In this document: one piece after another, positions 1 to 64,000 of the stretch | Numbering within the stretch: position 1 is the first letter of the stretch | Layout of the letters: each line of letters opens with the position of its first letter | From: an uncultured Alistipes sp. | GTDB lineage: Bacteria; Bacteroidota; Bacteroidia; Bacteroidales; Rikenellaceae | Reading direction: 5' to 3' | Assembly: GCA_949288735.1 (NCBI GenBank) | Contig: CASELE010000007.1 | Span: forward strand, 1,737-65,736 | DNA length: 64,000 bases | Position numbers and translations under genes: made by a program | The notes under the pieces: model-generated | What the model was told of the DNA's origin: nothing | Seen by the model: the letters and a program-made list of their open reading frames with translations, nothing else | Databases searched by the model: none

Positions 1-31
1 TTTAATAGGTACAAAGATAGGGAAAAAGGCG

Positions 32-1084
32 TTATTTCGCCCGGCCTCCGAAGATTTTTTGCAGACGCACGGTGAGTTGCAGCACCTGCTGCGTGCCGAG
101 TCCCGTACCGTCGCAATGGAACAGAATGCCGGCCCGCACGTCGACCGTGCCGTCGAAGAAGGCGCGGGCGTAGGAGAGGGCCGAGCGGCTGTAGAACCCC
201 TCGCGTGTGCCGAAGAAGGTGCAGCAGGCATAGAGTTCGTCGCCGTAGAGTCCGTAGAAGGGGGTCTGGCTTTCGCCCGCGTAGAGCATCTCGGAGAGAG
301 TGAAGCCCCAGCGGCTGATCCGCAGATCGAGCCGTCCGCCCGTCGGGGCCTCCCAACCCGCTTCGGCGATGCGGTCGCGCTGCATGCTCTGCAGCAGCCC
401 CAGCCGGATGTCGAAGTCGAAGAATGCGCGGAAACGGATTCCGCCGTAGGGGTTGACGAGCAGATGATCCACGATGCCTTCGTTGGGCGCCGGATCGGAG
501 CTCTTGGCAAAATGGAGCAGCGAGAGAGCGTAGCCGCCGTAGAGAAGCCGGCCTTCGTATTCGCCGCCGGAGAGGATGCGGAACCGCTCGCGGCGTCCTT
601 CGCCCTGCATCCCTTCCCAGTCGATGGCGAACTCGACAAATCCGCGGTCGCTCCGGTATTGTCCCATTACGCCCTGCAGCCGGTCGTGATGGAAGAGCCA
701 GCCCCGGTCGAAGAACTCTTCGCCGTAGGCGCCGCGCAGCATTGCACGCGGGAAGATGCCTGCGGCGGCCACGGCGCGCGGCGCGTCGTACTGGTACCAG
801 AAGAGCGGCCGCGCCTCGGTGAGGAACTTCGAGCCGTCGCCGAACTCCTGCAGCAGCTCCACGGCCGCCATGAGCCGGTTGTGTCCCCCTCCCCATCGTA
901 TGCCGACCTCGGGCGTGAGCCGGGCGGCGAAGAGGGTCTTCGAGCCGTCGACGCCCATGGAGGCGTATTCGCGGTTGTCGAAATAGGTCTGGAAACGGGC
1001 GCCGACGAGCCACTCCTGGGCCCGGACGGCCGGAAGGGCGGCGAACAGCAGTGCGCCGGTAACGAGTATCTTGCGGAGGAACAT
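32..1084 (-). CDS. Exported hypothetical protein, probable outer-membrane beta-barrel
   Basis: N-terminal signal peptide (MFLRKILVTGALLFAALPAVRA), aromatic-rich alternating pattern; TAATTTTG box at 1110-1117 (minus). Confidence 0.7.
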   Translation of the reverse strand: MFLRKILVTGALLFAALPAVRAQEWLVGARFQTYFDNREYASMGVDGSKTLFAARLTPEVGIRWGGGHNRLMAAVELLQEFGDGSKFLTEARPLFWYQYDAPRAVAAAGIFPRAMLRGAYGEEFFDRGWLFHHDRLQGVMGQYRSDRGFVEFAIDWEGMQGEGRRERFRILSGGEYEGRLLYGGYALSLLHFAKSSDPAPNEGIVDHLLVNPYGGIRFRAFFDFDIRLGLLQSMQRDRIAEAGWEAPTGGRLDLRISRWGFTLSEMLYAGESQTPFYGLYGDELYACCTFFGTREGFYSRSALSYARAFFDGTVDVRAGILFHCDGTGLGTQQVLQLTVRLQKIFGGRAK

Positions 1085-1165
1085 GCCGTGCGGGAGAAAT
1101 AAGCGGCTCCAAAATTAGGGATAAATATTCAAAATAGCTACTTTTGCCCGCAATTATCGAAATCG

Positions 1166-1702
1166 ATGCGCAAGATACCGAACGAAGAATTGGGTCGTCC
1201 GACGCCCGAGGAGTTTGCCCGCATGGAGCGCATGCCCGTTGCGGTGGTGCTTGACGGCGTGCGCTCGGCGCAGAACGTCGGGGCCTTTTTCCGTACGGGC
1301 GACGCCTTCGCCGTGGAGCGGCTCTGGCTGTGCGGCATCACCCCCGTGCCGCCGGCCCGCGAGATACACAAGACGGCGCTCGGCGCCGAATGCACGGTGG
1401 AGTGGGCGTACGAGCCCGAGGCGGCCGACTGCGTGCGCCGGCTGCGCGGTGAGGGATACCGCGTACTGGCCGTGGAGCAGGTCGAGGGGGCCGTGCGGCT
1501 CGACGGCTTTCGTCCCGAGGAGGGGGTTCGTTATGCGCTCGTCTTCGGCAACGAGGTCGACGGTGTGTCGCAGCGGGTGGTGGATCTCTGCGACGGGGCG
1601 CTCGAGATTCCGCAGGCCGGGACGAAGCATTCGCTCAACGTTTCGGTCGCCGCGGGCGTCGTGTTGTGGAGCCTCTTCAGCCGCATCGGACCCCGGCGCT
1701 GA
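1166..1702 (+). CDS. SpoU/TrmH-family RNA methyltransferase
   Basis: Motifs [43 protein letters not shown]. Confidence 0.92.
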
Positions 1703-1752
1703 GCGGCGCGCATCCGGACCGGAACAGGAACAACCCTAAACAAAACACAGAT

Positions 1753-2568
1753 ATGTCAGTAGAGAGCAGTGTGAGGGCCGTGACGACCTATCGCCTGATG
1801 GAGATGAAGCAGCGCGGCGAGAAGATAGCGATGCTCACCTCGTACGACTATTCGATGGCCCGTATCGTCGATGCGGCGGGCGTGGATGTGATTCTGGTGG
1901 GCGATTCGGCCGCCAACGTGATGGCGGGCTACGAGACGACGGTGCCCATCACGCTCGACATGATGATCTACCACGCCCGTTCGGTGGTGCGGGCCGTGCG
2001 GCGCGCGCTGGTGGTGGTCGACCTGCCGTTCGGCACCTATCAGGGCAATTCGAAGGTGGCGCTCGATTCGGCCGTGCGCATCATGAAGGAGACCGAGGCC
2101 GACGCCGTGAAGATCGAGGGCGGCGAGGAGATTCTCGAGTCGGTGCACCGCATCCTTTCTGCCGGCATACCCGTGATGGGACATCTCGGACTGACACCCC
2201 AGTCCATCCACAAGTTCGGCACCTATGCCGTCCGGGCCCGCGATGAGGCCGAGGCGGCGAAGCTCGTGCGCGACGCGCATCTGCTGAGCGAGGCGGGCTG
2301 CTTCGGCATAGTGCTGGAGAAGATTCCGGCGCAGCTCGCCGCGCGGGTTACCGCCGAGGTCCCGGTCCCCACGATCGGCATCGGAGCGGGCGGCGCCTGC
2401 GACGGTCAGGTGCTCGTCATCCACGACATGCTGGGCATCAACAAGGGCTTTTCGCCCCGGTTCCTGCGCCGTTACGCCGATCTGCACGAAGTGATGACCG
2501 ACGCCGTGACGCGCTATGTCTCCGATGTGAAGGCGTGCGATTTTCCCAATACCGAGGAGCAGTATTAG
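1753..2568 (+). CDS. panB: 3-methyl-2-oxobutanoate hydroxymethyltransferase
   Basis: [34 protein letters not shown]; start placed at ATG 1753 (MSVESSV). Confidence 0.97.
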
Positions 2569-2596
2569 ACGTTTGGACGTTCGCCCGTACGAAGCG

Positions 2597-2627
2597 AGGC
2601 GGGGAGACCGGTCCGGTCTCCCCGCCT
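2597..2627. terminator. Hairpin between convergent panB and symporter, probable bidirectional terminator
   Basis: 14-bp stem AGGCGGGGAGACCG/CGGTCTCCCCGCCT with 3-nt loop. Confidence 0.7.
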
Positions 2628-2652
2628 TTGGCACTGCGGCCCTTGAATCAGG

Positions 2653-3525
2653 TCAGGCGTAGCCGCGCCGACGGTCGTGCAGCCGCAGCAGCTGCAGGTA
2701 GCCGAGCAGCACGATGTTCATCACCAGAGCGTAGACAATGGCCGGTATGGCCATCTCGCCGCTGTCGAAAAGCAGGGGAGAGGTGGCTATGGCGATTGCC
2801 TGGGCCGCATTCTGCATGCCGATTTCGATGACGATGGTCCGGCGTACGGCGCTTTCCAGCCGGAGAAGTCGGGCGAGGAGCGCACCGGCGGCCGAGGCGA
2901 TGACCAGAAGCAGCAGCGCGGCCAGTCCGAGCGAAGCGATGTGTCGCGCGATGGTCCCGGCGTACTGCACGAAGAATACGGCGGCCAGGAGCAGCAGGGC
3001 GGGAAAGGCGAAGCGGCCGAGCACCGCATGTACGCGGAGTGCCGCCGCCGGCCAGCGGCGGCGGAAGAGCGAGCCGGCGGCCATGGGCAGGAAGACCATG
3101 GCGATGTTCTGTACGAGCAGCCGGCCTGCCGGCAGGTCGATCGCCGTCTCGGTGCGCACCGAGACGTAACGGGCCACGAAATCCATGATGAGCGGCAGCG
3201 TGAAGAGCGTGATGACGCTGCTCATGGCCGTAAGCGTGACCGACAGAGCCACGTCGCCGCGGGCGAGCATCGAGAAGACGTTCGACGAGCTGCCTCCCGG
3301 ACAGCAGGCCAGGAGCATCAGTCCCATGAAGCAGAACGGTGGCAGGTCGAGCGTCAGCCCCACGCCGAAGGCTGCCAGCGGGAGCAGTACGAGCTGGCCG
3401 AAGAGCCCCGTCGCCACGGCCATGGGATGGCGGGCGACACGGGCGAAGGAGCCGCGGTCGAGCTCGATGCCGAGCTGGAACATCAGCACGAGCAGGATGG
3501 GAAGTACGATCCAAAGTGTGTTCAT
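2653..3525 (-). CDS. Bile acid:sodium symporter (BASS) family transporter
   Basis: C-terminal 290 aa of ORF 2653..5925; MFQLGIEL, ACCPGGSSSNVF, EIGMQNA motifs, ~9-10 hydrophobic segments. Confidence 0.9.
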   Translation of the reverse strand: MNTLWIVLPILLVLMFQLGIELDRGSFARVARHPMAVATGLFGQLVLLPLAAFGVGLTLDLPPFCFMGLMLLACCPGGSSSNVFSMLARGDVALSVTLTAMSSVITLFTLPLIMDFVARYVSVRTETAIDLPAGRLLVQNIAMVFLPMAAGSLFRRRWPAAALRVHAVLGRFAFPALLLLAAVFFVQYAGTIARHIASLGLAALLLLVIASAAGALLARLLRLESAVRRTIVIEIGMQNAAQAIAIATSPLLFDSGEMAIPAIVYALVMNIVLLGYLQLLRLHDRRRGYA

Positions 3526-3530
3526 GGCGG

Positions 3531-3647
3531 CAAAGATAGCGTTTTTTCCTCCATGCCGTCGTCCGGAAGCGACGCTCCGGAGAGGAAACTTTTTTCGGCC
3601 GCGCAGAGCGAATCCGTAGGCCGTTTGGAAAAAAATGTGTACTTTTG
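3531..3647. promoter_or_regulatory. Divergent Bacteroidota sigma-A promoters (symporter / guaB)
   Basis: TATCTTTG on minus at 3531-3538; TACTTTTG on plus at 3640-3647 with TTTG at 3624-3627. Confidence 0.7.
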
Positions 3648-3672
3648 CACGCAACAAAAATCCACGTTCATC

Positions 3673-5148
3673 ATGTCTTTCATCAATGAAAGGGTGCAGC
3701 CCGAGGGTCTTACCTTCGACGACGTGCTGCTCGTGCCCGCCTATTCGGAAGTGTTGCCGCGTGAGGTCTCCGTCGAGACCCGTTTTTCGCGAAATATCGG
3801 ACTCAATATCCCCGTCGTCTCTGCGGCCATGGACACCGTGACCGAGGCGCCGCTGGCCATCGCTCTGGCGCGCGAGGGAGGTATCGGTGTGATTCATAAG
3901 AATATGTCCATCGCCGAGCAGGCGGCTCAGGTGCGTCGCGTGAAGCGTGCCGAGAATGGCATGATCTACGATCCGATCACCATCACGAAGGACCATACCG
4001 TGGGCGATGCCCTGCATCTGATGCAGGAGAACCGCATCGGCGGCATCCCGGTGGTCGATGCCGAGAACCGTCTTATCGGTATCGTCACCAACCGCGATCT
4101 GCGCTTCCAGCGCGACATGGGGCGCCGCATCGACGACGTGATGACCAAGGAGGGGCTCGTGACGACCCACAGCTCCGAACTGGAGCATGCGGCCGGCGTG
4201 CTGCTCGCCAACAAGATCGAGAAGCTTCCCGTCGTGGACGAGAAGGGGCACCTCGTGGGTCTGATCACCTACAAGGATATCACCAAGGTGCAGGATCATC
4301 CCAACGCCTGCAAGGATGCCAAGGGGCGGCTGCGCGTGGCGGCGGGCGTGGGCGTGACGGCCGACGCGATGGAGCGCGTGCGTGCGCTCGTTGAGGAGGA
4401 TGTCGACGCCGTGGTGCTCGATTCGGCCCATGGCCATTCGGCCAATGTGGTGCGTCTGCTCCGTGAAATCAAGAGCACCTATTCGAATATCGACGTGGTT
4501 GTGGGCAACATCGCTACGGCCGAGGCGGCGAAATACCTCGCCGAGGCGGGAGCCGACGGCGTGAAGGTGGGTATCGGCCCGGGTTCGATCTGCACCACGC
4601 GTATCATTGCCGGTGTGGGCGTGCCGCAGCTTTCGGCCATCTATGCAGCCTCCTCCGAAGCGAGGAAGCTGGGCGTGCCCGTCATCGCCGACGGCGGTCT
4701 GCGCTATTCGGGCGATATTGTCAAGGCGCTCGCCGCTGGCGGCGACTGCGTGATGATCGGTTCGATGTTTGCCGGTACGGAGGAGGCTCCGGGCGAGACG
4801 ATTATCTACAACGGCCGCAAGTTCAAGTCCTACCGCGGCATGGGCTCGATCGACGCCATGAAGGCCGGATCGGCCGACCGCTACTTCCAGAAGGATTGCG
4901 AGGCGAATGTCAGCAAGCTCGTGCCCGAGGGCATCGTGGCCCGCGTGCCCTACAAGGGGACGCTCAGCGAGACGGTCTACCAGCTCATCGGCGGCATCCG
5001 TGCCGGTATGGGCTACTGCGGCGCGAAGGATATCGCGGCGCTGCAGAAGGCTCAGTTCATCCGTATCACGGCTTCGGGTATGACCGAGAGCCATCCCCAC
5101 GACGTGGCCATCACGCGCGAGGCGCCCAACTACTCGAGCGAGCGGTAG
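3673..5148 (+). CDS. guaB: IMP dehydrogenase
   Basis: [13 protein letters not shown] pair, catalytic [17 protein letters not shown]. Confidence 0.98.
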
Positions 5149-5223
5149 GGCGGAAGAGCCGCGGCGTTGTCTCTGCGGCGACCCGCCGGCCGGTGAACGA
5201 CCAACGTGAAACACATCAAGAAG

Positions 5224-6753
5224 ATGCAGGAAAAGATATTGATTCTCGACTTCGGTTCGCAGTACACGCAGCTCATCGCGCGGCGTGTACGCGAGTTGAA
5301 TGTATACTGTGAAATACATCCTTTCAACCGTATACCGGAGCTTGACGCCTCGGTACGGGGCGTGATCCTCTCGGGCAGCCCCTATTCGGTACGCGACGCC
5401 CAGGCTCCCGTGCCCGACCTGAGTGCCATCAAGGGCCGTCTGCCTCTGCTGGGTGTCTGCTACGGGGCGCAGTACCTCGCGCAGGCCTACGGCGGCGAGG
5501 TGCAGCCCGCGGCGAGCCGCGAATACGGACGCGCGATGCTCACGGTGGGCGATGCGCACGACCCGCTCATGGAGGGACTGCCGCAGACGACGCAGGTGTG
5601 GATGTCGCACGGCGATACGATCACGCGAGTTCCGGAGAACTATCGGCTGATTGCCAGTACGGAAGATGTGAAGGTGGCCGCCTATCGCATCGAGGGCGAG
5701 CGGACGTGGGCCATCCAATTCCATCCCGAAGTCTACCATTCGACCGACGGGACGCAGCTGCTCAGAAACTTCGTTGTCGGCATCTGCGGCTGTGCGCAGT
5801 CGTGGACGCCCGAAGGCTTTGTCGAGAGCACGGTGCGCGACCTGCGTGCGCGGCTGGGCGACGACCGCGTGGTGCTGGGGCTCTCGGGCGGTGTCGATTC
5901 GACGGTTGCGGCCGTGCTGCTTCACCGGGCCATCGGGCAGAACCTCTACTGCATCTTCGTCGATTCGGGCCTGCTGCGCAAGAACGAGTTCGAGGAGGTG
6001 CTCGCCTCCTACGAGCAGATGGGCCTCAATGTGCGGGGCGTGCAGGCCTCGGCGAAGTTTCTCGGCGATCTGGCGGGCGTGACCGATCCGGAGCGCAAGC
6101 GCAAGATTATCGGCCGCGACTTCGTGGAGGTATTCAACGAGGAGGCGCAGCGGCTGCGCGACGTGCGCTGGCTGGCGCAGGGAACCATCTATCCCGACGT
6201 CATCGAGTCATGTTCGGTGAACGGCCCTTCGGCCACCATCAAGTCGCACCACAATGTGGGCGGTCTGCCCGAAAAGATGAACCTGCGCATCGTCGAGCCG
6301 CTGCGGCTGCTCTTCAAGGACGAGGTGCGCCGGGTAGGCCGTTCGCTCGGCATCTCCGAGCAGCTGATCGGCCGCCATCCGTTTCCGGGTCCCGGCCTGG
6401 CAATCCGCATCCTGGGCGAGGTGACGCCCGAGAAGGTGGAGATTCTGCAGAACGTGGACCGCATCTACATCGATGCGCTGCGTACGGCCGGTCTCTACGA
6501 CAAAGTCTGGCAGGCGGGAGCCATCCTGCTGCCCGTGCGGAGCGTGGGCGTGATGGGAGACGAGCGCACCTACGAAAACTGCGTGGCGCTGCGTGCCGTC
6601 ACCTCGACCGACGGCATGACGGCCGACTGGGTCCATCTGCCCTATGAATTCCTGGCCGATCTTTCGAACGAGATTATAAACAAGGTACGCGGCGTGAACC
6701 GCGTCGTCTACGACATCTCCTCGAAACCGCCCGCCACGATCGAGTGGGAGTAG
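5224..6753 (+). CDS. guaA: GMP synthase (glutamine-hydrolysing)
   Basis: [47 protein letters not shown]. Confidence 0.98.
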
Positions 6754-6760
6754 ACGTCCG

Positions 6761-6794
6761 GAGACCCGCGCCGAAAGGTGCGGGTCTCTTTTTT
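6761..6794 (+). terminator. Rho-independent terminator of guaBA
   Basis: GAGACCCGCGCC-GAAA-GGTGCGGGTCTC then T6. Confidence 0.85.
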
Positions 6795-6824
6795 GTCGGG
6801 ATGCGCGGAGCGGGTGTCGGCGGT

Positions 6825-6893
6825 TTGTCATCCTCGCGTCGCGCCGATGTCATGTCCGTGATATGCGATTGTAACGGCTCTCCGGTAGTTTTG
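6825..6893 (+). promoter_or_regulatory. Promoter of TonB receptor operon with Pho-box-like half-sites
   Basis: TTGTCAT 6825-6831, ATGTCAT 6847-6853, TTGTAAC 6869-6875 (22-nt spacing); TAGTTTTG box 6886-6893. Confidence 0.5.
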
Positions 6894-6921
6894 CGGCGTG
6901 AAAACCGTAAAAGACACAATC

Positions 6922-9741
6922 GTGAAGAGACTATCGCTACGTAACCTGTTCCTGACTGCGGCACTGCTGCTGGCCGCTCCCCTTTCGTTTGCGCAGAACA
7001 GCATCGAAGGCATCGTGACCGATGCCTCGACGGGACTGCCCGTCGTCGGTGCCACCGTAATCGTTTCGGGTACGACGAAGGGAACGGCGAGCGGTGCGGA
7101 CGGCAGCTACCGTCTGAGCGGCCTGGCCGACGGCACCCATGCGCTCGACATATCGATGATCTCCTACGAGACGCAGCACATCGGAGGCGTCGAACTGCGG
7201 GGCGGACGGACGGTGCGCATCGATGCGGCCCTTGCCGTGCAGAGCGAGCAGATCGGCGACGTGGTGGTGACGGCCGTGCGCCGCACGGGCTCCGAGGTGG
7301 CCGTGAACCGTGATGTCCGCGAGGCGATGATGGTCGTCAGCGGCATCTCGAGCCAGATGATAGGCAAGACGCAGGACCGCGACGCGGGCGAGGTGGTGCG
7401 CCGTATCCCGGGCATCTCGCTCGTGGACGACAAGTTCATCATCGCACGCGGCCTCTCGCAGCGCTACAACAACGTGTGGGTGAACAATGCCGCCGTTCCC
7501 AGTTCTGAGGCCGATTCGCGCGCCTTCTCCTTCGACATCATTCCGGCTGGACAGATCGAGAATATCATGGTACTCAAGTCGCCCGCACCCGAAGTGCCGG
7601 CCGACTTTTCCGGAGGATTCATCAAGATAGCCACGAAGGACATGCCCGCCGGCGACGAGGCGTCTATTACCTATTCGACCGGATTCAATACGGCGACCCA
7701 CTTCGGCGGTTTCCTTCACAATCCGGGGTCCGCGGGCGACCTCTTCGGTTTCGGCGGCGGCACCCGCATGATGCGGGGCGGCATGTCGGGTGCCTACGAC
7801 AACGGCGATGCCGCCTTCGTGAGCGAGATGACGCGTCACGGATTCGACAACGACTGGAGCGTCCGGCGCCGGAGCGCCGTGCCCGACCAGCGCCTTTCGG
7901 CCTCGTTCGGACGCCTGTGGCAACTGGATCGGGAGAGCCGTTTCGCCCTGACCGGGGCGGTGAACTACAGCTACGTTGAGCGCGCCTATACCGACATGTC
8001 GAACGTGCGCTACGGCGTGTGGAACAAGACAGCCGACAAACCCGTCTACCTCTACAACTACACCGACGATCAGTATCAGACCAATGTCAAGCTGGGGGCG
8101 ATGCTCAACCTGGCCTACGTACGGGAGCGGAGCCGGTACTATTTCCGCAACATCTTCAACCAGATAGGCCAGCAGCGGTATACGTTCCGCGAGGGGTGGC
8201 AGAACATCTCGTCGCGCTACGATCAGCAGAAGGCCGAGTATCTGTATTCGAGCCGCAGTTCCTACAACGGTCAGTTCGCCGGCGTGCACACGTCCGATGC
8301 CGGTCGTCTCGACTGGAATATAGGCTACGCCTACGCCAACAAGCTGCTGCCCGACCGCCGCATCATCAACCGGCTCGAGAACGACATCTACGGCGATGAC
8401 TACTATGGCATGATGCGCATCGATCAGAACGAGATGCAGCGCGACTTCACCCGTCTCGACGAACACATCGTCTCGGCGGCCGTGAACTACGAACACACAT
8501 TCCGCGAAGGTCGTCCGTTCGCTCCCGTACTCAAGGTGGGCGCCTACGGCGAATACCGCACCCGCAGGTACCGCGCGCGCTCCTACTACTACCGCTTCAA
8601 CGCTTCGAACCTGCCCGTGGACTTCGCCTACGGAGATCCGGTATCGCAGATTCTTACCGAAGCCAACTACGGTGCAGACCGCCTCTATCTCTACGACGAC
8701 AGCGACAATACGGACAGCTACGAGGGTTCGAACCGGCTGGCCGCAGCCTACGCGGCCGTAAGCCTGCCGCTGGGACGTCTGAACATCTATGCGGGTGTAC
8801 GTTTCGAACACAGCGACATGACATTGACGAGCTATACGCGCAAGAACGAATGGACCTCGCGCGACCGTGACTACACCTTCGACGACCTCTTCCCCTCGGT
8901 GAACGCCACCTTCGAGATCTCGGAGAAGCACCAGCTGCGCGCCGCCTACGGCATGTCGACCAATCGCCCCGAATTCCGCGAGGTGTCGGCCTCGACCTTC
9001 TACGATTTCGACCTCTTCTCCACGATCATGGGTAACCCCGACCTGTCGGCCGCCTACATCCAGAATGCCGATCTGCGTTACGAGTGGTATCCGTCGGCCG
9101 GAGAGAGCATTTCGCTGTCGGTCTTCTACAAGCACTTCCGCAACCCGATCGAGACGACGATCCGCGATGCGGGCGGAAGCTACACCTATACCTTCGAGAA
9201 TGCCGAGCGCGCCCGGGCCTACGGTATGGAACTCGACGTGCGCAAAAATCTGGACTTCATAGGCATGCGTGACTTCTCGCTCTCGCTCAACCTCTCGCTC
9301 ATCGAGAGCCGGGTCTTCTTCGACGACGCTTCGCTCGAACACGACCGCCCCATGCAGGGACAGTCGCCCTATATCGTCAACTGCGGCCTCTTCTACCAGC
9401 CGCAGCGGGCCGGGCTGACCGTCGGTGTGCTCTATAACCGCATCGGCAAGCGTATCATCGGCATCGGCCGCTCCGACCTCTCGTCGGGAGGCAGCGTCGA
9501 CAACGACATCCCCGACATGTACGAGATGCCGCGCGATGCGCTCGACCTGGTGGTCACCAAGTCGCTCGGCAAGCGCTGGGAGCTGCGCCTGAGCCTCAAG
9601 GATCTTATCTGTGACCGGGTGGAGCTGTGCCAGTTCCCGCAGTTCACCGGTGCGGACGGTGCGGTGCACGAGCGCAAGGAGGTGACCAAGAGCTACGACC
9701 CGGGGCGCAGCTTCGTCATCGGAGCCTCGGTGAAGTTTTGA
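6922..9741 (+). CDS. TonB-dependent receptor with N-terminal carboxypeptidase-regulatory-like domain
   Basis: Signal peptide from GTG 6922; plug region DAGEVVRRIPGISL..RGLSQRY; C-terminal ASVKF. Confidence 0.93.
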   Translation: MKRLSLRNLFLTAALLLAAPLSFAQNSIEGIVTDASTGLPVVGATVIVSGTTKGTASGADGSYRLSGLADGTHALDISMISYETQHIGGVELRGGRTVRIDAALAVQSEQIGDVVVTAVRRTGSEVAVNRDVREAMMVVSGISSQMIGKTQDRDAGEVVRRIPGISLVDDKFIIARGLSQRYNNVWVNNAAVPSSEADSRAFSFDIIPAGQIENIMVLKSPAPEVPADFSGGFIKIATKDMPAGDEASITYSTGFNTATHFGGFLHNPGSAGDLFGFGGGTRMMRGGMSGAYDNGDAAFVSEMTRHGFDNDWSVRRRSAVPDQRLSASFGRLWQLDRESRFALTGAVNYSYVERAYTDMSNVRYGVWNKTADKPVYLYNYTDDQYQTNVKLGAMLNLAYVRERSRYYFRNIFNQIGQQRYTFREGWQNISSRYDQQKAEYLYSSRSSYNGQFAGVHTSDAGRLDWNIGYAYANKLLPDRRIINRLENDIYGDDYYGMMRIDQNEMQRDFTRLDEHIVSAAVNYEHTFREGRPFAPVLKVGAYGEYRTRRYRARSYYYRFNASNLPVDFAYGDPVSQILTEANYGADRLYLYDDSDNTDSYEGSNRLAAAYAAVSLPLGRLNIYAGVRFEHSDMTLTSYTRKNEWTSRDRDYTFDDLFPSVNATFEISEKHQLRAAYGMSTNRPEFREVSASTFYDFDLFSTIMGNPDLSAAYIQNADLRYEWYPSAGESISLSVFYKHFRNPIETTIRDAGGSYTYTFENAERARAYGMELDVRKNLDFIGMRDFSLSLNLSLIESRVFFDDASLEHDRPMQGQSPYIVNCGLFYQPQRAGLTVGVLYNRIGKRIIGIGRSDLSSGGSVDNDIPDMYEMPRDALDLVVTKSLGKRWELRLSLKDLICDRVELCQFPQFTGADGAVHERKEVTKSYDPGRSFVIGASVKF

Positions 9742-9789
9742 CGGATGCAACGGAAACGATAACCTTCCTATACAATTTTCACATCTATT

Positions 9790-11523
9790 ATGAAAAAGTT
9801 TTTCTTTGCAGCCCTTGCTGCGGCAGCCCTGATGACGGTGGGCTGCGATGACGGAGACGAGAGCACCGGCGGCGAGGCCGTGCGTCTGGCCAAGCCCATC
9901 CTCTCTTCGGAGAATGTGACAGAGGAGTCCTTCACGGTGCGTTGGTCGGCCGTGGAGAATGCCTCGGCCTATTCGTACAGCGTAAATGACGGCGATGCCG
10001 AACAGACGACCTCCACGTCGGTGACCATCCAGACCACCGAGGGCGTGACGAGCTATCGGGTAGAGGTCACGGCTCTTTCGGACGACGAGACCCTGTGGCT
10101 CGATTCGGAGACGGCCACCATCACCGTTTCGACCACGGGCGAGCAGCCCGCTGGCGGCGACCTTTCGGAGATTCTCTTCGGAGATGGTACGCAGATCGGC
10201 AACGGCGATGCCGAGTTCGAAATCCGCGGCGAGTACACGCTGCCCAAAGGCACCTATACGCTGAAGGGCTGGGTATACATCTGCGAAGGTTCCAAGCTGA
10301 CGCTCGAGCCCGGTACGGTCATCCGCGGCGACAAGGAGACGCAGGCTACCCTCATCGCGGAGCGCGGCGGCCGGCTCATCGCCCAGGGTACGGCCGACGA
10401 GCCCATCGTCTTCACCTCGGCACAGCCCGCCGGCCAGCGTCGTCCGGGCGACTGGGGCGGTATCATCCTCTGCGGTCGCGCCCGCAACAACAAGACCGAG
10501 ATGGCCATCGAGGGCGGTCCCCGTTCGAAGCACGGCGGCAACGACGACAGCGACAGCTCGGGCGTGCTGAGTTACGTGCGCGTGGAGTTCGCGGGCTATC
10601 CCTTCCAGACCGACGAGGAGATCAACGGCATCACGCTCGGCTCGGTAGGTTCGGGCACGAAGATCGACCACGTGCAGGTATCCTACTCGAACGACGACTC
10701 CTTCGAGTGGTTCGGCGGAGCGGCCGACGCCAAGTATCTCGTCGCTTACCACGGCTGGGACGACGACTTCGATACGGACAACGGTTTCTCGGGCAACGTG
10801 CAGTTCGCCCTCGTGGTCCGCAACCCCCGTCTGGCCGATACCTCCGTGTCGAACGGCTTCGAGAGCGACAACAACGGCGACGGTACGGCAGTCGAGCCCT
10901 ATACCTCGTGCGTCTTCTCGAACGTCACCTTCGTAGGCCCCATCGGTCAGGATCCCGCCTTCGAGAATACCACCTCCTACATCAACGGCGGTGACTACAA
11001 CCCGAACAACGGTTCGAAGCTCGGCCAGTTCCAGTCGGCCATGCAGATCCGCCGCAATTCGCACCTCTCCTGCTTCAACTCGGTGGCCATGGGCTATCCC
11101 GTGGGCCTGATCATCGAGAACGACAAGGGCTCGGCCACCCAGACGGCGGCCACGGAGGGCGACCTGGAACTGGGCAACATCATCTTCGCACAGATGGACG
11201 TGCTCGGCAGCGACAAGAACAAATCCTTCGTCGACGCCTATACGAACGACAGCGACAACATGGATCCCGACGCATCGCGCGAATCCTTCTCGGCCTCCTA
11301 CTTCAAGGGTATCGCGTCGAACCGCGTGCTCGATACGATCGATGAGCTGATGCTCGACGACGAGTATCGTCCGCAGGCCGGCAGCCCGCTGCTCAACGCC
11401 GCATCGTTCGAGAATGCCAAGCTCGCCGATTTCGAGAAGGTCTCCTATGCGGGAGCCTTCGCCCAGGGCGACAACTGGCTCGATGGGTGGACCGAATTCG
11501 ACCCTCAGAACGCGCAGTACTGA
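9790..11523 (+). CDS. Surface lipoprotein with FN3-like N-domain and repetitive beta-rich domain, partner of the TonB receptor
   Basis: Lipobox MTVGC followed by acidic DDGDE; FTVRWSAVENASAY (FN3-like); SGVLSYVRVEFAG..EINGITLGSVGSGT..DDSFEWFGG. Confidence 0.8.
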   Translation: MKKFFFAALAAAALMTVGCDDGDESTGGEAVRLAKPILSSENVTEESFTVRWSAVENASAYSYSVNDGDAEQTTSTSVTIQTTEGVTSYRVEVTALSDDETLWLDSETATITVSTTGEQPAGGDLSEILFGDGTQIGNGDAEFEIRGEYTLPKGTYTLKGWVYICEGSKLTLEPGTVIRGDKETQATLIAERGGRLIAQGTADEPIVFTSAQPAGQRRPGDWGGIILCGRARNNKTEMAIEGGPRSKHGGNDDSDSSGVLSYVRVEFAGYPFQTDEEINGITLGSVGSGTKIDHVQVSYSNDDSFEWFGGAADAKYLVAYHGWDDDFDTDNGFSGNVQFALVVRNPRLADTSVSNGFESDNNGDGTAVEPYTSCVFSNVTFVGPIGQDPAFENTTSYINGGDYNPNNGSKLGQFQSAMQIRRNSHLSCFNSVAMGYPVGLIIENDKGSATQTAATEGDLELGNIIFAQMDVLGSDKNKSFVDAYTNDSDNMDPDASRESFSASYFKGIASNRVLDTIDELMLDDEYRPQAGSPLLNAASFENAKLADFEKVSYAGAFAQGDNWLDGWTEFDPQNAQY

Positions 11524-11553
11524 TCCCGGAATCCACGGTGATTCCGTACGGCG

Positions 11554-11581
11554 GAGCCGGTCCTTCGGGACCGGCTCTTTC
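11554..11581 (+). terminator. Rho-independent terminator
   Basis: GAGCCGGTCC-TTCG-GGACCGGCTC-TTTC. Confidence 0.85.
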
Positions 11582-11697
11582 GTTTCCGGTCCGGCGAAAA
11601 CGGCGCGCAATTGTTCGTTTTCGCCGATTTTATGCTATCTTTGCGTACCGAATACCAATGCGTCCGGAGACGGACAAGAACTCTAAACGACGATACG

Positions 11698-12867
11698 ATG
11701 AAGAGACTCTTATGGTGCCTCGTACTGCTCGTCGCGGGTTGCGCGGCGTCGGCACAGGAGCTGCGCGGCGGAGACGAACTCCTGTCTCCGGAGATACTGC
11801 CCGACAACCGGGTCGTCTTCCGCCTCTTTGCGCCCGGGGCGCAGAGCGTGGAGGTGACGGGCGATTTTCTTCCCGAGCGGGAGACCGACGGGCGCAAGGC
11901 CGAACCGATGAACCGCTCCGAAGAGGGCGTATGGAGCTATACGACCCCTGCGCCGCTGGCTCCCGAGCTCTACACCTACGCCTTCGTGGTCGACGGTCTG
12001 CGGACGACCGATCCGAACAACGCCCACGTCTTCCGCAACGTGGCGACGCTCTACAACATCTTTCTCATCGAGGGCGGGCGGGCCGATCTCTACCGTGTGA
12101 ACGACGTGCCGCACGGCACCGTATCGTATACCTGGTACCTGTCGCCGTCGACGGGCGAGGAGCGGCGCATTGCGATCTATACGCCGGCCGGATACGAAAG
12201 TTCCGGAAACAAGTACCCCGTGCTCTATCTGCTTCACGGTATGGGCGGCGACGAGGAGGCGTGGCTCGCCTTCGGCCGGACGGCCCAGATACTCGACAAC
12301 CTGATCGCCGAAGGATGGGCCAAGCCCATGATCGTGGCGATGCCCAACGGCAACATGTCGCAGCAGGCGGCTCCCGGCGAGTCGTCGCACGGCTTCGAGA
12401 AGCCGCGTTTCGTACTGCCGCATACGATGGACGGCCTCATGGAGAGCCGTTTTCCGGAGGTCGTGCAGTATGTGGACAGCCGCTACCGTACCGTACGCCG
12501 CAAGGAGGCCCGGGCCATTGCCGGCCTTTCGATGGGCGGGTTCCATGCGCTGCACATCTCGAAGCAGTATCCCGATCTTTTTGCCTACGTGGGACTCTTT
12601 TCTGCCGTCATCACGCCGCCCGATTCGGTGCAGTCCGCCGTCTACGACCGGCCGGCCGAAAAGCTGGCAGTACAGTTTGCGCGCCTGCCCAAGCTCTACT
12701 GGATCGGTATCGGCCGTTCGGATTTCCTCTACGACGAGAATGAGGCCTACCGCCGCGAGCTCGACGCGAAGGGGTATCCCTACGTCTATTACGAATCGGA
12801 GGGCGATCATATCTGGCGCAACTGGCGCGTCTACCTTACCGAATTCGTGCCCCGGCTCTTCCGCTGA
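11698..12867 (+). CDS. Exported esterase (CBM48-like domain plus alpha/beta-hydrolase, Fes/XynZ-like)
   Basis: Signal peptide; VVFRLFAPGAQSVEVTGDF; YPVLYLLHGMGGDE; nucleophile elbow GLSMGG; TATCTTTG box 11636-11643. Confidence 0.9.
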   Translation: MKRLLWCLVLLVAGCAASAQELRGGDELLSPEILPDNRVVFRLFAPGAQSVEVTGDFLPERETDGRKAEPMNRSEEGVWSYTTPAPLAPELYTYAFVVDGLRTTDPNNAHVFRNVATLYNIFLIEGGRADLYRVNDVPHGTVSYTWYLSPSTGEERRIAIYTPAGYESSGNKYPVLYLLHGMGGDEEAWLAFGRTAQILDNLIAEGWAKPMIVAMPNGNMSQQAAPGESSHGFEKPRFVLPHTMDGLMESRFPEVVQYVDSRYRTVRRKEARAIAGLSMGGFHALHISKQYPDLFAYVGLFSAVITPPDSVQSAVYDRPAEKLAVQFARLPKLYWIGIGRSDFLYDENEAYRRELDAKGYPYVYYESEGDHIWRNWRVYLTEFVPRLFR

Positions 12868-12973
12868 GCCGGACTCTCGGACGGCTGGCAGGGCACGTTA
12901 AGCCCGGGATCGCGATCTGCATTCGCGGTCCCGGACTTCGTTTGCATGCATTGTCGTAGAATCGCAGATAGTC

Positions 12974-13555
12974 ATGAAAGTATTGATCGACAACGGCCAC
13001 GGTGCGGAGACACCGGGCAAGAGGTCGCCCGACGGGCGGCTCAGAGAGTATGCCTACACGCGCGAGACGGCCATGGAGACGGTCCGGCGGTTGCGCGATG
13101 CCGGAATCGATGCCGTGCGGCTGGTTCCCGAGGAGCACGACGTGCCCCTGTCCGAACGCGTCGGACGGGCCAACCGGTTCCACGCCGATAACGGCGGCCG
13201 CTGCCTGCTGGTTTCGCTCCACTGCAATGCGGCGGGCGACGGGTCGCAATGGCTTGCGGCCCGCGGCTGGAGCGTCTTCGTGGATCCTGCGGCCTCCGGG
13301 GCGAGCCGCAGGCTGGCAGAAGAGCTGGCGCGTGCGGCATCGGAGCGGGGTGTGCGGGTGCGCCGCGAGCATCCCGGCCGCGACTACTGGGAGCGGCCGT
13401 TCTACATCTGCCGGCGCACGCACTGCCCGGCCGTGCTGGTGGAGAACCTCTTCCAGGACAACCGCGAGGATGTCGACTTCCTGCTGTCCGACGAGGGACG
13501 CCGTTGCATCGTCGACCTCCTTACGGCCGGCATCCGTAACTATCTGATGGTGTGA
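12974..13555 (+). CDS. N-acetylmuramoyl-L-alanine amidase (Amidase_3), no signal peptide, lysin-like
   Basis: IDNGHG, REYAYTRE, VSLHCNA, PAVLVENLF Zn/catalytic pattern. Confidence 0.9.
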   Translation: MKVLIDNGHGAETPGKRSPDGRLREYAYTRETAMETVRRLRDAGIDAVRLVPEEHDVPLSERVGRANRFHADNGGRCLLVSLHCNAAGDGSQWLAARGWSVFVDPAASGASRRLAEELARAASERGVRVRREHPGRDYWERPFYICRRTHCPAVLVENLFQDNREDVDFLLSDEGRRCIVDLLTAGIRNYLMV

Positions 13556-14133
13556 TTCTCTTCCTGTGGCTCCCCGGACCTCCGACCGGTTTCCGGCATC
13601 GGACCGGAAACGGCATCCTGTTTGCAGCCGGAGGAAGTCTCCGTGCAGCCCGGACGTTGCAGCCATTGCGTGAACCGGTCGAGCTCCTCTCTGACTAGGG
13701 TGCAGACGTAGAGCACGACCGCGATGTCGTCGATCCAGCCTATCCACGGGAAGATGTCGGGAATGAGGTCGAACGGGCTGATTACGTAGAGCAGGCAGGC
13801 AATCACCTTCACGTAAACCCGTCTCGGGCTCTCCGTGTAGCGGCCTGATGCCACGGCGTTCGTGTAGCTCCACAGAAGAGCCAGTTGCCGCCGTATGCGC
13901 GAGAGACCCCTCTTTTGTGTGAACTCCCCGCGGAGACTCTCGAGATAGTCCATCCGCTTCCGGTCGTCGGCCATCTCTTCGGCCCGATGCTGCCAGCCGC
14001 CGCCTTCGAAGCTGTCGCGGGCGGCCCGTATCGAGGTCGGTGCAGGCGATCCCTCGGTCGTCGGATCCTCTCCGGCAAGCGGTGCCGTCCGGATAAGGAG
14101 CGGCGCATTTTTCATCTTTCCCGTCTTGTGCAT
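13540..14133 (-). CDS. DUF1232/YkvA-family membrane protein (start uncertain, 14133 or 14115)
   Basis: LLYVISPFDLIPDIFPWIGWIDDIAVV signature. Confidence 0.85.
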   Translation of the reverse strand: MHKTGKMKNAPLLIRTAPLAGEDPTTEGSPAPTSIRAARDSFEGGGWQHRAEEMADDRKRMDYLESLRGEFTQKRGLSRIRRQLALLWSYTNAVASGRYTESPRRVYVKVIACLLYVISPFDLIPDIFPWIGWIDDIAVVLYVCTLVREELDRFTQWLQRPGCTETSSGCKQDAVSGPMPETGRRSGEPQEENHTIR

Positions 14134-14145
14134 GAATGTTCCCGG

Positions 14146-14286
14146 TCAATCCTGGCATGCCGGGCAGGTGCAGCGGGCGCTCCATGCGTAGCCGCAATCG
14201 TCGCAGACGAATTGAAGTTCGTCGAAGCGGCAGTGACGGTTGCCGCAGATGGGGCATTCGAGCCCCTGGATGTTCTCCGTATACAT
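14146..14286 (-). CDS. 46-aa Cys-rich zinc-ribbon protein, not in the ORF track
   Basis: Hand translation MYTENIQGLECPICGNRHCRFDELQFVCDDCGYAWSARCTCPACQD*; AT-rich TTAAAACAAT upstream; co-oriented with neighbours. Confidence 0.7.
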   Translation of the reverse strand: MYTENIQGLECPICGNRHCRFDELQFVCDDCGYAWSARCTCPACQD

Positions 14287-14414
14287 GGTCCGATTGTTTT
14301 AAGGGTTGTCCGTGTCGCCCGACAGATGCCGGCGCTTCCGTGAGGAGCGCCGCCTGCCGGACGGGCGATGCGGTCAGGGCCCCGGCGGCTGCCGGGACCT
14401 CCATCTGACCGGAG

Positions 14415-14693
14415 TCAGATGTACTCTTCCAGCCGTTCCGACAGGACGCCGTCCTCGTGCTCGACCCAACGGTTGTGCAGATCCCTGTCCAGCCGTTCGA
14501 TTGTATTTTTCGTCAGATGCTTACGGTTGTAATGGCTGCGGATCTCGTCTTCGTCGATGTCGATTTCGTTGCCGTCGTACGTTTCCGCCCAGGTGCGGGT
14601 GATGCGCACGGGATGAACATCCGACTTCCAGTGATCTTCGGTAGATTCGATGAAGCCGATATCCCGGCGTACGTTCTTGATTTTTCCTTTCAT
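14415..14693 (-). CDS. 92-aa hypothetical protein with a cold-shock-like N-terminus
   Basis: MKGKIKNVRRDIGFIE resembles the CSD start MKGKVKWF..KGFGFI; AT-rich leader TTAAACAACAAC. Confidence 0.65.
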   Translation of the reverse strand: MKGKIKNVRRDIGFIESTEDHWKSDVHPVRITRTWAETYDGNEIDIDEDEIRSHYNRKHLTKNTIERLDRDLHNRWVEHEDGVLSERLEEYI

Positions 14694-14720
14694 AAGATTG
14701 CGTGTTGTTGTTTAACGATG

Positions 14721-14773
14721 CAAAGATCGGACGACACCACGACATAAACTGTCCGGGTGAATGTCTATTTTTG
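14721..14773. promoter_or_regulatory. Divergent promoters with central inverted repeat, candidate WYL operator
   Basis: GATCTTTG on minus 14721-14728 (1 mismatch); GACA-N5-TGTC at 14741-14753; TATTTTTG on plus 14766-14773. Confidence 0.5.
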
Positions 14774-14794
14774 CAGCATCTAAACAATGAAGCC

Positions 14795-15718
14795 ATGACT
14801 AAGAACGGAAAATGCCTCTGGATCGTCGAGACGCTGCTGCGTACCGACGGGCTGTCGCTGCGCGAGCTGAACGACCGTTGGATGCAGTCGTCGCTCTGCG
14901 ACGACGGCCGGCAGCTGCATGAACGCACCTTTGCGCGTTACAGGGAGTTCATCTCCTCGGAGTATGCCATCGACATCGAATATTCGCCGTCGACGAACAA
15001 ATATTTCATCGAAAATGCCGACGAGATACGCGACAATGCGCTCTATCGCTATCTGCTGTCGGCCTATCGTATCGCCGACCTGAACACGATGGCCATACAC
15101 CACCGGAACCGGCTGCTGCTCGAACCGACACCTACGGGGACGCAGCACCTTTCGCCGTTGCTGCAGGCCATCGACCGCGGTGCGACCGTACTCTTCGACT
15201 ACACCTCCTATTACGATGTGGAGCGGTTGCAGCACTGGGAGCTGATACCGTGTTTCCTGCGCATATTCGAGGGGCGCTGGTATCTGATAGCCGAATACAT
15301 GGACCACAGCAAGGCCAAGGTCTTCGCGCTGGAGCGAATCTCCGAACTGCGGATCGGAAGCAACCTCATGCAGCCCGTACGAGTCACCGATGCCGCGGTG
15401 TATTACGCCGACTGTTTCGGAATCATCCGCGAGGACCGGGCGCCCTCGCTCGTCCGTCTGTGGGCCGACCGGGAGCAGCGCTGCTACCTCCGCGCCCAGC
15501 CGCTCCATGAGTCGCAGCGCGAAGTCGAAACGGCCGACGACCACTCCCTCTTCGAGTATTGGGTGCGTCCCTCCTTCGACTTTTACCAGAAGGTTCTCTG
15601 GATGCGCGAGAAGGTGTGCATCGTCTCGCCCGACAGCGTACGCGGCGAGATGGCTGCCATCGTAGGGCGTATGGCAGCCATGTACGGGGCCGCTCCGCAA
15701 GGATCCGGTACGCGGTGA
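14795..15718 (+). CDS. WYL-domain transcriptional regulator (wHTH-WYL-WCX)
   Basis: N-terminal HTH-like GLSLRELNDRW..ERTFARYR; literal RWYLIA and FALERI; start at ATG 14795. Confidence 0.92.
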   Translation: MTKNGKCLWIVETLLRTDGLSLRELNDRWMQSSLCDDGRQLHERTFARYREFISSEYAIDIEYSPSTNKYFIENADEIRDNALYRYLLSAYRIADLNTMAIHHRNRLLLEPTPTGTQHLSPLLQAIDRGATVLFDYTSYYDVERLQHWELIPCFLRIFEGRWYLIAEYMDHSKAKVFALERISELRIGSNLMQPVRVTDAAVYYADCFGIIREDRAPSLVRLWADREQRCYLRAQPLHESQREVETADDHSLFEYWVRPSFDFYQKVLWMREKVCIVSPDSVRGEMAAIVGRMAAMYGAAPQGSGTR

Positions 15719-15826
15719 CCGGGGCGCGTCCGACGGAAGCCGTTGCGGGGCGGGCACAGGTCGTGTATGGGCGACGTGCCCCCGCGCCCGCATGCGCCGG
15801 AACGTCTGTCGGACGGAGGATGTGAA

Positions 15827-17275
15827 TCACTCCGTCCGGTAGCGGACGTCGATCCGCTTCACGATATCGATACCGCAGGCGGCGCGGCTCCCGGCATCCG
15901 TGACGTCGAATGTCCGGTTGAGCGGGATAAAGCAGAGATAGGTCCGCCCCTCGTGGCGGATGCGCGTCCTCGTCGTGGTCGCATCGGCATACTGGAGCAG
16001 CTCCTCGCGCGGAATGCGGTACCACGATACGATCCGGAATCCGCCCTTGCCATCCTCTTCTCTCTCGCACTCGGCGTAGATGTATGCCGAAGAGAAGAGG
16101 CATTCGGTGTGCAGATACTCGTAGTCGCCCGTTTCGCAGCAGAACTCCCAGCCGTCGCCGACACCGGTGCGGCGATACAGTTCGTCGGTCGTTATCGGCA
16201 GCCGGGAGAAGAGCGTGGGGATGCGGTCGTAGCGGTTCGTCTTGAACTCGAACCCGAGACGGTCGGGCCGCCCGTCGTTGAAACTGAAGAACCCGAAGAG
16301 ACAGGCGTCTTCGCGAATCGGCTCTCCGTGACACAGGTGTTCCAGCTCCGACTGGCGTAGGATGGTGAAGGTATGCCCCTCGTCCTCGTCGTCGTAGAGC
16401 AGCACCTCATAGCGGGCCGTGGTGACCCGATGCAGGGTGGTGTCGACATGAATGCGCGTGAGGATGTAGTCCTCGCCCAGTGTCTCGAAGTTCCAGTAGA
16501 CCGAGGTGCCGCATTCGACGGCGTCGGTCCAGAGCCCCTCGATGGCCGGATGCACCTTGTTCCTGCTGCTGGCCTCGTTGGCCCGGTAGAGGGCTTCGGA
16601 CGAGTAGTTGTTCCGCAGGTTCGCCAGTACCTCCTGCGTGAAGGAGATGAGATCCAGACGGGTGTAGAGCTCTCCGTCGCATATCCGCTGCATGTGGCTG
16701 CGGTATAGCATCTGCAGAAAGGGGGCGAAGCGGAAGATGGGACTGTTCTCGTAGAGCGGAATCAGACGGTCACGCAGTCTCGTCAGGTCGCTCTTCAGCA
16801 TGTCGGGCCCCGTGTCGCCCGCCTTGCTGAAATAGGTGGGCAGGATCTTGAGCGACAGGAGAAGGAGCAATGCGACGTCGCAATGGGCGCATCTCTCCGA
16901 CGCTTTCCGGATTTCGGGACTTACCCGCCCGGCATGTTCGGGATCGAAGCGGCAGCGCAGCATCTCGTTGATCGCATCGGTCTCCGCCAGTTTCGTGTGG
17001 CATATGGACCTCCAGAAGCGCGTTGCGTTGCGGTAGTCGGCCAGCAGACCGTCGAGGTCGATCTTCGCGCGTTCCTGCGCCTCGCAGCAGAACTCGTTGT
17101 AGACGCATCGGGCGATGAAGTCCGATTTCTTGTTGAATCCGTTGTTCTGCAGATTCATGTGCGTGTGGCGCGAGAGCTCGTAGGTCGTGTTGCGGATCAG
17201 CCTCAGACGGCGTATGTCGTTGAGCAGTTCGATGTGTGAGAGTTGGGTCTGTGCCATGGTCTTCTCGGTTTGCAT
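15827..17275 (-). CDS. Hypothetical 482-aa cytoplasmic protein
   Basis: Long ORF with its own TAACTTTG box (17283-17290, minus); no motif recognised. Confidence 0.75.
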   Translation of the reverse strand: MQTEKTMAQTQLSHIELLNDIRRLRLIRNTTYELSRHTHMNLQNNGFNKKSDFIARCVYNEFCCEAQERAKIDLDGLLADYRNATRFWRSICHTKLAETDAINEMLRCRFDPEHAGRVSPEIRKASERCAHCDVALLLLLSLKILPTYFSKAGDTGPDMLKSDLTRLRDRLIPLYENSPIFRFAPFLQMLYRSHMQRICDGELYTRLDLISFTQEVLANLRNNYSSEALYRANEASSRNKVHPAIEGLWTDAVECGTSVYWNFETLGEDYILTRIHVDTTLHRVTTARYEVLLYDDEDEGHTFTILRQSELEHLCHGEPIREDACLFGFFSFNDGRPDRLGFEFKTNRYDRIPTLFSRLPITTDELYRRTGVGDGWEFCCETGDYEYLHTECLFSSAYIYAECEREEDGKGGFRIVSWYRIPREELLQYADATTTRTRIRHEGRTYLCFIPLNRTFDVTDAGSRAACGIDIVKRIDVRYRTE

Positions 17276-17538
17276 GCCGCCGCAAAGTTAGCCAAACGCT
17301 CCGGACCTGCCATCGTCCGGGGGATTCCGTCTTCGGTGAGGCCGAACTTTCGTTCCCATCGGTCGTATACTACGGGAGAGTCCGATTCTACCCCGATATC
17401 CCGAATTCCGTCCTGCGGGTATGCCGGCCGGAGCAGGAAATCTTTCTACTTTTGACCGAGAATCTTGCGAACGGTTCGGTATCACGGTCACAGGCGAAAA
17501 AAGTCCGTGCCCGACGGTGCGCGTGCATGAAAAATCCC

Positions 17539-17546
17539 TATCTTTG
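17539..17546 (+). promoter_or_regulatory. TAnnTTTG promoter box driving the structured RNA and AT-rich cargo
   Basis: TATCTTTG. Confidence 0.65.
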
Positions 17547-17550
17547 CGAT

Positions 17551-17770
17551 TGCGGATCTGTGAGGGTCTGCGACAGGATAGATACGTGAATCTTAGGATT
17601 CCTGAACAACAAAACCGCCAATTTTGTCGGTTCCCGCTCGGGGACCGTACCTCAGGGAAGAATAAGCACGGTCTGCACACCATCGTACGGGTGCGGACTG
17701 CTTGTGATTCCATTCTGAGGGAGGGTGCTTGGCGGTGCCTGTTGTTCGGATGGATACGGCAGGTTCCGCA
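17551..17770 (+). ncRNA. Unidentified multi-stem structured RNA or leader (~220 nt)
   Basis: Nested pairings 17551-61/17759-70, 17600-10/17741-50, 17614-21/17729-36; hairpins 17628-47 and 17650-17720. Confidence 0.55.
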
Positions 17771-17798
17771 CCTTCTTGTTTGGATGTTAATTATGTAA

Positions 17799-19304
17799 TA
17801 TCAGCAAAATGATATACAAGAGTTCAGGCTCAAGTTGCTGGAAGAGGCAAGTAGCCTTCAGATAACTCAAGAGGAACGTGCACTGCTTAGACGGATACAG
17901 TCCATCAAAGGGGATAATGCGAAGTGGACTGCGTTGTCCAATGCATTGAATCCAACATTGCTTTTGACAGGTTCCGGTCCAGGAATGGTACCTCAAGCTA
18001 TCTTCCAAACCTTGCTGACAGCCACTCGTACGGCAGTTGAATATAAATCCATGCAGGGAGAATTGGATATAGAAGAAATACGCGCCATGTGGAATCTGCG
18101 CAAGCAGGATATGGAAATTATAAAAGCTCTGCGGCAGGATGCCATGGAGATTGTATTCAAATTGTATGACAAATATCATCTCGATGAATATGATCGTTTG
18201 ACAGAGGCTACGGCGAACATGTTCAGCTTGTGCATCTCCGAGCCGGATGTGAATAAGCGAATCCGTTTGCTCGAGGAGCATCGGAACGATTTCGGAATGC
18301 TTGCCGAATACTATTATTATTTGGGGATGGGATATTTGGAATCGGGGCAATATATAAAAGCCAAATCCTGTTTCGATACTTATTCTGACGTATATGCGAA
18401 AACCCCTCTCTTCCGTTGTGACGAAAAAGGTGGAACCATTGCTTTAGCAAGATTATCCTATGAAAAAAATTTGTCGCAAATTGAAAAGAAGCATCTTATT
18501 AATATCGTATTGCAGAATCTTCCCAATAATAGTGCCGCTCTGTTACAGTGTGCGATGATATACCTGTATGAATTGGAAGATGAAACCCAATGCCTGAATC
18601 TGTTGAGAAAAGGTCTGGACAATCCCTATGCCACCGACCGGGAGCTTCTGCTCATGACAGCGGTAGAACTGATGCCGGTAATGACAAGGCACAATGATGT
18701 AAATGGGCTGGTCCATAAATATTTGAGCGCTGGAACAATCGGATTCGATACTTATGTTGCGTATCTTATTCAATCGTCGGATTATGTTGGCGCTTTGTCG
18801 ACTCTCATATGCGTTGAAGATGTGAAAAAAAGACCAATCCTTGGGTCTGTCTTGGGCTGGCCAGCCGTAAGGTTGCATATTGTTTTACCTGAGCGCTTTA
18901 TATACGAAAGAGGCGATATAGCAGCAGTCTATTGGGAAACGCATAAGGCAAAAAAAATACTCATCAGAGAATTGCAGATAAAGGAGGAGGGTATAACTCT
19001 GAAGGAGATAGAGAAAGTGAGCTGTTTTGACCAATACAAGGATCTCAAATATCTGTTTTTTGAAACGCTTGTTCCCAATGAGATATTCGTTTTGAAAAGG
19101 GGAATTGATTACAATGAAATAGAGCAAGGAGAGTGGCCTCGGATGAGTCAGTTTGTTCTTTCCGGCCGTGATATAAAACAGATTGTGAAATTCTGTAAAA
19201 AGCATGAACCCGAAAATCGCGATACGGATCTCTTCTGTAAATCTAAAAGGAAAATCGGGTGGAAGAACCTGGGTGAAATCGACGGCGTAAAGTTTAAATT
19301 GTGA
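17799..19304 (+). pseudogene. 5'-truncated, AT-rich helical/TPR-like protein gene
   Basis: Frame opens after TAA 17796-98 in mid-protein-like sequence (YQQNDIQEFRLKLL) with no ATG; TPR-like EYYYYLGMGYLESGQYIKAKSCF. Confidence 0.6.
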
Positions 19305-19529
19305 TTATGTGCCTTCGCATGCCAAGGATCAAAGAGGTGAATACCTTAGAGTAGTGTTGTTTTTAAAGGATCATCTGACGGGTCTCATTTGTTGTATCGA
19401 TACGACAAGAAAAATAAAACGCTCCAATTCTGTTCGAGAATCGAGGCGGAAATGCTGACAGATAAGTAGAAGCAGGCAGAGCCTTGAGGTCGGTAACAGA
19501 GCCCCCTGTATATGTTGATATATGATAAT

Positions 19530-20331
19530 ATGAAGAAGTCGAGAATATTGGCCTTTATTTTAATCATGGCCTTTTCGTTAGTAGAAGTTCAGGCGCATGG
19601 GAGTTGGCAAAAGCATGCCGATGATGTACGTGAAGTCTTGGGATTGCAGAAAAATATAAAACTGGATGGATGGATGGATTAGATTTATCAGTTCAGACAT
19701 GATTGACAAAAGGGATTTTCATGAGCAATTGAAGAGGGAGTACGGATTGACCATGAAACATCGGCTGCTCTTTCATTGGGCCTATGACGCCGAGCCCTGG
19801 AGTGCGGATATTGAGAAAATAATCATAGATTATTGTGATTGGCGGGAATTGAATCAAGAAACGCATATCCGAATGTTTAAAGAGAAGCTCAGACGTGAGC
19901 AGAGAGAAAGAAATAGTAAAATACTGCAAAAGACCGAGGAAACATTTGGTCTCAGTCATGGCGGGCGTGATCGGACCTATTCCCGTTTCTTGGCATCAAT
20001 GGCCTATAACATTCATATATTAGGAGATTATACAACAGATAATAGCGATTTGGATGGCTTGTACGATTTTAATAGACTGGTCGGACAAATTATTGAAGAA
20101 CTTAAGAAGTTGGATTCTTCCCTGTATTTTGTGAAATTGAAGAGAGAGATTAATCAGATCAATAGTAAGTCTATAGGAGTTCAGGAGAAGGCAGATGAAC
20201 TCATGGCGTATATGAAAAAGTCTGTCCCCGGTTTTATCCAGAAGGCATATCAAGGGAGTTTAAAAAGAAGATTGGAAAAGAACGGATATACGTTTCAGAC
20301 TGTGGGCTTATTGCCAAAAATCCGAATGTGA
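19530..20331 (+). pseudogene. Secreted putative metal-dependent hydrolase, frameshifted at (TGGA)4
   Basis: ATG 19530 gives a signal peptide and stops at TAG 19680-82; removing one TGGA joins it to ORF 19666..20331 (265 aa). Confidence 0.8.
19663..19678 (+). repeat. (TGGA)4 tetranucleotide repeat at the frameshift site
   Basis: CTGGATGGATGGATGGATTAG read directly. Confidence 0.95.
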
Positions 20332-20339
20332 TTTGGCAA

Positions 20340-20373
20340 GACGCGACCCCGGCCGTGAGGCCGGGGTCGCGTC
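20340..20373. terminator. Long hairpin, probable bidirectional terminator at the right edge of the island
   Basis: GACGCGACCCCGGCC-GTGA-GGCCGGGGTCGCGTC, 15-bp perfect stem. Confidence 0.8.
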
Positions 20374-20414
20374 TTGCTGTATCCGTGTGCGGCGCCCGCG
20401 GGGCGGGACGGCCG

Positions 20415-21719
20415 CTATTTCTGCCGGAAGTAGATCTGGATGGGGACACCCGAGAAGTCCCACTGTTCGCGCAGCTTGTTCTCGAGGAAGCGGCGGTAGG
20501 GCTCGCGGATGTACTGCGGCAGGTTCACGAAGAAGGCGAACTGCGGTGTCGGTGTCGGCAGCTGCGTCACATACTTGATTTTGATGTACTTGCCCTTCGT
20601 CGCAGGGGGCGGCCAGTTCTCGATGATCGGCAGGAAGTATTCGTTCAGTTCCGAGGTCGCGATGCGGCGGCGGCGCGACTGGTGCACGCGGATGGCCGTC
20701 TGCAGCACCTCGAGGATGCGCTGCTTGTTGAGCACCGAGGTGAAGACTACCGGAATGTCGTTGAACGGGGCCAGCTTCTGCGCGATGAAGGCGCGCCACT
20801 CCTTCATCGTGTTGTTCTCCTTCTCGATGAGATCCCACTTGTTCACCACGATGACACACCCCTTGCGGTTGCGGACGATGAGGTTGTGGATGTTGAGGTC
20901 CTGCGACTCGAGCCCCTGCTGCGCGTCGAGCATGAGGATACAGACGTCCGACTCCTCGATGGCGCGTATCGAGCGCATCACCGAGTAGAATTCGAGGTCC
21001 TCCATCGTCTTGCCCTTCTTGCGCATGCCGGCCGTGTCGACCAGATAGAAGTCCATGCCGAACTTGTTGTAGCGCGTGCGTATCGAGTCTCGCGTGGTTC
21101 CGGCGATCGAGGTGACGATATTGCGCTCCTCGCCCAGCAGGGCGTTGGTAAGCGACGACTTGCCCACGTTCGGCCGGCCGACGACGGCGATGCGGGGCAG
21201 CTCCTCGTCGAGCTCGCTCGTGGGCTCGGCGGGCAGCGCCGCGAGGATGGCGTCCATCAGGTCGCCCGTGCCGCTGCCCGACATGGCGCTGATGCCGTAG
21301 GGGTCGCCCAGGCCGAGCGCGTGGAACTCGTGGACGGAGTAGAGCTGGTCGTTGTTGTCCACCTTGTTGCAGACCAGCAGCACGGGCTTGGTCGTGCGGC
21401 GCAGGATATCGGCCATCATCTGGTCGAGGTCGGTGATGCCCGTGGCTACCTCGACGAGAAAGAGTATGACGTCGGCCTCGTCGATGGCGAGCAGCACCTG
21501 ACGGCGGATCTCCTCCTCGAAGATGTCGTCCGAATTGACGGTGTAGCCTCCCGTGTCGATGATGGAGAACTCCTTGCCGTTCCAGTCGGTCTTGCCGTAG
21601 TGGCGGTCGCGCGTGGTGCCGGCCGTGGAGTCCACGATGGCCTGCCGTCGTCCGACCAGACGGTTGAAAAGGGTGCTTTTGCCCACGTTGGGCCTTCCTA
21701 CTATTGCTACGAGGCTCAT
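20415..21719 (-). CDS. der: Ribosome biogenesis GTPase Der (EngA)
   Basis: Two G domains, each GRPNVGKS; DTGG/DTAG; KH-like C-terminus. Confidence 0.98.
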
Positions 21720-21792
21720 GTTCGCTCTGTTTGGAGTGCTTTACGGAAGCGCAAAGATAGCGTAAAATCGGCAAGCGGCCAACTTTTGGCCG

Positions 21793-23853
21793 CTATACCA
21801 TGAAGCGGTTGGGATCTTCGCCCGCCTGTACCGGGTAGATGAGTATGCAGCTGCGGTCCGTGAAGTAGGACTCCAGCATGTGGGGCAGCCGTGCCATGAC
21901 GGGCGAGTACGACGGCTTCTCGCGGCGGCTCAGCACGACCCACAGCGCGTCGTCGGTCCGCATCTCGTGGGCCAGGTCGTGCAGGTGGCTCCAGTCGGGC
22001 ACGGTGCGGAAGCGGGCGTTGATGGGCGACTTGCCGTTCTTTTCGCGCAGATAGTCGAGCGTCTCTTCCGTGCCGCAGAAGTACATCTCGGTGCCCGTAT
22101 TGCGGCCCAGCTGCCAGAGCCGCTGTACCCAGAGCGGGAACCCGGCCTCCTTTTCGGCGTGGGCCGGTATGAGAATCAGATGGCGCTGGATGGTCGATAT
22201 GGGCTGCACCGATTTATAGATGAAGGTCGTGATGTTGTTCTGCGCCAGCAGGCTCTCGGCCGTCTTGCCCAGGTACGCCTCCGAGAAGCCGTGTTCCTGG
22301 TGGGCGCCCAGTATCAGGTCGGAGGCGTTGCGCTCGCAGACGGTGCTCGTGATGGCGTTGACGATGTTCACGTCGTAGCGCAGCACGCCCTGCATGTAGT
22401 CGTCCGATGCGGCGGCCGTCTTGACGGCCATGTCGAGCAGTTTCTGGGCGTGTTTCTCGGCCTGCGGGTTGTGGGCGGCGTTGTTCACGGCGTGGAGTGC
22501 GCAGAGGGCGTTTTTCTGCTTCTTGGGTTTGAGCAGCGTGCCGAGACTCACCAGCTCGGAGACGGTCTGCTCGTGCGATACGGGTATCAGGATAAGGTCT
22601 GCGGGGTCGGCCTCCTCCTTTTCGCGCACGCCGCCGAGGGCGATGTTGTGGGCGCCGCGCTGCGTGGCGAAGGTCGAGACTGTGCAGGTGACGAAGATCA
22701 TGAGTATCGTTCCGTTGAGCACGCTCTCGTTGAGCAGCCGGATGGGTTCGCCGTCGGGCGTATGGCCCAGGATGACGTTGTAGCCCACCATGACGGCGGC
22801 GAGCGTGGCGGCTACGTGGGCGCTGCTCAGTCCGAAGAGCAGCGTGCGCTGGTCGCGCGAGAGCCGGAATGCCTTCTGCGTGAGGGCGGCGGCGATATAC
22901 TTGGCGGCGGTGATGCCGACAATCATCACGGCGGCGACCTTCAGCGTCTCCCAGCTCTCGAAGAAGGCGCGGTAGTCTATGAGCATCCCCACGCCGATGA
23001 GGAAGAAGGGGATGAAGATGGCGTTGCCGACGAACTCGATGCGGTTCATCAGGGGCGATGTCGAGGGGATGAGCCGATTCATGGCCATGCCCGCGAGGAA
23101 GGCGCCGATGATGGGCTCGAGCCCCGCCATCTGGGCGAGGAAGGCTCCGAGGAAGACCATCACCAGCACGAAGACGTACTGCGAGATGCTGTCGCTGCAC
23201 CACTTGAAAAACCAGCGTCCGATGAGGGGGAAGATCACCATGATGACGGCGATGCAGGCGACCACCGAACCCCCCAGTCTGAGCCAGAATCCGTCGGCGA
23301 GATTGCCTGACGCCAGCCCGACGATGACCGTGAGCACGAGCAGCGCCAGCGTATCGGTGAGTACGGTGCCGCCCACGGCTATGGTCACGGCCTTGTCGCG
23401 TGTGATGCCCAGCCGGCTGACGATGGGGTAGGCCACGAGTGTCTGCGAGGCGAAGAGGCCGGCCAGCAGAATCGAGGAGTAGAGCGGGAAGCCGAGAACG
23501 TAGTATCCGAGCAGGATGCCGAAGATCATCGGTACGGAGAAGGTGAGCAGTCCGAAGACGAGGCTGCGGCCGCTGTTGCGCCGGAAGTCGTTCATGTCCA
23601 TCTCTATGCCCGACAGGAACATGATATAGAGCAGTCCCACGGTACCCGACAGGATGATGCTGCTGTCGCGCAGTACGAGGTTCAGACCGTGAGGCCCGAT
23701 GACGGCTCCGGCGATGATGAGTCCCAGCAGATAGGGTATGCGCAGACGGTTGAGCAGCAGGGGCGCCACGAGGACTATGGCCATGATGAGCATGAACTTC
23801 AGGACCGGATCCTCGATGGGCAGGGTAAGCGAGAGTGTCGATAGCGGCAGCAT
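21793..23853 (-). CDS. Cation:proton antiporter (CPA2) with C-terminal USP-like domain
   Basis: ~12 TM segments, GLLYIMFLSGIEMD, TVLTDTLAL, FIPFFLIGVG; soluble C-terminal domain. Confidence 0.9.
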   Translation of the reverse strand: MLPLSTLSLTLPIEDPVLKFMLIMAIVLVAPLLLNRLRIPYLLGLIIAGAVIGPHGLNLVLRDSSIILSGTVGLLYIMFLSGIEMDMNDFRRNSGRSLVFGLLTFSVPMIFGILLGYYVLGFPLYSSILLAGLFASQTLVAYPIVSRLGITRDKAVTIAVGGTVLTDTLALLVLTVIVGLASGNLADGFWLRLGGSVVACIAVIMVIFPLIGRWFFKWCSDSISQYVFVLVMVFLGAFLAQMAGLEPIIGAFLAGMAMNRLIPSTSPLMNRIEFVGNAIFIPFFLIGVGMLIDYRAFFESWETLKVAAVMIVGITAAKYIAAALTQKAFRLSRDQRTLLFGLSSAHVAATLAAVMVGYNVILGHTPDGEPIRLLNESVLNGTILMIFVTCTVSTFATQRGAHNIALGGVREKEEADPADLILIPVSHEQTVSELVSLGTLLKPKKQKNALCALHAVNNAAHNPQAEKHAQKLLDMAVKTAAASDDYMQGVLRYDVNIVNAITSTVCERNASDLILGAHQEHGFSEAYLGKTAESLLAQNNITTFIYKSVQPISTIQRHLILIPAHAEKEAGFPLWVQRLWQLGRNTGTEMYFCGTEETLDYLREKNGKSPINARFRTVPDWSHLHDLAHEMRTDDALWVVLSRREKPSYSPVMARLPHMLESYFTDRSCILIYPVQAGEDPNRFMV

Positions 23854-24078
23854 GGGGTTTGGTCAGATGGGTTGGGGTATATCACTACAAATTTAGCAAA
23901 AAAAAGGGAAGCGTGCAACCGAATCCCTCTTTTTTCGTCTCGTCGGCTCCTTCGGTGGGCGGCGGTCCGGTGCGCTGCATGCGGATTGTCGGACCGGGCC
24001 GGGCGGAAGAAAAAGAGGACATAATTTCGCCGTTTGAACGAAAAGAGTTATTTTTGGGGAATCGGAACGACGGATACG

Positions 24079-25278
24079 ATGCGCGAAACGGGAAATTCGA
24101 CAATCGGCGGGAGGGGACTGGCACCCGTGCTGGCAGGCTTCTTCGTCATGGGCTTCTGCGACCTGATAGCCCCCATATCGGGCCGGATCGCCGACGACTT
24201 TCCCGCTGCGCTCCAGGGGGCGGTGAACTTCCTGCCCACGCTGGTTTTTCTCTGGTTCCTCGTGCTGTCGCTTCCGATCGCGGCACTGATGGGACGCACG
24301 GGCCGTCGGACCATGGCGCTCGCAGGCTACGCGCTGACGGCCGTCGGTCTGCTGGTGCCCTATGCGGCGGGCGCACAGCCGGCGCTCGTGTGGTATTTCG
24401 TCGGCTTCGGCCTGCTCGGTATCGGGAACACGGCCGTGCAGGTAGCGGTCAATCCGCTGCTGGCGGCCATCGCTCCGGCCGGTCGCATGACCAGCTATCT
24501 GACCTGGGGGCAGGTCTTCCGCAACGTCTCGCTGCTGCTCATGGCTCCGCTGCTTACGGCGCTGGTCGCCCTCACGGGTTCGTGGAGGCTGCTGCTGCCC
24601 GCATACGCCGTCGCGACGGCGGCGGCGGGACTGTGGCTCTGGCGGACACCTGTGCCCGAACCCGGGCACGGCGGCCGCACCGTCGGATTTGCCGACTGCA
24701 TCCGGCTGCTGCGCAGCCGTACGGTGACGTTGTGCGCCTTCGGCGTGGCGGCCTTCATCGCGGCCGACGTGGGCATCGGCTTCCTCTCGTCGCGGCTGCT
24801 CGGTTCGCCCGATTCGATTCTGACGACCACGGGGTTCTATGCGTGCCGTATCGTCGGAACGCTGGCGGGGGCGTGGCTGCTGACGCGCATGTCGGATATC
24901 GTCTACCTGCGCTGGAACATGTGCGGCGCGCTGCTGCTGGCCGCGGCGCTTCTCTTCGTGCGCAATACGGCGGCGATCTATCTGCTCGTCGGTCTGCTCG
25001 GTTTCGCGCAGTCCTGCGTCTTCGCCACGCTCTATGCCGAGGCGACGCGGAGCGAGCCGACGCGCATCGACGCCGTGGCCGGCCTCCTCATCCTGATGAT
25101 TGCCGCCGGGGCGCTTCCCGGTCCGGTCATCGGCGCCATGGTCCGGGCGACGGGCGACGCACATACGGGGATGCTCTTTGTCATACTCTGCTTCGTCTAT
25201 CTGGTATGGGCTTCGTTCCGGCTCGGCGGCCGGAGTGCGGCCGGGCGGGCGGAACAAATCGGAAACCAAAACGAATGA
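24079..25278 (+). CDS. MFS transporter, FucP/glucose-galactose-like
   Basis: 12 TM pattern, GIGNTAVQVAVNPLL; TATTTTTG box 24049-24056. Confidence 0.85.
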   Translation: MRETGNSTIGGRGLAPVLAGFFVMGFCDLIAPISGRIADDFPAALQGAVNFLPTLVFLWFLVLSLPIAALMGRTGRRTMALAGYALTAVGLLVPYAAGAQPALVWYFVGFGLLGIGNTAVQVAVNPLLAAIAPAGRMTSYLTWGQVFRNVSLLLMAPLLTALVALTGSWRLLLPAYAVATAAAGLWLWRTPVPEPGHGGRTVGFADCIRLLRSRTVTLCAFGVAAFIAADVGIGFLSSRLLGSPDSILTTTGFYACRIVGTLAGAWLLTRMSDIVYLRWNMCGALLLAAALLFVRNTAAIYLLVGLLGFAQSCVFATLYAEATRSEPTRIDAVAGLLILMIAAGALPGPVIGAMVRATGDAHTGMLFVILCFVYLVWASFRLGGRSAAGRAEQIGNQNE

Positions 25279-25280
25279 AT

Positions 25281-25856
25281 ATGCGAAAATGGATCATTGC
25301 GGCGCTGCTGGCGCTGGCGGTTACGGGCGGAGCTTCGGCTCAGAAACTGTTGGAATACGGCGTGACGGCCGGGGTCAACATGCCCAATTTCACCACCTGG
25401 ACGCCGGGAGCAGAGATCGGCAATAAGCTCGGATGGCAGGCCGGCGTGGTCGTGCGCATCAATACGCCCGTCGTGGCCATACAACCCGAGCTGCTCTTCG
25501 TGCGGCAGGGACTCGACGTGCAGTGGCAGGGCAGCGACGTGCGGGTGAAATCCAATTCGTTCAGCCTTCCTCTGCTCGCGTCGGTCAGGCTGCTCAGGAT
25601 ACTGCATATCAACGCGGGCCCCGTCTTTTCGCTCACCAACGACTGCAAGTACAAGGTCGACGGCCTGCGTTACGACTTCGGACGGCTGCTCCCCTCGGTC
25701 GGCTATGCGGCGGGTGTCGCGCTGCAGCTGGGACACCTGATGATCGATGCCCGCTACAACGGACAGTTCAAGCGGATGCGGAGCGTCAATGCGCACGGCA
25801 TCGATGTGGATGCGCAGTCGCGTTCGGTGGCCGTCGGACTCGCCTATCTTTTTTAG
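25281..25856 (+). CDS. Outer-membrane beta-barrel (porin/PorT-like) protein
   Basis: Signal peptide, YGVTAGVN, IQPELLF, C-terminal AYLF. Confidence 0.8.
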   Translation: MRKWIIAALLALAVTGGASAQKLLEYGVTAGVNMPNFTTWTPGAEIGNKLGWQAGVVVRINTPVVAIQPELLFVRQGLDVQWQGSDVRVKSNSFSLPLLASVRLLRILHINAGPVFSLTNDCKYKVDGLRYDFGRLLPSVGYAAGVALQLGHLMIDARYNGQFKRMRSVNAHGIDVDAQSRSVAVGLAYLF

Positions 25857-25866
25857 CTGATCCGTC

Positions 25867-26879
<1,013 letters not shown>

Positions 26880-26883
<4 letters not shown>

Positions 26884-28346
26884 TGGACAAGAATCTGGAG
26901 GCTCTGAAGCCCGCCCTCGTCTGGAAACACTTCGCGCGCATCGCGCGCATTCCGCACCCCTCGCATCACGAGGAGCAGATCCGCAAGTATGTGCTGGATA
27001 CGCTCCGCACCCTCGGACTGGAGTGCCGCGAGGATGCCGGTCACAACATCTACGCCCGCAAGCCCGCATCGAAGGGGATGGAGGATCGCAAGGGCGTGAT
27101 TCTGCAGGCTCATCTCGACATGGTGCCGCAGAAGAACAACGACAAGGAGTTCGACTTCCTGACCGATCCCATCGAGGCCTACATCGACGGCGAGTGGGTG
27201 ACGGCTAACGGTACGACGCTCGGTGCCGACAACGGCATCGGCGCCGCGGCCATTCTCGCCGTGCTGGAGGACGACACGCTGGAGCACGGTCCCATCGAGG
27301 CCCTCTTCACGGCCACCGAGGAGGTGGGTATGGACGGAGCCTTCGGGCTGGAGGGCGGCATGCTGCAGGGCGACATCCTGCTCAACCTCGATTCCGAGAC
27401 CGAGGGCGAGCTCTACGTGGGCTGTGCCGGCGGCCTGGATGCCAACATCACGTTCGGCTACGAGGCCGAGGCGGCTCCCGCTGCGGGTTACCGCGCGGCG
27501 AAGCTGACGGTCAAGGGGCTCAAGGGAGGCCACTCGGGCATTCAGATCGTGACACAGCGCGCCAACGCCAACAAGCTGCTCTTCCGCTTCCTGCTCGACG
27601 AGGCGCAGCGCCGCGGGCTGCTGCTCGCCTCGGTAGACGGCGGAGGTCTGCGCAACGCCATCCCGCGCGAGGCCGAGGCCGTAGTATTGGTGCCCGAGGC
27701 GCAGTGGAACGACGTGGCGGCCGAGCTGAAGAGTTACGAGGCGGCGGTGCGGACGGAGTATGCCGGTATCGAGGATTCGATCTCGCTCGCCATGACGGAG
27801 TGCGCCGCTCCTGCGGAGCTGATCGCCCGTGAGACGGCCGGCCGGCTGATGCGGGCCGTGGCGGCCTGCCCCGACGGCGTGCAGCGCATGTCGGTAGCCA
27901 TGCCCGGTCTGGTGCAGACCTCGACAAACCTGGCGCGTGTGGTGTCGGACAGCCGGAGCGTGAAGCTGCAGTGCCTGCTGCGCAGTTCGGTCAATACGGA
28001 GAAGGCCGCCCTGGGTGCGGCGATCGCCGCGCTCTTCACGCTGGCAGGTGCCGAGACGGAGCTCTCGGGCAGCTACGACGGCTGGAACCCGAACATGGCG
28101 TCGCCCATCCTGAAGGCGATGACCGAGTCCTACGAGGCGCTTTACGGCAAGCGTCCCCTCGTGACGGCCATCCACGCCGGCCTGGAGTGCGGCATCATCG
28201 GCAGCAAGTATCCGAAGCTCGACATGATCTCGTTCGGCCCGACCATCTGCTATCCCCATTCGCCCGACGAGAAGGTGGAGATAGCTTCGGTAGCCAAGTT
28301 CTACGACTTCCTCGTACACACGCTGCGCAACGTTCCGAGCAGGTAA
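26880..28346 (+). CDS. pepD: Aminoacyl-histidine dipeptidase (M20)
   Basis: LQAHLDMV, TTLGADNGIG, TEEVGMDGA, IHAGLECG, HSPDE. Confidence 0.93.
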
Positions 28347-28348
28347 GC

Positions 28349-29323
28349 ATGGAGCGTCCCGCAGAGGAGACCAAGTGGTTCGTGATCGTGAATCCCGTGG
28401 CCGGTTCCGGCCGCGGGCTCGATCACTTTCCCCGTATCTCGAAGCTCCTGCGCGATGCGCACATACTCTGCGAGCCGGTCTTCACCGAACACAAGTTCCA
28501 CGCCACCGAGCTGACCGTCTCGGCCGTCCGGCAGGGCTACCGTCACATCATCGTCGTGGGCGGCGACGGCACGCTGCACGAGGTGGTGAACGGGCTCTTC
28601 ATCCAGCGCGAGGTGGATCCGCGCGAGGTGCTGCTGGCGGTGGTGGCCGTCGGTACGGGCAACGACTGGATGCGCATGTTCGGCGTGCCGCGGCGCTACG
28701 AGGATACCGTGCGGGCCATCCGCGAAGGGCGCTCCTTCCTGCAGGACGTGGGAATCATCTCCTACGAGGAGGCGCATTACCGCCAGAGCCGTTACATGGC
28801 CAACGTGGCGGGCGCGGGGTTCGATGCGGCGGTGAACCGTCGGTTCACCCACATGCGCAAGAAGGGACGTCGCGGCAAATGGCTGTATACGTGGAGTACG
28901 ATACGCAGCTTCTTCCGCTATAAGTCGACGGGGATGAAGATCTGGGTCGACGATCGGCTGGTCTATAACGACCTGCTCTTCTCCGTTTCGATAGGTATCT
29001 GCAAGTACAACGGAGGCGGTATGCAGCCGCTTCCCGAAGCGGTGGCCGACGACGGGATGTTCGACATGTCGCTCATCCGTCCGGTCCACTTCTGGCATAT
29101 ACTCTTCCGTATCCGATACCTCTTCAACGGCGGCATCTACCGCATCCGTCACGTGTTGCGGGAGCGCGGGAGCCGTATCCGCATAGAATCCTCTCCCGAG
29201 GTGTCGGTCGAGGTGGACGGGGAACTGCTGGGCGAATCGCCCTTCGAGTTCACGATTCTCCACCGGGCCATCCGCATCGTGGTGTCGAGGGAGTTTCTCG
29301 AATCGGAGTCGCGCGGGCGGTGA
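28349..29323 (+). CDS. Diacylglycerol/lipid kinase family protein
   Basis: IVNPVAGSG, VGGDGTLHEVVNG, GTGNDW, EVDGE. Confidence 0.92.
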   Translation: MERPAEETKWFVIVNPVAGSGRGLDHFPRISKLLRDAHILCEPVFTEHKFHATELTVSAVRQGYRHIIVVGGDGTLHEVVNGLFIQREVDPREVLLAVVAVGTGNDWMRMFGVPRRYEDTVRAIREGRSFLQDVGIISYEEAHYRQSRYMANVAGAGFDAAVNRRFTHMRKKGRRGKWLYTWSTIRSFFRYKSTGMKIWVDDRLVYNDLLFSVSIGICKYNGGGMQPLPEAVADDGMFDMSLIRPVHFWHILFRIRYLFNGGIYRIRHVLRERGSRIRIESSPEVSVEVDGELLGESPFEFTILHRAIRIVVSREFLESESRGR

Positions 29324-29342
29324 CGGGGCCGTTGCATGCGGT

Positions 29343-29384
29343 ACGAACGGATGAGGACCACGATCGTGGTCCTCATCCGTTCGT
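29343..29384. repeat. Perfect 42-bp palindrome between convergent genes, probable bidirectional terminator
   Basis: ACGAACGGATGAGGACCACGA|TCGTGGTCCTCATCCGTTCGT. Confidence 0.85.
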
Positions 29385-29404
29385 TTTCGGTCGTGCCGTG
29401 CGTG

Positions 29405-29959
29405 TCAGTCCGTCTCTTCGATGCCGGCGAAGAGATCGGAGGCACACTGCGCCTCCATGCGGGCGAGTTGCGAACGGTCGGTAGTGTCGGCTAGCACGGC
29501 GGCGAAGAACTGATCCATCGTCCGGTAGGCGTTGTTCACCTTCGAGGCGAAACACTGGTAGAAGGCCTTCTGCTGCCGATGATCGAGTCCTGCGGGCAGG
29601 ATGCCCTGCGCCACGAGAGCGGGGTAGGGATAGAGATGCCGCATGTTGCGGGCGTCGGCATTGAGTTCTTCGACGATGGCTGCCACGACGACCGTTTCCA
29701 CCGTATCCTCCACGCCCGGCATGGTGATGAAGGCGGTGTAGATGGGATAGTCCGTTTCGAGTCTTCGTGCCACGTCGTCGGCGAAGAGGGCGAACTCCGC
29801 CTCGGCGAGGTTCTCGAGGTAGACCATCCGGCGGTAGTCGCGCAGCGCTTCGCGCAGGGTGCGCCGTTCGTCGTCGTCCCAGCCCTGGCGGCCGGAGCAG
29901 TTGACCGAACCCGCGGCGAGGAGCGCCGCGAGAGGCAGGATAAGGAGCAGTCGTTTCAT
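29405..29959 (-). CDS. Hypothetical lipoprotein
   Basis: MKRLLLILPLAALLAAGSVNC signal with Cys; start at 29959. Confidence 0.7.
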   Translation of the reverse strand: MKRLLLILPLAALLAAGSVNCSGRQGWDDDERRTLREALRDYRRMVYLENLAEAEFALFADDVARRLETDYPIYTAFITMPGVEDTVETVVVAAIVEELNADARNMRHLYPYPALVAQGILPAGLDHRQQKAFYQCFASKVNNAYRTMDQFFAAVLADTTDRSQLARMEAQCASDLFAGIEETD

Positions 29960-30055
29960 CGTATTCCCTGTTTTTTGGTTCGTACGACTGTTCCCGTGCA
30001 ATTCGTGTGCCATGCGCGGCGCGATGCCGGCGAAAAGCGCGGGCTCCTCCGTCGG

Positions 30056-31075
30056 CTATGCCTCGATCCCGAACCGGAAGACCGTCTTCTGGCAGTAGAG
30101 CTCGCCCGCATGCAGCAGCGGCGATGGCAGTAACCCGGGGCGGTTTACGGCGTCGGGGCCGAATCCGCACTCCAGAACGGCGCTCCGTTCCCGGTCCGGT
30201 GCCGCGGCTCCGGGATATGTCGTTCCGGAACGGAGCGTGATGCAGGGCTGTGAGGTGAGCAGCGTCATGTGACGCCCTGACTGCGGGTCGCGCAGTTCGC
30301 CCGCCTCGGCGAGAATGCCCGATTGCCACCCGTCGAGCAGAAAGTGCCGCTCGTCGATGCCACTGTCGGAGTCGAAGGCGTCGTGCAGCGGCCTGAACGA
30401 GCCGAAGTCGCACGACGAACCCTCGGTAGCGAGGAGCCGTCCGGTCGGGAGAAGCCGTCCGTCGGTCTCGACGAGCCGTGCCGGCGCGAGCCTCAGCTCC
30501 TGAGCGGGGGCGCCGGCTGCGCCGCCTCCCGCCAGGTCGATGTGCAGCCGTGTGGCGAGATCCACCGGCGTGGTCCGGTCCGTGCGGGCGAGGTAGGTGA
30601 TCTCCAGTGCATGGTCGTCGTCGAAGTCGAAGACGACCTCTGCGGCCAGCTGTCCGGGATAACCCTGGTCTCCCTCCTCCGAGAGGAGCGACATCACCAC
30701 GCGGTTGGTCTCCACGCGTCCCTCCCACAGCCGTTCGCCGAAGCCCCGTGAACCGCCGTGGAGGTGGCTCCCGCGGTCGTTGCGTTCGAGCCGGTACTCC
30801 GTCCCTTCGATTGTCATGCGGCCGTGTCCGATGCGGCCGGCGCAGCGACCCAGCGTCTTGCCGCCGGCTGCCGGGTCGCCCGCGTAGTCGTCGTAGCGTC
30901 CGCAGCCGGCGATGACTTCGTCACAGCGGCCCGTACGGTCGGGTACGGAGACCGAGACGACCGTTGCGCCGTAGTTGCACAGACGTACCTCTGCTCCGGA
31001 AGCGGCACGCATGACATAGAGCACGACAGCCTCGCCTTCGGGGGTCATGCCCCAGATGTACTGCTCGATATCCAT
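30056..31075 (-). CDS. Aldose 1-epimerase (GalM)-like protein, degenerate active site
   Basis: NYGATVVS, HLHGG, DQGYPG; canonical NLTNHSYFNL replaced by DLATRLHIDL. Confidence 0.85.
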   Translation of the reverse strand: MDIEQYIWGMTPEGEAVVLYVMRAASGAEVRLCNYGATVVSVSVPDRTGRCDEVIAGCGRYDDYAGDPAAGGKTLGRCAGRIGHGRMTIEGTEYRLERNDRGSHLHGGSRGFGERLWEGRVETNRVVMSLLSEEGDQGYPGQLAAEVVFDFDDDHALEITYLARTDRTTPVDLATRLHIDLAGGGAAGAPAQELRLAPARLVETDGRLLPTGRLLATEGSSCDFGSFRPLHDAFDSDSGIDERHFLLDGWQSGILAEAGELRDPQSGRHMTLLTSQPCITLRSGTTYPGAAAPDRERSAVLECGFGPDAVNRPGLLPSPLLHAGELYCQKTVFRFGIEA

Positions 31076-32607
31076 TATTCGGCCGGTGCGAGTCTCTCGA
31101 AGAGAAGGTCGATGCGCCGCAGCGTCTCCTCGCGGCCGATGAACGAGGTCACGTCGTACATGCCGGGACCCTTGCCCGCACCGACGAGCGCCAGACGCAG
31201 TGTGTTCATCACCTGTCCCGTGCCGTAGCCCTTCTCCTGGATCCAGCCGTGCACGATGCGTTCGGTGTTTTCGAGCGAGAAGTCGTCGATTGAGGCCAGC
31301 ACGCCGCGCAGTTCTCGGAGAATGGCCGGATTGTCACCCTTCCAGTACTTTTTCGCCTGCTTCTCCTCGTACGCTTCCGGCGCGCGGAAGAAGAAAGAGG
31401 TGAGATCCCAGAGGTCGGTCGCGAGTACGGCCCGCTCCTTCATGATGTCGGCGGCGCGGCCGGCCCGCTCGTCGGATACCTCGATGCCGTGGGCGCGCAG
31501 GATGGGTTGCAGCAGGACCGCCAGCTCCTCCGCGCTCTTGCGGTGCATGTACTGGGCGTTGAACCAGCGGGCCTTTTCGGGTTGAAAGCGGGCCCCCGAT
31601 TTCGAGACGCGGTCGAGCGAGAAGTGCTCGACGAGTTCCTGCATGGTGAAAAGCTCCTGTTCGGTGCCGGGATTCCAGCCCAGCAGGGCCAGCATGTTGA
31701 CGAAGGCTTCGGGAAAGTAACCGTCCTCGCGGTATCCGCGTGCCGTCTCGCCCGTGGGCGACTGCCAGAAGAGCGGAAAGACGGGGAATCCCATCTTGTC
31801 GCCGTCGCGCTTCGAGAGCTTGCCGCCGCCCGTAGGCTTGAGCAGCAGCGGCAGGTGCGCGAAGGCGGGCTGCGTCTCCTGCCAGCCGAAGGCTTCGTAG
31901 AGCAGGTAGTGGAGCGGCAGCGACGGCAGCCACTCCTCGCCGCGGATGACGTGCGAGATCTCCATCAGATGATCATCCACGATATTGGCCAGATGGTAGG
32001 TGGGCAGTGCGTCGGCCGACTTGTAGAGTACCTTGTCGTCGAGCGTCGAGGTGTTCACCTCGACGTGGCCGCGGATGAGGTCGTCCATCCGTACAATGCG
32101 GTTTTCGGGCATCCGGAAACGGATTACCCACTGGTCGCCGCGGTCGATACGGCGGCGAACCTCGTCGGCGGGCAGCGTCAGCGAGGTGGCCAGCCGTTCG
32201 CGTACGGTATGGTCGTAGGCGAAGGCCGCACCGCGCGCCTCGGCCTCGCGGCGCAGGGCGTCGAGCTCTTCGGCCGTGTCGAAGGCGTAGTAGGCCCACC
32301 CCGCATCGACAAGCTGCAGGGCGTATTTCAGATAGATCTCGCGCCGTTCGCTCTGCCGGTAGGGGGCGTGGGGGCCGCCGACGCCGACCCCCTCGTCGAT
32401 TTCGATGCCGCACCAGCGGAGCGACTCCCGGATATACTCCTCGGCGCCCGGAACGAAGCGCTGCGAATCGGTATCCTCGATGCGGAGAATCATCTTCCCG
32501 CCGTGCCGGCGGGCGAACAGGTAGTTGTAGAGGGCCGTGCGGACGCCTCCGATATGCAGGGGCCCCGTGGGGCTGGGCGCGAAGCGCACCCGTACAGGTC
32601 TGGACAT
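31075..32607 (-). CDS. gltX: Glutamate--tRNA ligase
   Basis: [26 protein letters not shown]. Confidence 0.98.
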
Positions 32608-32697
32608 CTGGTATGGTTGTATGTGAATGATAAGGGTTTCGGATTGTCGTTTCCGCTCCGCGCCGTCGCCGCATCCTCGCGCGACGGCGCGGAGAGG

Positions 32698-32949
32698 TTA
32701 ACTCTTGCCGTTGCCTTCCTCCTTGTCCGACGGCGTGTCGCCGTAGGATCCGTAGGCTTCGTGCTTGCGCCGGCGGGCCTGCAGGGCCCCGGCCACGAGC
32801 CGGACGAGCAGGCCGGCCACGACGACGGCCGCGAGACCGATGGCCGTGTAGAGCAGCCATCCGAGCCGCAGATGCAGGGCGATGAGCCATAGCAGGATGA
32901 CGGCGGCCTGCGTCCAGCGCGAGGTGACGATTCTCAGAATGCGGTTCAT
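32698..32949 (-). CDS. Small membrane protein (83 aa)
   Basis: MNRILRIVTSRW.., two hydrophobic segments; lies in the ychF-SIMPL-gltX gene run. Confidence 0.6.
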   Translation of the reverse strand: MNRILRIVTSRWTQAAVILLWLIALHLRLGWLLYTAIGLAAVVVAGLLVRLVAGALQARRRKHEAYGSYGDTPSDKEEGNGKS

Positions 32950-32962
32950 GACGTGTTTGCGG

Positions 32963-33691
32963 TTATTTGAGCCGGTATTCGATACGCATGGTGATGCGCG
33001 CCTTCTTCTGGCGGCTCGAGGTGTTGAACGAACCGCCGGCCGTGAACTCCTCGTCGGTGTTGGCACCCGTGATCTGGAAGACGCCCATGCGGGCCGAGGC
33101 CACCTTGCGGAGCTTTGCACCGGCGTTCACGGCGATCTTTTCGGCGCGGGCACGGGCATCGGCCGAGGCGCGCTCGATGAGCGAGAGCTTCACGTCGTCG
33201 AGTTTCGTATAGTAGTAGGCCGGGGCGCAGGCCTCGATCGAGACCCCCTGCGCGATGAGTGACGACATCTCGCGCACGATGCCCTCCATTCGATCCACCT
33301 CTGTCGATTCGATGGTGAAGTTCTGCCGCAGCTCATACCCCGTAAATCGCTGTCCCGCCCAGTTTCCAGAGGCGTTGTAGACGGGAGTGTACTGCTTGCC
33401 GACATTCACGAAATCGAATACCACGGCTTCGGCCGGGATACCCCGCTCGGCGAGAAATTCCAGCATCTGCGCCTTGTCGGCTTCGATCTGCCGGTATCCG
33501 GTCGAGGTGGCCGGAGCTTCTGCCGTGAGGGCGCCGCGCCAGACGATGAGGTCCGAGGTGAACTCCGTTTCGCCCAGTCCCGTCACCGTGACGGTCTCCT
33601 GCACGCGATACTTGTAGGTGTAGGCGCGGCCCAGCACTACGGCGCAGAGAAGGGCGAAGAGCCCGATGATGACGAATCGCATGTTTTTCAT
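32963..33691 (-). CDS. SIMPL/DUF541-domain protein
   Basis: N-terminal TM; VTVTGLGE, DARARAEKIA, GVFQIT. Confidence 0.88.
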   Translation of the reverse strand: MKNMRFVIIGLFALLCAVVLGRAYTYKYRVQETVTVTGLGETEFTSDLIVWRGALTAEAPATSTGYRQIEADKAQMLEFLAERGIPAEAVVFDFVNVGKQYTPVYNASGNWAGQRFTGYELRQNFTIESTEVDRMEGIVREMSSLIAQGVSIEACAPAYYYTKLDDVKLSLIERASADARARAEKIAVNAGAKLRKVASARMGVFQITGANTDEEFTAGGSFNTSSRQKKARITMRIEYRLK

Positions 33692-33751
33692 ATCGATGGG
33701 AATTGGATGTTTATCCCTTTGTCTCGTTGGGTTCGGGGGCTCCGGTTCCGG

Positions 33752-34852
33752 CTATACGTTGAAGAGGAAGTGCATGATATCGCCGTCCTGGACGACATAC
33801 TCCTTGCCTTCGATGCCGATCTTGCCCGCATCGCGGCATGCCTTCTCGGAGCCGAGCGTCACGTAGTCGTCGTACTTGATTACCTCGGCACGAATGAAGC
33901 CCCGCTCGAAGTCGGTGTGGATGATGCCGGCCGTCTGCGGAGCCTTCATCCCCCGCACGTAGGTCCAGGCCCGCGTTTCGTCGGGTCCCGTGGTGAAGAA
34001 GGTCTCCAGGTCGAGCAGCCGGTAGGCCGAGCGGATCAGCCGGGCCACGCCCGACTCCTTCAGCCCGAGATCCTCGAGGAACATCTGCCGCTCCTCGTAG
34101 CTCTCCAGTTCTGCGATGTCGGCTTCGGTCGCGGCGGCGACGATGAGCATCTCGGCCCGTTCGTCGGCAATGGCGGCCCGTACCGCTTCGGTGTAGGCGT
34201 TGCCCGTGGCGGCGCTCTGCTCGTCCACGTTGCAGACGTAGAGCACCGGTTTGTCGGTCAGCAGGTTGAGGTCGGCTACCAGCCGGCGGTCGTCCTTGTC
34301 GAGTTCCACCGTGCGGGCGCTTTTGCCCTGTTCAAGCACGGCCTTGTACTGCAGCAGCAGCTCCACGGCCCGCTTGGCCTGCTTGTCGCCGCCCGACGTG
34401 GCGGCCTTCTGCGTCTTTGCGAGCCGGTTCTCCACGGTCTCCAGATCCTTGAGCTGGAGTTCGGTGTCGATGATCTCCTTGTCGCGCACCGGATCGATCG
34501 AACCGTCGACGTGGGTGATGTTGCCGTTGTCGAAGCAGCGCAGCACGTGGATGATGGCGTGCGTGTTGCGGATGTTGCCGAGGAACTTGTTGCCCAGACC
34601 CTCGCCCTTCGACGCCCCCTTCACCAGACCGGCGATGTCCACGATCTCGATGGTGGTGGGTACGACCCGTTTCGGACGGTCGATATCGGCCAGCCGTACG
34701 AGGCGTTCGTCGGGTACGGTGATGACGCCCACGTTGGGCTCGATGGTGCAGAAGGGAAAGTTGGCCGCCTGCGCCTTGGCATTGGAGAGGCAGTTGAAGA
34801 GGGTCGACTTGCCGACGTTGGGCAGACCCACGATGCCGCACTGAAGAGACAT
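33752..34852 (-). CDS. ychF: Redox-regulated ATPase YchF
   Basis: GIVGLPNVGKST, NFPFCTIEPN, DIAGLV, VQDGD. Confidence 0.98.
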   Translation of the reverse strand: MSLQCGIVGLPNVGKSTLFNCLSNAKAQAANFPFCTIEPNVGVITVPDERLVRLADIDRPKRVVPTTIEIVDIAGLVKGASKGEGLGNKFLGNIRNTHAIIHVLRCFDNGNITHVDGSIDPVRDKEIIDTELQLKDLETVENRLAKTQKAATSGGDKQAKRAVELLLQYKAVLEQGKSARTVELDKDDRRLVADLNLLTDKPVLYVCNVDEQSAATGNAYTEAVRAAIADERAEMLIVAAATEADIAELESYEERQMFLEDLGLKESGVARLIRSAYRLLDLETFFTTGPDETRAWTYVRGMKAPQTAGIIHTDFERGFIRAEVIKYDDYVTLGSEKACRDAGKIGIEGKEYVVQDGDIMHFLFNV

Positions 34853-35128
34853 ATCCTGTGTTGCGTATGTGTTTTCCAATCCGGAGCTCCTCCTGCGTCG
34901 GCACGTGCCGGGTTTTGTCCGGAGAGGGCTCTCTTACGACGGGCAAAGATAGCGTTTTTCTTCGGAAGAAACCCTCTTTCCGCCCGATTTCGCCCCCTCT
35001 CTTCCCCGGCTGCCGGGCGGAACGACGAATTTTCGAGGCGGAAAAGGGCGCATAGCGGAAAAATCGTTATCTTTGCGAGATTCCTGTACTCTCGTGAGTA
35101 TGCTGAACTACTAAAACCGGAAAGCATC

Positions 35129-37153
35129 ATGGCTACTGAACAATCCCAACTCTCTGCTCCCGAGGAGCATGTCGGCGCCTCTGCGGCTGCCGAAGATGTG
35201 CGGTCCTCAGTCTCCGCCGACCCTGCGGGGAGCGGTGACGAGACCCCCCGTTCCCTTCCCGGCGCGGAACCGTCGGACGAAACGGCCGCGCACGAAGCCG
35301 GACCCGACGGCGCCCGCGTAGATTTCGCGGACGAGGAGGCGGCGCTGGCCGCTCAGAGCGACGGGTTCGATCTTGGCGAGGAGACCCCCGAAGAGGCTGA
35401 ACAATCGGCAGCCGCGGACGATACTTATATCGGCCGCAGCGAGGAGGAGCTCGTGGCCATGTTCGCCCGGATGCTCGACCAGACTCCGGTGCCGGCGCTG
35501 CGCCGCGAGGCCGAGGCACTGAAGGTCGCCTTCTACAAACGCCGCCGTGCGACGGTCGAGGCCGAGCGTCGTCGTTTCGTGGAGCAGGGCGGAGCCGAGT
35601 CGGACTTCGTGCCGACGACCGACACTTCGGAACTGCGGCTGAAGGACCTTTTCCGCGAATACCGCCGCCGTCGCGACGAGTACATCGCCGCGCTCGATGC
35701 CGAAAAGGAGGCCAATCTGCAGGCGAAACTCCGCATCATCGAAGAACTCAAGGAGCTGGTCGGCTCGGACGAGACGCTCGACCACACCTTCAACCGCTTC
35801 CGCGAACTGCAGCAGCGCTGGCGGGAGGCGGGCCCCGTGCCGCAGGCCCAGGTCAAAGATCTGTGGGAGACCTACAACCTGCATGTGGAGAATTTCTATA
35901 ACTTCATAAAAATCAATAAGGAACTGCGCGATCTCGACCTGCGCCGCAACTACGAGCACAAGGTGGCGCTCTGCGAGGCGGCCGAGGCGCTCGTACTGGA
36001 GCCGTCGGTCATCGAGGCCTTCCGCAAGCTGCAGAAGCTCCACGACGAGTGGCGCGAGACGGGCCCCGTGGCTTCCGAATTCAAGGAGACGCTCTGGGAC
36101 CGCTTCAAGGCCGCATCGAGCCGCATCAACAAGGCGCACCAGGAGCATTTCGAGGAGCTGAAGAACGAGCAGACCCGCAACCTGGAGCTGAAGACGCAGC
36201 TCTGCGTATCGGTCGAGGAGCTGCTCGCGCGTCCGCTCGCTTCGCGCAAGGAGTGGAACCGTGCGAGCGACCGTCTGCTCGAGATCCAGAAGACCTGGAA
36301 AACCATCGGGTTCGCTCCGAAAAAGGAGAACACGCGCATCTACGAGCGGTTCCGTGCCGCCTGCGACCGCTTCTTCGAGCGCAAGCGCGACTTCTATGCC
36401 GGCATGCGCGGTGAGATGGAGGAGAACCTGAAACTCAAGACGGCCCTGTGCGAGGCGGCCGAGGCGCTCGCGGCGAGCGAGGAGTGGAAGAAGACTACCG
36501 ACGAACTGATAGCCCTGCAGGCCCGCTGGAAGGAGATCGGTCCCGTGCCGCGTCGCCATTCGGACCAAATATGGAAAAGGTTCCGTGCGGCGTGCGATGC
36601 CTTCTTCGGCCGCAAGGCCGAGCACTTTGCGGGCGTGGGCGACGAGCAGGAGGAGAACCTGCGCCGCAAGCAGGCTCTGATCGACGAGATGGCTGCGGCC
36701 GACGTGAAGAGCGGCGGGTTCGACATGATCCGCGATTTCCAGCGACGCTGGGGCGAGATAGGCTTCGTGCCCATCCGGAAGAAGGAGGCGTTGCAGAGAC
36801 GCTACCGCGAGGTGGTCGACGCGATGTTCGACGCGCTGCGCGGTACGGAGCGCGAACGCTCCATGGGCCGCTTCCGCGAACGGGTGGCTTCGATGCGGGC
36901 GGCCGGCGGCGGCCGGATGCGTACGGAGCGCGACCGGCTCTACGCCCGAGTGCGTCAGCTGGAACAGGACATCGCATTGCTGGAGAACAATATAGGATTC
37001 TTCGCCCATTCGAAGAATGCCGATGCGTTGATTGCCGACGTGCGGGCCAAGATCGACCGAACGAAGGCCGAACTTCAGGCTGCCGTCGAGAAGGTGAAGC
37101 TGCTCGACCGCGAGGATGCGGCGCAGCAGGATAACGACAACGAAAACAAATAG
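35129..37153 (+). CDS. DUF349-domain helical-repeat protein
   Basis: Repeats of type LQ..W+E.GPVP...LW.RF..A...F; acidic N-terminus; TATCTTTG box 35068-35075. Confidence 0.88.
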
Positions 37154-37166
37154 GAGAGACCGACCC

Positions 37167-38810
<1,644 letters not shown>

Positions 38811-38813
38811 GAG

Positions 38814-40766
38814 ATGAAGAAACAGGCACAGACGTACATTGGTATCGGTGTGATGGTGGTCCTCTTCGTAGGATTCGCCTATTTCACCTCCAGGGACCAG
38901 CAGAAGTACCAGCAGGAGATGGCCGCCTACGAGGCCTACCGCGATTCGGTGGCGGCGGCGACGCGCCCCGTTGTCGCGACGGCGGTCGATTCGCTTGCGG
39001 CCGCCGACCCGGCAGTCGCCGCGGCCGTGGAGCAGCAGCAGCGAGTGGCCGAGTTGGGCGAATACCTGGCCGCCGCCCGCACGGGCGAGGCGAAGAGCTT
39101 TGCGGTGGAGAACGACGTGATGACGATCGGCTTCTCCACGCAGGGCGGCCGCGTCGAGAGCGTGACGCTGAAGGACTACACGCGTTATGCGCCGCGCGGC
39201 GAACGGGACGAGGCCGTGTCGCTCTTCGATCCGGCCACGACGCGTTTCGCCCTCTCGTTCTACGTGAAAAACGGACTGAACAACGTGCCGGTCAACACGA
39301 TGGACTACTGCTTCACGCTCGATACGCTCTGCCGCGTGCAGACGGAGGCCGGAGCGGCCACCTCGGTGGTGATGTCGCTGCCCGTGGCGGCCGACGCCCG
39401 GCTGAAGTACGAGTATCTCGTCTACGACGAAGCGTCGCCCGAGCGTGACTATCTGGTCGATTTCGCCGTGCGGATGGAGAACATGACGCCTCACATGACG
39501 GCGCAGAACACCATCGGCATCGACTGGTCGAACTCCTCCTACCAGAACGAGAAGGGCTTCCAGAACGAGAACATGTATACGACCCTTTCCTACCGGCTGC
39601 CGGGCGAGAGCTCGATCGAGGATATCGGCATGAGCGAGGATTCGGAGAAGAAGCATGTGGACGAACCCGTCAACTGGGTAGCCTTCAAACAGCAGTTTTT
39701 CTCCTCGGTCTTCATCGCGCCGGAGCTCCTCTCCGATGCGAGCCTCTCCTTCGATACGGCAGAGCCCGGATCGGGCTACATGAAGGACTATTCGGCGCGC
39801 ATGACGGTGCCCTATACGCTCCAGACCGATGGGTATGACTTCGCCTTCTACTTCGGTCCGAACAAATATGCCATTCTCAACAAGGTGACCGATGCCGCGG
39901 GCGAAGAGCTGCATCTCGAGAGACTCATCCCGCTCGGGTGGGGCATCTTCGGCTGGGTGAACCGTTGGTTCGTGATACCGGTATTCGATTTCCTGAGCCA
40001 CTATATCGCCAGCTTCGGCATCATCATCCTGATTCTGGCCGTGCTGGTGAAGATCATCATCTCGCCGCTCACCTACAAGAGCTATGTCTCGACGGCCAAG
40101 ATGCGTGTCATCAAGCCCGAGGTGGACGAGCTGGCCAAGAAATACCCCAAGCAGGAGGATGCCATGAAGCGGCAGCAGGCCACCATGGAGCTCTACAAGA
40201 AGGCGGGCATCAACCCGATGGGCGGCTGTATTCCGCTGCTTATCCAGATGCCTATCATCATCGCCATGTTCCGCTTCTTCCCCGCATCGATCGAGCTGCG
40301 CGAGAAGCCTTTCCTGTGGGCCGACGATCTTTCGTCGTATGACAGCATCCTCGATCTGCCCTTCAAGATTCCCTTCTACGGCGATCATGTGAGCCTCTTC
40401 GCCCTGCTGATGGCGGCGGCGCTCTTCATCTACTCCTACGTGAACTACCAGCAGACGGCGGCCGGACAGCCCCAGATGGCGGGCATGAAGTTCGTCATGG
40501 TCTATCTGATGCCGGTCATGCTGCTCCTGTGGTTCAACAACTATTCGAGCGGTCTGTGCTTCTACTATTTCCTGACGAATGTACTCACCATCGGCCAGAC
40601 CTATGTCATCCGGCGCATGATCGACGACGACAAGATCCATGCGCTCATGAAGGCCAATGCCGCCAAGCGCAACAACGGCAAGAAGTCGAAGTTCCAGCTC
40701 AAGTACGAGGAGCTGATGCGTCAGCAGGAGGAGCTGCAGCGTCAGCAGAAGGGACGTCACCGATAG
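38814..40766 (+). CDS. yidC: Membrane protein insertase YidC
   Basis: N-terminal TM, large periplasmic domain, NPMGGCIPLLIQMP, WADDLS. Confidence 0.96.
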   Translation: MKKQAQTYIGIGVMVVLFVGFAYFTSRDQQKYQQEMAAYEAYRDSVAAATRPVVATAVDSLAAADPAVAAAVEQQQRVAELGEYLAAARTGEAKSFAVENDVMTIGFSTQGGRVESVTLKDYTRYAPRGERDEAVSLFDPATTRFALSFYVKNGLNNVPVNTMDYCFTLDTLCRVQTEAGAATSVVMSLPVAADARLKYEYLVYDEASPERDYLVDFAVRMENMTPHMTAQNTIGIDWSNSSYQNEKGFQNENMYTTLSYRLPGESSIEDIGMSEDSEKKHVDEPVNWVAFKQQFFSSVFIAPELLSDASLSFDTAEPGSGYMKDYSARMTVPYTLQTDGYDFAFYFGPNKYAILNKVTDAAGEELHLERLIPLGWGIFGWVNRWFVIPVFDFLSHYIASFGIIILILAVLVKIIISPLTYKSYVSTAKMRVIKPEVDELAKKYPKQEDAMKRQQATMELYKKAGINPMGGCIPLLIQMPIIIAMFRFFPASIELREKPFLWADDLSSYDSILDLPFKIPFYGDHVSLFALLMAAALFIYSYVNYQQTAAGQPQMAGMKFVMVYLMPVMLLLWFNNYSSGLCFYYFLTNVLTIGQTYVIRRMIDDDKIHALMKANAAKRNNGKKSKFQLKYEELMRQQEELQRQQKGRHR

Positions 40767-40788
40767 GCAGGTTCGTTCCGAGCCGAAC

Positions 40789-40823
40789 GCAGGGGGGCGT
40801 GTCGTATCGACACGCCCCCCTGC
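40789..40823. terminator. Hairpin between convergent yidC and methyltransferase
   Basis: 16-bp perfect stem GCAGGGGGGCGTGTCG-TAT-CGACACGCCCCCCTGC. Confidence 0.8.
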
Positions 40824-40858
40824 TGCGTTTTCCCCGACGGGGGATGCTCACCTGCCTG

Positions 40859-42058
40859 CTACTCCACGTAGAGCACCAGTCCCTTGAGGTATTCGCCTTC
40901 GGGGTGGTAGATGTCGATGGGATGGTCGGCCGGCTGTGTCAGCTGGTGCAGGATGCGTACCTTGCGCCCGGCTATGGCCGCCGCGGAGAAGATGGTCGTA
41001 CGGAAGAGCTCCTTCGGTACGGCCTGCGAGCAGGAGAAGGTGAAGAGTATGCCTCCGGGGCGGATCTGCGTCAGGGCCCGCGCATTGAGCCGCTTGTATC
41101 CCTGCAGGGCATTGCCCAGAGCCTTGTGGTGTTTGGCGAAGGCGGGCGGGTCGAGCACGATGAGGTCGTAGCGGTCGCCGATGTGCTTGACGTGCTCCAC
41201 CGCATCGGCCGTGAGCGCCTTATGGGGTGCCGTATCGCCGAAGTTGAGCCGCACGTTCTCCCCGGCCAGCTGCACGGCCCGCTCCGACGAGTCGATCGAT
41301 ACCACCTCCCTTGCTCCGCCCGCGAGGGCGTAGACGGAAAAACCGCCCGTGTAGCAGAAGGTATTGAGCACGGTGCGGCCGGAGGCGTAGCGGCGCACCA
41401 GTTCGCGGTTTTCGCGCTGGTCGAGGAAGAAACCCGTCTTCTGTCCCTCCTCCCAGTTGACCAGGAAACGGAGCCCGTTTTCGAGTACGACATGTTCCCC
41501 GCGTTCCGAGGAGCCGGTCAGATAGCCGTCCACCGCCTGGTCGCGCATGCGGCCCGGAAGCGTCTGGGCGCTCTTGTCGTAGACCGCGTCGAGCCGGTCG
41601 CCCAGGACGGTGCGCAAAGCTGCGGCGATCTCGTGGCGGGCTCGGTACATGCCTGCGGAGTGGCACTGCACGACTGCCGTACGGTCATAGAGGTCCACCA
41701 CGAGACCCGGTAGCCCGTCGCCTTCGCCGTGTACCAGACGACAGCAGGTCGTTCGGTCCGAACCGGCGAATCCCAGCGTGCGGCGCAGCTCCCAGGCGGC
41801 TCCCAGACGTCGGCACCACCACGCCGGATCGATCTGCTCGGCCTCGAACGTGAGGATGCGTACGGCAATCGAGCCCGACTGGTAATGTCCGCGGGCGGCA
41901 AAGTCCCCCGCGTGGGTGTAGACATCGACCAGTGCCCCTTCGGCAATCTCGGACTCCTCTTCGGCGGCAATGTACTCCACCGCGCCCGAAAATATCCAGG
42001 GGTGGCGGCGCAGGAGCGACTCCTCCTTACCTCTGCGCAGGTGTATTTGCGGTATCAT
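40859..42058 (-). CDS. RlmI-like SAM-dependent 23S rRNA methyltransferase
   Basis: RRHPWIFSG, HGEGDGLPGL, QKTGFFLDQR, DPPAF. Confidence 0.93.
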   Translation of the reverse strand: MIPQIHLRRGKEESLLRRHPWIFSGAVEYIAAEEESEIAEGALVDVYTHAGDFAARGHYQSGSIAVRILTFEAEQIDPAWWCRRLGAAWELRRTLGFAGSDRTTCCRLVHGEGDGLPGLVVDLYDRTAVVQCHSAGMYRARHEIAAALRTVLGDRLDAVYDKSAQTLPGRMRDQAVDGYLTGSSERGEHVVLENGLRFLVNWEEGQKTGFFLDQRENRELVRRYASGRTVLNTFCYTGGFSVYALAGGAREVVSIDSSERAVQLAGENVRLNFGDTAPHKALTADAVEHVKHIGDRYDLIVLDPPAFAKHHKALGNALQGYKRLNARALTQIRPGGILFTFSCSQAVPKELFRTTIFSAAAIAGRKVRILHQLTQPADHPIDIYHPEGEYLKGLVLYVE

Positions 42059-42668
42059 GGCGTTTGGTTCGTTTGATGCGTGCGGTGTGGCACAGCTCGT
42101 CGTAGATGCGGGTGCAGACCCAGGCATCGGTGGCGGCGTAGAGCTTCTGCTTGTCGGTGAGTGTGGCGGCTTCCCAGTTGCTCAGCCGCTGCGCCTTCGA
42201 GACGCGTTCGCCCAGCACGATGGCCGAGAGCTTGCGCAGACTCCGCTCCTCGATACCCCACTCGGGGGCTATGGTCTGCAGGTCGACGAATCCGCCGTCG
42301 GCGAAGAGCTTGATCTTGCGCAGCGAGCGGAGATCGCCCGCCACGTCGGCGCCGATTTTCAGAATCTCCTTCGATTCGAGCAGCCGGACGATAGCCTTGT
42401 CGAAGGGTATGCGGTTGAGCCGGAAAAGGTAGCATACTTCCGGCGTGGAGAGTTGCAGCAGCGAGACCCGGTAGGTGACACCCGGCCGGAACGAGGGCCG
42501 CGTCTCGGTGTCGAAGCCCAGAACGGGCTCCGCGGCCAGACGGCGGCAGGCGGCGTCGATGTCGCGCTCCTCGTCGACCACGCGTATCTCGCCCCGGAAT
42601 TCGATGGCGGGCAACGCGGAGGTCTCCTCGTTGGATATGGTGGCTGCGAATCGGTTCTTTCTGTTCAT
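42027..42668 (-). CDS. 3'-5' exonuclease (DEDD, WRN/RNase D-like)
   Basis: LGFDTETRP, LLQLST, FVDLQ, SNWE..YAATDA. Confidence 0.92.
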   Translation of the reverse strand: MNRKNRFAATISNEETSALPAIEFRGEIRVVDEERDIDAACRRLAAEPVLGFDTETRPSFRPGVTYRVSLLQLSTPEVCYLFRLNRIPFDKAIVRLLESKEILKIGADVAGDLRSLRKIKLFADGGFVDLQTIAPEWGIEERSLRKLSAIVLGERVSKAQRLSNWEAATLTDKQKLYAATDAWVCTRIYDELCHTARIKRTKRHDTANTPAQR

Positions 42669-42685
42669 GCGAAGGACAAAGATAC

Positions 42686-44734
42686 TCATTTTCCCGTCAG
42701 CTTCCCGTTCGGCAGAAGCGAAATTTCGTCCGAGGCGAGCAGTGACTCCACTGCTTCGGCCACGGCGTCGGGTTCCGCGGCGAAGTGCCGGGCCAGCTCT
42801 TCGGGCCGCATCGGTTCGCCGGCAAGCAGTTGCACGATCGAACGCCGGTCGACGACCGGCGCGCCGTTCCGCTTCCGTCGGGCGATGCAGCGGTCGCAGA
42901 TGCCGCACGGTACGGGGCGCTCCTCGCCGAAGTAGCGCTCGAGCAGGACGCTGCGGCACTCCGTCCCCGTGTCGTCGGCGTAGGAGAGCATCCGGTCGAA
43001 CCGTTCGCGCATCAGCTCCTCTCTCCGGCGGTAGGTCTCGGGGGCGATGTATAGATCCCTCTCCGGAAGACGCTCCTCGTCGAGATGGATCAGCGGCGAA
43101 CGGTCGGCGGGTATGTAGCGGATCAGCCGCTGCTGCCAGAGGAGCTTCAGCAGTTCGCGGACCCGGTCTTCGGTGTAGCCGCTCCAGAGCGCGAGCACGC
43201 CCGTGTCGATGGGGCGGAAGTCGGTGAAGATACCGTCGTAGAGCCGCAGCAGCGTGCGGATGATGTGATCGAGATCGTTGCGCCGTACGCGGATGCGGTA
43301 GAGATCGTCGCGGCTGACGCAGAACATCACGCGGGCCGGGCGCTCCTGCTCGTCGATGAGGGTGAGATACCCGTTCTGCTGGAGCAGCTTCAGGGCGTTG
43401 CGTACGGTACCGGCGTAGAGATGTTCGCGGGCGCAGAAGTCGTGGAGATCGAAGCGGTAGGAGGTGTCGGCCCCTTCGCCTATTCCCACCTCCAGACGGG
43501 AGCAGATGCGCCCGTAGATGGAGCGCACCTGTTCCAGGGGCGGGAATTCGGCCTCGAAACGGCGGACGATGCGTGCCTCGTCGTCGGGGGCGACCAGCAG
43601 TACGGCATAGCTGCGGCGGCCGTCGCGTCCGGCGCGTCCGGCCTCCTGGTAGTAGCTTTCGAGCGAGTCGCAGAGCGTGTAATGGATGACGAACCGGACG
43701 TCTGGCTTGTCGATACCCATACCGAAGGCATTGGTGGCGACCATGATGCGCAGGCGGCCTGCGAGCCATCCCTCCTGCCGTTCCGACCGTTCGGCGTGCG
43801 TCAGGCCGCCGTGGTAGGACGCGGCGGTCTCGCCCTCGCGGCGCAGCAGTTCGGTCACCTGTTCGGCCCCTTCGCGCGTGCGGACGTAGACGATGCCCGG
43901 GCCCTCCACGTGGCGCACGATGTGGAGCAGCTGCCCCTCCTTGTCTTCCGTGCGGCGGACGCTGTACGACAGGTTGGGCCGTGCGAAACTGCTGCGCAGC
44001 ATGCGGGGCTCGGCGAAACGGAGCTGCCGCATGATGTCTTCGGCCACGGCCGGCGTGGCCGAGGCGGTGAGCGCCAGCACGGGCGTTCCGGCAGGCAGCA
44101 GATCGCGCAGTTCGGCGATACGCAGGTACGAAGGCCGGAAGTCGTATCCCCACTGGGAGATGCAGTGGGCCTCGTCCACGGCCAGCAGCCGCACGCGCAT
44201 GCGGCGCAGCCGTATGCGGAAGGTCTCGGAGGCGAGCCGTTCGGGGGCGACGTAGAGAAACTTCACGTCGCCGTAGACGCAGTTGTCGAGGGCGATGTCG
44301 ATCTGACGGGGCTGAAGTCCCGAATGGATGGCCACGGCCGGAATCCGGGAGGCGCGCAGTCGGTCGGTCTGGTCCTTCATCAGGGCGATCAGCGGCGTGA
44401 CGACGATGCAGAGCCCCGGACCGGCAAGTGCGGGCAGCTGGTAGGTGAGCGACTTGCCGCCGCCCGTGGGCATCAGCGCCAGCGTGTCGTGCCCGTCGAG
44501 CACCGAGCGAATGATGCGCTCCTGCATGGGACGGAACGAGTCGTAGCCCCAGTAGCGTTTCAACAGGGCGAGGAGCTCTTCGTGCGTCGGTGCGCCCGTC
44601 TGCCGGGGTCCGGTCCCGGCCGGCGCCGCCGCCTCTCCGCCGGCCTCCCGTGCCGTCGTGGCGGCCGGGGAGGCGGGAAGCCTCTCCTTTCCGTCGCTTC
44701 GGGATTCCCTCTCTTCCGTTTTGCCGCTTTCCAT
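42686..44734 (-). CDS. RecQ-family ATP-dependent DNA helicase (second paralogue)
   Basis: TGGGKS, DEAHCISQWGYDFR, QEAGRAGRDG, Cys cluster CR..CGICDRC; start placed at ATG 44734. Confidence 0.93.
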   Translation of the reverse strand: MESGKTEERESRSDGKERLPASPAATTAREAGGEAAAPAGTGPRQTGAPTHEELLALLKRYWGYDSFRPMQERIIRSVLDGHDTLALMPTGGGKSLTYQLPALAGPGLCIVVTPLIALMKDQTDRLRASRIPAVAIHSGLQPRQIDIALDNCVYGDVKFLYVAPERLASETFRIRLRRMRVRLLAVDEAHCISQWGYDFRPSYLRIAELRDLLPAGTPVLALTASATPAVAEDIMRQLRFAEPRMLRSSFARPNLSYSVRRTEDKEGQLLHIVRHVEGPGIVYVRTREGAEQVTELLRREGETAASYHGGLTHAERSERQEGWLAGRLRIMVATNAFGMGIDKPDVRFVIHYTLCDSLESYYQEAGRAGRDGRRSYAVLLVAPDDEARIVRRFEAEFPPLEQVRSIYGRICSRLEVGIGEGADTSYRFDLHDFCAREHLYAGTVRNALKLLQQNGYLTLIDEQERPARVMFCVSRDDLYRIRVRRNDLDHIIRTLLRLYDGIFTDFRPIDTGVLALWSGYTEDRVRELLKLLWQQRLIRYIPADRSPLIHLDEERLPERDLYIAPETYRRREELMRERFDRMLSYADDTGTECRSVLLERYFGEERPVPCGICDRCIARRKRNGAPVVDRRSIVQLLAGEPMRPEELARHFAAEPDAVAEAVESLLASDEISLLPNGKLTGK

Positions 44735-44847
44735 CCGCACAAAGGTACGTATTCCGTCCGAAACGGACAAGGTCGGAAGGGAAGAGGGTCCGAATTTGCG
44801 GATTTCGGAAAAATGGCTATTTTTGCACGGAACAATCCTTTCAGACA

Positions 44848-45114
44848 ATGAAGATACGCGACGAATACAAGGTACGGGAGATAGCGGGCGAACACGTGGT
44901 CATCATGCAGGGCCGTTACGGTGCCGACATGACGAAGGTCATATCGCTCAACGAATCCTCGCTCTATCTGTGGAACGAGCTGCATGGCCGTGATTTCGAA
45001 GCGGCCGATGCGGCCCGCCTGCTGACCGACCGTTACGGCATCGACGAGGCGACGGCACTGCACGACGCCGAAGCCTGGGTCGTCAGGCTCGGCGAGTGCG
45101 GACTGCTCGTCTGA
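44848..45114 (+). CDS. PqqD-family / RRE-like small protein
   Basis: REIAGEHVV..VISLNESSLYLW..L..RYGID...D..AW...L...GLL pattern; TATTTTTG box 44818-44825. Confidence 0.85.
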   Translation: MKIRDEYKVREIAGEHVVIMQGRYGADMTKVISLNESSLYLWNELHGRDFEAADAARLLTDRYGIDEATALHDAEAWVVRLGECGLLV

Positions 45115-45140
45115 GCATTGCGGCGCATACGTACAGACGC

Positions 45141-45530
45141 ATGGGGAAGGGGAGATTTCATAAGGTATGGCTGACCTCGACGCTCTGCTGCCTGCTGCTG
45201 GCGGCCGGAGCGTTGCTTCCGTCATGCCTGTGTCCTCCGTCCGACAGTACTGCGGGATGCTGTGCCCGCGCAGAGCGTGCGGCGGTCCGTCCGGAGTGCT
45301 GCTACGATCTCCCGGCCGGGCAGTTTCTCTGCGCTTCGGTGCCTCTCCCCGAACGTGTGGGCTCCTCTGACGGCTGCTCCGGCGCGGCGCTTCATTCCGC
45401 CGGCCCGGTATGCGCGGAGCCGCTCCGCGGCATGTGGTCCGAGCTCCTTCTGCAGCGCCGCACGCCTCTCTCTTCGAGTGCCGCGCACCCGCCGCATGCC
45501 TTGCGCGCCCCTCCGGTGACTGGCCGATAA
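45141..45530 (+). CDS. Cys-rich upstream ORF with C-terminal RAPP arrest-like motif (DUF2946/CruR-like)
   Basis: 129 aa, hydrophobic N-terminus, 11 Cys (CC, CxC, CC, CC), ends LRAPPVTGR; RAPP codons 45504-45515. Confidence 0.75.
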   Translation: MGKGRFHKVWLTSTLCCLLLAAGALLPSCLCPPSDSTAGCCARAERAAVRPECCYDLPAGQFLCASVPLPERVGSSDGCSGAALHSAGPVCAEPLRGMWSELLLQRRTPLSSSAAHPPHALRAPPVTGR

Positions 45531-45594
45531 CCCGCTACGGGCAGCGTCGTGCGCGACGTTGCCGCAACGAGTTTTCACCAGTCATACGGATATC

Positions 45595-47934
45595 ATGAAC
45601 AAAGACAAGGCAAAGATACTGTTATCCATACCGATGCTTGTGCTTCTGTGCGGCACCGTACGTGCGCAGGAGGTGCGAGGCATCGTTCGCGGAACCGACG
45701 GCAAACCGCTGATCGGGGCCTCGGTCCATTGGGCCGGTACAACGGTCGGTACGGGTACCGACGCCTCCGGAGCCTATGCCCTGCACCGGCTGCAGGGTTA
45801 CGATCGTCTCGTGGCGTCGTACCTGGGCTGCAGGAGCGACACGCTCCGCATCGCCGAAGGTGCCGCCCCGGCCGATTTCATGCTCCAACCCGACGGACTC
45901 GCTCTGGAGAGCGTCGTCGTCGAAGCGGCGCAGAGCGGAAATTACATCCGCCGCGACGGCATCGCAAAGAACGAGACCATCTCCTTCGCGGGACTCTGCA
46001 AGATGGCCTGCTGCAACCTTGCGGAGAGTTTCGAGAACTCCGCCTCGGTGACGGTAGGCTACAGCGACGCCATCTCGGGTGCGCGACAGATCAAGATGCT
46101 CGGCCTGGCGGGTACCTACACCCAGATTCTCGACGAGAACCGGCCGGTCATGCGGGGCTTGAGCGCCCCGTACGGGCTGAGCTATACGCCCGGCATGTGG
46201 CTCAATTCGATACAGGTGTCGAAGGGTATCTCCTCGGTTACGGCCGGCCACGAGGCCGTGACGGGACAGATCAACCTCGAACACCGCAAACCGACCGACG
46301 AGGAGCGGCTCTTCGTCAATCTCTACCTCGACGACGAACTGCGTCCCGAGGCCAACATCTCGACCGCGCTGCCCGTCTCACGCGACGGGCGCCTCTCGAC
46401 CGTGGTGCTGCTCCACGGTTCGATGGATACGCACGTGCGCGAACCGGACCATAACGGCGACGGGTTCCTCGACATGCCGAAGAGCGACCAGATCAACGTG
46501 GCGAACCGCTGGCTGTGGAGCGCTCCCGGCGGCGTGCAGCTCCGCTGGGGTTGGAAGTACGTGCGCGAAAACCGTTTGGGCGGCATGACGGAGTACCGTC
46601 GTTCGCTCTACGGACAGATGATCGAACGGCTCTTTACCGACAATCCTCTCTACGGTTCGGAGATACGCAACCGCGGGGCCAATGCCTATCTGAAACTCGG
46701 CGTACCTTTCGGTCCCGCGCTCTACGACGGAGAGAAGCAGAGCGAGCTGCGTTCGAACCTCGCCCTCGTGGTCGACTACGACCGTTTCGACGAAGAGTCC
46801 TATTTCGGGCTGAACGATTACGACGGGGTCGAAAACACCCTTTCGGCCGACCTCATGTACAATCTCTACCTCACGCTGCGTTCGTCGTTCATTGCGGGTG
46901 TGCGGGCGCGCCTTCAGCGCTTCGACGAGACGCTGCTCCACCGTGTGCCCGATTTCGGGTCGCGGAGCATCGTCGGGAAGCGGATGACGATGGATCGCAG
47001 CGAAGACGAGTTCGGCGCCTATGCCGAGTATACCTATACGCTCGGCGACCGTCTTTCGGTCGTGGCGGGTGTGCGGGGCGACTACAGCACCTTCTACCGA
47101 TGCGGCTACTTCACGCCCCGTGGGCAGGTGAAGTGGAACGTCACACCTACCACGACGCTCCGTGCCTCGGCCGGGATGGGCTATCGGTCGACCAATGTCG
47201 TTACGGACCATATCGGCATCCTGGCTACGGGACGCCGTATCGTGATGCCGGCCGATTTCGGCGCGTTCGACCGCATGGAGCGGGCCGTCACGGCGGGCGG
47301 CAGCCTGACGCAGACCTTCGACCTGATACGTTCGGAGGCGGCGACGCTCAGCTTCGACTACTTCCGCACGCAGTTCTTCAATTCGGTGGTCGCCGACCAG
47401 GAACGCGATGCGGAGCATATCTATATCTACGCCACACACGGCCGTTCCCGGACGGACAGCTACCAGCTCGACTTCACGTGGACACCCGTCGATCGGCTCG
47501 ACCTCTTCGCCACGTTCCGCTATACCGATTCGAAGATGACCCTCGAACGTGCCGACGGGTCGCGTGCCCGTGTCGAACGGCCGCTGGTAAGCCGTTACAA
47601 AACGCTTGTCAACATACAGTATGCCACGAAGTTCCGCCGTTGGGTCTTCGATGTGACGGCGCAGCTCAACGGTCCGGCCCGTATCCCGACCCAGACGGGC
47701 GATCTGGCCGATTCGTACCATTCGCCGGCCTACCCGGTCCTCTTCGCGCAGGTGTCGCGCAAGGTGGGGAAATTCGACCTCTATCTGGGATGCGAGAATA
47801 TTGCGGACTACCGGCAGCACCGGCCGATTCTTGCGGCCGACGCCCCCTTTTCGACGGCCTTCAACTCCTCTCTGGTATGGGGCCCGCTCATGGGTCGCAA
47901 GCTCTATGCGGGGATGCGCTTCAATCTCTATTGA
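45595..47934 (+). CDS. TonB-dependent receptor, probably metal-related
   Basis: Signal peptide, carboxypeptidase-like N-domain, plug KMACCNLAESFEN, C-terminal GMRFNLY. Confidence 0.92.
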   Translation: MNKDKAKILLSIPMLVLLCGTVRAQEVRGIVRGTDGKPLIGASVHWAGTTVGTGTDASGAYALHRLQGYDRLVASYLGCRSDTLRIAEGAAPADFMLQPDGLALESVVVEAAQSGNYIRRDGIAKNETISFAGLCKMACCNLAESFENSASVTVGYSDAISGARQIKMLGLAGTYTQILDENRPVMRGLSAPYGLSYTPGMWLNSIQVSKGISSVTAGHEAVTGQINLEHRKPTDEERLFVNLYLDDELRPEANISTALPVSRDGRLSTVVLLHGSMDTHVREPDHNGDGFLDMPKSDQINVANRWLWSAPGGVQLRWGWKYVRENRLGGMTEYRRSLYGQMIERLFTDNPLYGSEIRNRGANAYLKLGVPFGPALYDGEKQSELRSNLALVVDYDRFDEESYFGLNDYDGVENTLSADLMYNLYLTLRSSFIAGVRARLQRFDETLLHRVPDFGSRSIVGKRMTMDRSEDEFGAYAEYTYTLGDRLSVVAGVRGDYSTFYRCGYFTPRGQVKWNVTPTTTLRASAGMGYRSTNVVTDHIGILATGRRIVMPADFGAFDRMERAVTAGGSLTQTFDLIRSEAATLSFDYFRTQFFNSVVADQERDAEHIYIYATHGRSRTDSYQLDFTWTPVDRLDLFATFRYTDSKMTLERADGSRARVERPLVSRYKTLVNIQYATKFRRWVFDVTAQLNGPARIPTQTGDLADSYHSPAYPVLFAQVSRKVGKFDLYLGCENIADYRQHRPILAADAPFSTAFNSSLVWGPLMGRKLYAGMRFNLY

Positions 47935-47955
47935 CAAACCGAAACAAGTGATGAT

Positions 47956-48312
47956 ATGAAACGAATGACAATGGCGGCGCTCATGCTCCTGCTCGTGGCG
48001 GGAGGTACGACCGTGCTCCGGGCCCGGCAGCCTGAGCGAAAGAAGACAGTGACCGTGGTTTTCGATGCGGACGTTACGTGCGAGAACTGCGTGCGCAAGA
48101 TCATGAACAACGTTCCGTCGCTAGGCCGAGGCATCCGCGACGTGCGGGCCGATGTCGGGAAGGGCGAGGTGACGGTACTCTTCGATCCTGCGAAAAACAG
48201 CGTGGAACGCATCGCCCGAGGGCTTGCCTCGCTCCGTGTGGAGGCCGAGCCGAAGAGCCTCGACGGACGACCTCTTTCCGACGGGGCGCAGCATCCGACG
48301 GAACGCGAGTAG
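47956..48312 (+). CDS. Exported heavy-metal-associated (HMA) domain protein
   Basis: Signal peptide; DVTCENC (CxxC) in HMA context; VTVLFDP. Confidence 0.88.
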   Translation: MKRMTMAALMLLLVAGGTTVLRARQPERKKTVTVVFDADVTCENCVRKIMNNVPSLGRGIRDVRADVGKGEVTVLFDPAKNSVERIARGLASLRVEAEPKSLDGRPLSDGAQHPTERE

Positions 48313-48327
48313 CCGGTGCGGCCCGAC

Positions 48328-48371
48328 GCGAAGAAGCCGGACTACCTGGATGGGTAGTCCGGCTTCTTCGC
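48328..48371. terminator. Hairpin between convergent HMA and MBL genes
   Basis: 19-bp perfect stem GCGAAGAAGCCGGACTACC/GGTAGTCCGGCTTCTTCGC. Confidence 0.8.
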
Positions 48372-48389
48372 ATTCCGGGGGACATGCCG

Positions 48390-49133
48390 TCACTCCATGG
48401 GGCGGATGCGGATTTCGGTGAATCCTTCCACCTCGCGGGCGAGCCGGTCGAGATCGGTGCGCTCCTCCACCTCGCCGTAGTGATAGGGGTAGAATATGCG
48501 GGGCCGGAGCGTGCGAACGGCCTCGACAGCCTGATCCACGGTCATGGTGTAGGGCTGGTTCACGGGCAGAAAGGCGATATCGAGATCTTTCAGTGCGGCC
48601 ATTTCGGGTGTAGGCTCCGTGTCGCCTGCGATATAGATGCGCGAGCCGCCGATTGTGAGTAGATAGCCGCAGTCGCCGCGTTCGCGCGGGTGGAACTGCA
48701 GGTGTCCCTCCGAAGTGTTGTAGGCGGCGACGGCCTCGATGTGCAGATAGGGCCGCGGCTCGGCCGTTGCGCCCGGTTTCATGACGAGACATCCGTCGCC
48801 GAGATCGGCAGCCGATACGCTGTCGCATACGACAAGGGTCCCGCTGTCGCTCAGGGCCTCGATTGCTGCGCGGTCGAGATGGTCGTAGTGGTTGTGGCTG
48901 ACGAGAATGAGGTCGGCCTTGGGCAGACGGGCGTAGTCGGCGTAACCCGTTACGGGATCGGTGTAGATGTACTTGCCGTCCACTTCGATCGAAAGCGACG
49001 AGTGGTGGAAAAAGGTGAGAGTAAGGTTCTTGCCTTCGCGCGTGGTGAAGGTGTCGTGCGGATATTGCGGGGCATTGCCGCAACCGGTGGTGGTGAAGAG
49101 TGCCATGGTGCAAAGGATTTTTATGGGTTTCAT
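48390..49133 (-). CDS. MBL-fold metallo-hydrolase lipoprotein
   Basis: Lipobox TTTGC; SHNHYDHLD; IAGDT; YPYHY. Confidence 0.9.
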   Translation of the reverse strand: MKPIKILCTMALFTTTGCGNAPQYPHDTFTTREGKNLTLTFFHHSSLSIEVDGKYIYTDPVTGYADYARLPKADLILVSHNHYDHLDRAAIEALSDSGTLVVCDSVSAADLGDGCLVMKPGATAEPRPYLHIEAVAAYNTSEGHLQFHPRERGDCGYLLTIGGSRIYIAGDTEPTPEMAALKDLDIAFLPVNQPYTMTVDQAVEAVRTLRPRIFYPYHYGEVEERTDLDRLAREVEGFTEIRIRPME

Positions 49134-49215
49134 TGTGCGGATAACGTAGGCTTTCCCGACGAAGATAACGAAAAAAATCGGGATTGCCTCGTTCGGCGGC
49201 ATCTTGCGTGTGCTG

Positions 49216-50454
49216 TCAGCCGCGATCGAGTCCGCGCATGCGCCGCGACAGGAGACATGCTGTGCCGACGACGACAATGACGGCACCGGCGGCCGTGAAG
49301 GTGGAGCGGAGGCCCACCGAGTCGGAGAGGAATCCGGTGCCGAGCACCCCCAGTATGGCGGGCAGCAGGCTCACCGATGAGTAGAGCGAGAAGAAGCGGC
49401 CCTGTACGGCAGGGTCGATGCGCTCCTGTACGACCGAGACGAACGAGGCGTTGAAGACACTGCCCGCGATGCCTCCGATGGCGGTCAGAAGCGCGAAGAG
49501 AAGGAATCCGTCGCGGGGAAGCAGGCCCGAAAGGGCGAACGACAGACCTACGGCGATGTACATGAGAGCGATGAGCACGATGCGGTTGGCGCGGTATCGG
49601 CGCATTCCCATGATGACCCCGCCCAGAAGGGCCCCGCCTCCCCAGACAATCTCCACGATGCTCATCTCGACGGTGCCGCCGCCGAAGTGGCGGAGCGTCA
49701 TCAGCGGGAAGAGTACGCCTACCGGCATGATGAAGAGGAGCGCCACGACGGCCGAAACGACCAGTTGAGGCATGCCGCCGATGTGCAGGACGGCTGCGGC
49801 GCCGTCGCGCAGTTCGCGCCACAGACCGGGCCGCGCGGTCCGGTCGCGCGGCGGGTTGGGAATACGGATGAAGAGGAGCGACAGGCAGGCTACGGCGGCG
49901 CCGAGCACGTCGAGCAGCAGAATGCGCCCCATGTCGGCGACGGCCAGCAGCAGCGCACCCAGCGCGGGACCGGCGATGCACGAGAAGGAGTCGATTACCT
50001 GGTTGACCCCGGCAATGCGCGTGAATTCCGATGCGGGGGCGAGCTGCGGCACCGAGGCCCGCATGGCCGGAGAGTGGAAGGCCGAACCGGCCGAACGGCA
50101 GGCCAGCAGCAGGTAGATGTGCCACAGTTCGGCCCTGCCGCTGAAGAAGAGCAGCGCCAAAGCCAGCGTGCAGAGCGCGATGAAGGTGTCGGCTAGGATC
50201 ATGGTCCGCTTGCGATCCCAGCGATCCACGTAGACTCCGGCGAAAAGGCCCAGCACGGAGTGGGGCAGCATGCCCGCTACGGCAGCCAGCGCCAGCGTCT
50301 CGGCCGAGCCGGTTTCGAGACTCAGCCAGAAGATGACGGCGTAGCCGACCAGTTCGCTCGTCAGTATCGAGACCGCCTGTCCGACCCAGATGACGGCAAA
50401 GGTGCGCTTCCAGTTGCGCCTGACCGCGTCCTTGCTTGCATCCGTCTGCTTCAT
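49216..50454 (-). CDS. MFS efflux transporter, DHA3 / Mef-like
   Basis: WKRTFAVIWVGQ, GVYVDRWDRKRTMILAD; 12 TM. Confidence 0.88.
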   Translation of the reverse strand: MKQTDASKDAVRRNWKRTFAVIWVGQAVSILTSELVGYAVIFWLSLETGSAETLALAAVAGMLPHSVLGLFAGVYVDRWDRKRTMILADTFIALCTLALALLFFSGRAELWHIYLLLACRSAGSAFHSPAMRASVPQLAPASEFTRIAGVNQVIDSFSCIAGPALGALLLAVADMGRILLLDVLGAAVACLSLLFIRIPNPPRDRTARPGLWRELRDGAAAVLHIGGMPQLVVSAVVALLFIMPVGVLFPLMTLRHFGGGTVEMSIVEIVWGGGALLGGVIMGMRRYRANRIVLIALMYIAVGLSFALSGLLPRDGFLLFALLTAIGGIAGSVFNASFVSVVQERIDPAVQGRFFSLYSSVSLLPAILGVLGTGFLSDSVGLRSTFTAAGAVIVVVGTACLLSRRMRGLDRG

Positions 50455-50651
50455 GGAAGACAAAGGTAGTGCATGACCGTCATAAAAGCAAGTCTCCGCC
50501 GCCATGGTTCTCCCTTCCTCCCGGCGGTGACGGGCTACGTGCCCCGGCAGTCGGCGATGCCACGGCACGTGCGCGAATATACCGCGGCACGGCGGTTTTT
50601 CAGCCCGGTACTCTGCAGGAGCGGGCGCAGGAAGACATGTCCGGTTGCCGG

Positions 50652-50684
50652 AAAAAATGCGGAGCCCGTCGCGACGGGCTCCGC
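50652..50684 (-). terminator. Rho-independent terminator of rpmI-rplT
   Basis: Palindrome GCGGAGCCCGTCGCGACGGGCTCCGC preceded by A6 on plus. Confidence 0.8.
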
Positions 50685-50711
50685 TGCCGGAATCTCCTTA
50701 GGGGGAGATCC

Positions 50712-51056
50712 TTATTTAACCGCTTTTACGATGGCCTCGAATGCCTTGGGTTCATTCATCGCCAGGTCGGCCAGGACCTTGCGGTTCAGCTCGATGCCTT
50801 TGGCGTTGAGCTTCCCGATGAACTCCGAATAGGTCATTCCCTGCGCGCGGGCCGCTGCGTTGATACGCGTGATCCACAAGCTGCGGAACGTCCTCTTCTT
50901 GATCTGGCGGTGTGCATAGGCATACGTCAGACCCTTTTCGACCGTATTTTTCGCTACGGTCCATACATTTCCCCTTGAACCAAAGTTACCCTTGGCAAGT
51001 TTCAAAACCTTTTTCCTTCTTGCGCGAGACGCGACTGCGTTTACTGAACGTGGCAT
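50712..51056 (-). CDS. rplT: 50S ribosomal protein L20
   Basis: [34 protein letters not shown]. Confidence 0.99.
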
Positions 51057-51173
51057 AAGCGATAAAGTTTTTGAGAGCTGTCTGCGATGCGGTTCTCCCG
51101 CATTCTTCGGGGCAGAGTCGCTCGATTGATTGTTTGGCGGCTTGCGTGGCCGGACTCCCGGAGAGACCCGTTT

Positions 51174-51368
51174 TTACTTTACCAGCAGGCTCTTGATTTT
51201 GGCCTCGTCGGCCGGCGAAACGATGCCCGAATAGCAGAGGTTTCGCTTCTGTTTCTTGGTTTTCTTGGTCAGGATGTGGCTGTGATAAGCGTGCTGACGC
51301 TTGATCTTTCCTGTGCCGGTGAAGGTGAAACGCTTCTTCGCCGCGGCATTTGTTTTCATTTTCGGCAT
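51174..51368 (-). CDS. rpmI: 50S ribosomal protein L35
   Basis: [27 protein letters not shown]. Confidence 0.99.
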
Positions 51369-51389
51369 GTCGCAAAAGTTTATGGTTAA

Positions 51390-54041
<2,652 letters not shown>

Positions 54042-54074
54042 GCTACACTTATAAAAGTATAAAATTACAGGAAA

Positions 54075-54845
54075 ATGATCGAAACCAAAGTATCGCAAGG
54101 TATCGTCAATACCTATTTCGAGAAGTTGCAGCGCAATCTCGACCTCGATGTCGCCATCGTGGGCGGCGGTCCGTCGGGCATCGTGGCGGCCTATTATCTG
54201 GCCAAGGCGGGTCTGAAGGTGGCCCAGTTCGACCGCAAGCTTGCCCCGGGCGGCGGGATGTGGGGCGGCGCCATGATGTTCAACCAGATTGTCATCCAGG
54301 AGGAGGCGATGGATATCGTCCGCGAGTTCGGCATCAACTACCGTTTGTTCGAGGACGGGCTCTACGTGATGGACTCGGTGGAGAGCACCTCGTCGCTGCT
54401 CTATCACGCCGTGCATGCCGGCGCCACGATTTTCAACTGCTACTCGGTCGAGGATGTCATCTTCAAGGAGGGCCGTGTCGGAGGCGTGGTGGTGAACTGG
54501 ACGCCCGTGTTGCGTGAGGGACTCCATGTCGATCCGCTCAACATCCTGGCCAAGGTGGTGATCGACGGTACGGGCCATGACAGCGAGATTGCCGCAACGG
54601 TGGCCCGCAAGAACGGCATCCGTCTTGCGACGGATACGGGCGGCGTTATCGGCGAGCGTTCGCTCGATGTCGCGACGGGCGAAGCCGAGGTGGTCAATGG
54701 CACGAAGGAGATCTATCCGGGTCTCTACGTCTGCGGCATGGCGGCATCGGCCGTGTCGGGTACGCCGCGTATGGGCCCGATTTTCGGCGGCATGCTCCTT
54801 TCGGGCAAGAAGGTGGCCGACGAAATCGTCGCCCGCCTGAAGTAG
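54075..54845 (+). CDS. thi4: THI4-type thiazole synthase, non-Cys (His) form
   Basis: GGGPSG, GGGMWGG, GLHVDP, DGTGHD, RMGPIFGGM. Confidence 0.95.
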   Translation: MIETKVSQGIVNTYFEKLQRNLDLDVAIVGGGPSGIVAAYYLAKAGLKVAQFDRKLAPGGGMWGGAMMFNQIVIQEEAMDIVREFGINYRLFEDGLYVMDSVESTSSLLYHAVHAGATIFNCYSVEDVIFKEGRVGGVVVNWTPVLREGLHVDPLNILAKVVIDGTGHDSEIAATVARKNGIRLATDTGGVIGERSLDVATGEAEVVNGTKEIYPGLYVCGMAASAVSGTPRMGPIFGGMLLSGKKVADEIVARLK

Positions 54846-54864
54846 GAAGTTCCTGCCGTGAACC

Positions 54865-54899
54865 GAGGCTCCTCCCGTCGAACGGGAGGAGCCTCTTTC
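54865..54899. terminator. Terminator hairpin after thi4
   Basis: GAGGCTCCTCCCGT-CGA-ACGGGAGGAGCCTC-TTTC. Confidence 0.8.
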
Positions 54900-54902
54900 T
54901 TG

Positions 54903-55547
54903 TCATAGCGGGCACCGTCCGCAGGTGCCGGCCTCTCTCGGCGCCGTTCGTCCGGTGGCGGCACGCAGCCGTTCGAAACGCTGGAGCAGGCCGTCCAGAT
55001 CGTCGGGGCGGTAGTCGTTCCAGAGATACCCCAGTATGGCGGCTCCGCCGAAACCCAGTTCGCGCACCTGCGGCATCCGGTCAGGGTCCACGCCCCCCAG
55101 CGCCATGACACGGGAGTCGATGGTGCCGTGTCGTGCGGCCTCGCGGAGCGTCTGTAGCGGGAAGGCGGCGCGGTAGCCCTGTTTGGAGATGCTGTCGAAC
55201 AGGGGGCTCAGAAACAGATAGTCGCAGCGATTGCGCCAGCGGTCGAGTTCGTCGAGCGAGTGGCACGACCGGCTGACCGGTCCGCGGAACCCTTCGGGCG
55301 GTTCGGGGTTGCGGCCGTTGAGGTGTATGCCGCCTGCCGCTCCCCGCCGGGCCAGCCCGTGGTGGTCGTGCAGCGAGATCCGTGGCCGCAGGCCGGACGG
55401 AATGGCTTCGAGAAGTGCGGCCAGCTCCTCTTCCGAGGCTCCGGGCCTGCGCAGATGCAGCCGATCGGCCCCCGCCTCCAGCAGGGCGGTCAGTGCGCGC
55501 GCCTCGCCGGGCAGCGGCTCCGGAGCGGTGATGACGATGAGGCGCAT
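54903..55547 (-). CDS. Second ThiE/TenI-like paralogue
   Basis: MRLIVIT, LHLRRP, SRSCHSLDE, SPLFDSISKQGY, ALGGV. Confidence 0.88.
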   Translation of the reverse strand: MRLIVITAPEPLPGEARALTALLEAGADRLHLRRPGASEEELAALLEAIPSGLRPRISLHDHHGLARRGAAGGIHLNGRNPEPPEGFRGPVSRSCHSLDELDRWRNRCDYLFLSPLFDSISKQGYRAAFPLQTLREAARHGTIDSRVMALGGVDPDRMPQVRELGFGGAAILGYLWNDYRPDDLDGLLQRFERLRAATGRTAPREAGTCGRCPL

Positions 55548-55552
55548 GACGA

Positions 55553-56365
55553 TCAGCGCTCTTCGGTCGTGAGGCCGGCGAAATGCCACAGCGGTCCGTG
55601 ACCATGGCCGATGCGCAGGTCGCGGGCGGCGGCGATGGCGCGGTCGATGTAGGCCTTGGCGCCGCGTACCGCTTCGGGCAGCGCGAGTCCGCGGCCGAGC
55701 AGGGTCGCGATGGCTGACGACAGGGTGCAACCCGTACCGTGGAGGTTGTGTGTCTCGATGCGGGGGCTGGAGAAACGATAGAGCGTGCCGCCGTCGCACA
55801 GGATGTCGGTCGAGCGCTCCCCGTCCAGATGTCCCCCCTTGATGAGCAGGGCGCAGCCGTAGCGGGCCTGCATCATGCGGGCCGCCTCCTCCGCTTCGGC
55901 AAGGGTGCGTAGCGGCGAGCCTGCCAGGACGACGGCTTCGTCGAGGTTGGGTGTCGCCACGCGGCAGCGGGGCATCAGCTCGCGGCAGAGCGCCTCCACG
56001 GCGTCGGTGCGGGTGAGCGAGTGGCCGCTGGTGGATACCATCACGGGGTCGAGCACCACGGGGGCGTCGCCGCAACGGTCGAGTCCGCGGGCGACGGCTT
56101 CGATGATTCCGGCCGTGCCGGTCATGCCGATCTTCACGGCGCGCGGTCCGAGATCTTCGGCCACGGCTTCGATCTGGTCCCGGACCATTTCGGGCCGCAG
56201 ATATTCGACATCGCGTACGCCGCAGGTATTCTGTACGGTGACGGCGGTCAGTGCGGCGGCTGCATAGCCACCCAGGGCCGAGATGCTCTTGATGTCGGCC
56301 TGTATGCCGGCGCCGCCCGAGGGATCGGAGCCGGCAATGGCGAGAATGACGGGAGGGGTATTCAT
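55553..56365 (-). CDS. thiD: Hydroxymethylpyrimidine/phosphomethylpyrimidine kinase
   Basis: IAGSDPSGGAGIQAD, VLDPVM, TPNLDE, KGGH, HGTGCTLS. Confidence 0.96.
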   Translation of the reverse strand: MNTPPVILAIAGSDPSGGAGIQADIKSISALGGYAAAALTAVTVQNTCGVRDVEYLRPEMVRDQIEAVAEDLGPRAVKIGMTGTAGIIEAVARGLDRCGDAPVVLDPVMVSTSGHSLTRTDAVEALCRELMPRCRVATPNLDEAVVLAGSPLRTLAEAEEAARMMQARYGCALLIKGGHLDGERSTDILCDGGTLYRFSSPRIETHNLHGTGCTLSSAIATLLGRGLALPEAVRGAKAYIDRAIAAARDLRIGHGHGPLWHFAGLTTEER

Positions 56366-58104
56366 GGTTCGAGCAGTTCGAAGGTTCCTTTCCATACGTT
56401 TCGGTTGCCGCAGGCGTCGCGCACCTCGAGGCGGGCGACGTGGGTGCCGGGCGCCAGCGCAGAGTCGAGCTCGTGGCGGGCCGTCCCCTGCATCGGATAG
56501 CGGTCGCAGGCGACCCAGCGGCCGTCGATGTGGAGGTCGCACGAGACGATGCCCGAGAAGTTGTCTCTCACGCGGAAGCGGAGCGTTCCGGCCGGAGCGA
56601 TACGGGCGCCGTCGGCGAAGAGCGGCCTGATGGCGGGGGCTGCCGTGTCGGCCACGATAAGGACGTCGCCCGTCCTGGTCGTGCGGGCCGTGAGACACCC
56701 CTCTTCGTAGTCGCCGCCTGCCGCGACGAGTCTCCCCCGGCGGTCGACGACGGCCAGGGTCGCATGGGGTTGCAGTTCTTCGGGTATGTAGGCCCGGATG
56801 CGGAGAGTCGCCGCCCGGTGGAGCGGGATGTCGGGGCTCAGGAAGCGATAGCGCGGCGTGAGCGGCACCACCCCGTCGGCGGCGGGTGCCGGGTCGTCGA
56901 TACGGCGCGGCCGGACGAACAGCGATTCGTAGAGCGTGCCGGCCGGAAGCGTGAGCGAGGCTTCGCCGGCATGCAGGGTGCAGGTGCGCTGCCGGTCGCA
57001 GATCGCTGCATCGGATTCCGTATCGATGCGGCGTGCCTTGCGGCCGCGGATGTCGCACTCGAGGATCGAGCAGTTGCCGCAATCGTCCTCCACCTCGATG
57101 CGGATGCGCCGCGTCCGGCCCTCGTCGGCGCCTATGGCGCCGCGGTCGCGGAGCAGCGTGTAGAAGTCGGGGCAGCTCCCCTCGACGGCGGCCAGACGGA
57201 GAACCTCGCAACGGGCTCCGTTCTGGAGCGGATAGTGGGCCACGGCGTTGCAGTAGCGTGTCCGGTCGAAGGCGAAGCCATCCATGCGGTATTCGAACAG
57301 CGGCACCCCGTCGGCGTACATCGTTACGCGGTAGAGCCCGAACCGGTTGCCGACGCCGTTGCGGCGGTCCGTCGCTTCGAGTACGAGAAAGCCGTCGGGG
57401 CCGACCGGCATGGGGCCTTCGTCGGCAAGACGGTAGTCGCCCTGGGGCCGTTGTACGGCATCGCGGGCCCAACGTTCGGCGTGGATCGGGACTCCGCGTA
57501 CGGTGTCGGTCTCGAAGTAGCGCAGCCGCAGGATGCGCGGTGCGATCCGGTCTTCGGGCCGGATGATGCCCAGCCGTACGGTGTTGAGGGTGCGTTGCGT
57601 GGCCGTCTCGTGGATTTCGTAGTGGAGGTGCGGCCCGAACGAGGAGCCGCTGTTGCCCGAGTAGGCGATCGTGTCGCCCTGCCGTACGGGAAAACGGTCG
57701 GCGTCGTACCACAGATCGATGCGGTTGCGGCGCAGCCGTTCGCGTTCGCACCGGACACTCCGTTCGATGTCGTCGCGGAAGCGGGATATGTGGCCGTAGA
57801 CGGCCGTCGTACCGTTGTCGAGGGCGAGGTAGAGAGCTCTTCCGTAGCCCGAGGGGCTCACGGCGATGCGGGCGACGTAGCCGTCAGACACGGCGACCAG
57901 CGGCTTGCCCTCCACACCGTCGGTCTTGATGTCCACCCCCGAATGGAAGTGGTCGGGCCGCATCTCGCCGAAACTGGCGGCGTAGAGCCCTGCCACGTCG
58001 CATACGGGGTAGATGTAGTCCGCCGGGTCGGGACTCTGGGCCCGGGCCGCACGGGGTATGCCGGCCCAGAGGACGGCTGCCAGTATCAAAAGAAATCGCT
58101 CCAT
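56362..58104 (-). CDS. M23-family metallopeptidase, exported
   Basis: Signal peptide; HFHSGVD, YGHI, PHLHYEI. Confidence 0.9.
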   Translation of the reverse strand: MERFLLILAAVLWAGIPRAARAQSPDPADYIYPVCDVAGLYAASFGEMRPDHFHSGVDIKTDGVEGKPLVAVSDGYVARIAVSPSGYGRALYLALDNGTTAVYGHISRFRDDIERSVRCERERLRRNRIDLWYDADRFPVRQGDTIAYSGNSGSSFGPHLHYEIHETATQRTLNTVRLGIIRPEDRIAPRILRLRYFETDTVRGVPIHAERWARDAVQRPQGDYRLADEGPMPVGPDGFLVLEATDRRNGVGNRFGLYRVTMYADGVPLFEYRMDGFAFDRTRYCNAVAHYPLQNGARCEVLRLAAVEGSCPDFYTLLRDRGAIGADEGRTRRIRIEVEDDCGNCSILECDIRGRKARRIDTESDAAICDRQRTCTLHAGEASLTLPAGTLYESLFVRPRRIDDPAPAADGVVPLTPRYRFLSPDIPLHRAATLRIRAYIPEELQPHATLAVVDRRGRLVAAGGDYEEGCLTARTTRTGDVLIVADTAAPAIRPLFADGARIAPAGTLRFRVRDNFSGIVSCDLHIDGRWVACDRYPMQGTARHELDSALAPGTHVARLEVRDACGNRNVWKGTFELLEP

Positions 58105-58604
58105 TCCGTCTCCTCCTCGTCTCCGGCCGTCAGCTCCTCTACCGCGTCGCGTACGCTGCCGAATGCGTATCCGAGCGAGAGGCCGTAGCGCAGCAGCTTC
58201 TCCTTGCGGTCGCGCGAGGTGACGGCGCGGAGCGTGCGGTTGCGGCGCTGCAGCCGTTCGCGCAGCCTTTCGGCCGCAGCGGCGGGATCAAGGGCCGCGA
58301 GGGCCGTATCGATCAGTTGCTGGTCCAGGCCCTTGCGTTGCAGGGCCGTGCGTATCTTGTAGGCGCCCCAGCCTCCGAGCCGGCTCTTCTCGCGGACGAA
58401 GGCTTCGGCATAGCGCGCATCGTCGATGAAGCGCCCCGCTGTCAGCTTGCGTAGCACCTCGGCACGGTCCGTTTCGGGTACGTCCCAGGTGCGCATCAGC
58501 CGCAGGGCGTCGCCCGACGAACGTTCGGCTCTGGCGCATAGCCTCATGAGGGCGGCGAGCGCTTCGTCGGCACTCTTCGCCTTTCTTTCGCGGGGTGTCT
58601 TCAT
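58086..58604 (-). CDS. recX: Regulatory protein RecX
   Basis: LCARAERS, FIDDARYA, WGAYKI..L..KG, LLRYG. Confidence 0.88.
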   Translation of the reverse strand: MKTPRERKAKSADEALAALMRLCARAERSSGDALRLMRTWDVPETDRAEVLRKLTAGRFIDDARYAEAFVREKSRLGGWGAYKIRTALQRKGLDQQLIDTALAALDPAAAAERLRERLQRRNRTLRAVTSRDRKEKLLRYGLSLGYAFGSVRDAVEELTAGDEEETEWSDFF

Positions 58605-59548
58605 CGGTCGAGTCGTGCGCACAGCATGCGGGGTTTGTCGAGAAAATCGCGGCGGATCCGGCACTCTGCATAGCCTTCGGCCGTCAGCAGCGCACGGGTC
58701 TCTTCGGCGAGATTTTCATGAAGCTCGAACCAGAGCCTTCCGCCCGGGAGAAGCAGCTTCCGGGCAGCATGGGCGATGGTCCGGTAGAAGAGCAGCGGGT
58801 CGTCGTCGGGGACGAAGAGCGCTTCGGCGGGTTCGTATTCGGTGACGTTGCGGTGCATCGCCTGGCGCTCCGCAACGGGTATGTAGGGCGGATTGGAGAC
58901 TATCGCGTCGAAACCTCCGCCGAAAGCCCCGGCAAGCGACGGTGCCTCTCTGCCGCCGGCTGCCGCTGAGGCCTCCTCCTTCAGGGCGTCGGCCCGACGG
59001 AAGACGACCTGAAGCCCGAGTGCCTCGGCATTGGCCCGGGCCGTTTCGATCGCCCGGGGCGACAGATCGGCGCCGCAGATTTCGGTGTCGGGCAGCAGCC
59101 GTTTCAGCGCGAGGGCTATGCATCCGCTTCCGCATCCTACGTCGAGCAGTCGGCGGGGGCGTGGCGGGGTCGCGGCAATCCATTGTACCAGTTCTTCGGT
59201 CTCCGGCCGGGGAATCAGCACCCCTTCGCGGACGGAGAGACGCATGCCGCAGAAGTCGGCCGCTCCGACGACATATTGCAGCGGTCGTCCGGCGGCCAGC
59301 TCCTTCAGGTCGGCATCGAGCCGGGCGACGAGCGGCCGAGCGAGCGTGGCGGTCGCGTCGGCAAGTAGGGCGGCCGGTTCGACGCCGCTCCGTTCGGCAA
59401 GCAGGAGCAGGGCGATCTGCCGCGCCTCATGTTCGTCGTAGAGCGTACCGAGTGCCGCGGCCAGGCGGTGCAGCGTCGAACGCCGCGTGGCCGGCGCGGG
59501 GGCCGGTGCGTCGGAGCGGAGCGTTGTCTGGGTTTCGGTGCGGGACAT
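58601..59548 (-). CDS. prmC: Release-factor glutamine methyltransferase
   Basis: PLQY, VLIPRPETEEL, LDVGCGSG, SNPPY. Confidence 0.95.
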   Translation of the reverse strand: MSRTETQTTLRSDAPAPAPATRRSTLHRLAAALGTLYDEHEARQIALLLLAERSGVEPAALLADATATLARPLVARLDADLKELAAGRPLQYVVGAADFCGMRLSVREGVLIPRPETEELVQWIAATPPRPRRLLDVGCGSGCIALALKRLLPDTEICGADLSPRAIETARANAEALGLQVVFRRADALKEEASAAAGGREAPSLAGAFGGGFDAIVSNPPYIPVAERQAMHRNVTEYEPAEALFVPDDDPLLFYRTIAHAARKLLLPGGRLWFELHENLAEETRALLTAEGYAECRIRRDFLDKPRMLCARLDR

Positions 59549-59553
59549 GGGTG

Positions 59554-60525
59554 TCAGAGCATGAGATCGGCCAGGGCGACGGCCATGGCCGCTTCGACGA
59601 CCACGCCGCAACGCAGGGCGATGCAGGCATCGTGGCGTCCTTCGATGACGAGCGGTTCCATGCGTCCGGCGGAAAAGTCGAAGGTATGCTGCGTGCGGGC
59701 GATACTGGGGGTAGGCTTCACCGCCACGCGCACGACGAGTTCGTTGCCGTTGGCGATACCGCCGTTGATGCCGCCGTCGTGATTGGTCGCCGTGCGGCCT
59801 TCGGCGTCGACTATGGGATCGTTGTACTGCGAGCCGCGCATGCGGCTGCCGGCGAATCCGGCGCCGAACTCCACCCCTTTCACGGCCGGTATGGCGAAAA
59901 GCAGCCGGGCGGCGACGCTCTCCACCGCACCGAAGAGCGGTTCGCCCGTACCGGCCGGAACCCCCGTGATGCGGCATTCGACGACGCCGCCTACCGAGTC
60001 GCCCGCCGCACGGGCGGCCTCCACGGTTTCGGCGAAACGGGCCGGGGTGCATAGGCCGCCCACCTCTGTCAGGCAGGTGCGGAAGCGGAGCTGCGGCAGA
60101 CAGCGTTTCGCGACGACTCCGGCCGCCACGAGAGCTACAGTAAGTCGTCCCGAGAGATGTCCCCCGCCGCGCGGATCGTTGAATCCGTGCCATTTGATCC
60201 GGGCCGTCCGGTCGGCGTGCGACGGCCTGCAGTGCTCCGTCAGTGAGCGGTAGTCCTCCGGGCGGGTGTCCGTGTTGGCGAAGAGAATGGTGAGCGGTGC
60301 ACCTGTCGTATGGCCCTGCCAGAGGCCCGAGACGATCTGCGGTTCGTCCCTTTCGCGGCGTGCCGTCGTCCCCGGCGCGCCGGCGCGCCGGCGCGCGAGG
60401 TCGTCGCGGAAGTCGTCGGCCGAGAGGGGGATGCCCGCCGGCACGCCGTCGATCGCGATGCCGACCATCGGCCCGTGCGATTCGCCCCACAGGGTGATGC
60501 GGAAACGTTCGCCTGCGCTGTTCAT
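59554..60525 (-). CDS. aroC: Chorismate synthase
   Basis: GESHG, RPSHAD, GGHLSGR, GGINGG, KPTPSI, RHD. Confidence 0.96.
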   Translation of the reverse strand: MNSAGERFRITLWGESHGPMVGIAIDGVPAGIPLSADDFRDDLARRRAGAPGTTARRERDEPQIVSGLWQGHTTGAPLTILFANTDTRPEDYRSLTEHCRPSHADRTARIKWHGFNDPRGGGHLSGRLTVALVAAGVVAKRCLPQLRFRTCLTEVGGLCTPARFAETVEAARAAGDSVGGVVECRITGVPAGTGEPLFGAVESVAARLLFAIPAVKGVEFGAGFAGSRMRGSQYNDPIVDAEGRTATNHDGGINGGIANGNELVVRVAVKPTPSIARTQHTFDFSAGRMEPLVIEGRHDACIALRCGVVVEAAMAVALADLML

Positions 60526-61769
60526 TCGGAAATACGTATCGTTTCGAGGTCGTCGAAGAAGGCGGGGTAACTCTTCGTCACGCATTCGGCCTCCTCGATC
60601 GTCACGGGCCCGTCGGCCCGCAGTGCGGCTACGGCGAGCGACATGGCGATGCGATGGTCGCCGCATGCCGAGACGTGTCCGCCGCGGATGCGTCCGCCGC
60701 GGATGAGCATCGTCTCCTCGTCCGGAAGGTCCACCTCGATGCCGAGGCGTCCGTATTGCGTGCGGATGCTCTCCGCGCGGTCGCTCTCCTTGTGGCGGAG
60801 CCGGTGCGTGCCGCGCAGTACGCTCACCCCCTCGGCCGCGGCGGCGAGGGCGGCGAGGGCGGGGAAGAGGTCGGGGCATTGCGTGGCGTCGAACTCGAAG
60901 GCGCGCAGCGGCCGCCGCTCGACAGTGATGCGGTCCGTTTCGCAGACGAGGCCCGCGCCGGCCCGTTCGAGGGCCCTGCATACGGCCGTGTCGGCCTGCT
61001 TCGAGAGGGCGGATATGGAACGGACCTCGACCGTGCCGGCCGTGGCTCCGGCCGCCAGCAGCATCGCTGCGGCACTCCAGTCTCCCTCGATATCGAAACG
61101 GACGGGCTCGTAACGCTGGTTGCCCGGGACGAAGAACTCTTCGTAGCCCTGATGGTCGATTTCGATGCCGAAGCGTTCCGCCGTCGCGATCGTGATGTCT
61201 ATGTAAGGAACCGATACGGGATCGCTGACCCGCAGCGTCGTGTCGTGGCGGGCCAGCGGCAGCGCCAGCAGCAGCCCCGTGACGAACTGCGACGAGACGG
61301 ACCCGTCGACCGTCGCCTCGCCGCCGAGCAGCGGTCCGCAGACCTGCAGGGGCAGGTGGCCGCCCCGCTCCTCGATGCGGGCGCCGAGCGTGCGGAGCGG
61401 TTCGAGTATAGCATCCATCGGGCGGGCGAGGAGCGTGCCCCGGCCCTCGATGCGGAGCGGTTCGGGGCAGAGCGCGGCGATGGGGGTGAAGAGACGCGAG
61501 GCGAGCCCCGATTCACCCACCTGGAGGGTATGGCTGCGGGGCGCCAGTCCTCCGTCGACGAAGAGCGTTTCGCCTTCGCGGTGGGTGCGTGCCCCGAGCG
61601 TCTCGATGCAGCCGAGTGTCGAGAGGGTGTCGTCGCAGAAGCCGATGCGATGCAGCTCGGAGCGGCCTTCGGCCAGGAGCGCGGCGGCCAGTGCCCGCTG
61701 GGCATAGCTTTTGGAGCAGGGGGGCGTGATGACGCCCCGTATGCTGCCCGGAATGACGGTTCGGTCCAC
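60522..61769 (-). CDS. aroA: EPSP synthase (GTG start)
   Basis: SKSYAQR, ESGLASR, SSQFVTG, DLFP, LRHKESDR, DHRIAM. Confidence 0.96.
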   Translation of the reverse strand: MDRTVIPGSIRGVITPPCSKSYAQRALAAALLAEGRSELHRIGFCDDTLSTLGCIETLGARTHREGETLFVDGGLAPRSHTLQVGESGLASRLFTPIAALCPEPLRIEGRGTLLARPMDAILEPLRTLGARIEERGGHLPLQVCGPLLGGEATVDGSVSSQFVTGLLLALPLARHDTTLRVSDPVSVPYIDITIATAERFGIEIDHQGYEEFFVPGNQRYEPVRFDIEGDWSAAAMLLAAGATAGTVEVRSISALSKQADTAVCRALERAGAGLVCETDRITVERRPLRAFEFDATQCPDLFPALAALAAAAEGVSVLRGTHRLRHKESDRAESIRTQYGRLGIEVDLPDEETMLIRGGRIRGGHVSACGDHRIAMSLAVAALRADGPVTIEEAECVTKSYPAFFDDLETIRISE

Positions 61770-61790
61770 GGTCTGTAATCGGGATTTAGG

Positions 61791-62567
61791 CTATTCGCCC
61801 TTGAGCATCTCCTGCGTGCGCTGGTGGCTCTTCTTGAGCTCGAAGTGCTGTCCGAGGTAGACCTTGCGGACCATCGGGTCGGCGGCCAGCTCTTCGGCCG
61901 TGCCGGTCTTGAGAATCTTGCCTTCGTAGAGCAGGTAGGTGCGGTCTGTGATGGCGAGCGTCTCGTCCACGTTGTGGTCGGTGATGATCACGCCGATGTT
62001 CTTGTGCTTGAGCGTGGCGACGATCGACTGGATATCCTCCACGGCGATGGGGTCGACACCGGCAAAGGGCTCGTCGAGCAGTATGAAGGCGGGGTTGATG
62101 GCTACCGCGCGGGCGATCTCGGTACGTCGCCGTTCGCCGCCCGAGAGCTGGATGCCCAAACTCTTGCGTACGTGCTGGAGACGGAATTCGTTGAGCAGCG
62201 CCTCGACGCGGTCGCGCTGGTACTCCTTCGAGTAGTCGGTCATCTGGAGTACGGAGCGGATGTTGTCCTCGACCGAGAGGCGGCGGAAGACGGAGGCCTC
62301 CTGTGCCAGGTAGCCCACGCCGAGCTGGGCGCGGCGATAGACGGGCAGTTTCGTGAGTTCGGATACCTGCCCCTCGTCGTTCTCGAGAAATATCTTCCCC
62401 TCGTTGGGGGTGATGAGTCCCACGATCATGTAGAACGTGGTGGTCTTGCCGGCTCCGTTGGGGCCCAGCAGACCGACGATTTCGCCCTGGCGGACATCGA
62501 TCGACACGTGGTTCACGACCGTACGGGCCTTGTATTTCTTGACGAGTTCGCTCGTGTACAGCCTCAT
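61791..62567 (-). CDS. lptB: LPS export ABC ATPase
   Basis: GPNGAGKTT, LSGGERRR, DEPFAGVDP, TDHNV. Confidence 0.96.
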   Translation of the reverse strand: MRLYTSELVKKYKARTVVNHVSIDVRQGEIVGLLGPNGAGKTTTFYMIVGLITPNEGKIFLENDEGQVSELTKLPVYRRAQLGVGYLAQEASVFRRLSVEDNIRSVLQMTDYSKEYQRDRVEALLNEFRLQHVRKSLGIQLSGGERRRTEIARAVAINPAFILLDEPFAGVDPIAVEDIQSIVATLKHKNIGVIITDHNVDETLAITDRTYLLYEGKILKTGTAEELAADPMVRKVYLGQHFELKKSHQRTQEMLKGE

Positions 62568-62685
62568 GTTATTTTTGCGTAAAATTTCTACAAAGTTAGG
62601 TTTTTTCCGCGGAAATAACTATCTTTACATGGAATTTTGCGTTCGAGGGGCGTTCTGAAGCGTCCGGAATAAATAAGGAGTGGAG

Positions 62686-64000
62686 ATGGAACCGTACGAA
62701 GGAACTTTGCTGCATGACAAGCTGAAAGAGTATTTCGGCTTCTCGTCGTTCAAGGGCAATCAGGAGGAGGTGATTCGGAATCTGCTCGCGGGCCGGGATA
62801 CGTTCGTGCTGATGCCTACGGGTGGGGGCAAGTCCCTGTGCTACCAGCTGCCTGCTCTGCTCATGGAGGGCGTGGCCATCGTCATATCGCCGCTGATCGC
62901 CCTCATGAAGAACCAGGTGGATGCCATGCGCGCCTTCTCGGCCGAATCGGGTATCGCCCACTTTCTCAACTCCTCGCTCAACAAGACCGCCGTGGCGCAG
63001 GTGCGCGACGACGTGCTCTCCGGAAAGACCAAGCTCCTCTACTTTGCCCCCGAATCGCTTACCAAGGAGGACAACGTGTCGTTCCTGCGCCGCATACGGA
63101 TCTCGTTCTATGCCATCGACGAGGCGCACTGTATCTCGGAGTGGGGCCACGACTTCCGGCCTGAATACAGGCGTATACGTCCTATAATAAACGAGATAGG
63201 CGCTGCTCCGCTGATTGCGCTGACGGCTACGGCCACCCCCAAGGTTCAGATGGATATTCAGAAAAACCTCGGGATGAACGGTGCGGCGGTCTTCCGCTCG
63301 TCGTTCAACAGGCCCAACCTCTACTATGAAATCCGGCCCAAGCACGATGTGGACCGCGAAATCATCCGTTTCATCAAGCAGAACGAGGGCAAGAGCGGAA
63401 TCATATATTGTCTGAGCCGCAAGAAGGTGGAGGAACTTACCGAACTGCTGCTCGCCAACGGCATCAAGGCGAAGCCCTATCATGCGGGCATGGATGCGGC
63501 GACGCGGGCTACCAACCAGGACGATTTTCTCATGGAGCGTGTGGACGTAATCGTGGCGACGATAGCCTTCGGCATGGGTATCGACAAGCCCGACGTACGT
63601 TACGTGATCCACTACGACATACCCAAGTCGCTCGAAGGCTACTACCAGGAGACGGGCCGTGCCGGCCGCGACGGCGGCGAGGGCCACTGTCTGGCCTTCT
63701 ACAGCTACAAGGACATCCAGAAGCTCGAGAAGTTCATGCAGGGAAAGCCGGTGGCCGAACAGGAGATCGGCAAGCTGCTCCTGCAGGAGACGGTCTCCTA
63801 TGCCGAGAGCTCCATCTGCCGCCGCAAGACGCTGCTGCACTACTTCGGCGAGGAGTATCCCGAGGAGCGTTGCGGCAATTGCGACAACTGCCTCCATCCG
63901 AAACAGAAACTGGAGGCCCGCGATTCGATGCGGATGCTGCTCGAGGCGCTGCGGGCCGTGGGCGACAAGTTCAAGTCCGACTATCTCATCGCTGTGCTCA
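62686..64000 (+). CDS. recQ: ATP-dependent DNA helicase RecQ (runs off window end)
   Basis: Hand translation: FGFSSFKGNQ, TGGGKSLCYQ, DEAHCISEWGHDFR, QETGRAGRDG, CRR..CGNCDNC. Confidence 0.95.
   Translation, partial: MEPYEGTLLHDKLKEYFGFSSFKGNQEEVIRNLLAGRDTFVLMPTGGGKSLCYQLPALLMEGVAIVISPLIALMKNQVDAMRAFSAESGIAHFLNSSLNKTAVAQVRDDVLSGKTKLLYFAPESLTKEDNVSFLRRIRISFYAIDEAHCISEWGHDFRPEYRRIRPIINEIGAAPLIALTATATPKVQMDIQKNLGMNGAAVFRSSFNRPNLYYEIRPKHDVDREIIRFIKQNEGKSGIIYCLSRKKVEELTELLLANGIKAKPYHAGMDAATRATNQDDFLMERVDVIVATIAFGMGIDKPDVRYVIHYDIPKSLEGYYQETGRAGRDGGEGHCLAFYSYKDIQKLEKFMQGKPVAEQEIGKLLLQETVSYAESSICRRKTLLHYFGEEYPEERCGNCDNCLHPKQKLEARDSMRMLLEALRAVGDKFKSDYLIAVL

Follow-up and report, generated by a model that had tools for sequence, protein, structure and literature searches.

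A WYL-domain regulator that stands back to back with a run of small genes raises the question of what these genes do and whether the regulator controls them. The window analyzed here is a 64,000-nt stretch of a contig from an uncultured Alistipes sp. The initial annotation of this locus described a wHTH-WYL gene, a 92-aa gene with a product resembling a cold-shock domain (CSD) protein, a 46-aa zinc-ribbon gene and a DUF1232 gene, and proposed that the small genes are the regulon of the WYL protein and may form a defense or stress system of their own. All four genes are present where they were placed, with DUF1232 as the last gene of the divergent operon (Table 1). The genes and their order therefore stand, but the CSD-like label does not, and the start of the WYL gene is corrected to the ATG at 14795. 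As for the interpretation, the regulon idea is retained and the self-contained defense system of three small genes is not. The explanation that we consider probable is that the window contains the conserved chassis of a WYL-regulated accessory/defense locus of gut Bacteroidales, one which swaps its cargo between copies and is found here without effector cargo.

Table 1. Features of the WYL locus and its surroundings (positions in the window).
Feature	Position	Strand	Remarks
DUF1232 membrane-protein gene	13540..14133	-	197 aa; PF06803 E = 2.9e-12, above the Pfam cut-off
Junction, zinc-ribbon stop to DUF1232 start	14134..14145	-	12 nt; empty cargo slot
Zinc-ribbon gene, 8-Cys	14146..14286	-	46 aa; constant chassis part
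GC-rich spacer, 92-aa gene to zinc-ribbon gene	14287..14414	-	128 nt; strong hairpin, without T-run
92-aa gene, small uncharacterized family	14415..14693	-	First under the divergent promoter
Bacteroidetes-type -7 box, minus-strand operon	14720..14728	-	Reverse complement = GATCTTTGC
Candidate WYL operator, palindrome cGACA-TAAAC-TGTCcg	14740..14755	.	Centered amid both divergent -7 boxes
-7 box of the WYL gene, TATTTTTG	14766..14773	+	10 nt 3' of the palindrome
WYL+WCX transcription-regulator gene	14795..15718 (ORF open from 14702)	+	307 aa
Orphan gene, convergent with WYL	15827..17275	-	482 aa; same accessory island
Distant leader RNA copy	17545..17800	+	Heads low-GC genes 17835-19304 and 19666-20331

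The regulator contains a WYL domain (PF13280, 35.2 bits against a Pfam cut-off of 21.8, E = 1.2e-8) and a C-terminal WCX domain (PF25583, 27.3 bits against a cut-off of 23.9, E = 4.6e-6), and each model matches all 31 members of the regulator family. The generic PADLOC WYL model matches it at E = 1e-22. A profile of the regulator finds solved PafBC-type, DriD and CapW structures at E = 5e-8 to 4.5e-4 and aligns across both WYL and WCX to the DriD chains. All 30 aligned homologues begin MTKNGKC..., and the ATG at 14795 is the most likely start. The protein retains 45/45 invariant family columns, and in the regulator tree it is nested in a clade that we call clade A, on a long branch (0.51) with moderate placement support (83/92). 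HTH families of Pfam and NCBIfam matched neither the window regulator nor any of 31 relatives, and among solved structures no HTH matched residues 1-106 at E ≤ 10; homologues at 43-50% identity bear the source names "YafY" and "helix-turn-helix transcriptional regulator." The N-terminal domain of about 105 aa, of a type that we do not recognize, is presumed to bind DNA. Because these 105 residues hold no recognizable HTH, it is the palindrome in the shared intergenic region and the family type that point to DNA binding. Viral contigs yielded no relative of the WYL protein.

The palindrome core, GACA-N5-TGTC at 14741-14753, is the sole match to GACANNNNNTGTC within the window and lies in a 101-bp intergenic region. 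Every clade-A locus has it at -52 to -60 from the start codon of the WYL gene, irrespective of which gene comes first on the other side, and the range is -52 to -64 when WYL relatives at 50% and 42% identity are included; it is missing in relatives below about 42% identity. An exact copy is present in 25/58 non-redundant WYL upstream regions, against a background rate of 1.0% per 160-nt stretch. Every clade-A locus carries the palindrome, three of them with one mismatch. The leader promoter at 17.5 kb and a decayed second copy of the locus, both discussed below, lack it. A GCAAAAT(A/T)AA box is equidistant from the palindrome in all related intergenic regions, and TATCTTTG is conserved in relatives at the position of the WYL -7 box. 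We take the -7 boxes here to be instances of the Bacteroidetes TAnnTTTG promoter consensus. The palindrome is a candidate operator of the WYL regulator, and the small genes are very probably its direct regulon, a proposal of the initial annotation that gains support from the conserved position of the palindrome between the divergent -7 boxes.

The zinc-ribbon ORF falls below the cut-offs of both the Pfam Zn_Ribbon_TF model (20.6 bits, cut-off 29) and an NCBIfam zinc-ribbon model (17.8, cut-off 32). All intact copies retain CPxCG-x12-CxxCG and a CxCxxC tail; seven of the eight cysteines are invariant across intact relatives, and the eighth is replaced once (in locus L004). The DUF1232 protein belongs to its family (46.6 bits against PF06803, cut-off 23) and retains 37/37 invariant columns of a 13-member alignment. 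Its hydropathy peaks at residues 111-121 and 134-144, and its AlphaFold model is all-helical, with hydrophobic helices at about 104-118 and 131-146; this model (mean pLDDT 65) gave no fold match, the best E being 2.1. The dN/dS values, 0.06-0.23 for the zinc-ribbon gene and 0.16-0.37 for the DUF1232 gene against its relatives, indicate that both genes are under purifying selection. The DUF1232 subfamily is present in 24/400 other Bacteroidales species, and in 8/9 contexts inspected it is a lone gene of 130-145 aa with no WYL gene or leader nearby. We found no published link between DUF1232 and WYL, or between DUF1232 and any function. PHROGs held no match for the small genes except for one unnamed DUF1232 family. 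An endolysin-type amidase gene lies next to DUF1232, and we dropped a holin/endolysin reading of the pair since the pair converges and no related locus has the amidase.

The 92-aa protein is of a different kind. A word-indexed search returned the query alone, and exhaustive and profile searches were needed to find its relatives. The exhaustive search, of 1.84 billion proteins, found 38 representative clusters and the profile search found 85 clusters at 90% identity; the family alignment has 29 members. Judged by these homologues, the ORF belongs to a real gene family, which was found in 0/40 relatives and 0/400 other Bacteroidales species, and viral contigs held no relative of it. The AlphaFold model is confident (mean pLDDT 85); its elements are a long beta-hairpin, one strand, a pair of helices and a second, short hairpin. 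Fold searches of the PDB and of viral structures gave nothing better than E = 0.1, and the top 50 matches contained neither OB nor cold-shock chains. Cold-shock Pfam models did not match the protein at E ≤ 0.1 either, and we reject the cold-shock/OB-fold reading that underlay the CSD-like label. Elsewhere the gene occupies the first slot in locus L007, a cargo slot in locus L029, and places in other accessory cassettes; the exact trio of 92-aa, 46-aa and DUF1232 genes is found again in L007. The gene that normally occupies the first slot, c2, is unrelated to this family (hhalign probability 0.4%). With this distribution, the 92-aa gene counts as accessory, rare and movable. The spacer that follows it folds at -67.5 kcal/mol (RNAfold), and its equivalent in L007 has a hairpin, then TTTTCT and a promoter-like TATATTATTTG.

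The architecture of the locus is best understood from its relatives. The related set comprises about 30 loci with WYL proteins at least 59% identical (clade A), largely metagenome contigs that were picked via the WYL gene and include many near-duplicates. The zinc-ribbon gene is located 140-813 bp upstream of the WYL gene on the opposite strand in 30/33 loci. DUF1232 comes further along in 24/33; most of the others are cut by the contig end and one is rearranged. Lack of co-occurrence elsewhere had been named beforehand as grounds to refute the initial proposal; WYL, zinc-ribbon and DUF1232 genes are in fact together in about 24-30 other loci. The distance from the zinc-ribbon gene to DUF1232 is 1548-4126 bp elsewhere, as against 16 bp between the matches in the window. 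In most related loci this interval is a slot in which a terminator is accompanied by a promoter, a structured leader RNA and low-GC cargo that varies between loci. Terminator-like hairpins with differing stems stand 3' of the zinc-ribbon stop codon in loci L025 and L005, and a TAnnTTTG-type box and then the leader RNA come 3' of the terminator. The leader has 44 predicted pairs, 22 of them with compensatory changes. Clade-A leaders are 75-96% identical to one another despite saturated synonymous sites in the flanking genes, and no Rfam family matched the leader at E ≤ 1 in five loci.

At least nine distinct cargo types fill the slot, including HerA with an SprT-like protein, Bunzi BnzB-like and PDC-M40B-like proteins, and lipoprotein nucleases. 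Model matches (Pfam/PADLOC) include HerA/mad8 (4e-16), BnzB (3e-23, BnzB-like), PDC-M40B (1e-13), Endonuclease_NS_2 (9e-21) and WHH/colicin DNase (7e-10). Two more distant WYL homologues with the same palindrome also face such genes: one (L055) faces BnzB (7.7e-97) and PDC-M09A (2.7e-68), the other (L056) DUF1232 and a BnzB-like gene (3.8e-42). These PADLOC matches concern single proteins and do not prove complete working systems. The suspected defense link of this family of WYL loci is supported by the cargo of the relatives, which matches the PADLOC models BnzB, PDC-M09A, PDC-M40B and HerA/mad8. Near-identical WYL genes (branch lengths < 0.03) bear differing cargo. Read from this synteny, the zinc-ribbon gene and the DUF1232 gene, which forms the constant 3' end, make up an unchanging frame for variable effectors that are missing in the window. 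Ours is the single locus without leader or cargo between the two genes, and no terminator-like site was found in the junction at 14134..14145. Because the junction spans 12 nt while all other features of the frame are present, we regard the window as a cargo-less variant of the chassis.

The surroundings offer some further context. The 482-aa protein has no match in Pfam, PADLOC, NCBIfam or PHROGs, and its gene is missing in 100 same-genus genomes. Beyond it, a leader copy was detected by nhmmer with a model built from clade-A leaders; it has the AAACCGCCAA/TTGGCGG helix in common with them, and its flanking helices show compensatory changes. A neighboring 489-aa protein has no PADLOC match at E ≤ 0.1, and in L052 and L056 homologues of it flank WYL homologues on the side where the cargo lies. 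We considered whether this leader and the 489-aa cassette are the window's own translocated cargo and judged it unlikely, since the leader is only about 40% identical to those of clade A. The three nearest genomes have in common with the window only der and the genes to the right of it. Synteny breaks off with the stop codon of der, the left-hand esterase has a patchy distribution of its own, and the borders of the insertion could not be defined by synteny with these three genomes. The island at 12.9-20.4 kb contains no integrase, relaxase or transposase. A second copy of the locus in the same genome, on another contig (C1), is decayed: it has no WYL gene, its leader is internally deleted, and its DUF1232 is cut down to 68 aa with stop codons.

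We read the regulator and the palindrome as a CapW/BrxR-like repressor-operator pair that governs the chassis. A dimer of the WYL+WCX protein would bind cGACA-N5-TGTCcg between the divergent -7 boxes and so would repress both its own gene and the 92-aa/zinc-ribbon/DUF1232 operon. By analogy to CapW, BrxR, DriD and PafBC, a nucleic-acid signal would free or re-program the regulator and turn the operon on; most likely the WYL domain would bind ssDNA that arises when DNA is damaged or a phage replicates. In the relatives, the WYL-controlled unit would be short, consisting of the first gene and the zinc-ribbon gene and ending at the terminator. In most of them a second promoter, the structured leader RNA, the variable low-GC effector genes and the DUF1232 gene would come next. 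This middle section is missing in the window, so that DUF1232 is fused directly to the WYL-controlled unit. The cargo would have been lost rather than never gained, though the empty slot could instead be ancestral, given that the cargo-less state is seen once and that the WYL branch is long and moderately supported. The zinc-ribbon protein may serve as a relay or adaptor and the DUF1232 protein as a membrane component. A bolder version of the same scheme, which we think unlikely, is that the 8-Cys mini-protein, once freed by the WYL sensor, acts on the leader RNA to let transcription proceed into the slot effector, with DUF1232 as a shared membrane executor or anchor; the operon of the window would then be the minimal functional form, a WYL-triggered membrane response. 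If so, the mini-protein and DUF1232 would be universal working parts of a plug-in immune chassis.

Other explanations share much of this evidence. The small proteins could themselves be the effectors of a self-sufficient stress or abortive-infection module that the WYL protein induces upon DNA damage or infection, which we consider unlikely. None of the three genes is disrupted, all are under purifying selection, and they are the unit directly under the operator in the window; DUF1232 has two hydrophobic helices, as expected of a membrane effector. DUF1232 is also the immediate divergent neighbor in L056, whose WYL protein is 42% identical and whose palindrome is the same. Such a module would resemble the Caulobacter case in which DriD induces DidA, a small membrane protein. 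DriD is a WYL-type activator that controls genes of the DNA-damage response (PMC10853764). Yet every other clade-A locus has additional large, effector-type genes in the slot, the 92-aa gene can be replaced by the unrelated c2, and the relatives of DUF1232 are mostly lone chromosomal genes. PADLOC-DB 2.0 has no match at E ≤ 0.1 for the 92-aa, 46-aa or DUF1232 protein, and this result, together with the effectors in the slot of the relatives, speaks against the self-contained defense system first proposed.

The window could also be a decaying remnant that has lost its leader and cargo by deletion, has no useful function and is heading for loss. Its slot is the only empty one among about 30 loci, the copy on contig C1 has clearly decayed in the same genome, the terminal branch of the WYL gene is long, and the genome is small (1.66 Mb). 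We find this quite unlikely, since all four ORFs are intact, the invariant residues are all retained in both the WYL (45 columns) and DUF1232 (37 columns) proteins, and the palindrome and both -7 boxes are at the spacing of the family. The GC content of the module is near the host value, which suggests long residence under selection. Very improbable, in our view, is that the frame governs the transfer, exclusion or maintenance of an integrative mobilizable element and that the genes in the slot are what such elements commonly carry, secreted toxins for instance. The copy in L004 and a cargo-bearing copy in a complete genome of the same genus (G004) do adjoin Mob/relaxase genes, L004 also adjoins Bro-N and integrase genes, L005 adjoins IS66 and L007 phage lysis genes, and some of the cargo consists of polymorphic-toxin-type lipoprotein nucleases (WHH, Endonuclease_NS_2) rather than classical defense proteins. 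Against it, the island of the window is free of integrase, relaxase and transposase genes, as noted above, and several cargo sets strongly match anti-phage models. The flanks vary between loci, and thus the frame is not tied to one element.

The probable reading, a cargo-swapping chassis, bears on how defense genes are organized and found. WYL regulators beside defense genes are well known in Proteobacteria, whereas the organization and control of defense in gut Bacteroidales are less charted. The loci define a compact and recognizable frame: a regulator with its operator, an 8-Cys mini-protein, a structured leader RNA and a DUF1232 membrane protein. Because unrelated effector sets are exchanged between near-identical frames, the frame provides a handle for finding Bacteroidales defense and toxin genes by position. 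The window, as a naturally "empty" case, allows the constant parts to be studied by themselves, and DUF1232, a domain with no known function, gains its first reproducible regulatory context. Were the window a stripped remnant only, it would be ordinary, and the architecture of the family would still be useful.

On the reading favored here, the window contains the WYL, zinc-ribbon and DUF1232 parts of a chassis, not a complete new defense system. Among known systems, CapW is similar in its WYL and WCX domains, in the gene upstream on the opposite strand, in a palindrome of roughly 20 bp in the shared promoter region, and in the defense genes among the targets, which here are found in the relatives of the window regulator. 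CBASS genes have capW upstream of them in the opposite orientation, and its product binds a promoter palindrome (PMC9122588). CapW and DriD sense ssDNA (PMC11662680, PMC10853764), and by analogy the WYL domain of the window regulator may sense ssDNA or a nucleotide ligand. The sequence similarity to CapW is remote, however (profile E = 4.5e-4 to chain 9c5g), and the N-terminal domain of the window regulator is not recognizable as a wHTH. The CapW site overlaps a -10 box, but the palindrome of the window occupies the -33 regions and has a -7 box on either side. Instead of CBASS, two to three small genes would be targeted directly, and the effectors of the relatives are preceded by a second promoter with a leader RNA.

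BrxR is similar in that a single regulator family stands beside many unrelated defense-type gene sets, in its inverted-repeat sites with a 5-bp spacer, and in the general logic of repressing costly defense genes. BrxR usually heads its operon on the same strand. The regulator of the window family differs in traveling with a constant 8-Cys mini-protein and DUF1232, and in the relatives also with a structured leader; these parts together make up a fixed frame in which the insertion slot is defined. The sites bound by BrxR are 11-bp inverted repeats separated by a 5-bp spacer, and BrxR co-localizes with diverse defense systems; the survey covered Proteobacteria, and the text of the paper does not contain "Bacteroid" (PMC9122601). 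DriD and PafBC are the best solved-structure matches (DriD 8tp8 and 7tzv, E = 1e-5 to 2e-6; PafBC-type 7p5x, 5e-8) and also regulate, upon sensing ssDNA, small genes that are adjacent or belong to their regulons (PMC10853764, PMC11804915). They are activators with multi-gene regulons, though, and none of their targets has a homologue here.

The closest parallel in layout comes from elements rather than regulators. The P2/P4 prophage hotspots of E. coli have constant flanks and swappable defense cargo. As in those hotspots, constant genes bracket a slot whose differing, low-GC, defense-like content varies in near-identical copies. The frame of the window family differs in that it combines a regulator and a mini-protein with an RNA leader and a membrane protein instead of being a prophage, and in that the frame itself moves between genomic contexts.

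The WYL regulator and its small neighbors lie in about 7.4 kb of accessory DNA between an esterase gene and the der GTPase gene. The genes of this island are uncommon within the genus. A WYL of the window's type was found in 1 of 150 same-genus genomes and the amidase in 3 of 60, and the 92-aa and 482-aa genes were found in none of 24 and none of 100, respectively. The part shared with the three nearest genomes consists only of der and the region to its right, and the der stop codon (20415) is the exact limit of synteny; the TonB receptor, lipoprotein, esterase and island to the left of der are ordered differently in these genomes. No integrase, relaxase or transposase was found in the island block. 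The first gene encodes an orphan N-acetylmuramoyl-L-alanine amidase (Amidase_3, 2.3e-25; phrog_435, 2.4e-37). It is surrounded by DNA of 70% GC, its 3′ end and that of the DUF1232 gene share 16 bp, and the related WYL loci all lack it. The 482-aa protein is a Cys-rich orphan, encoded convergently with the WYL gene, and has no match in Pfam, PADLOC, NCBIfam or PHROGs.

Features of the accessory island and its flanking genes (window coordinates)
Feature	Position	Strand	Order in island	Remark
Esterase gene	11611-12867			flank
Endolysin-type amidase gene	12974-13555	+	first
DUF1232 gene	13540-14133	-	second
Zinc-ribbon ORF, 46 aa	14146-14286	-	third
92-aa ORF	14415-14693	-	fourth
WYL+WCX regulator gene	14795-15718	+	fifth
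482-aa orphan gene	15827-17275	-	sixth
Low-GC block with 489-aa and 221-aa genes		+	last	GC 41-47% vs. about 60%
der GTPase gene	20415-21719	-		flank

The arrangement given in the initial annotation, a WYL regulator divergent from small minus-strand genes, is correct, and three of its labels are adjusted here. The regulator most likely starts at the ATG at 14795 rather than the GTG at 14702, because all aligned homologs begin MTKNGKC. It contains WYL and WCX domains above the Pfam cut-offs. The first ~105 residues, in the window protein and in 30 relatives, matched no HTH model and no solved HTH structure, and thus the winged-HTH label stays putative. The 92-aa protein had been called cold-shock-like, but its fold, predicted with confidence (pLDDT 85), is not an OB/cold-shock barrel and has no significant neighbor in either the PDB or viral models. 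It is a member of a genuine small family. The 46-aa ORF, often skipped by gene callers, is a real gene, since seven of its eight cysteines are invariant among intact relatives, only one of which lacks the eighth, and its dN/dS is 0.06-0.23.

Related loci were gathered via the WYL protein from assemblies, species genomes and metagenome contigs. In 30 of the 33 loci with a WYL at least 59% identical to the window's (clade A), the zinc-ribbon gene lies 140-813 bp upstream of the WYL gene on the opposite strand, and in 24 a DUF1232 gene follows further along that strand; the exceptions are mostly cut by contig ends, and locus L019 is rearranged. The slot between WYL and zinc-ribbon is variable. 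Usually an unrelated protein of 125-137 aa (c2) is encoded there; the window and L007 have the 92-aa gene instead, and a third gene type is present elsewhere. The interval from zinc-ribbon to DUF1232 is 1.5-4.1 kb in all loci but the window, where 12 nt separate the zinc-ribbon stop codon from the DUF1232 start codon. In most loci this interval opens with a terminator-like hairpin, whose stem varies from locus to locus, followed by a Bacteroidetes-type promoter box and a leader of ~200 nt that is unmatched in Rfam. The leader is 75-96% identical among loci, while synonymous sites of the adjoining genes are saturated, and its RNAalifold structure has 44 pairs with compensatory changes in 22. 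Loci bearing the c12 cargo type had no match to the leader model. In L025, a cargo-bearing locus, positions 8187-8283 match a group II intron domain (Rfam RF00029, 58 bits), ~1.5 kb past the WYL gene. A widespread gut-metagenome locus (L062-L079, e.g., L064 6959-8597) has an HTH-less WYL+WCX ORF, whose alignment is confined to residues 101-297, and divergent from it another WYL gene, which is full-length and 29% identical.

Downstream of the leader, clade-A loci carry at least nine unrelated gene sets, mostly of low GC. These include a HerA-like ATPase (PADLOC mad8, 4e-16) with a SprT-like metallopeptidase, a Bunzi BnzB-like protein (3e-23), a PDC-M40B-like protein (1e-13), and the lipoprotein nucleases Endonuclease_NS_2 (9e-21) and WHH/colicin DNase (7e-10); several sets have no match in Pfam or PADLOC. 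WYL copies less than 0.03 substitutions per site apart in the tree bear different cargo, the signature of a swap-in slot. Low-GC cargo also lies opposite WYL homologs that are 42-50% identical. The cargo of L055 is BnzB (7.7e-97) and PDC-M09A (2.7e-68), and that of L047 is an Hsp70-like and HerA-like pair; in L056, DUF1232 is the immediate divergent neighbor of WYL and is followed by a BnzB-like protein (3.8e-42).

The window could have lost this section, never have had it, or be decaying. Its WYL is nested within clade A (clade support 100/99), and leader and cargo are present in both sub-clades, so that loss in the window's lineage would be more parsimonious and is probably what happened. 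An ancestral cargo-less state is the less likely course; the window WYL sits on a long branch, with moderate support for its placement inside clade A (83/92). All family-invariant residues of WYL and DUF1232 are kept, which argues against simple decay. Decay does occur: contig C1 of the same genome (G000:C1:149300-151200, L123 6280-8222) holds a second, decayed, WYL-less copy of the chassis, as we call the shared frame, with c2 (127 aa), a zinc-ribbon gene that is still intact, a leader missing an internal part, a 92-aa ORF with a double CxxC, a DUF1232 gene that has stop codons and is cut to 68 aa, and a 132-aa gene also found 3′ of DUF1232 in genome G004 and in L019.

At window 17545-20331, a promoter-driven structured leader precedes the low-GC pair of 489-aa and 221-aa genes. 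This leader (~17545-17800) is a distant member of the family that gates cargo in the related WYL loci. We considered whether the cassette is the window's own cargo moved sideways; the leader is just ~40% identical to clade-A leaders, and therefore the cassette is unlikely to be the missing cargo. On their cargo side, the WYL homologs of L056 and L052 have homologs of the 489-aa protein (698 and 797 aa, each followed by a ~272-aa protein), and the one in L056 has a signal-peptide-like start.

The small operon is real and very probably regulated. The proposal that its three genes form a new defense system is not supported as stated: the 92-aa, zinc-ribbon and DUF1232 proteins match no PADLOC defense model, the 92-aa gene occurs in varied accessory settings, and members of this DUF1232 subfamily are mostly lone genes. 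A 59%-identical 92-aa homolog heads a RiPP-like cluster (L111 7001-12876, also L112) of PqqD, a 29-aa ORF, two radical-SAM genes, DUF3944 and YeeR_C, with a WYL+WCX gene last on the same strand. In L113 (6050-12737) and L114, a TAnnTTTG-type promoter is followed by a leader belonging to the RNA family described above; next come a very acidic 40-aa ORF, a gene of the 92-aa family, a 450-aa gene like BnzB, two further genes and a DUF1232 protein of 315 aa, with no WYL gene within 7 kb. The 92-aa gene of L115 is beside type I restriction genes. The DUF1232 subfamily profile was found in 24 of 400 other Bacteroidales species; eight of nine contexts inspected were a lone 130-145-aa gene among ordinary neighbors, and the sole one with a WYL gene (genome G240) has the two 11.5 kb apart with low-GC genes between. 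The reverse test, DUF1232 predicting WYL, fails; thus the presence of WYL is a guide to DUF1232 within clade A, but the presence of DUF1232 is no guide to WYL. DUF1232 may act in general membrane physiology, borrowed by clade-A loci.

The idea that the small genes are under the WYL regulator holds, as a conserved palindrome lies between divergent -7 boxes. The aligned WYL intergenic regions have one such box per direction and a central palindrome with the core GACA-N5-TGTC (typically CTCGGACA-AAAAG-TGTCCGAG), regardless of the first gene. All clade-A loci have it 52-64 nt 5′ of the WYL start codon, three of them with a single mismatch, and so do the relatives at 50% and 42% identity, against 1.0% of random 160-nt stretches from the same loci; it is absent from more distant WYL relatives and from the C1 copy. 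The window palindrome (cgacataaactgtccg, 14740-14755) contains the sole core match in the 64 kb; the minus-strand box is 12 nt away from it and the WYL box 10 nt. The window's own genome has 12 occurrences of the core pattern vs. three of the reversed control, and CGGACAAAGCATGTCCG at G000:C25:7025-7043 (L126 1526-1544) agrees perfectly with the operator consensus of clade A.

The gene for CapW lies on the opposite strand, and the promoter region that it shares contains a palindrome (PMC9122588), which is the layout of the window. The window palindrome also resembles the sites bound by BrxR, inverted repeats spaced by 5 bp (PMC9122601). From its conserved placement and these likenesses, we take the palindrome as a candidate operator, and the 92-aa, zinc-ribbon and DUF1232 genes as the putative direct regulon in their own genome, with the WYL gene autoregulated. 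By analogy, the signal would be single-stranded DNA (PMC11662680, PMC10853764). No description of the frame, the eight-Cys mini-protein or the DUF1232 link turned up in the literature searched. On balance, the locus seems better described as the cargo-less chassis of a Bacteroidales WYL-controlled, cargo-swapping locus, a variant of the known BrxR/CapW theme.

Follow-up and report, generated by a model that had tools for sequence, protein, structure and literature searches.

The ON-type pbuE adenine riboswitch is a transcriptional riboswitch with a terminator/antiterminator expression platform, and the GEMM-I riboswitches for c-di-GMP are found in front of very varied downstream genes. The E. 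coli trp, his and pyrBI leaders are classical multi-segment attenuators, built on a chain of 1:2, 2:3 and 3:4 pairings. Antitermination depends on a protein in the RAT-terminator system of BglG/LicT, in the PyrR system and in the Bacteroides capsule leaders read by UpxY. The -7 promoter consensus of the Bacteroidetes is TAnnTTTG.

In a stretch of 64,000 nt from an uncultured Alistipes sp. (contig CASELE010000007.1, here called the window), positions 17551-17770 of the plus strand had been flagged by a sequence-only reading as a promoter-driven, multi-branched RNA of about 220 nt. Two readings were offered for it, a novel sRNA and a portable unit of promoter and leader placed before acquired cargo. 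The folded RNA flagged there is real and strongly conserved. Judged by its competing pairings and its gene arrangement, it would rather probably act in cis, as a 5' leader that gates downstream transcription by premature termination, and would be one copy of a large, uncatalogued family of Bacteroidales leaders.

Fold and conservation of the RNA

The minimum free energy (MFE) of the plus strand of 17551-17770 is -99.1 kcal/mol. Dinucleotide-shuffled versions give -73.5 +/- 4.3 kcal/mol (z = -5.95), and of 200 such versions none was as stable. The minus strand of the same region folds more weakly, at -79.1 kcal/mol (z = -4.64). All helices listed in the sequence-only reading can form in the window and are reproduced by the MFE fold of 17551-17770. 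Across 52 homologues, compensatory changes preserve four of the five (P2, P3, P4 and P5), and the outermost one is not conserved. This outermost helix would join 17551-61 to 17759-70; the 5' end and the tail are no more complementary within loci (-7.25 kcal/mol) than between them (-7.10 kcal/mol; permutation 0.33). In its place, 17550-73 forms a hairpin of its own (P0) and 17762-71 serves as the 3' arm of a predicted terminator. The elements of the folded RNA are the following.

17550-17573, plus strand: P0 hairpin (UUGCGGAUCU / GGGUCUGCGA), from folding of the 5' leader
17588-17601, plus strand: P1' hairpin, GAAUC-UUAG-GAUUC, from the fold; a short linker separates it from P0
17605-17746, plus strand: conserved core closed by P2 and P3, from covariation in 52 sequences
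17605-17611 / 17740-17746, plus strand: P2, 7 of 7 pairs altered on both sides (52 sequences)
17614-17621 / 17729-17736, plus strand: P3, 6 of 8 pairs altered on both sides (52 sequences)
17628-17647, plus strand: P4, hairpin of 8 bp found in the long form only, from fold and homologue comparison
17650-17720, plus strand: P5, long imperfect hairpin, from fold and homologue comparison
17670-17678 / 17690-17699, plus strand: tip helix of P5, 95.7% paired (model-fitted value), 8 of 9 pairs altered on both sides

A template RNA for a reverse transcriptase, either a retron msr-msd or a UG27-type ncRNA, would likewise be a structured ncRNA with apparent terminal complementarity that precedes AT-rich accessory genes. 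UG27 ncRNA arrays are reported from Bacteroidota prophages (bioRxiv 10.64898/2026.09.22.753630), and one locus of the present leader has two tandem copies. This identity is nevertheless extremely improbable, given that terminal complementarity in the style of retron a1/a2 is not conserved (p = 0.33) and that the motif reported for UG27, AUC-N7-UANAG, was not seen by eye in the RNA of the window. The flanks examined around the copies of the RNA contained no visible reverse transcriptase gene. For the genome of the window, which is 99.57% complete, a template RNA is excluded by the lack of any RVT_1 (PF00078) match.

Pair counts were taken from a covariance-model alignment of the 52 sequences, which was used because MAFFT followed by RNAalifold alone under-called the variable helices. 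Standard pairs fill 93.9% of the cells in this alignment, a percentage somewhat inflated by the fitting of the sequences to the model, against 74.4% in column shuffles and 36-46% when the partners were slid by 1-3 columns. Changes on both sides were observed in 32 of the 35 pairs (20.6 in the shuffles), and on no measure of pairing did any of 500 shuffles reach the observed value. The covariation among homologues that the sequence-only reading had named as a check is strong, and the margin over the controls is large despite the model-fitted alignment.

The helices have kept their pairing through extensive sequence change. P2 differs in almost every lineage, and the P4 stem changes about as often with its pairing maintained. 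Compensating variants of P3 are ACCGCCAA/UUGGCGGU, AUCGCCAA/UUGGCGAU, ACGACCAA/UUGGUCGU, UCCGGUAA/UUACCGGA and ACCAACAA/UUGUUGGU. The base of P5 varies between loci yet remains paired. Unpaired bases conserved in at least 85% of the members are A17612, A17613, U17623-25, G17724, G17725, G17727, C17738 and C17739; the most conserved of the unpaired bases are concentrated at the internal loop between P2 and P3 and at the P3/P5 junction. These nearly invariant junction bases would be the natural site for an effector, whether a metabolite or a protein.

The RNA occurs in two forms, a long one (the type of the window) with P2, P3, P4 and P5, and a short one in which P4 is missing. The position of P0 is occupied in most members by a hairpin of different sequence, and in members of the short form P1' is swapped for other small hairpins (AGCGUUAGCU, GGACUUUUGUCC and others). 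The first hairpin after the promoter box in the short-form loci L048, L052, L057 and L063 has the common loop GGGAGAAAUC on differing stems; the recurrence of this loop on different stems suggests a conserved loop contact.

Putative promoters and upstream element

The real unit is longer on both sides than the roughly 220 nt first assigned to it. The 3' extension is a U-rich tract at 17772-85, described below; the 5' extension consists of a second promoter-like box and a co-varying upstream element (UE).

17447-17454, plus strand: putative distal promoter-like box TACTTTTG, a match to the TAnnTTTG consensus
17502-17512, plus strand: UE, AGUCCGUGCCC, able to pair with 17690-99 in the P5 tip (3' strand), from co-variation
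17539-17546, plus strand: -7 box of the proximal promoter, TATCTTTG, a match to the TAnnTTTG consensus

Promoter boxes throughout this report are consensus matches only. The box that had been placed directly in front of the fold, TATCTTTG, was confirmed at 17539-46, and 30 of 32 loci have a TAnnTTTG box 60-96 nt 5' of the conserved core. Most long-form loci have a second such box 5' of the UE. A conserved block of about 30 nt, ATGAATCGCAATGCACCGTAATGGATTTGG, was seen about 150-190 nt upstream of P2 in L007, L029, L039, L041, L044 and L075, where it sits between the distal promoter box and a divergent gene for a protein of about 280 aa. The block may be an operator or may contain the promoter of that gene.

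The position of the UE is fixed in the long-form loci, at -90 to -119 from P2 and between the distal and the proximal TAnnTTTG box. Its sequence varies by lineage in step with that of its partner: pairing energies are -13.5 kcal/mol with the own P5 strand and -12.0 kcal/mol with those of other loci, a difference reached in none of 5000 permutations. The UE:P5 duplex of the window has 11 bp, two G-U pairs among them, and a best energy of -17.7 kcal/mol. Such G-U pairs speak for a helix of plus-strand RNA and not for a DNA repeat.

The same arrangement may be read at the level of DNA, as an invertible promoter between the repeats formed by the UE and the 3' strand of P5, as a recombination site or as a single-stranded DNA structure of a mobile element. 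An inverted repeat of 10-12 bp does bracket the proximal promoter, and some copies adjoin tyrosine integrases. Against this, all matches of the covariance model except one are full-length and collinear, so that the bracketed segment is inverted in none. Furthermore, the tolerated G-U pairs are functional only in plus-strand RNA, most loci are without a recombinase, and the covariation of P2-P5 far exceeds the needs of a pair of repeats. A DNA element is therefore considered very unlikely.

Predicted terminator and competing pairings

The 3' part of the proposed leader contains three further elements, of which the first shares its strands with the core.

17732-17769, plus strand: predicted terminator hairpin, GCGG.GCCUGUUGUUC ... 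CGGCAGG.UCCGC, sharing 3' strands with P3 and P2; -22.6 kcal/mol as an isolated hairpin
17762-17771, plus strand: tail, GGUUCCGCAC, able to pair with the P5 tip (3' strand) as well, from co-variation
17772-17785, plus strand: U-rich tract, CUUCUUGUUUGG, from the sequence; weaker than the U5-8 runs of most homologues

The 5' arm of the terminator runs from GCGG, in the 3' strand of P3, through GCCUGUUGUU, in the 3' strand of P2. Since it borrows both of these strands, the terminator and the helices P2 and P3 exclude each other. In many long-form loci a corresponding hairpin of -20 to -25 kcal/mol stands immediately before the U run. Short-form members and one subgroup of the long form have a weak local terminator hairpin (-9 to -13 kcal/mol), so that termination there would rest on long-range pairing of the tail with P5, an unusual geometry for an intrinsic terminator. 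The U tract of the window is interrupted (CUUCUUGUUU).

The two states of the window RNA are nearly equal in energy, at -93.7 kcal/mol with P2 and P3 enforced and the tail free and -94.8 kcal/mol with the terminator enforced, these being computed equilibrium values and not co-transcriptional ones. In the same kind of equilibrium calculation, a transcript from the distal box gives -128.2 kcal/mol for the terminator state and -123.6 kcal/mol for the other, with the UE paired to P5 in the terminator-state fold.

The stretch of the tail that is complementary to the P5 tip comprises the 8-10 nt before the U run in both forms of the RNA. Taken over long and short forms, the tail pairs with the P5 3' strand of its own locus at -12.2 kcal/mol and with those of other loci at -9.2 kcal/mol (0 of 2000 permutations). 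Examples in which tail and P5 strand have changed together are ACUCCACAC/GUGUGGGGU, AUCUGCGCC/GGCGUGGAU, GUUUCACGCC/GGCGUGAAC and GUCCACGC/GUGUGGGC. Co-variation of both the tail and the UE with one internal strand fits intramolecular switching.

An attenuator controlled by a leader peptide was considered and rejected. There is no ATG in 17547-17749; an AUG is present in the platform of 29 of the 52 members, and neither the peptides nor the frames are conserved.

Downstream genes and genomic context

The first downstream ORF lies on the same strand as the RNA in all 54 distinct cases, with a median distance of 39.5 nt from the U run to the ATG. TAnnTTTG was absent from all 54 spacers between RNA and ORF, in which only this consensus box was scanned for and other promoter types are possible.

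This arrangement bears on the first of the two proposals of the sequence-only reading, a novel sRNA, and weakens it insofar as a free-standing molecule was meant. Such a molecule would be a trans-acting sRNA, about 235 nt long and closed by an intrinsic terminator of its own, with the gene behind it merely a neighbour. The promoter box and the terminator-like hairpin with its U run would both suit it, as would the presence of several copies per genome with highly conserved sequence, and the conserved single-stranded stretches could be seed regions. The terminator, however, requires strands that are also paired in the co-varying P2 and P3, and the tail and the UE co-vary with an internal strand, as expected of switching within one molecule. 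A same-strand gene, moreover, always follows at the short distance given above, with no promoter box between. On balance, a trans-acting sRNA is unlikely.

The genes behind the RNA are unrelated between loci. They encode WG-repeat lipoproteins, small membrane proteins, Zn-ribbon proteins, nucleases of the PD-(D/E)XK and PLD types, DUF1232 and DUF6140 proteins, methyltransferase-like proteins and TPR-like proteins. The first downstream ORF has a signal-peptide-like or lipoprotein-like start in 26 of the 54 cases. Across the loci, the downstream genes have no common pathway or function that would indicate a ligand. Genes for DUF1232 and Zn-ribbon proteins recur near the RNA in several loci.

Cargo that is extremely varied, often mobile and devoid of a common function hinting at a ligand would also be compatible with a constitutive structured 5' UTR, which would travel with its cargo as an insulator, an mRNA-stabilising element or a processing element and would not switch in response to a signal. 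That the promoter box belongs to the conserved unit points the same way. What such a UTR hardly explains is the conservation of the competing pairings: the 5' strand of P5, the tail and the UE all retain complementarity to a single strand, and a terminator incompatible with the folded core is kept, the two states being near-equal in energy, which is hard to account for without switching. A constitutive element is thus held to be improbable, and the gating leader is the preferred reading in what follows.

The genes and features around the RNA in the window are the following.

15827-17275, minus strand: divergent upstream gene, 482 aa, no Pfam or NCBIfam match
17835-19304, plus strand: first cargo ORF with a TTG start, 489 aa, GC of the DNA about 42%; weak TPR match only
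19530-20331, plus strand: second cargo gene, secreted-looking; its ATG at 19530 is out of frame with the ORF 19666-20331
20336-20377, no strand assigned: perfect GC-rich inverted repeat of 19 bp with a 4-nt loop at the end of the low-GC block, from a repeat search

The AT-rich DNA that had been reported to begin after the RNA is confirmed by a fall in GC content from about 0.6 to about 0.42 over 17800 to 20330. In the second cargo gene, a signal-peptide-like start MKKSRILAFILIMAFSLVEVQAHG (19530-19680) and an ORF of 221 aa are split between frames at (TGGA)4, 19663-78. The inverted repeat at 20336-20377 stands where the low-GC block meets a convergent high-GC gene and is probably a two-way terminator. 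Island attachment sites were sought and dismissed, as no direct repeats surround the low-GC block 17800-20330 and the block ends at the GC-rich hairpin. PADLOC gave a single, sub-threshold match for the cargo of the window.

Homologues of the 482-aa protein are encoded upstream of the RNA in L026 and L032. A divergent protein of about 280 aa, without Pfam or NCBIfam match, is encoded upstream in 17 of 31 loci and is absent from the locus of the window; on visual inspection its N-terminus resembles an HTH and a hydrophobic segment is present. The upstream gene was rejected as a common partner of the RNA, as the 482-aa protein of the window is unrelated to the ~280-aa protein of the 17 other loci. 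A regulator with WYL/WCX domains is encoded at 14702-15718 (plus strand), about 2 kb upstream of the RNA of the window, and WYL/WCX homologues lie about 2 kb downstream of the RNA cores of L009 (1984-2922 nt) and L031 (1959-2903 nt).

Some copies are associated with mobile DNA. The RNA follows directly after a tyrosine integrase in L012 and after a PIF1-type helicase in L010, and most loci have no recombinase nearby. A predicted viral contig, IMGVR_UViG_3300029712_000347 (L075), bears a leader copy and a gene for a secreted protein of 663 aa within 2337-11692, flanked by a CI-like repressor and a tyrosine integrase on one side and by a Toprim/CHC2 primase on the other. The leader and gene of this contig resemble a module of cargo, placed at that end of the element where the integrase lies.

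Distribution and novelty

The search for paralogous copies by BLAST that the sequence-only reading had proposed gave a second copy in the same genome, with 76% identity, and copies in three relatives. An exact-pattern scan of one genome per species gave 27 loci, mostly labelled Alistipes, Rikenellaceae or Bacteroidales. A covariance model, R1, was built on the core and the 3' tail; its E-values come from a short calibration and are rough. Of 151 Alistipes genomes searched with this model, 50 contained 1-6 copies. The RNA was also found in 28 out of 150 genomes of other Bacteroidales, nearly all of different genera; both genome sets are sampled draws and not censuses. The locus L022 has two tandem leader copies (7251-7438 and 7640-7834) about 200 nt apart, each with a TAnnTTTG box and a terminator-like tail.

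The sequence-only reading could assign the RNA to no recognised class, and Rfam 15 agrees: the region has no match at the gathering thresholds, and at E <= 10 the only hit is a chance match to mir-593 with 14 bits. Apart from one unrelated tRNA, 20 homologous loci are also without Rfam match. The sole match in the window at a gathering threshold is a TPP riboswitch (RF00059) at 51510-51606 (plus strand), with 65.8 bits against a gathering score of 54.3. Comparison by blastn with plasmid and phage collections gave no match to the RNA; one IMG/VR contig, the L075 contig above, carries a leader copy. A description of the motif was found neither in the full-text literature nor in two candidate microbiome RNA catalogues, of which PMC8040213 was covered for 200 of its 408 supplementary files.

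Proposed mechanism

Of the two proposals of the sequence-only reading, the portable promoter-plus-leader unit in front of acquired cargo is the favoured one: the RNA is multicopy and Bacteroidales-wide, unrelated genes follow it on the same strand, and some copies lie by integrases. An element that brings its own promoter and a built-in stop signal to many unrelated accessory genes most likely decides their transcription. The model given here is built on the computed fold, covariation, competing pairings and their co-variation, near-equal state energies, gene arrangement, and variety and mobility of the cargo. From these we infer that the RNA is transcribed, that termination does take place, that switching has the direction described below and that an effector exists.

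Transcription would begin from the proximal TAnnTTTG box, 17539-46, and perhaps from the second box, 17447-54, too. The RNA would fold into the P0 and P1' hairpins and the core, with P2 and P3 closing the junction that bears P4 and P5. The tail GGUUCCGCAC would emerge about 25 nt past the core, followed by the U-rich tract. Pairing of the tail with the 3' strands of P3 and P2 would yield the intrinsic terminator, for which the core must open; the 3' strand of the P5 tip would be an alternative partner of the tail. As long as the core stays folded, the tail would be free, the polymerase would read through and the cargo gene would be on. With the core opened, the terminator would form and the gene would be off. 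A signal bound at the nearly invariant junction bases, be it a small molecule or a protein, may shift the balance. Transcripts begun at the distal box would include the UE as well, which may pair with the same strand of P5 and so favour the terminator state.

A more far-reaching version of the gating leader is tentative. The family may constitute an orphan riboswitch-like class, spread over Bacteroidales chromosomes, prophages and integrative elements, that answers to one global signal and puts large, changing sets of exported and accessory genes under common control. In this version the UE, the 5' strand of P5 and the tail would be three competitors for one hub strand, an unusual design, and the choice between the tandem promoters would thereby pre-set the switch.

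Gut Bacteroidales have extensive, rapidly changing repertoires of genes for surface, secreted and defence-like functions, most of whose regulation is unknown. The leader is conserved and mobile, occurs in roughly one third of the Alistipes genomes sampled and one fifth of those sampled from other Bacteroidales, and could be a common gate for these genes. With a large alignment, strong covariation, nearly invariant junction bases and both states specified, it is a well-defined target in the search for a new ligand or a new regulator that binds RNA. As a ready-made switch of expression it could also be of use in the engineering of Bacteroidales. The case indicates that Rfam is still without abundant RNA families from major gut bacteria.

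Comparison with known leader systems

The RNA resembles transcriptional riboswitches in having a co-varying domain in the 5' leader, conserved unpaired bases at the junction and a position directly 5' of a gene. As in those riboswitches, the 3' strands of the closing helices are predicted to double as the 5' arm of an intrinsic terminator. It differs from them in that its gene context suggests no ligand, that it matches no Rfam family in sequence or structure, and that the unit travels with its own promoter. Further differences are the co-variation of its tail with a strand of an internal hairpin and the presence of an upstream competitor, with a possible second promoter.

With the trp, his and pyrBI attenuators the leader shares the principle that several segments contest one partner strand and that one of the pairings is a terminator. 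Unlike these, it has no conserved leader peptide, and its three segments all target a single hub strand. The likeness to the leaders of BglG/LicT, PyrR and UpxY is that the terminator could be blocked when a factor stabilises the alternative structure; a conserved divergent gene for a protein of about 280 aa accompanies the 17 of 31 loci noted above. In contrast to those systems, no known RNA-binding antiterminator is encoded near the leader. The terminator/antiterminator leader is thus known as a kind; new are the family itself, the hub-strand design with an upstream competitor, and the role as a mobile front end for varied cargo.

Follow-up and report, generated by a model that had tools for sequence, protein, structure and literature searches.

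A candidate metal-sensing RAPP leader peptide, joined by a covarying hairpin to the start of a TonB-dependent receptor gene in Alistipes

In the 64,000-nt stretch of an uncultured Alistipes sp. genome analysed here (the window; GenBank assembly GCA_949288735.1, contig CASELE010000007.1), a short cysteine-rich ORF ending in Arg-Ala-Pro-Pro plus four residues lies directly upstream of a TonB-dependent receptor gene, and the question is whether this ORF is a regulatory leader and, if so, by which route it could act on the receptor. A precedent is CruR (Bp2923) of Bordetella pertussis, the prototype of DUF2946 (PF11162) (PMC9426467), whose arrest was demonstrated in vitro and by toeprinting (PMC12992588); it is the only receptor-linked RAPP leader tested, and it acts through Rho, its signal peptide not being needed according to its authors (PMC9426467, PMC12992588). 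A 2025 proteome survey reported that uORFs with RAPP/RGPP occur "universally" in Gram-negative bacteria ahead of TonB receptors, and tested no such leader outside CruR (PMC12992588). We found no described or tested RAPP leader from Bacteroidota in the literature, which agrees in part with an earlier note on this DNA, made from the letters alone, that knew of no characterised example in the phylum; the survey's "universally" qualifies that statement. We propose that the ORF is a cis-acting RAPP-class regulatory peptide controlling translation of the TonB-dependent receptor, and probably of the downstream HMA gene as well (probability about 0.68), and that by analogy it is most likely a metal-sensing translational switch.

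The genes and sites of the unit are the following:

44818-44825, forward strand: Bacteroidetes-type -7 promoter box TATTTTTG, 23 nt before the ATG of the PqqD-like gene
44848-45114, forward strand: PqqD-family small protein, 88 aa (PF05402, 2.5e-12), first gene of the unit
45141-45530, forward strand: leader ORF, 129 aa, with a signal/anchor helix, a Cys-rich unstructured middle, a C-terminal RAPP, four codons and a stop
45504-45515, forward strand: RAPP codons CGC GCC CCT CCG; R, A and P of the motif are invariant, the second P is present in 16 of 17 orthologues
45595-47934, forward strand: TonB-dependent receptor, 779 aa (Pfam TonB_dep_Rec_b-barrel, CarbopepD_reg_2 and Plug)
47956-48312, forward strand: secreted HMA-domain protein, 118 aa (PF00403, 3e-07), with a signal-like N-terminus and C42-E-N-C45

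The sequence TAnnTTTG occurs 25 times in the window against 6.2 expected. A -7 box is found 12-51 nt upstream of the PqqD-like gene in all 26 loci in which that gene was recognised, and only 4 of 42 loci have one between the leader start and the receptor ATG; the box at 44818-44825 is probably the promoter of the whole unit. With the PqqD-like gene and this box lying upstream, the transcription unit therefore probably begins before the segment 45141-48312. In loci of the genus the PqqD-like gene is the immediate upstream neighbour of the leader, at a distance of -1 to 140 nt. A role of the leader as a RiPP precursor read by the PqqD-like protein was considered and set aside as unlikely, since the locus has no neighbouring maturase gene and loci of sister genera lack PqqD. 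Downstream, the start of the receptor was placed at ATG 45595 and the TTG at 45559 given by the mechanical ORF list was rejected. The receptor, which has no close relative in the PDB, carries in its plug the motif LCKMACCNLAESF (LCKMACCNL; C135, C139 and C140); this motif, which includes the CC pair singled out in the earlier note (KMACCNL), does not vary within the genus except for an N/S change. The secreted CxxC protein named in the same note is borne out by the HMA domain and its signal-like segment, and its gene follows the receptor in nearly all orthologous loci checked. The leader thus stands at the head of a metal-related operon, with the receptor downstream in all loci.

The leader ORF itself is as first described: it opens with an ATG and the residues MGKGRFHKVWLTSTLCCLLLAAGALL, contains, read directly from the sequence, 11 Cys and an N-terminal hydrophobic helix, and ends in LRAPPVTGR*, its TAA stop (45528-45530) being separated from the receptor ATG by 64 nt. 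The window DNA is 62.5% GC, and long spurious ORFs are frequent in it; the codon-position GC of the leader ORF (0.68/0.65/0.74) is not convincingly gene-like, so that composition proves nothing for this ORF and the case rests on conservation. Single-sequence searches with the window ORF gave no homologue and no family match, and the ORF is picked up only by a profile, built from 17 orthologues, which recognises it at 2.5e-17. The window copy is a His-poor outlier that has lost most of the His and the HHS-x-EI-x-LY motif of its relatives and carries four residues after RAPP where the relatives carry three; it could be partly degenerate. In an AlphaFold2 model of one orthologue (P0001), only residues 2-28 are confident and everything beyond this N-terminal helix is of low confidence (pLDDT ~50-60). 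The modelled helix suggests that an N-terminal export signal is present in the leader family.

The profile finds one copy each in 270 of the 301 genomes of the genus Alistipes, matches 111 of the 122 high-quality genomes of the genus, and extends to 8 of the 31 genera of the family. In every same-genus locus readable on the right strand, the orthologous receptor is immediately preceded by an ORF built in the same way. The leader diverges fast, with a mean column identity of 30% vs 55-71% in the adjacent receptor, and its invariant columns in the 17 orthologues are M1, two Cys, R, A and P; what divergence spares is the signal helix, two or three Cys, and RAPP. Among the 120 best database matches, 118 have RAPP and one has RGPP, in all 119 exactly three residues from the end; among 147 representatives with a mutual identity of at most 50%, 130 end in R[AG]PP, followed in 126 by exactly three further residues. 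The Arg of RAPP is written in six synonymous codons across orthologues (CGC, CGT, CGA, CGG, AGA and AGG) and the Ala in all four GCN codons, and selection therefore acts on the RAPP peptide. R-A/G-P-P near the C-terminus, conserved as peptide, is also what places ApdA, ApdP and CruR in the RAPP class. RAPP is rarer than expected in the window's genome (4 observed, 11.2 expected), in which the leader is the only credible ORF with a C-terminal RAPP, and across Bacteroidota as a whole the motif is likewise scarcer than expected (bias 0.137; PMC12992588, source data for Fig. 3B). The conserved Cys belong to the motifs CxC, CC and C(x)C..HxH; the end of the last of these is 62-65 residues from RAPP in most members, and 68 residues from it in the window copy. 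The pattern that the earlier note had predicted for a leader of this kind, i.e., RAPP, Cys and position kept while the rest diverges, was thus found across the genus, and its remark that the Cys layout is unlike the CxxC of CruR was correct.

The predicted arrest site is also part of an RNA structure that reaches the start of the receptor gene, composed in the window of three elements:

45512-45523, forward strand: 5' arm of the lower stem (UCCGGUGACUGG), inside the footprint of the predicted RAPP-stalled ribosome; from the fold and the cognate duplex
45540-45563, forward strand: inner GC-rich hairpin GCAGCGUCGU-GCGC-GACGUUGC, top of the structure; 10 of 10 inner-helix pairs have compensatory changes
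45578-45590, forward strand: lower stem, 3' arm (CCAGUCAU-ACGG), with its end 5 nt from the receptor ATG; predicted mask of the initiation region

The RNA from the second Pro codon through the tail codons to the stop is paired with a stretch 5-10 nt upstream of the receptor ATG, and the intergenic region (64 nt in the window, 43-76 nt in most loci) is almost wholly base-paired. The window hairpin has a predicted energy of -40.9 kcal/mol (z = -3.06). A long hairpin with the same limits, opening at the second Pro codon and closing 5-10 nt ahead of the receptor ATG, is formed in each of the 16 orthologues tested (z -1.7 to -6.3). RNAalifold applied to MAFFT alignments returned no structure, or six pairs only, because the variable loop misaligns the arms; the hairpin was tested instead by a hand-written structure, a covariance model, and comparison of cognate with non-cognate arm duplexes. 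With the hand-written structure, 76.7% of the cells in the MAFFT alignment pair vs 31-46% when the structure is slid along it, and the covariation score was reached by none of 500 shuffles. An alignment fitted to the covariance model, which leans towards the structure, gives 82.3% pairing and compensatory changes in 25 of 29 pairs. The mean arm duplex energy is -14.6 kcal/mol for cognate arms, -10.1 for non-cognate and -8.4 for shuffled ones; the cognate duplex of the window (-23.1 kcal/mol) ranks first of 42, and its deviant tail VTGR is matched by changes in the window's own 3' arm. The post-RAPP residues appear to be constrained by RNA pairing and not by the protein. When the footprint of the stalled ribosome is masked, the unpaired probability at -20 to +10 of the receptor start rises from 0.41 to 0.55 (control 0.42), an opening of modest size that occurs in 31 of 37 loci and is absent in 6. 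Rfam gave no match. An intrinsic terminator was rejected, since a scan found none and no consistent U-tract follows the hairpin in the orthologues. By the covariation and the folding calculations, the predicted arrest site is coupled in cis to a hairpin whose arms bring the codons after RAPP together with the initiation region of the receptor, and through which the leader could regulate the receptor.

These elements can be assembled into a working model. The unit would be transcribed from the promoter upstream of the PqqD-like gene, and the helix of the leader would target the nascent chain to the membrane, exposing the Cys-rich segment (Cys/His-rich in the relatives) during translation. By analogy with ApdA, ApdP and CruR, the ribosome would stall at Arg-Ala-Pro-Pro when its P site holds Pro124 (45510-45512) and its A site Pro125 (45513-45515), a register taken from the CruR toeprint (PMC12992588). 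A ribosome stalled there would cover ~15 nt downstream, exactly the 5' arm 45512-45523, and the 3' arm 45578-45590, whose pairing and covariation are evident, would no longer mask the region just upstream of the receptor ATG at 45595; the stall would keep the initiation region open and receptor synthesis ON. On release, the last four codons would be read, translation would terminate, the hairpin would re-form and initiation would fall. The stall would most likely be released when the exported Cys/His segment binds metal or folds in a metal-dependent manner; at the predicted stall this segment would have emerged from ribosome and translocon because it lies ~62-68 residues from RAPP. As expected of an uptake receptor and as in CruR, the metal-replete state would mean release and OFF. 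A thiophilic metal (Cu, Zn, Co, Ni or Cd) is suggested by the Cys pairs of the leader, by the Cys-rich plug of the receptor and by the CxxC motif of the HMA protein.

The resemblance to CruR is one of design. CruR too immediately precedes, within a single operon, the gene for a TonB-dependent transporter, its RAPP, which is needed for downstream expression, lies three residues from the C-terminus (three in relatives of the leader, four in the window), and it combines an N-terminal export signal with a position at the head of a metal-related operon. In contrast, the DUF2946 HMM does not match the window ORF, three orthologues or 57 aligned members even at E <= 1, and CruR has one CxxC ~45 residues before RAPP, not CxC, CC and CC(..HxH) at 62-68 residues; its intergenic region is 162 nt with a Rho site, as against ~65 nt of structured RNA here, and its partner gene encodes a PepSY_TM protein, as against HMA and PqqD-like partners. 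The hosts differ as well: Bacteroidota do not use Shine-Dalgarno pairing. In working mode the closest match is CutF of Rhodobacter capsulatus, of the CutF-like/DUF2946 group (PMC9973294), a sensor peptide that is exported during its own translation and carries a Cys motif and, at its C-terminus, a Pro-rich motif resembling a stalling sequence. Translation of CutF opens a stem-loop by which the start region of the following gene is otherwise shielded. CutF has no sequence similarity to the leader, its motif is a weaker stalling sequence and not a strict RAPP+3, and it controls a detoxifying multicopper oxidase, copper prolonging the stall (ON with metal), whereas for the uptake receptor the opposite sign is expected. 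SecM, MifM, VemP, ApdA and ApdP likewise have an arrest peptide (RAGP or RAPP) near the C-terminus, a stalled ribosome that melts an initiation-masking structure, and release by force on the exported chain, but they sense the secretion machinery and regulate sec/yidC, and the leader has metal-ligand residues and a metal-linked receptor operon.

Comparable genes occur elsewhere in Bacteroidales, and their neighbours speak for a link to metals. In sister genera, RAPP-ended Cys/His leaders precede a His-rich CzcB-like RND adaptor, and upstream of the orthologous receptor in other Bacteroidales (loci L026 and L028) are found proteins like HYC_CC_PP (NCBIfam NF047658), which resemble the leader in having an N-terminal helix with the first Cys behind it, a CC motif and a PP near the C-terminus. 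The HYC_CC_PP model, at its cut-off of 28 bits, matches neither the window ORF, nor the genus orthologues, nor anything else in the window's genome, and gives 25.4 bits for L028 and 19.1 bits for L026, which are more distant orthologues by position; in a comparison of profiles for common descent, hhalign aligns it with the leader family at 78% probability (E 1.7e-05) over the N-terminal helix and first Cys only (27 columns). HYC_CC_PP has xSPP and a conserved tail of ~15 residues (..LQTYLI) in place of RAPP+3, and mostly precedes RND-pump-like ORFs (CzcA/CusA-type as read from their N-termini), otherwise receptors, whereas the leader here precedes a receptor.

How the leader would be coupled to the receptor is the point at which the strongest alternative enters. 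Control may be transcriptional, as in CruR, the RAPP stall shielding the transcript from Rho and its release permitting termination, with the hairpin incidental or a pause or stability element. Bacteroidota possess Rho, and the Rho-dependent and unmasking mechanisms could operate together. For a RAPP leader before a TonB-dependent transporter, the Rho route is moreover the only one established by experiment (PMC9426467), but the short gap (64 nt in the window and 43-76 nt at most loci, vs 162 nt in Bordetella) offers little unstructured RNA for Rho loading, and the covariation ties post-RAPP codons to the stretch beside the receptor ATG, for which a Rho model has no need; we consider it improbable. 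With the codons after RAPP tied by a covarying hairpin to the region where receptor translation starts, the evidence points to unmasking of initiation of the SecM/CutF type and not to Rho-dependent termination in a long intergenic region. The earlier proposal of a CruR-like arrest leader for a metal-uptake operon is supported by the conserved RAPP, Cys and position, and the likely coupling is a different one from that of CruR.

The conserved Cys could alternatively belong to a protein that functions in its own right as an exported or membrane-anchored metal-binding chaperone or receptor partner, RAPP being a structural or interaction element and the hairpin an ordinary intercistronic stabiliser. 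HYC_CC_PP Cys/His-rich small proteins occupy the same position without RAPP and are nevertheless conserved beside metal transporters, so that a function in trans is conceivable, and product and leader roles can coexist. Against this reading, which seems to us distinctly improbable, are the low model confidence outside the N-terminal helix, the fast divergence, the apparent constraint of the post-RAPP residues by RNA pairing, and a motif that the proteome avoids, fixed exactly three residues from the stop in >95% of intact members. An N-terminal export signal with a C-terminal RAPP is also what monitoring substrates of the SecM/ApdA/ApdP kind possess (PMC12992588), and a Sec/YidC sensor of export capacity might by chance precede a receptor gene; the genes downstream are however a TonB receptor and an HMA protein and not secretion machinery, and conserved Cys/His motifs and related leaders before metal-efflux genes indicate metals, which makes this very unlikely. 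That the ORF is spurious, as its atypical codon-position GC and its lack of a family match and single-sequence homologue could suggest, is hardly credible in view of the profile recognition and an architecture kept in ~90% of the genus genomes.

The preferred reading, a cis-acting RAPP leader that unmasks the receptor start, could belong to a larger picture, which we put forward as speculation that is rather unlikely to hold in full: that Rikenellaceae, perhaps Bacteroidales, evolved their own metal-sensing arrest peptides unrelated to DUF2946, in which the RAPP stall unmasks Shine-Dalgarno-independent initiation, the same design being reused with opposite logic for uptake (TonB receptor and HMA) and efflux (CzcB-like RND), and the PqqD-like protein, a co-transcribed cytoplasmic binder of peptides, taking part by binding the nascent leader. 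What is new here is the covarying pairing of RAPP-tail codons with the receptor start region. Metal-responsive ribosome arrest has so far been tested in two proteobacterial systems only (CruR and CutF); if the proposed reading is true, it would add a sequence-unrelated arrest family in a different phylum, present once in ~90% of the sampled genomes of a common gut genus. The switching of a downstream gene by a stalled ribosome without Shine-Dalgarno pairing becomes a directly testable question in Bacteroidota, and the covarying hairpin supplies the precise mutations to make. For Alistipes, in which metal acquisition is little studied, the leader makes it probable that the receptor and the HMA protein form a metal-uptake system.

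The leader ORF lies in a unit of four forward-strand genes, and its description in the earlier note (a 129-aa ORF with 11 Cys and a RAPP end, a 64-nt gap, a receptor with a plug, and an HMA protein) was confirmed from the ORF list and the raw sequence. The features of the unit are:

44818-44825 (+), Bacteroidetes-type -7 box TATTTTTG, 23 nt ahead of the PqqD-like ATG
44848-45114 (+), PqqD-family ORF of 88 aa (PF05402, 2.5e-12), ending 26 nt ahead of the leader
45141-45530 (+), leader ORF with ATG start, 129 aa, 11 Cys, MGKGRFHKVWLTSTLCCLLLAAGALLPSCLC...HALRAPPVTGR* (ORF list and raw sequence)
45504-45515 (+), RAPP codons of the leader (raw sequence)
45528-45530 (+), leader stop codon (raw sequence)
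45595 (+), credible ATG start of the TonB-dependent receptor, N-terminus MNKDKAKILLSIPMLVLLCGTVRAQ, 64 nt after the leader
47956-48312 (+), HMA-domain protein with a signal-like N-terminal segment and a C42-x-x-C45 motif

Domain search of the receptor detected CarboxypepD_reg-like, Plug and barrel domains, with the plug sequence LCKMACCNLAESF. Its three-Cys plug motif LCKMACC(N/S)LAESF (45997-46014, +; residues 135-140) is invariant in all same-genus receptors checked, and the CKMACC form is also present in sister-genus receptors. The PqqD-like gene, which opens the unit and is found immediately 5' of the leader in same-genus loci, belongs to a peptide-binding, RRE-like family, and has no maturase gene nearby; its product might bind the leader peptide. 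In a crude motif scan it was absent from sister-genus RAPP loci and from loci of HYC_CC_PP (NCBIfam NF047658), a small Cys family of other Bacteroidales. Two minus-strand promoter-like boxes (TAnnTTTG) were also seen, one antisense within the receptor's first codons (45611-45618) and one placed to serve the divergent recQ-like gene (44740-44747; gene at 42686-44848, -).

Taken alone, the leader could have been noise, since the window (62.5% GC) contains many spurious long ORFs, the codon-position GC of the leader is not gene-like, the ORF has no Pfam or NCBIfam match, and single-sequence searches with the window's copy detected no homologue. On comparative sequence grounds, conservation settles that the ORF is real. 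Of 24 genomes sampled from the same genus (Alistipes by the source names of later database matches), 23 have a receptor orthologue at 55-71% identity. Wherever such a locus was read in the right orientation, an ORF of ~135-165 aa lies directly 5' of the receptor, with a gap of 43-141 nt, mostly 50-76 nt. The common plan is a basic N-terminus, a hydrophobic helix and a first Cys (L-T-C-x-C), then a stretch rich in Cys and His that carries CC and C(x)C..HxH-S-x-EI-x-LY motifs, followed by ~55 variable residues and the end (G/S)(L/M/F)RAPP(V/A)(L/I/V)(A/V)*. Aligning 17 leaders leaves M1, two Cys, R, A and P as the invariant columns, and 16 of the 17 also have the second P. Column identity averages just 30%, and the other leaders are 14-26% identical to the window's copy.

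A profile search of a 5.8-billion-protein collection yielded 339 leader proteins, mostly unnamed, the named ones being called 'hypothetical protein [Alistipes sp.]'. None of the best 120 of the 339 matches has a Pfam domain; among these 120, 118 carry RAPP, one RGPP and one RAPS, and exactly three residues follow R[AG]PP in all 119 such members. Within the genus the profile detects a single copy per genome in 270 of 301 genomes and, of the high-quality genomes, in 111 of 122; it matches 8 of 31 genera of the family, and gives 263 clusters (50% identity) among 1.84 billion representatives. The conservation of RAPP in orthologues, put forward earlier as a check, was borne out: among 147 mutually diverse representatives, 130 have an R[AG]PP ending, 126 of these with exactly three further residues, and most of the other 17 look like frameshifted or truncated gene calls. 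Across 42 distinct loci the Arg of the motif is encoded by six codons (CGC, CGT, CGA, CGG, AGA and AGG) and the Ala by all four GCN codons (Gly in two loci), a synonymous variety showing that selection acts on the peptide. RAPP is rare: coding-like ORFs of the window's genome contain 4 instances where 11.2 are expected, and no credible ORF there other than the leader has it at the C-terminus. For Bacteroidota a published survey gives an observed/expected ratio of 0.137 for RAPP (PMC12992588, source data).

Folding of 45480-45640, and of the stretch from RAPP to the receptor ATG, gave a hairpin (-40.9 kcal/mol, z = -3.06) with the following parts:

45512-45523 (+), 5' arm, beginning with the third base of codon 124 (Pro), then spanning Pro125, Val and Thr and most of the Gly codon
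45540-45563 (+), inner GC hairpin, by folding
45578-45590 (+), 3' arm, paired with 45512-45523 and ending 5 nt ahead of the receptor ATG

The same architecture was found in 16 of 16 orthologues folded (z -1.7 to -6.3) and in the minimum-free-energy folds of nearly all distinct loci among those listed, the 5' arm always starting at about the second Pro codon and running through the stop, and the 3' arm always ending 5-10 nt before the ATG. The arms vary among species yet match within each (CCCGUAUUGGUUUAA with UUAACCAAUAACGG; GUUAUUGCAUAAAC with GUUUAUGU..AAUAAC; in the window, CCGGUGACUGG with CCAGUCAUACGG), and mean duplex energy is -14.6 kcal/mol for cognate arms, -10.1 for non-cognate arms and -8.4 after shuffling. 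In an alignment not fitted to structure, 76.7% of cells are paired vs 31-46% with a slid partner, and the covariation score was reached by 0 of 500 shuffles; a covariance-model alignment of 32 sequences, which leans towards the model, gave 82.3% pairing and compensatory double changes in 25 of 29 pairs. The hairpin has no match in Rfam, no terminator-like site was found, and no consistent U-tract follows it.

Toeprinting of CruR, a DUF2946 leader peptide of Bordetella, shows a ribosome stalled with the third RAPP codon in its P site and the fourth in its A site (PMC12992588), and a ribosome stalled in the same way would cover about the next 15 nt, that is, the 5' arm. Keeping this footprint single-stranded in silico raised the mean unpaired probability of receptor positions -20 to +10 from 0.41 to 0.55, vs 0.42 with a control footprint 30 nt upstream; the rise, seen in 31 of 37 loci, is modest but consistent. 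The residues after RAPP (V-L/I-A) would not yet be part of the peptide when the ribosome stalls, and RNA pairing is therefore the best explanation of their conservation. In the window's copy the odd tail VTGR is accompanied by compensating changes in the 3' arm, in keeping with such a constraint.

The window's leader is an outlier of the family: its score with the family profile is 63.8 bits (typical members 85-150), and it has just 4 His and no HHS-x-EI-x-LY motif, carries four residues after RAPP and has no close relative in the sampled genomes. Its genome is small (1.66 Mb, 99.6% complete). Since it retains the helix, CxC, two CC pairs and RAPP, and its cognate arm pair ranks 1 of 42 and is the strongest of all loci (-23.1 kcal/mol), it looks functional, and it is possibly retuned to Cys-only ligands.

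Among known leaders CruR is closest in gene context, with RAPP+3 upstream of a TonB transporter (PMC9426467). As the earlier note had remarked, the Cys layout differs: CruR has a CxxC 45 residues from RAPP and the leader family has none there. The CruR intergenic region is 162 nt and Rho-dependent, that of the leader family short and structured, and the DUF2946 HMM matched none of 57 family members; the leader is thus not DUF2946. In how it would work the closest is CutF of Rhodobacter, a Cys sensor that is exported and carries a stalling-like motif; this motif unfolds a stem-loop by which initiation of the following gene is shielded (PMC9973294). SecM and MifM are also close. The HYC_CC_PP model does not match the leader; profile-profile comparison gave 78% probability, covering the N-terminal helix and first Cys only; common descent is possible. 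A 2025 survey reported RAPP/RGPP uORFs before TonB-dependent receptors 'universally' in Gram-negative bacteria, nearly all with signal sequences (PMC12992588); the general class is therefore already known, and our literature search found no paper describing or testing a Bacteroidota example or this family.

A metal role of the unit has several lines of sequence support, from which the metal cannot be named. These include the CxxC HMA protein and the invariant plug motif. In sister genera, RAPP-ended Cys/His leaders precede the same receptor type (L081-L084) or, in place of a receptor, a His-rich RND efflux adaptor (L086-L089, sister genera of the same family; TIGR01730, 2.4e-35; best specialised match CzcB/NccB). 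HYC_CC_PP genes, at the leader's position in other Bacteroidales, precede the orthologous receptor or RND-pump-like ORFs, read as CzcA/CusA-type from their N-termini. The L086-L089 leaders are Cys/His-rich with an HHHH motif after the helix, and their hairpins have another layout, local to the stop codon. Of 151 genomes of the order, 61 carry HYC_CC_PP genes (L061-L080, L026/L028); after the conserved PP of these genes comes a ~15-residue tail (..LQTYLI) instead of a stop. In one same-genus genome (G004) a Fur-family gene is inserted between leader and receptor (L008:951-1373); it matches the NCBIfam models for Zur, Fur and PerR weakly and about equally well.

The arrest-leader reading of the earlier note is supported on comparative grounds, with its mechanism refined to hairpin unmasking, and we give this combined model a probability of about 0.68 from sequence. 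All 26 loci in which the PqqD-like gene was recognised have a -7 box upstream of it, and just 4 of 42 loci have one between leader and receptor, which suggests one transcript for PqqD-like gene, leader, receptor and HMA gene. Initiation in Bacteroidia relies on an unstructured A-rich region and not Shine-Dalgarno pairing (see also PMC9976891), and masking of -5 to -25 is thus a plausible block. A ribosome stalled at RAPP would keep the hairpin open and allow translation of the receptor; upon release the hairpin would re-form and initiation would fall. RAPP comes 62-65 residues after the end of the last Cys/His motif (68 in the window's copy), so the Cys/His segment would already be out of the ribosome tunnel and translocon, and metal binding to, or folding of, this exported segment may trigger release. 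AlphaFold2 (57-sequence alignment) was confident only for the N-terminal helix (residues 2-28; rest pLDDT ~50-60), as expected of a regulatory peptide or a metal-dependent fold. Confidence is low for both the identity of the metal and the direction of control; for an uptake receptor, expression would be expected to be OFF at plentiful metal.
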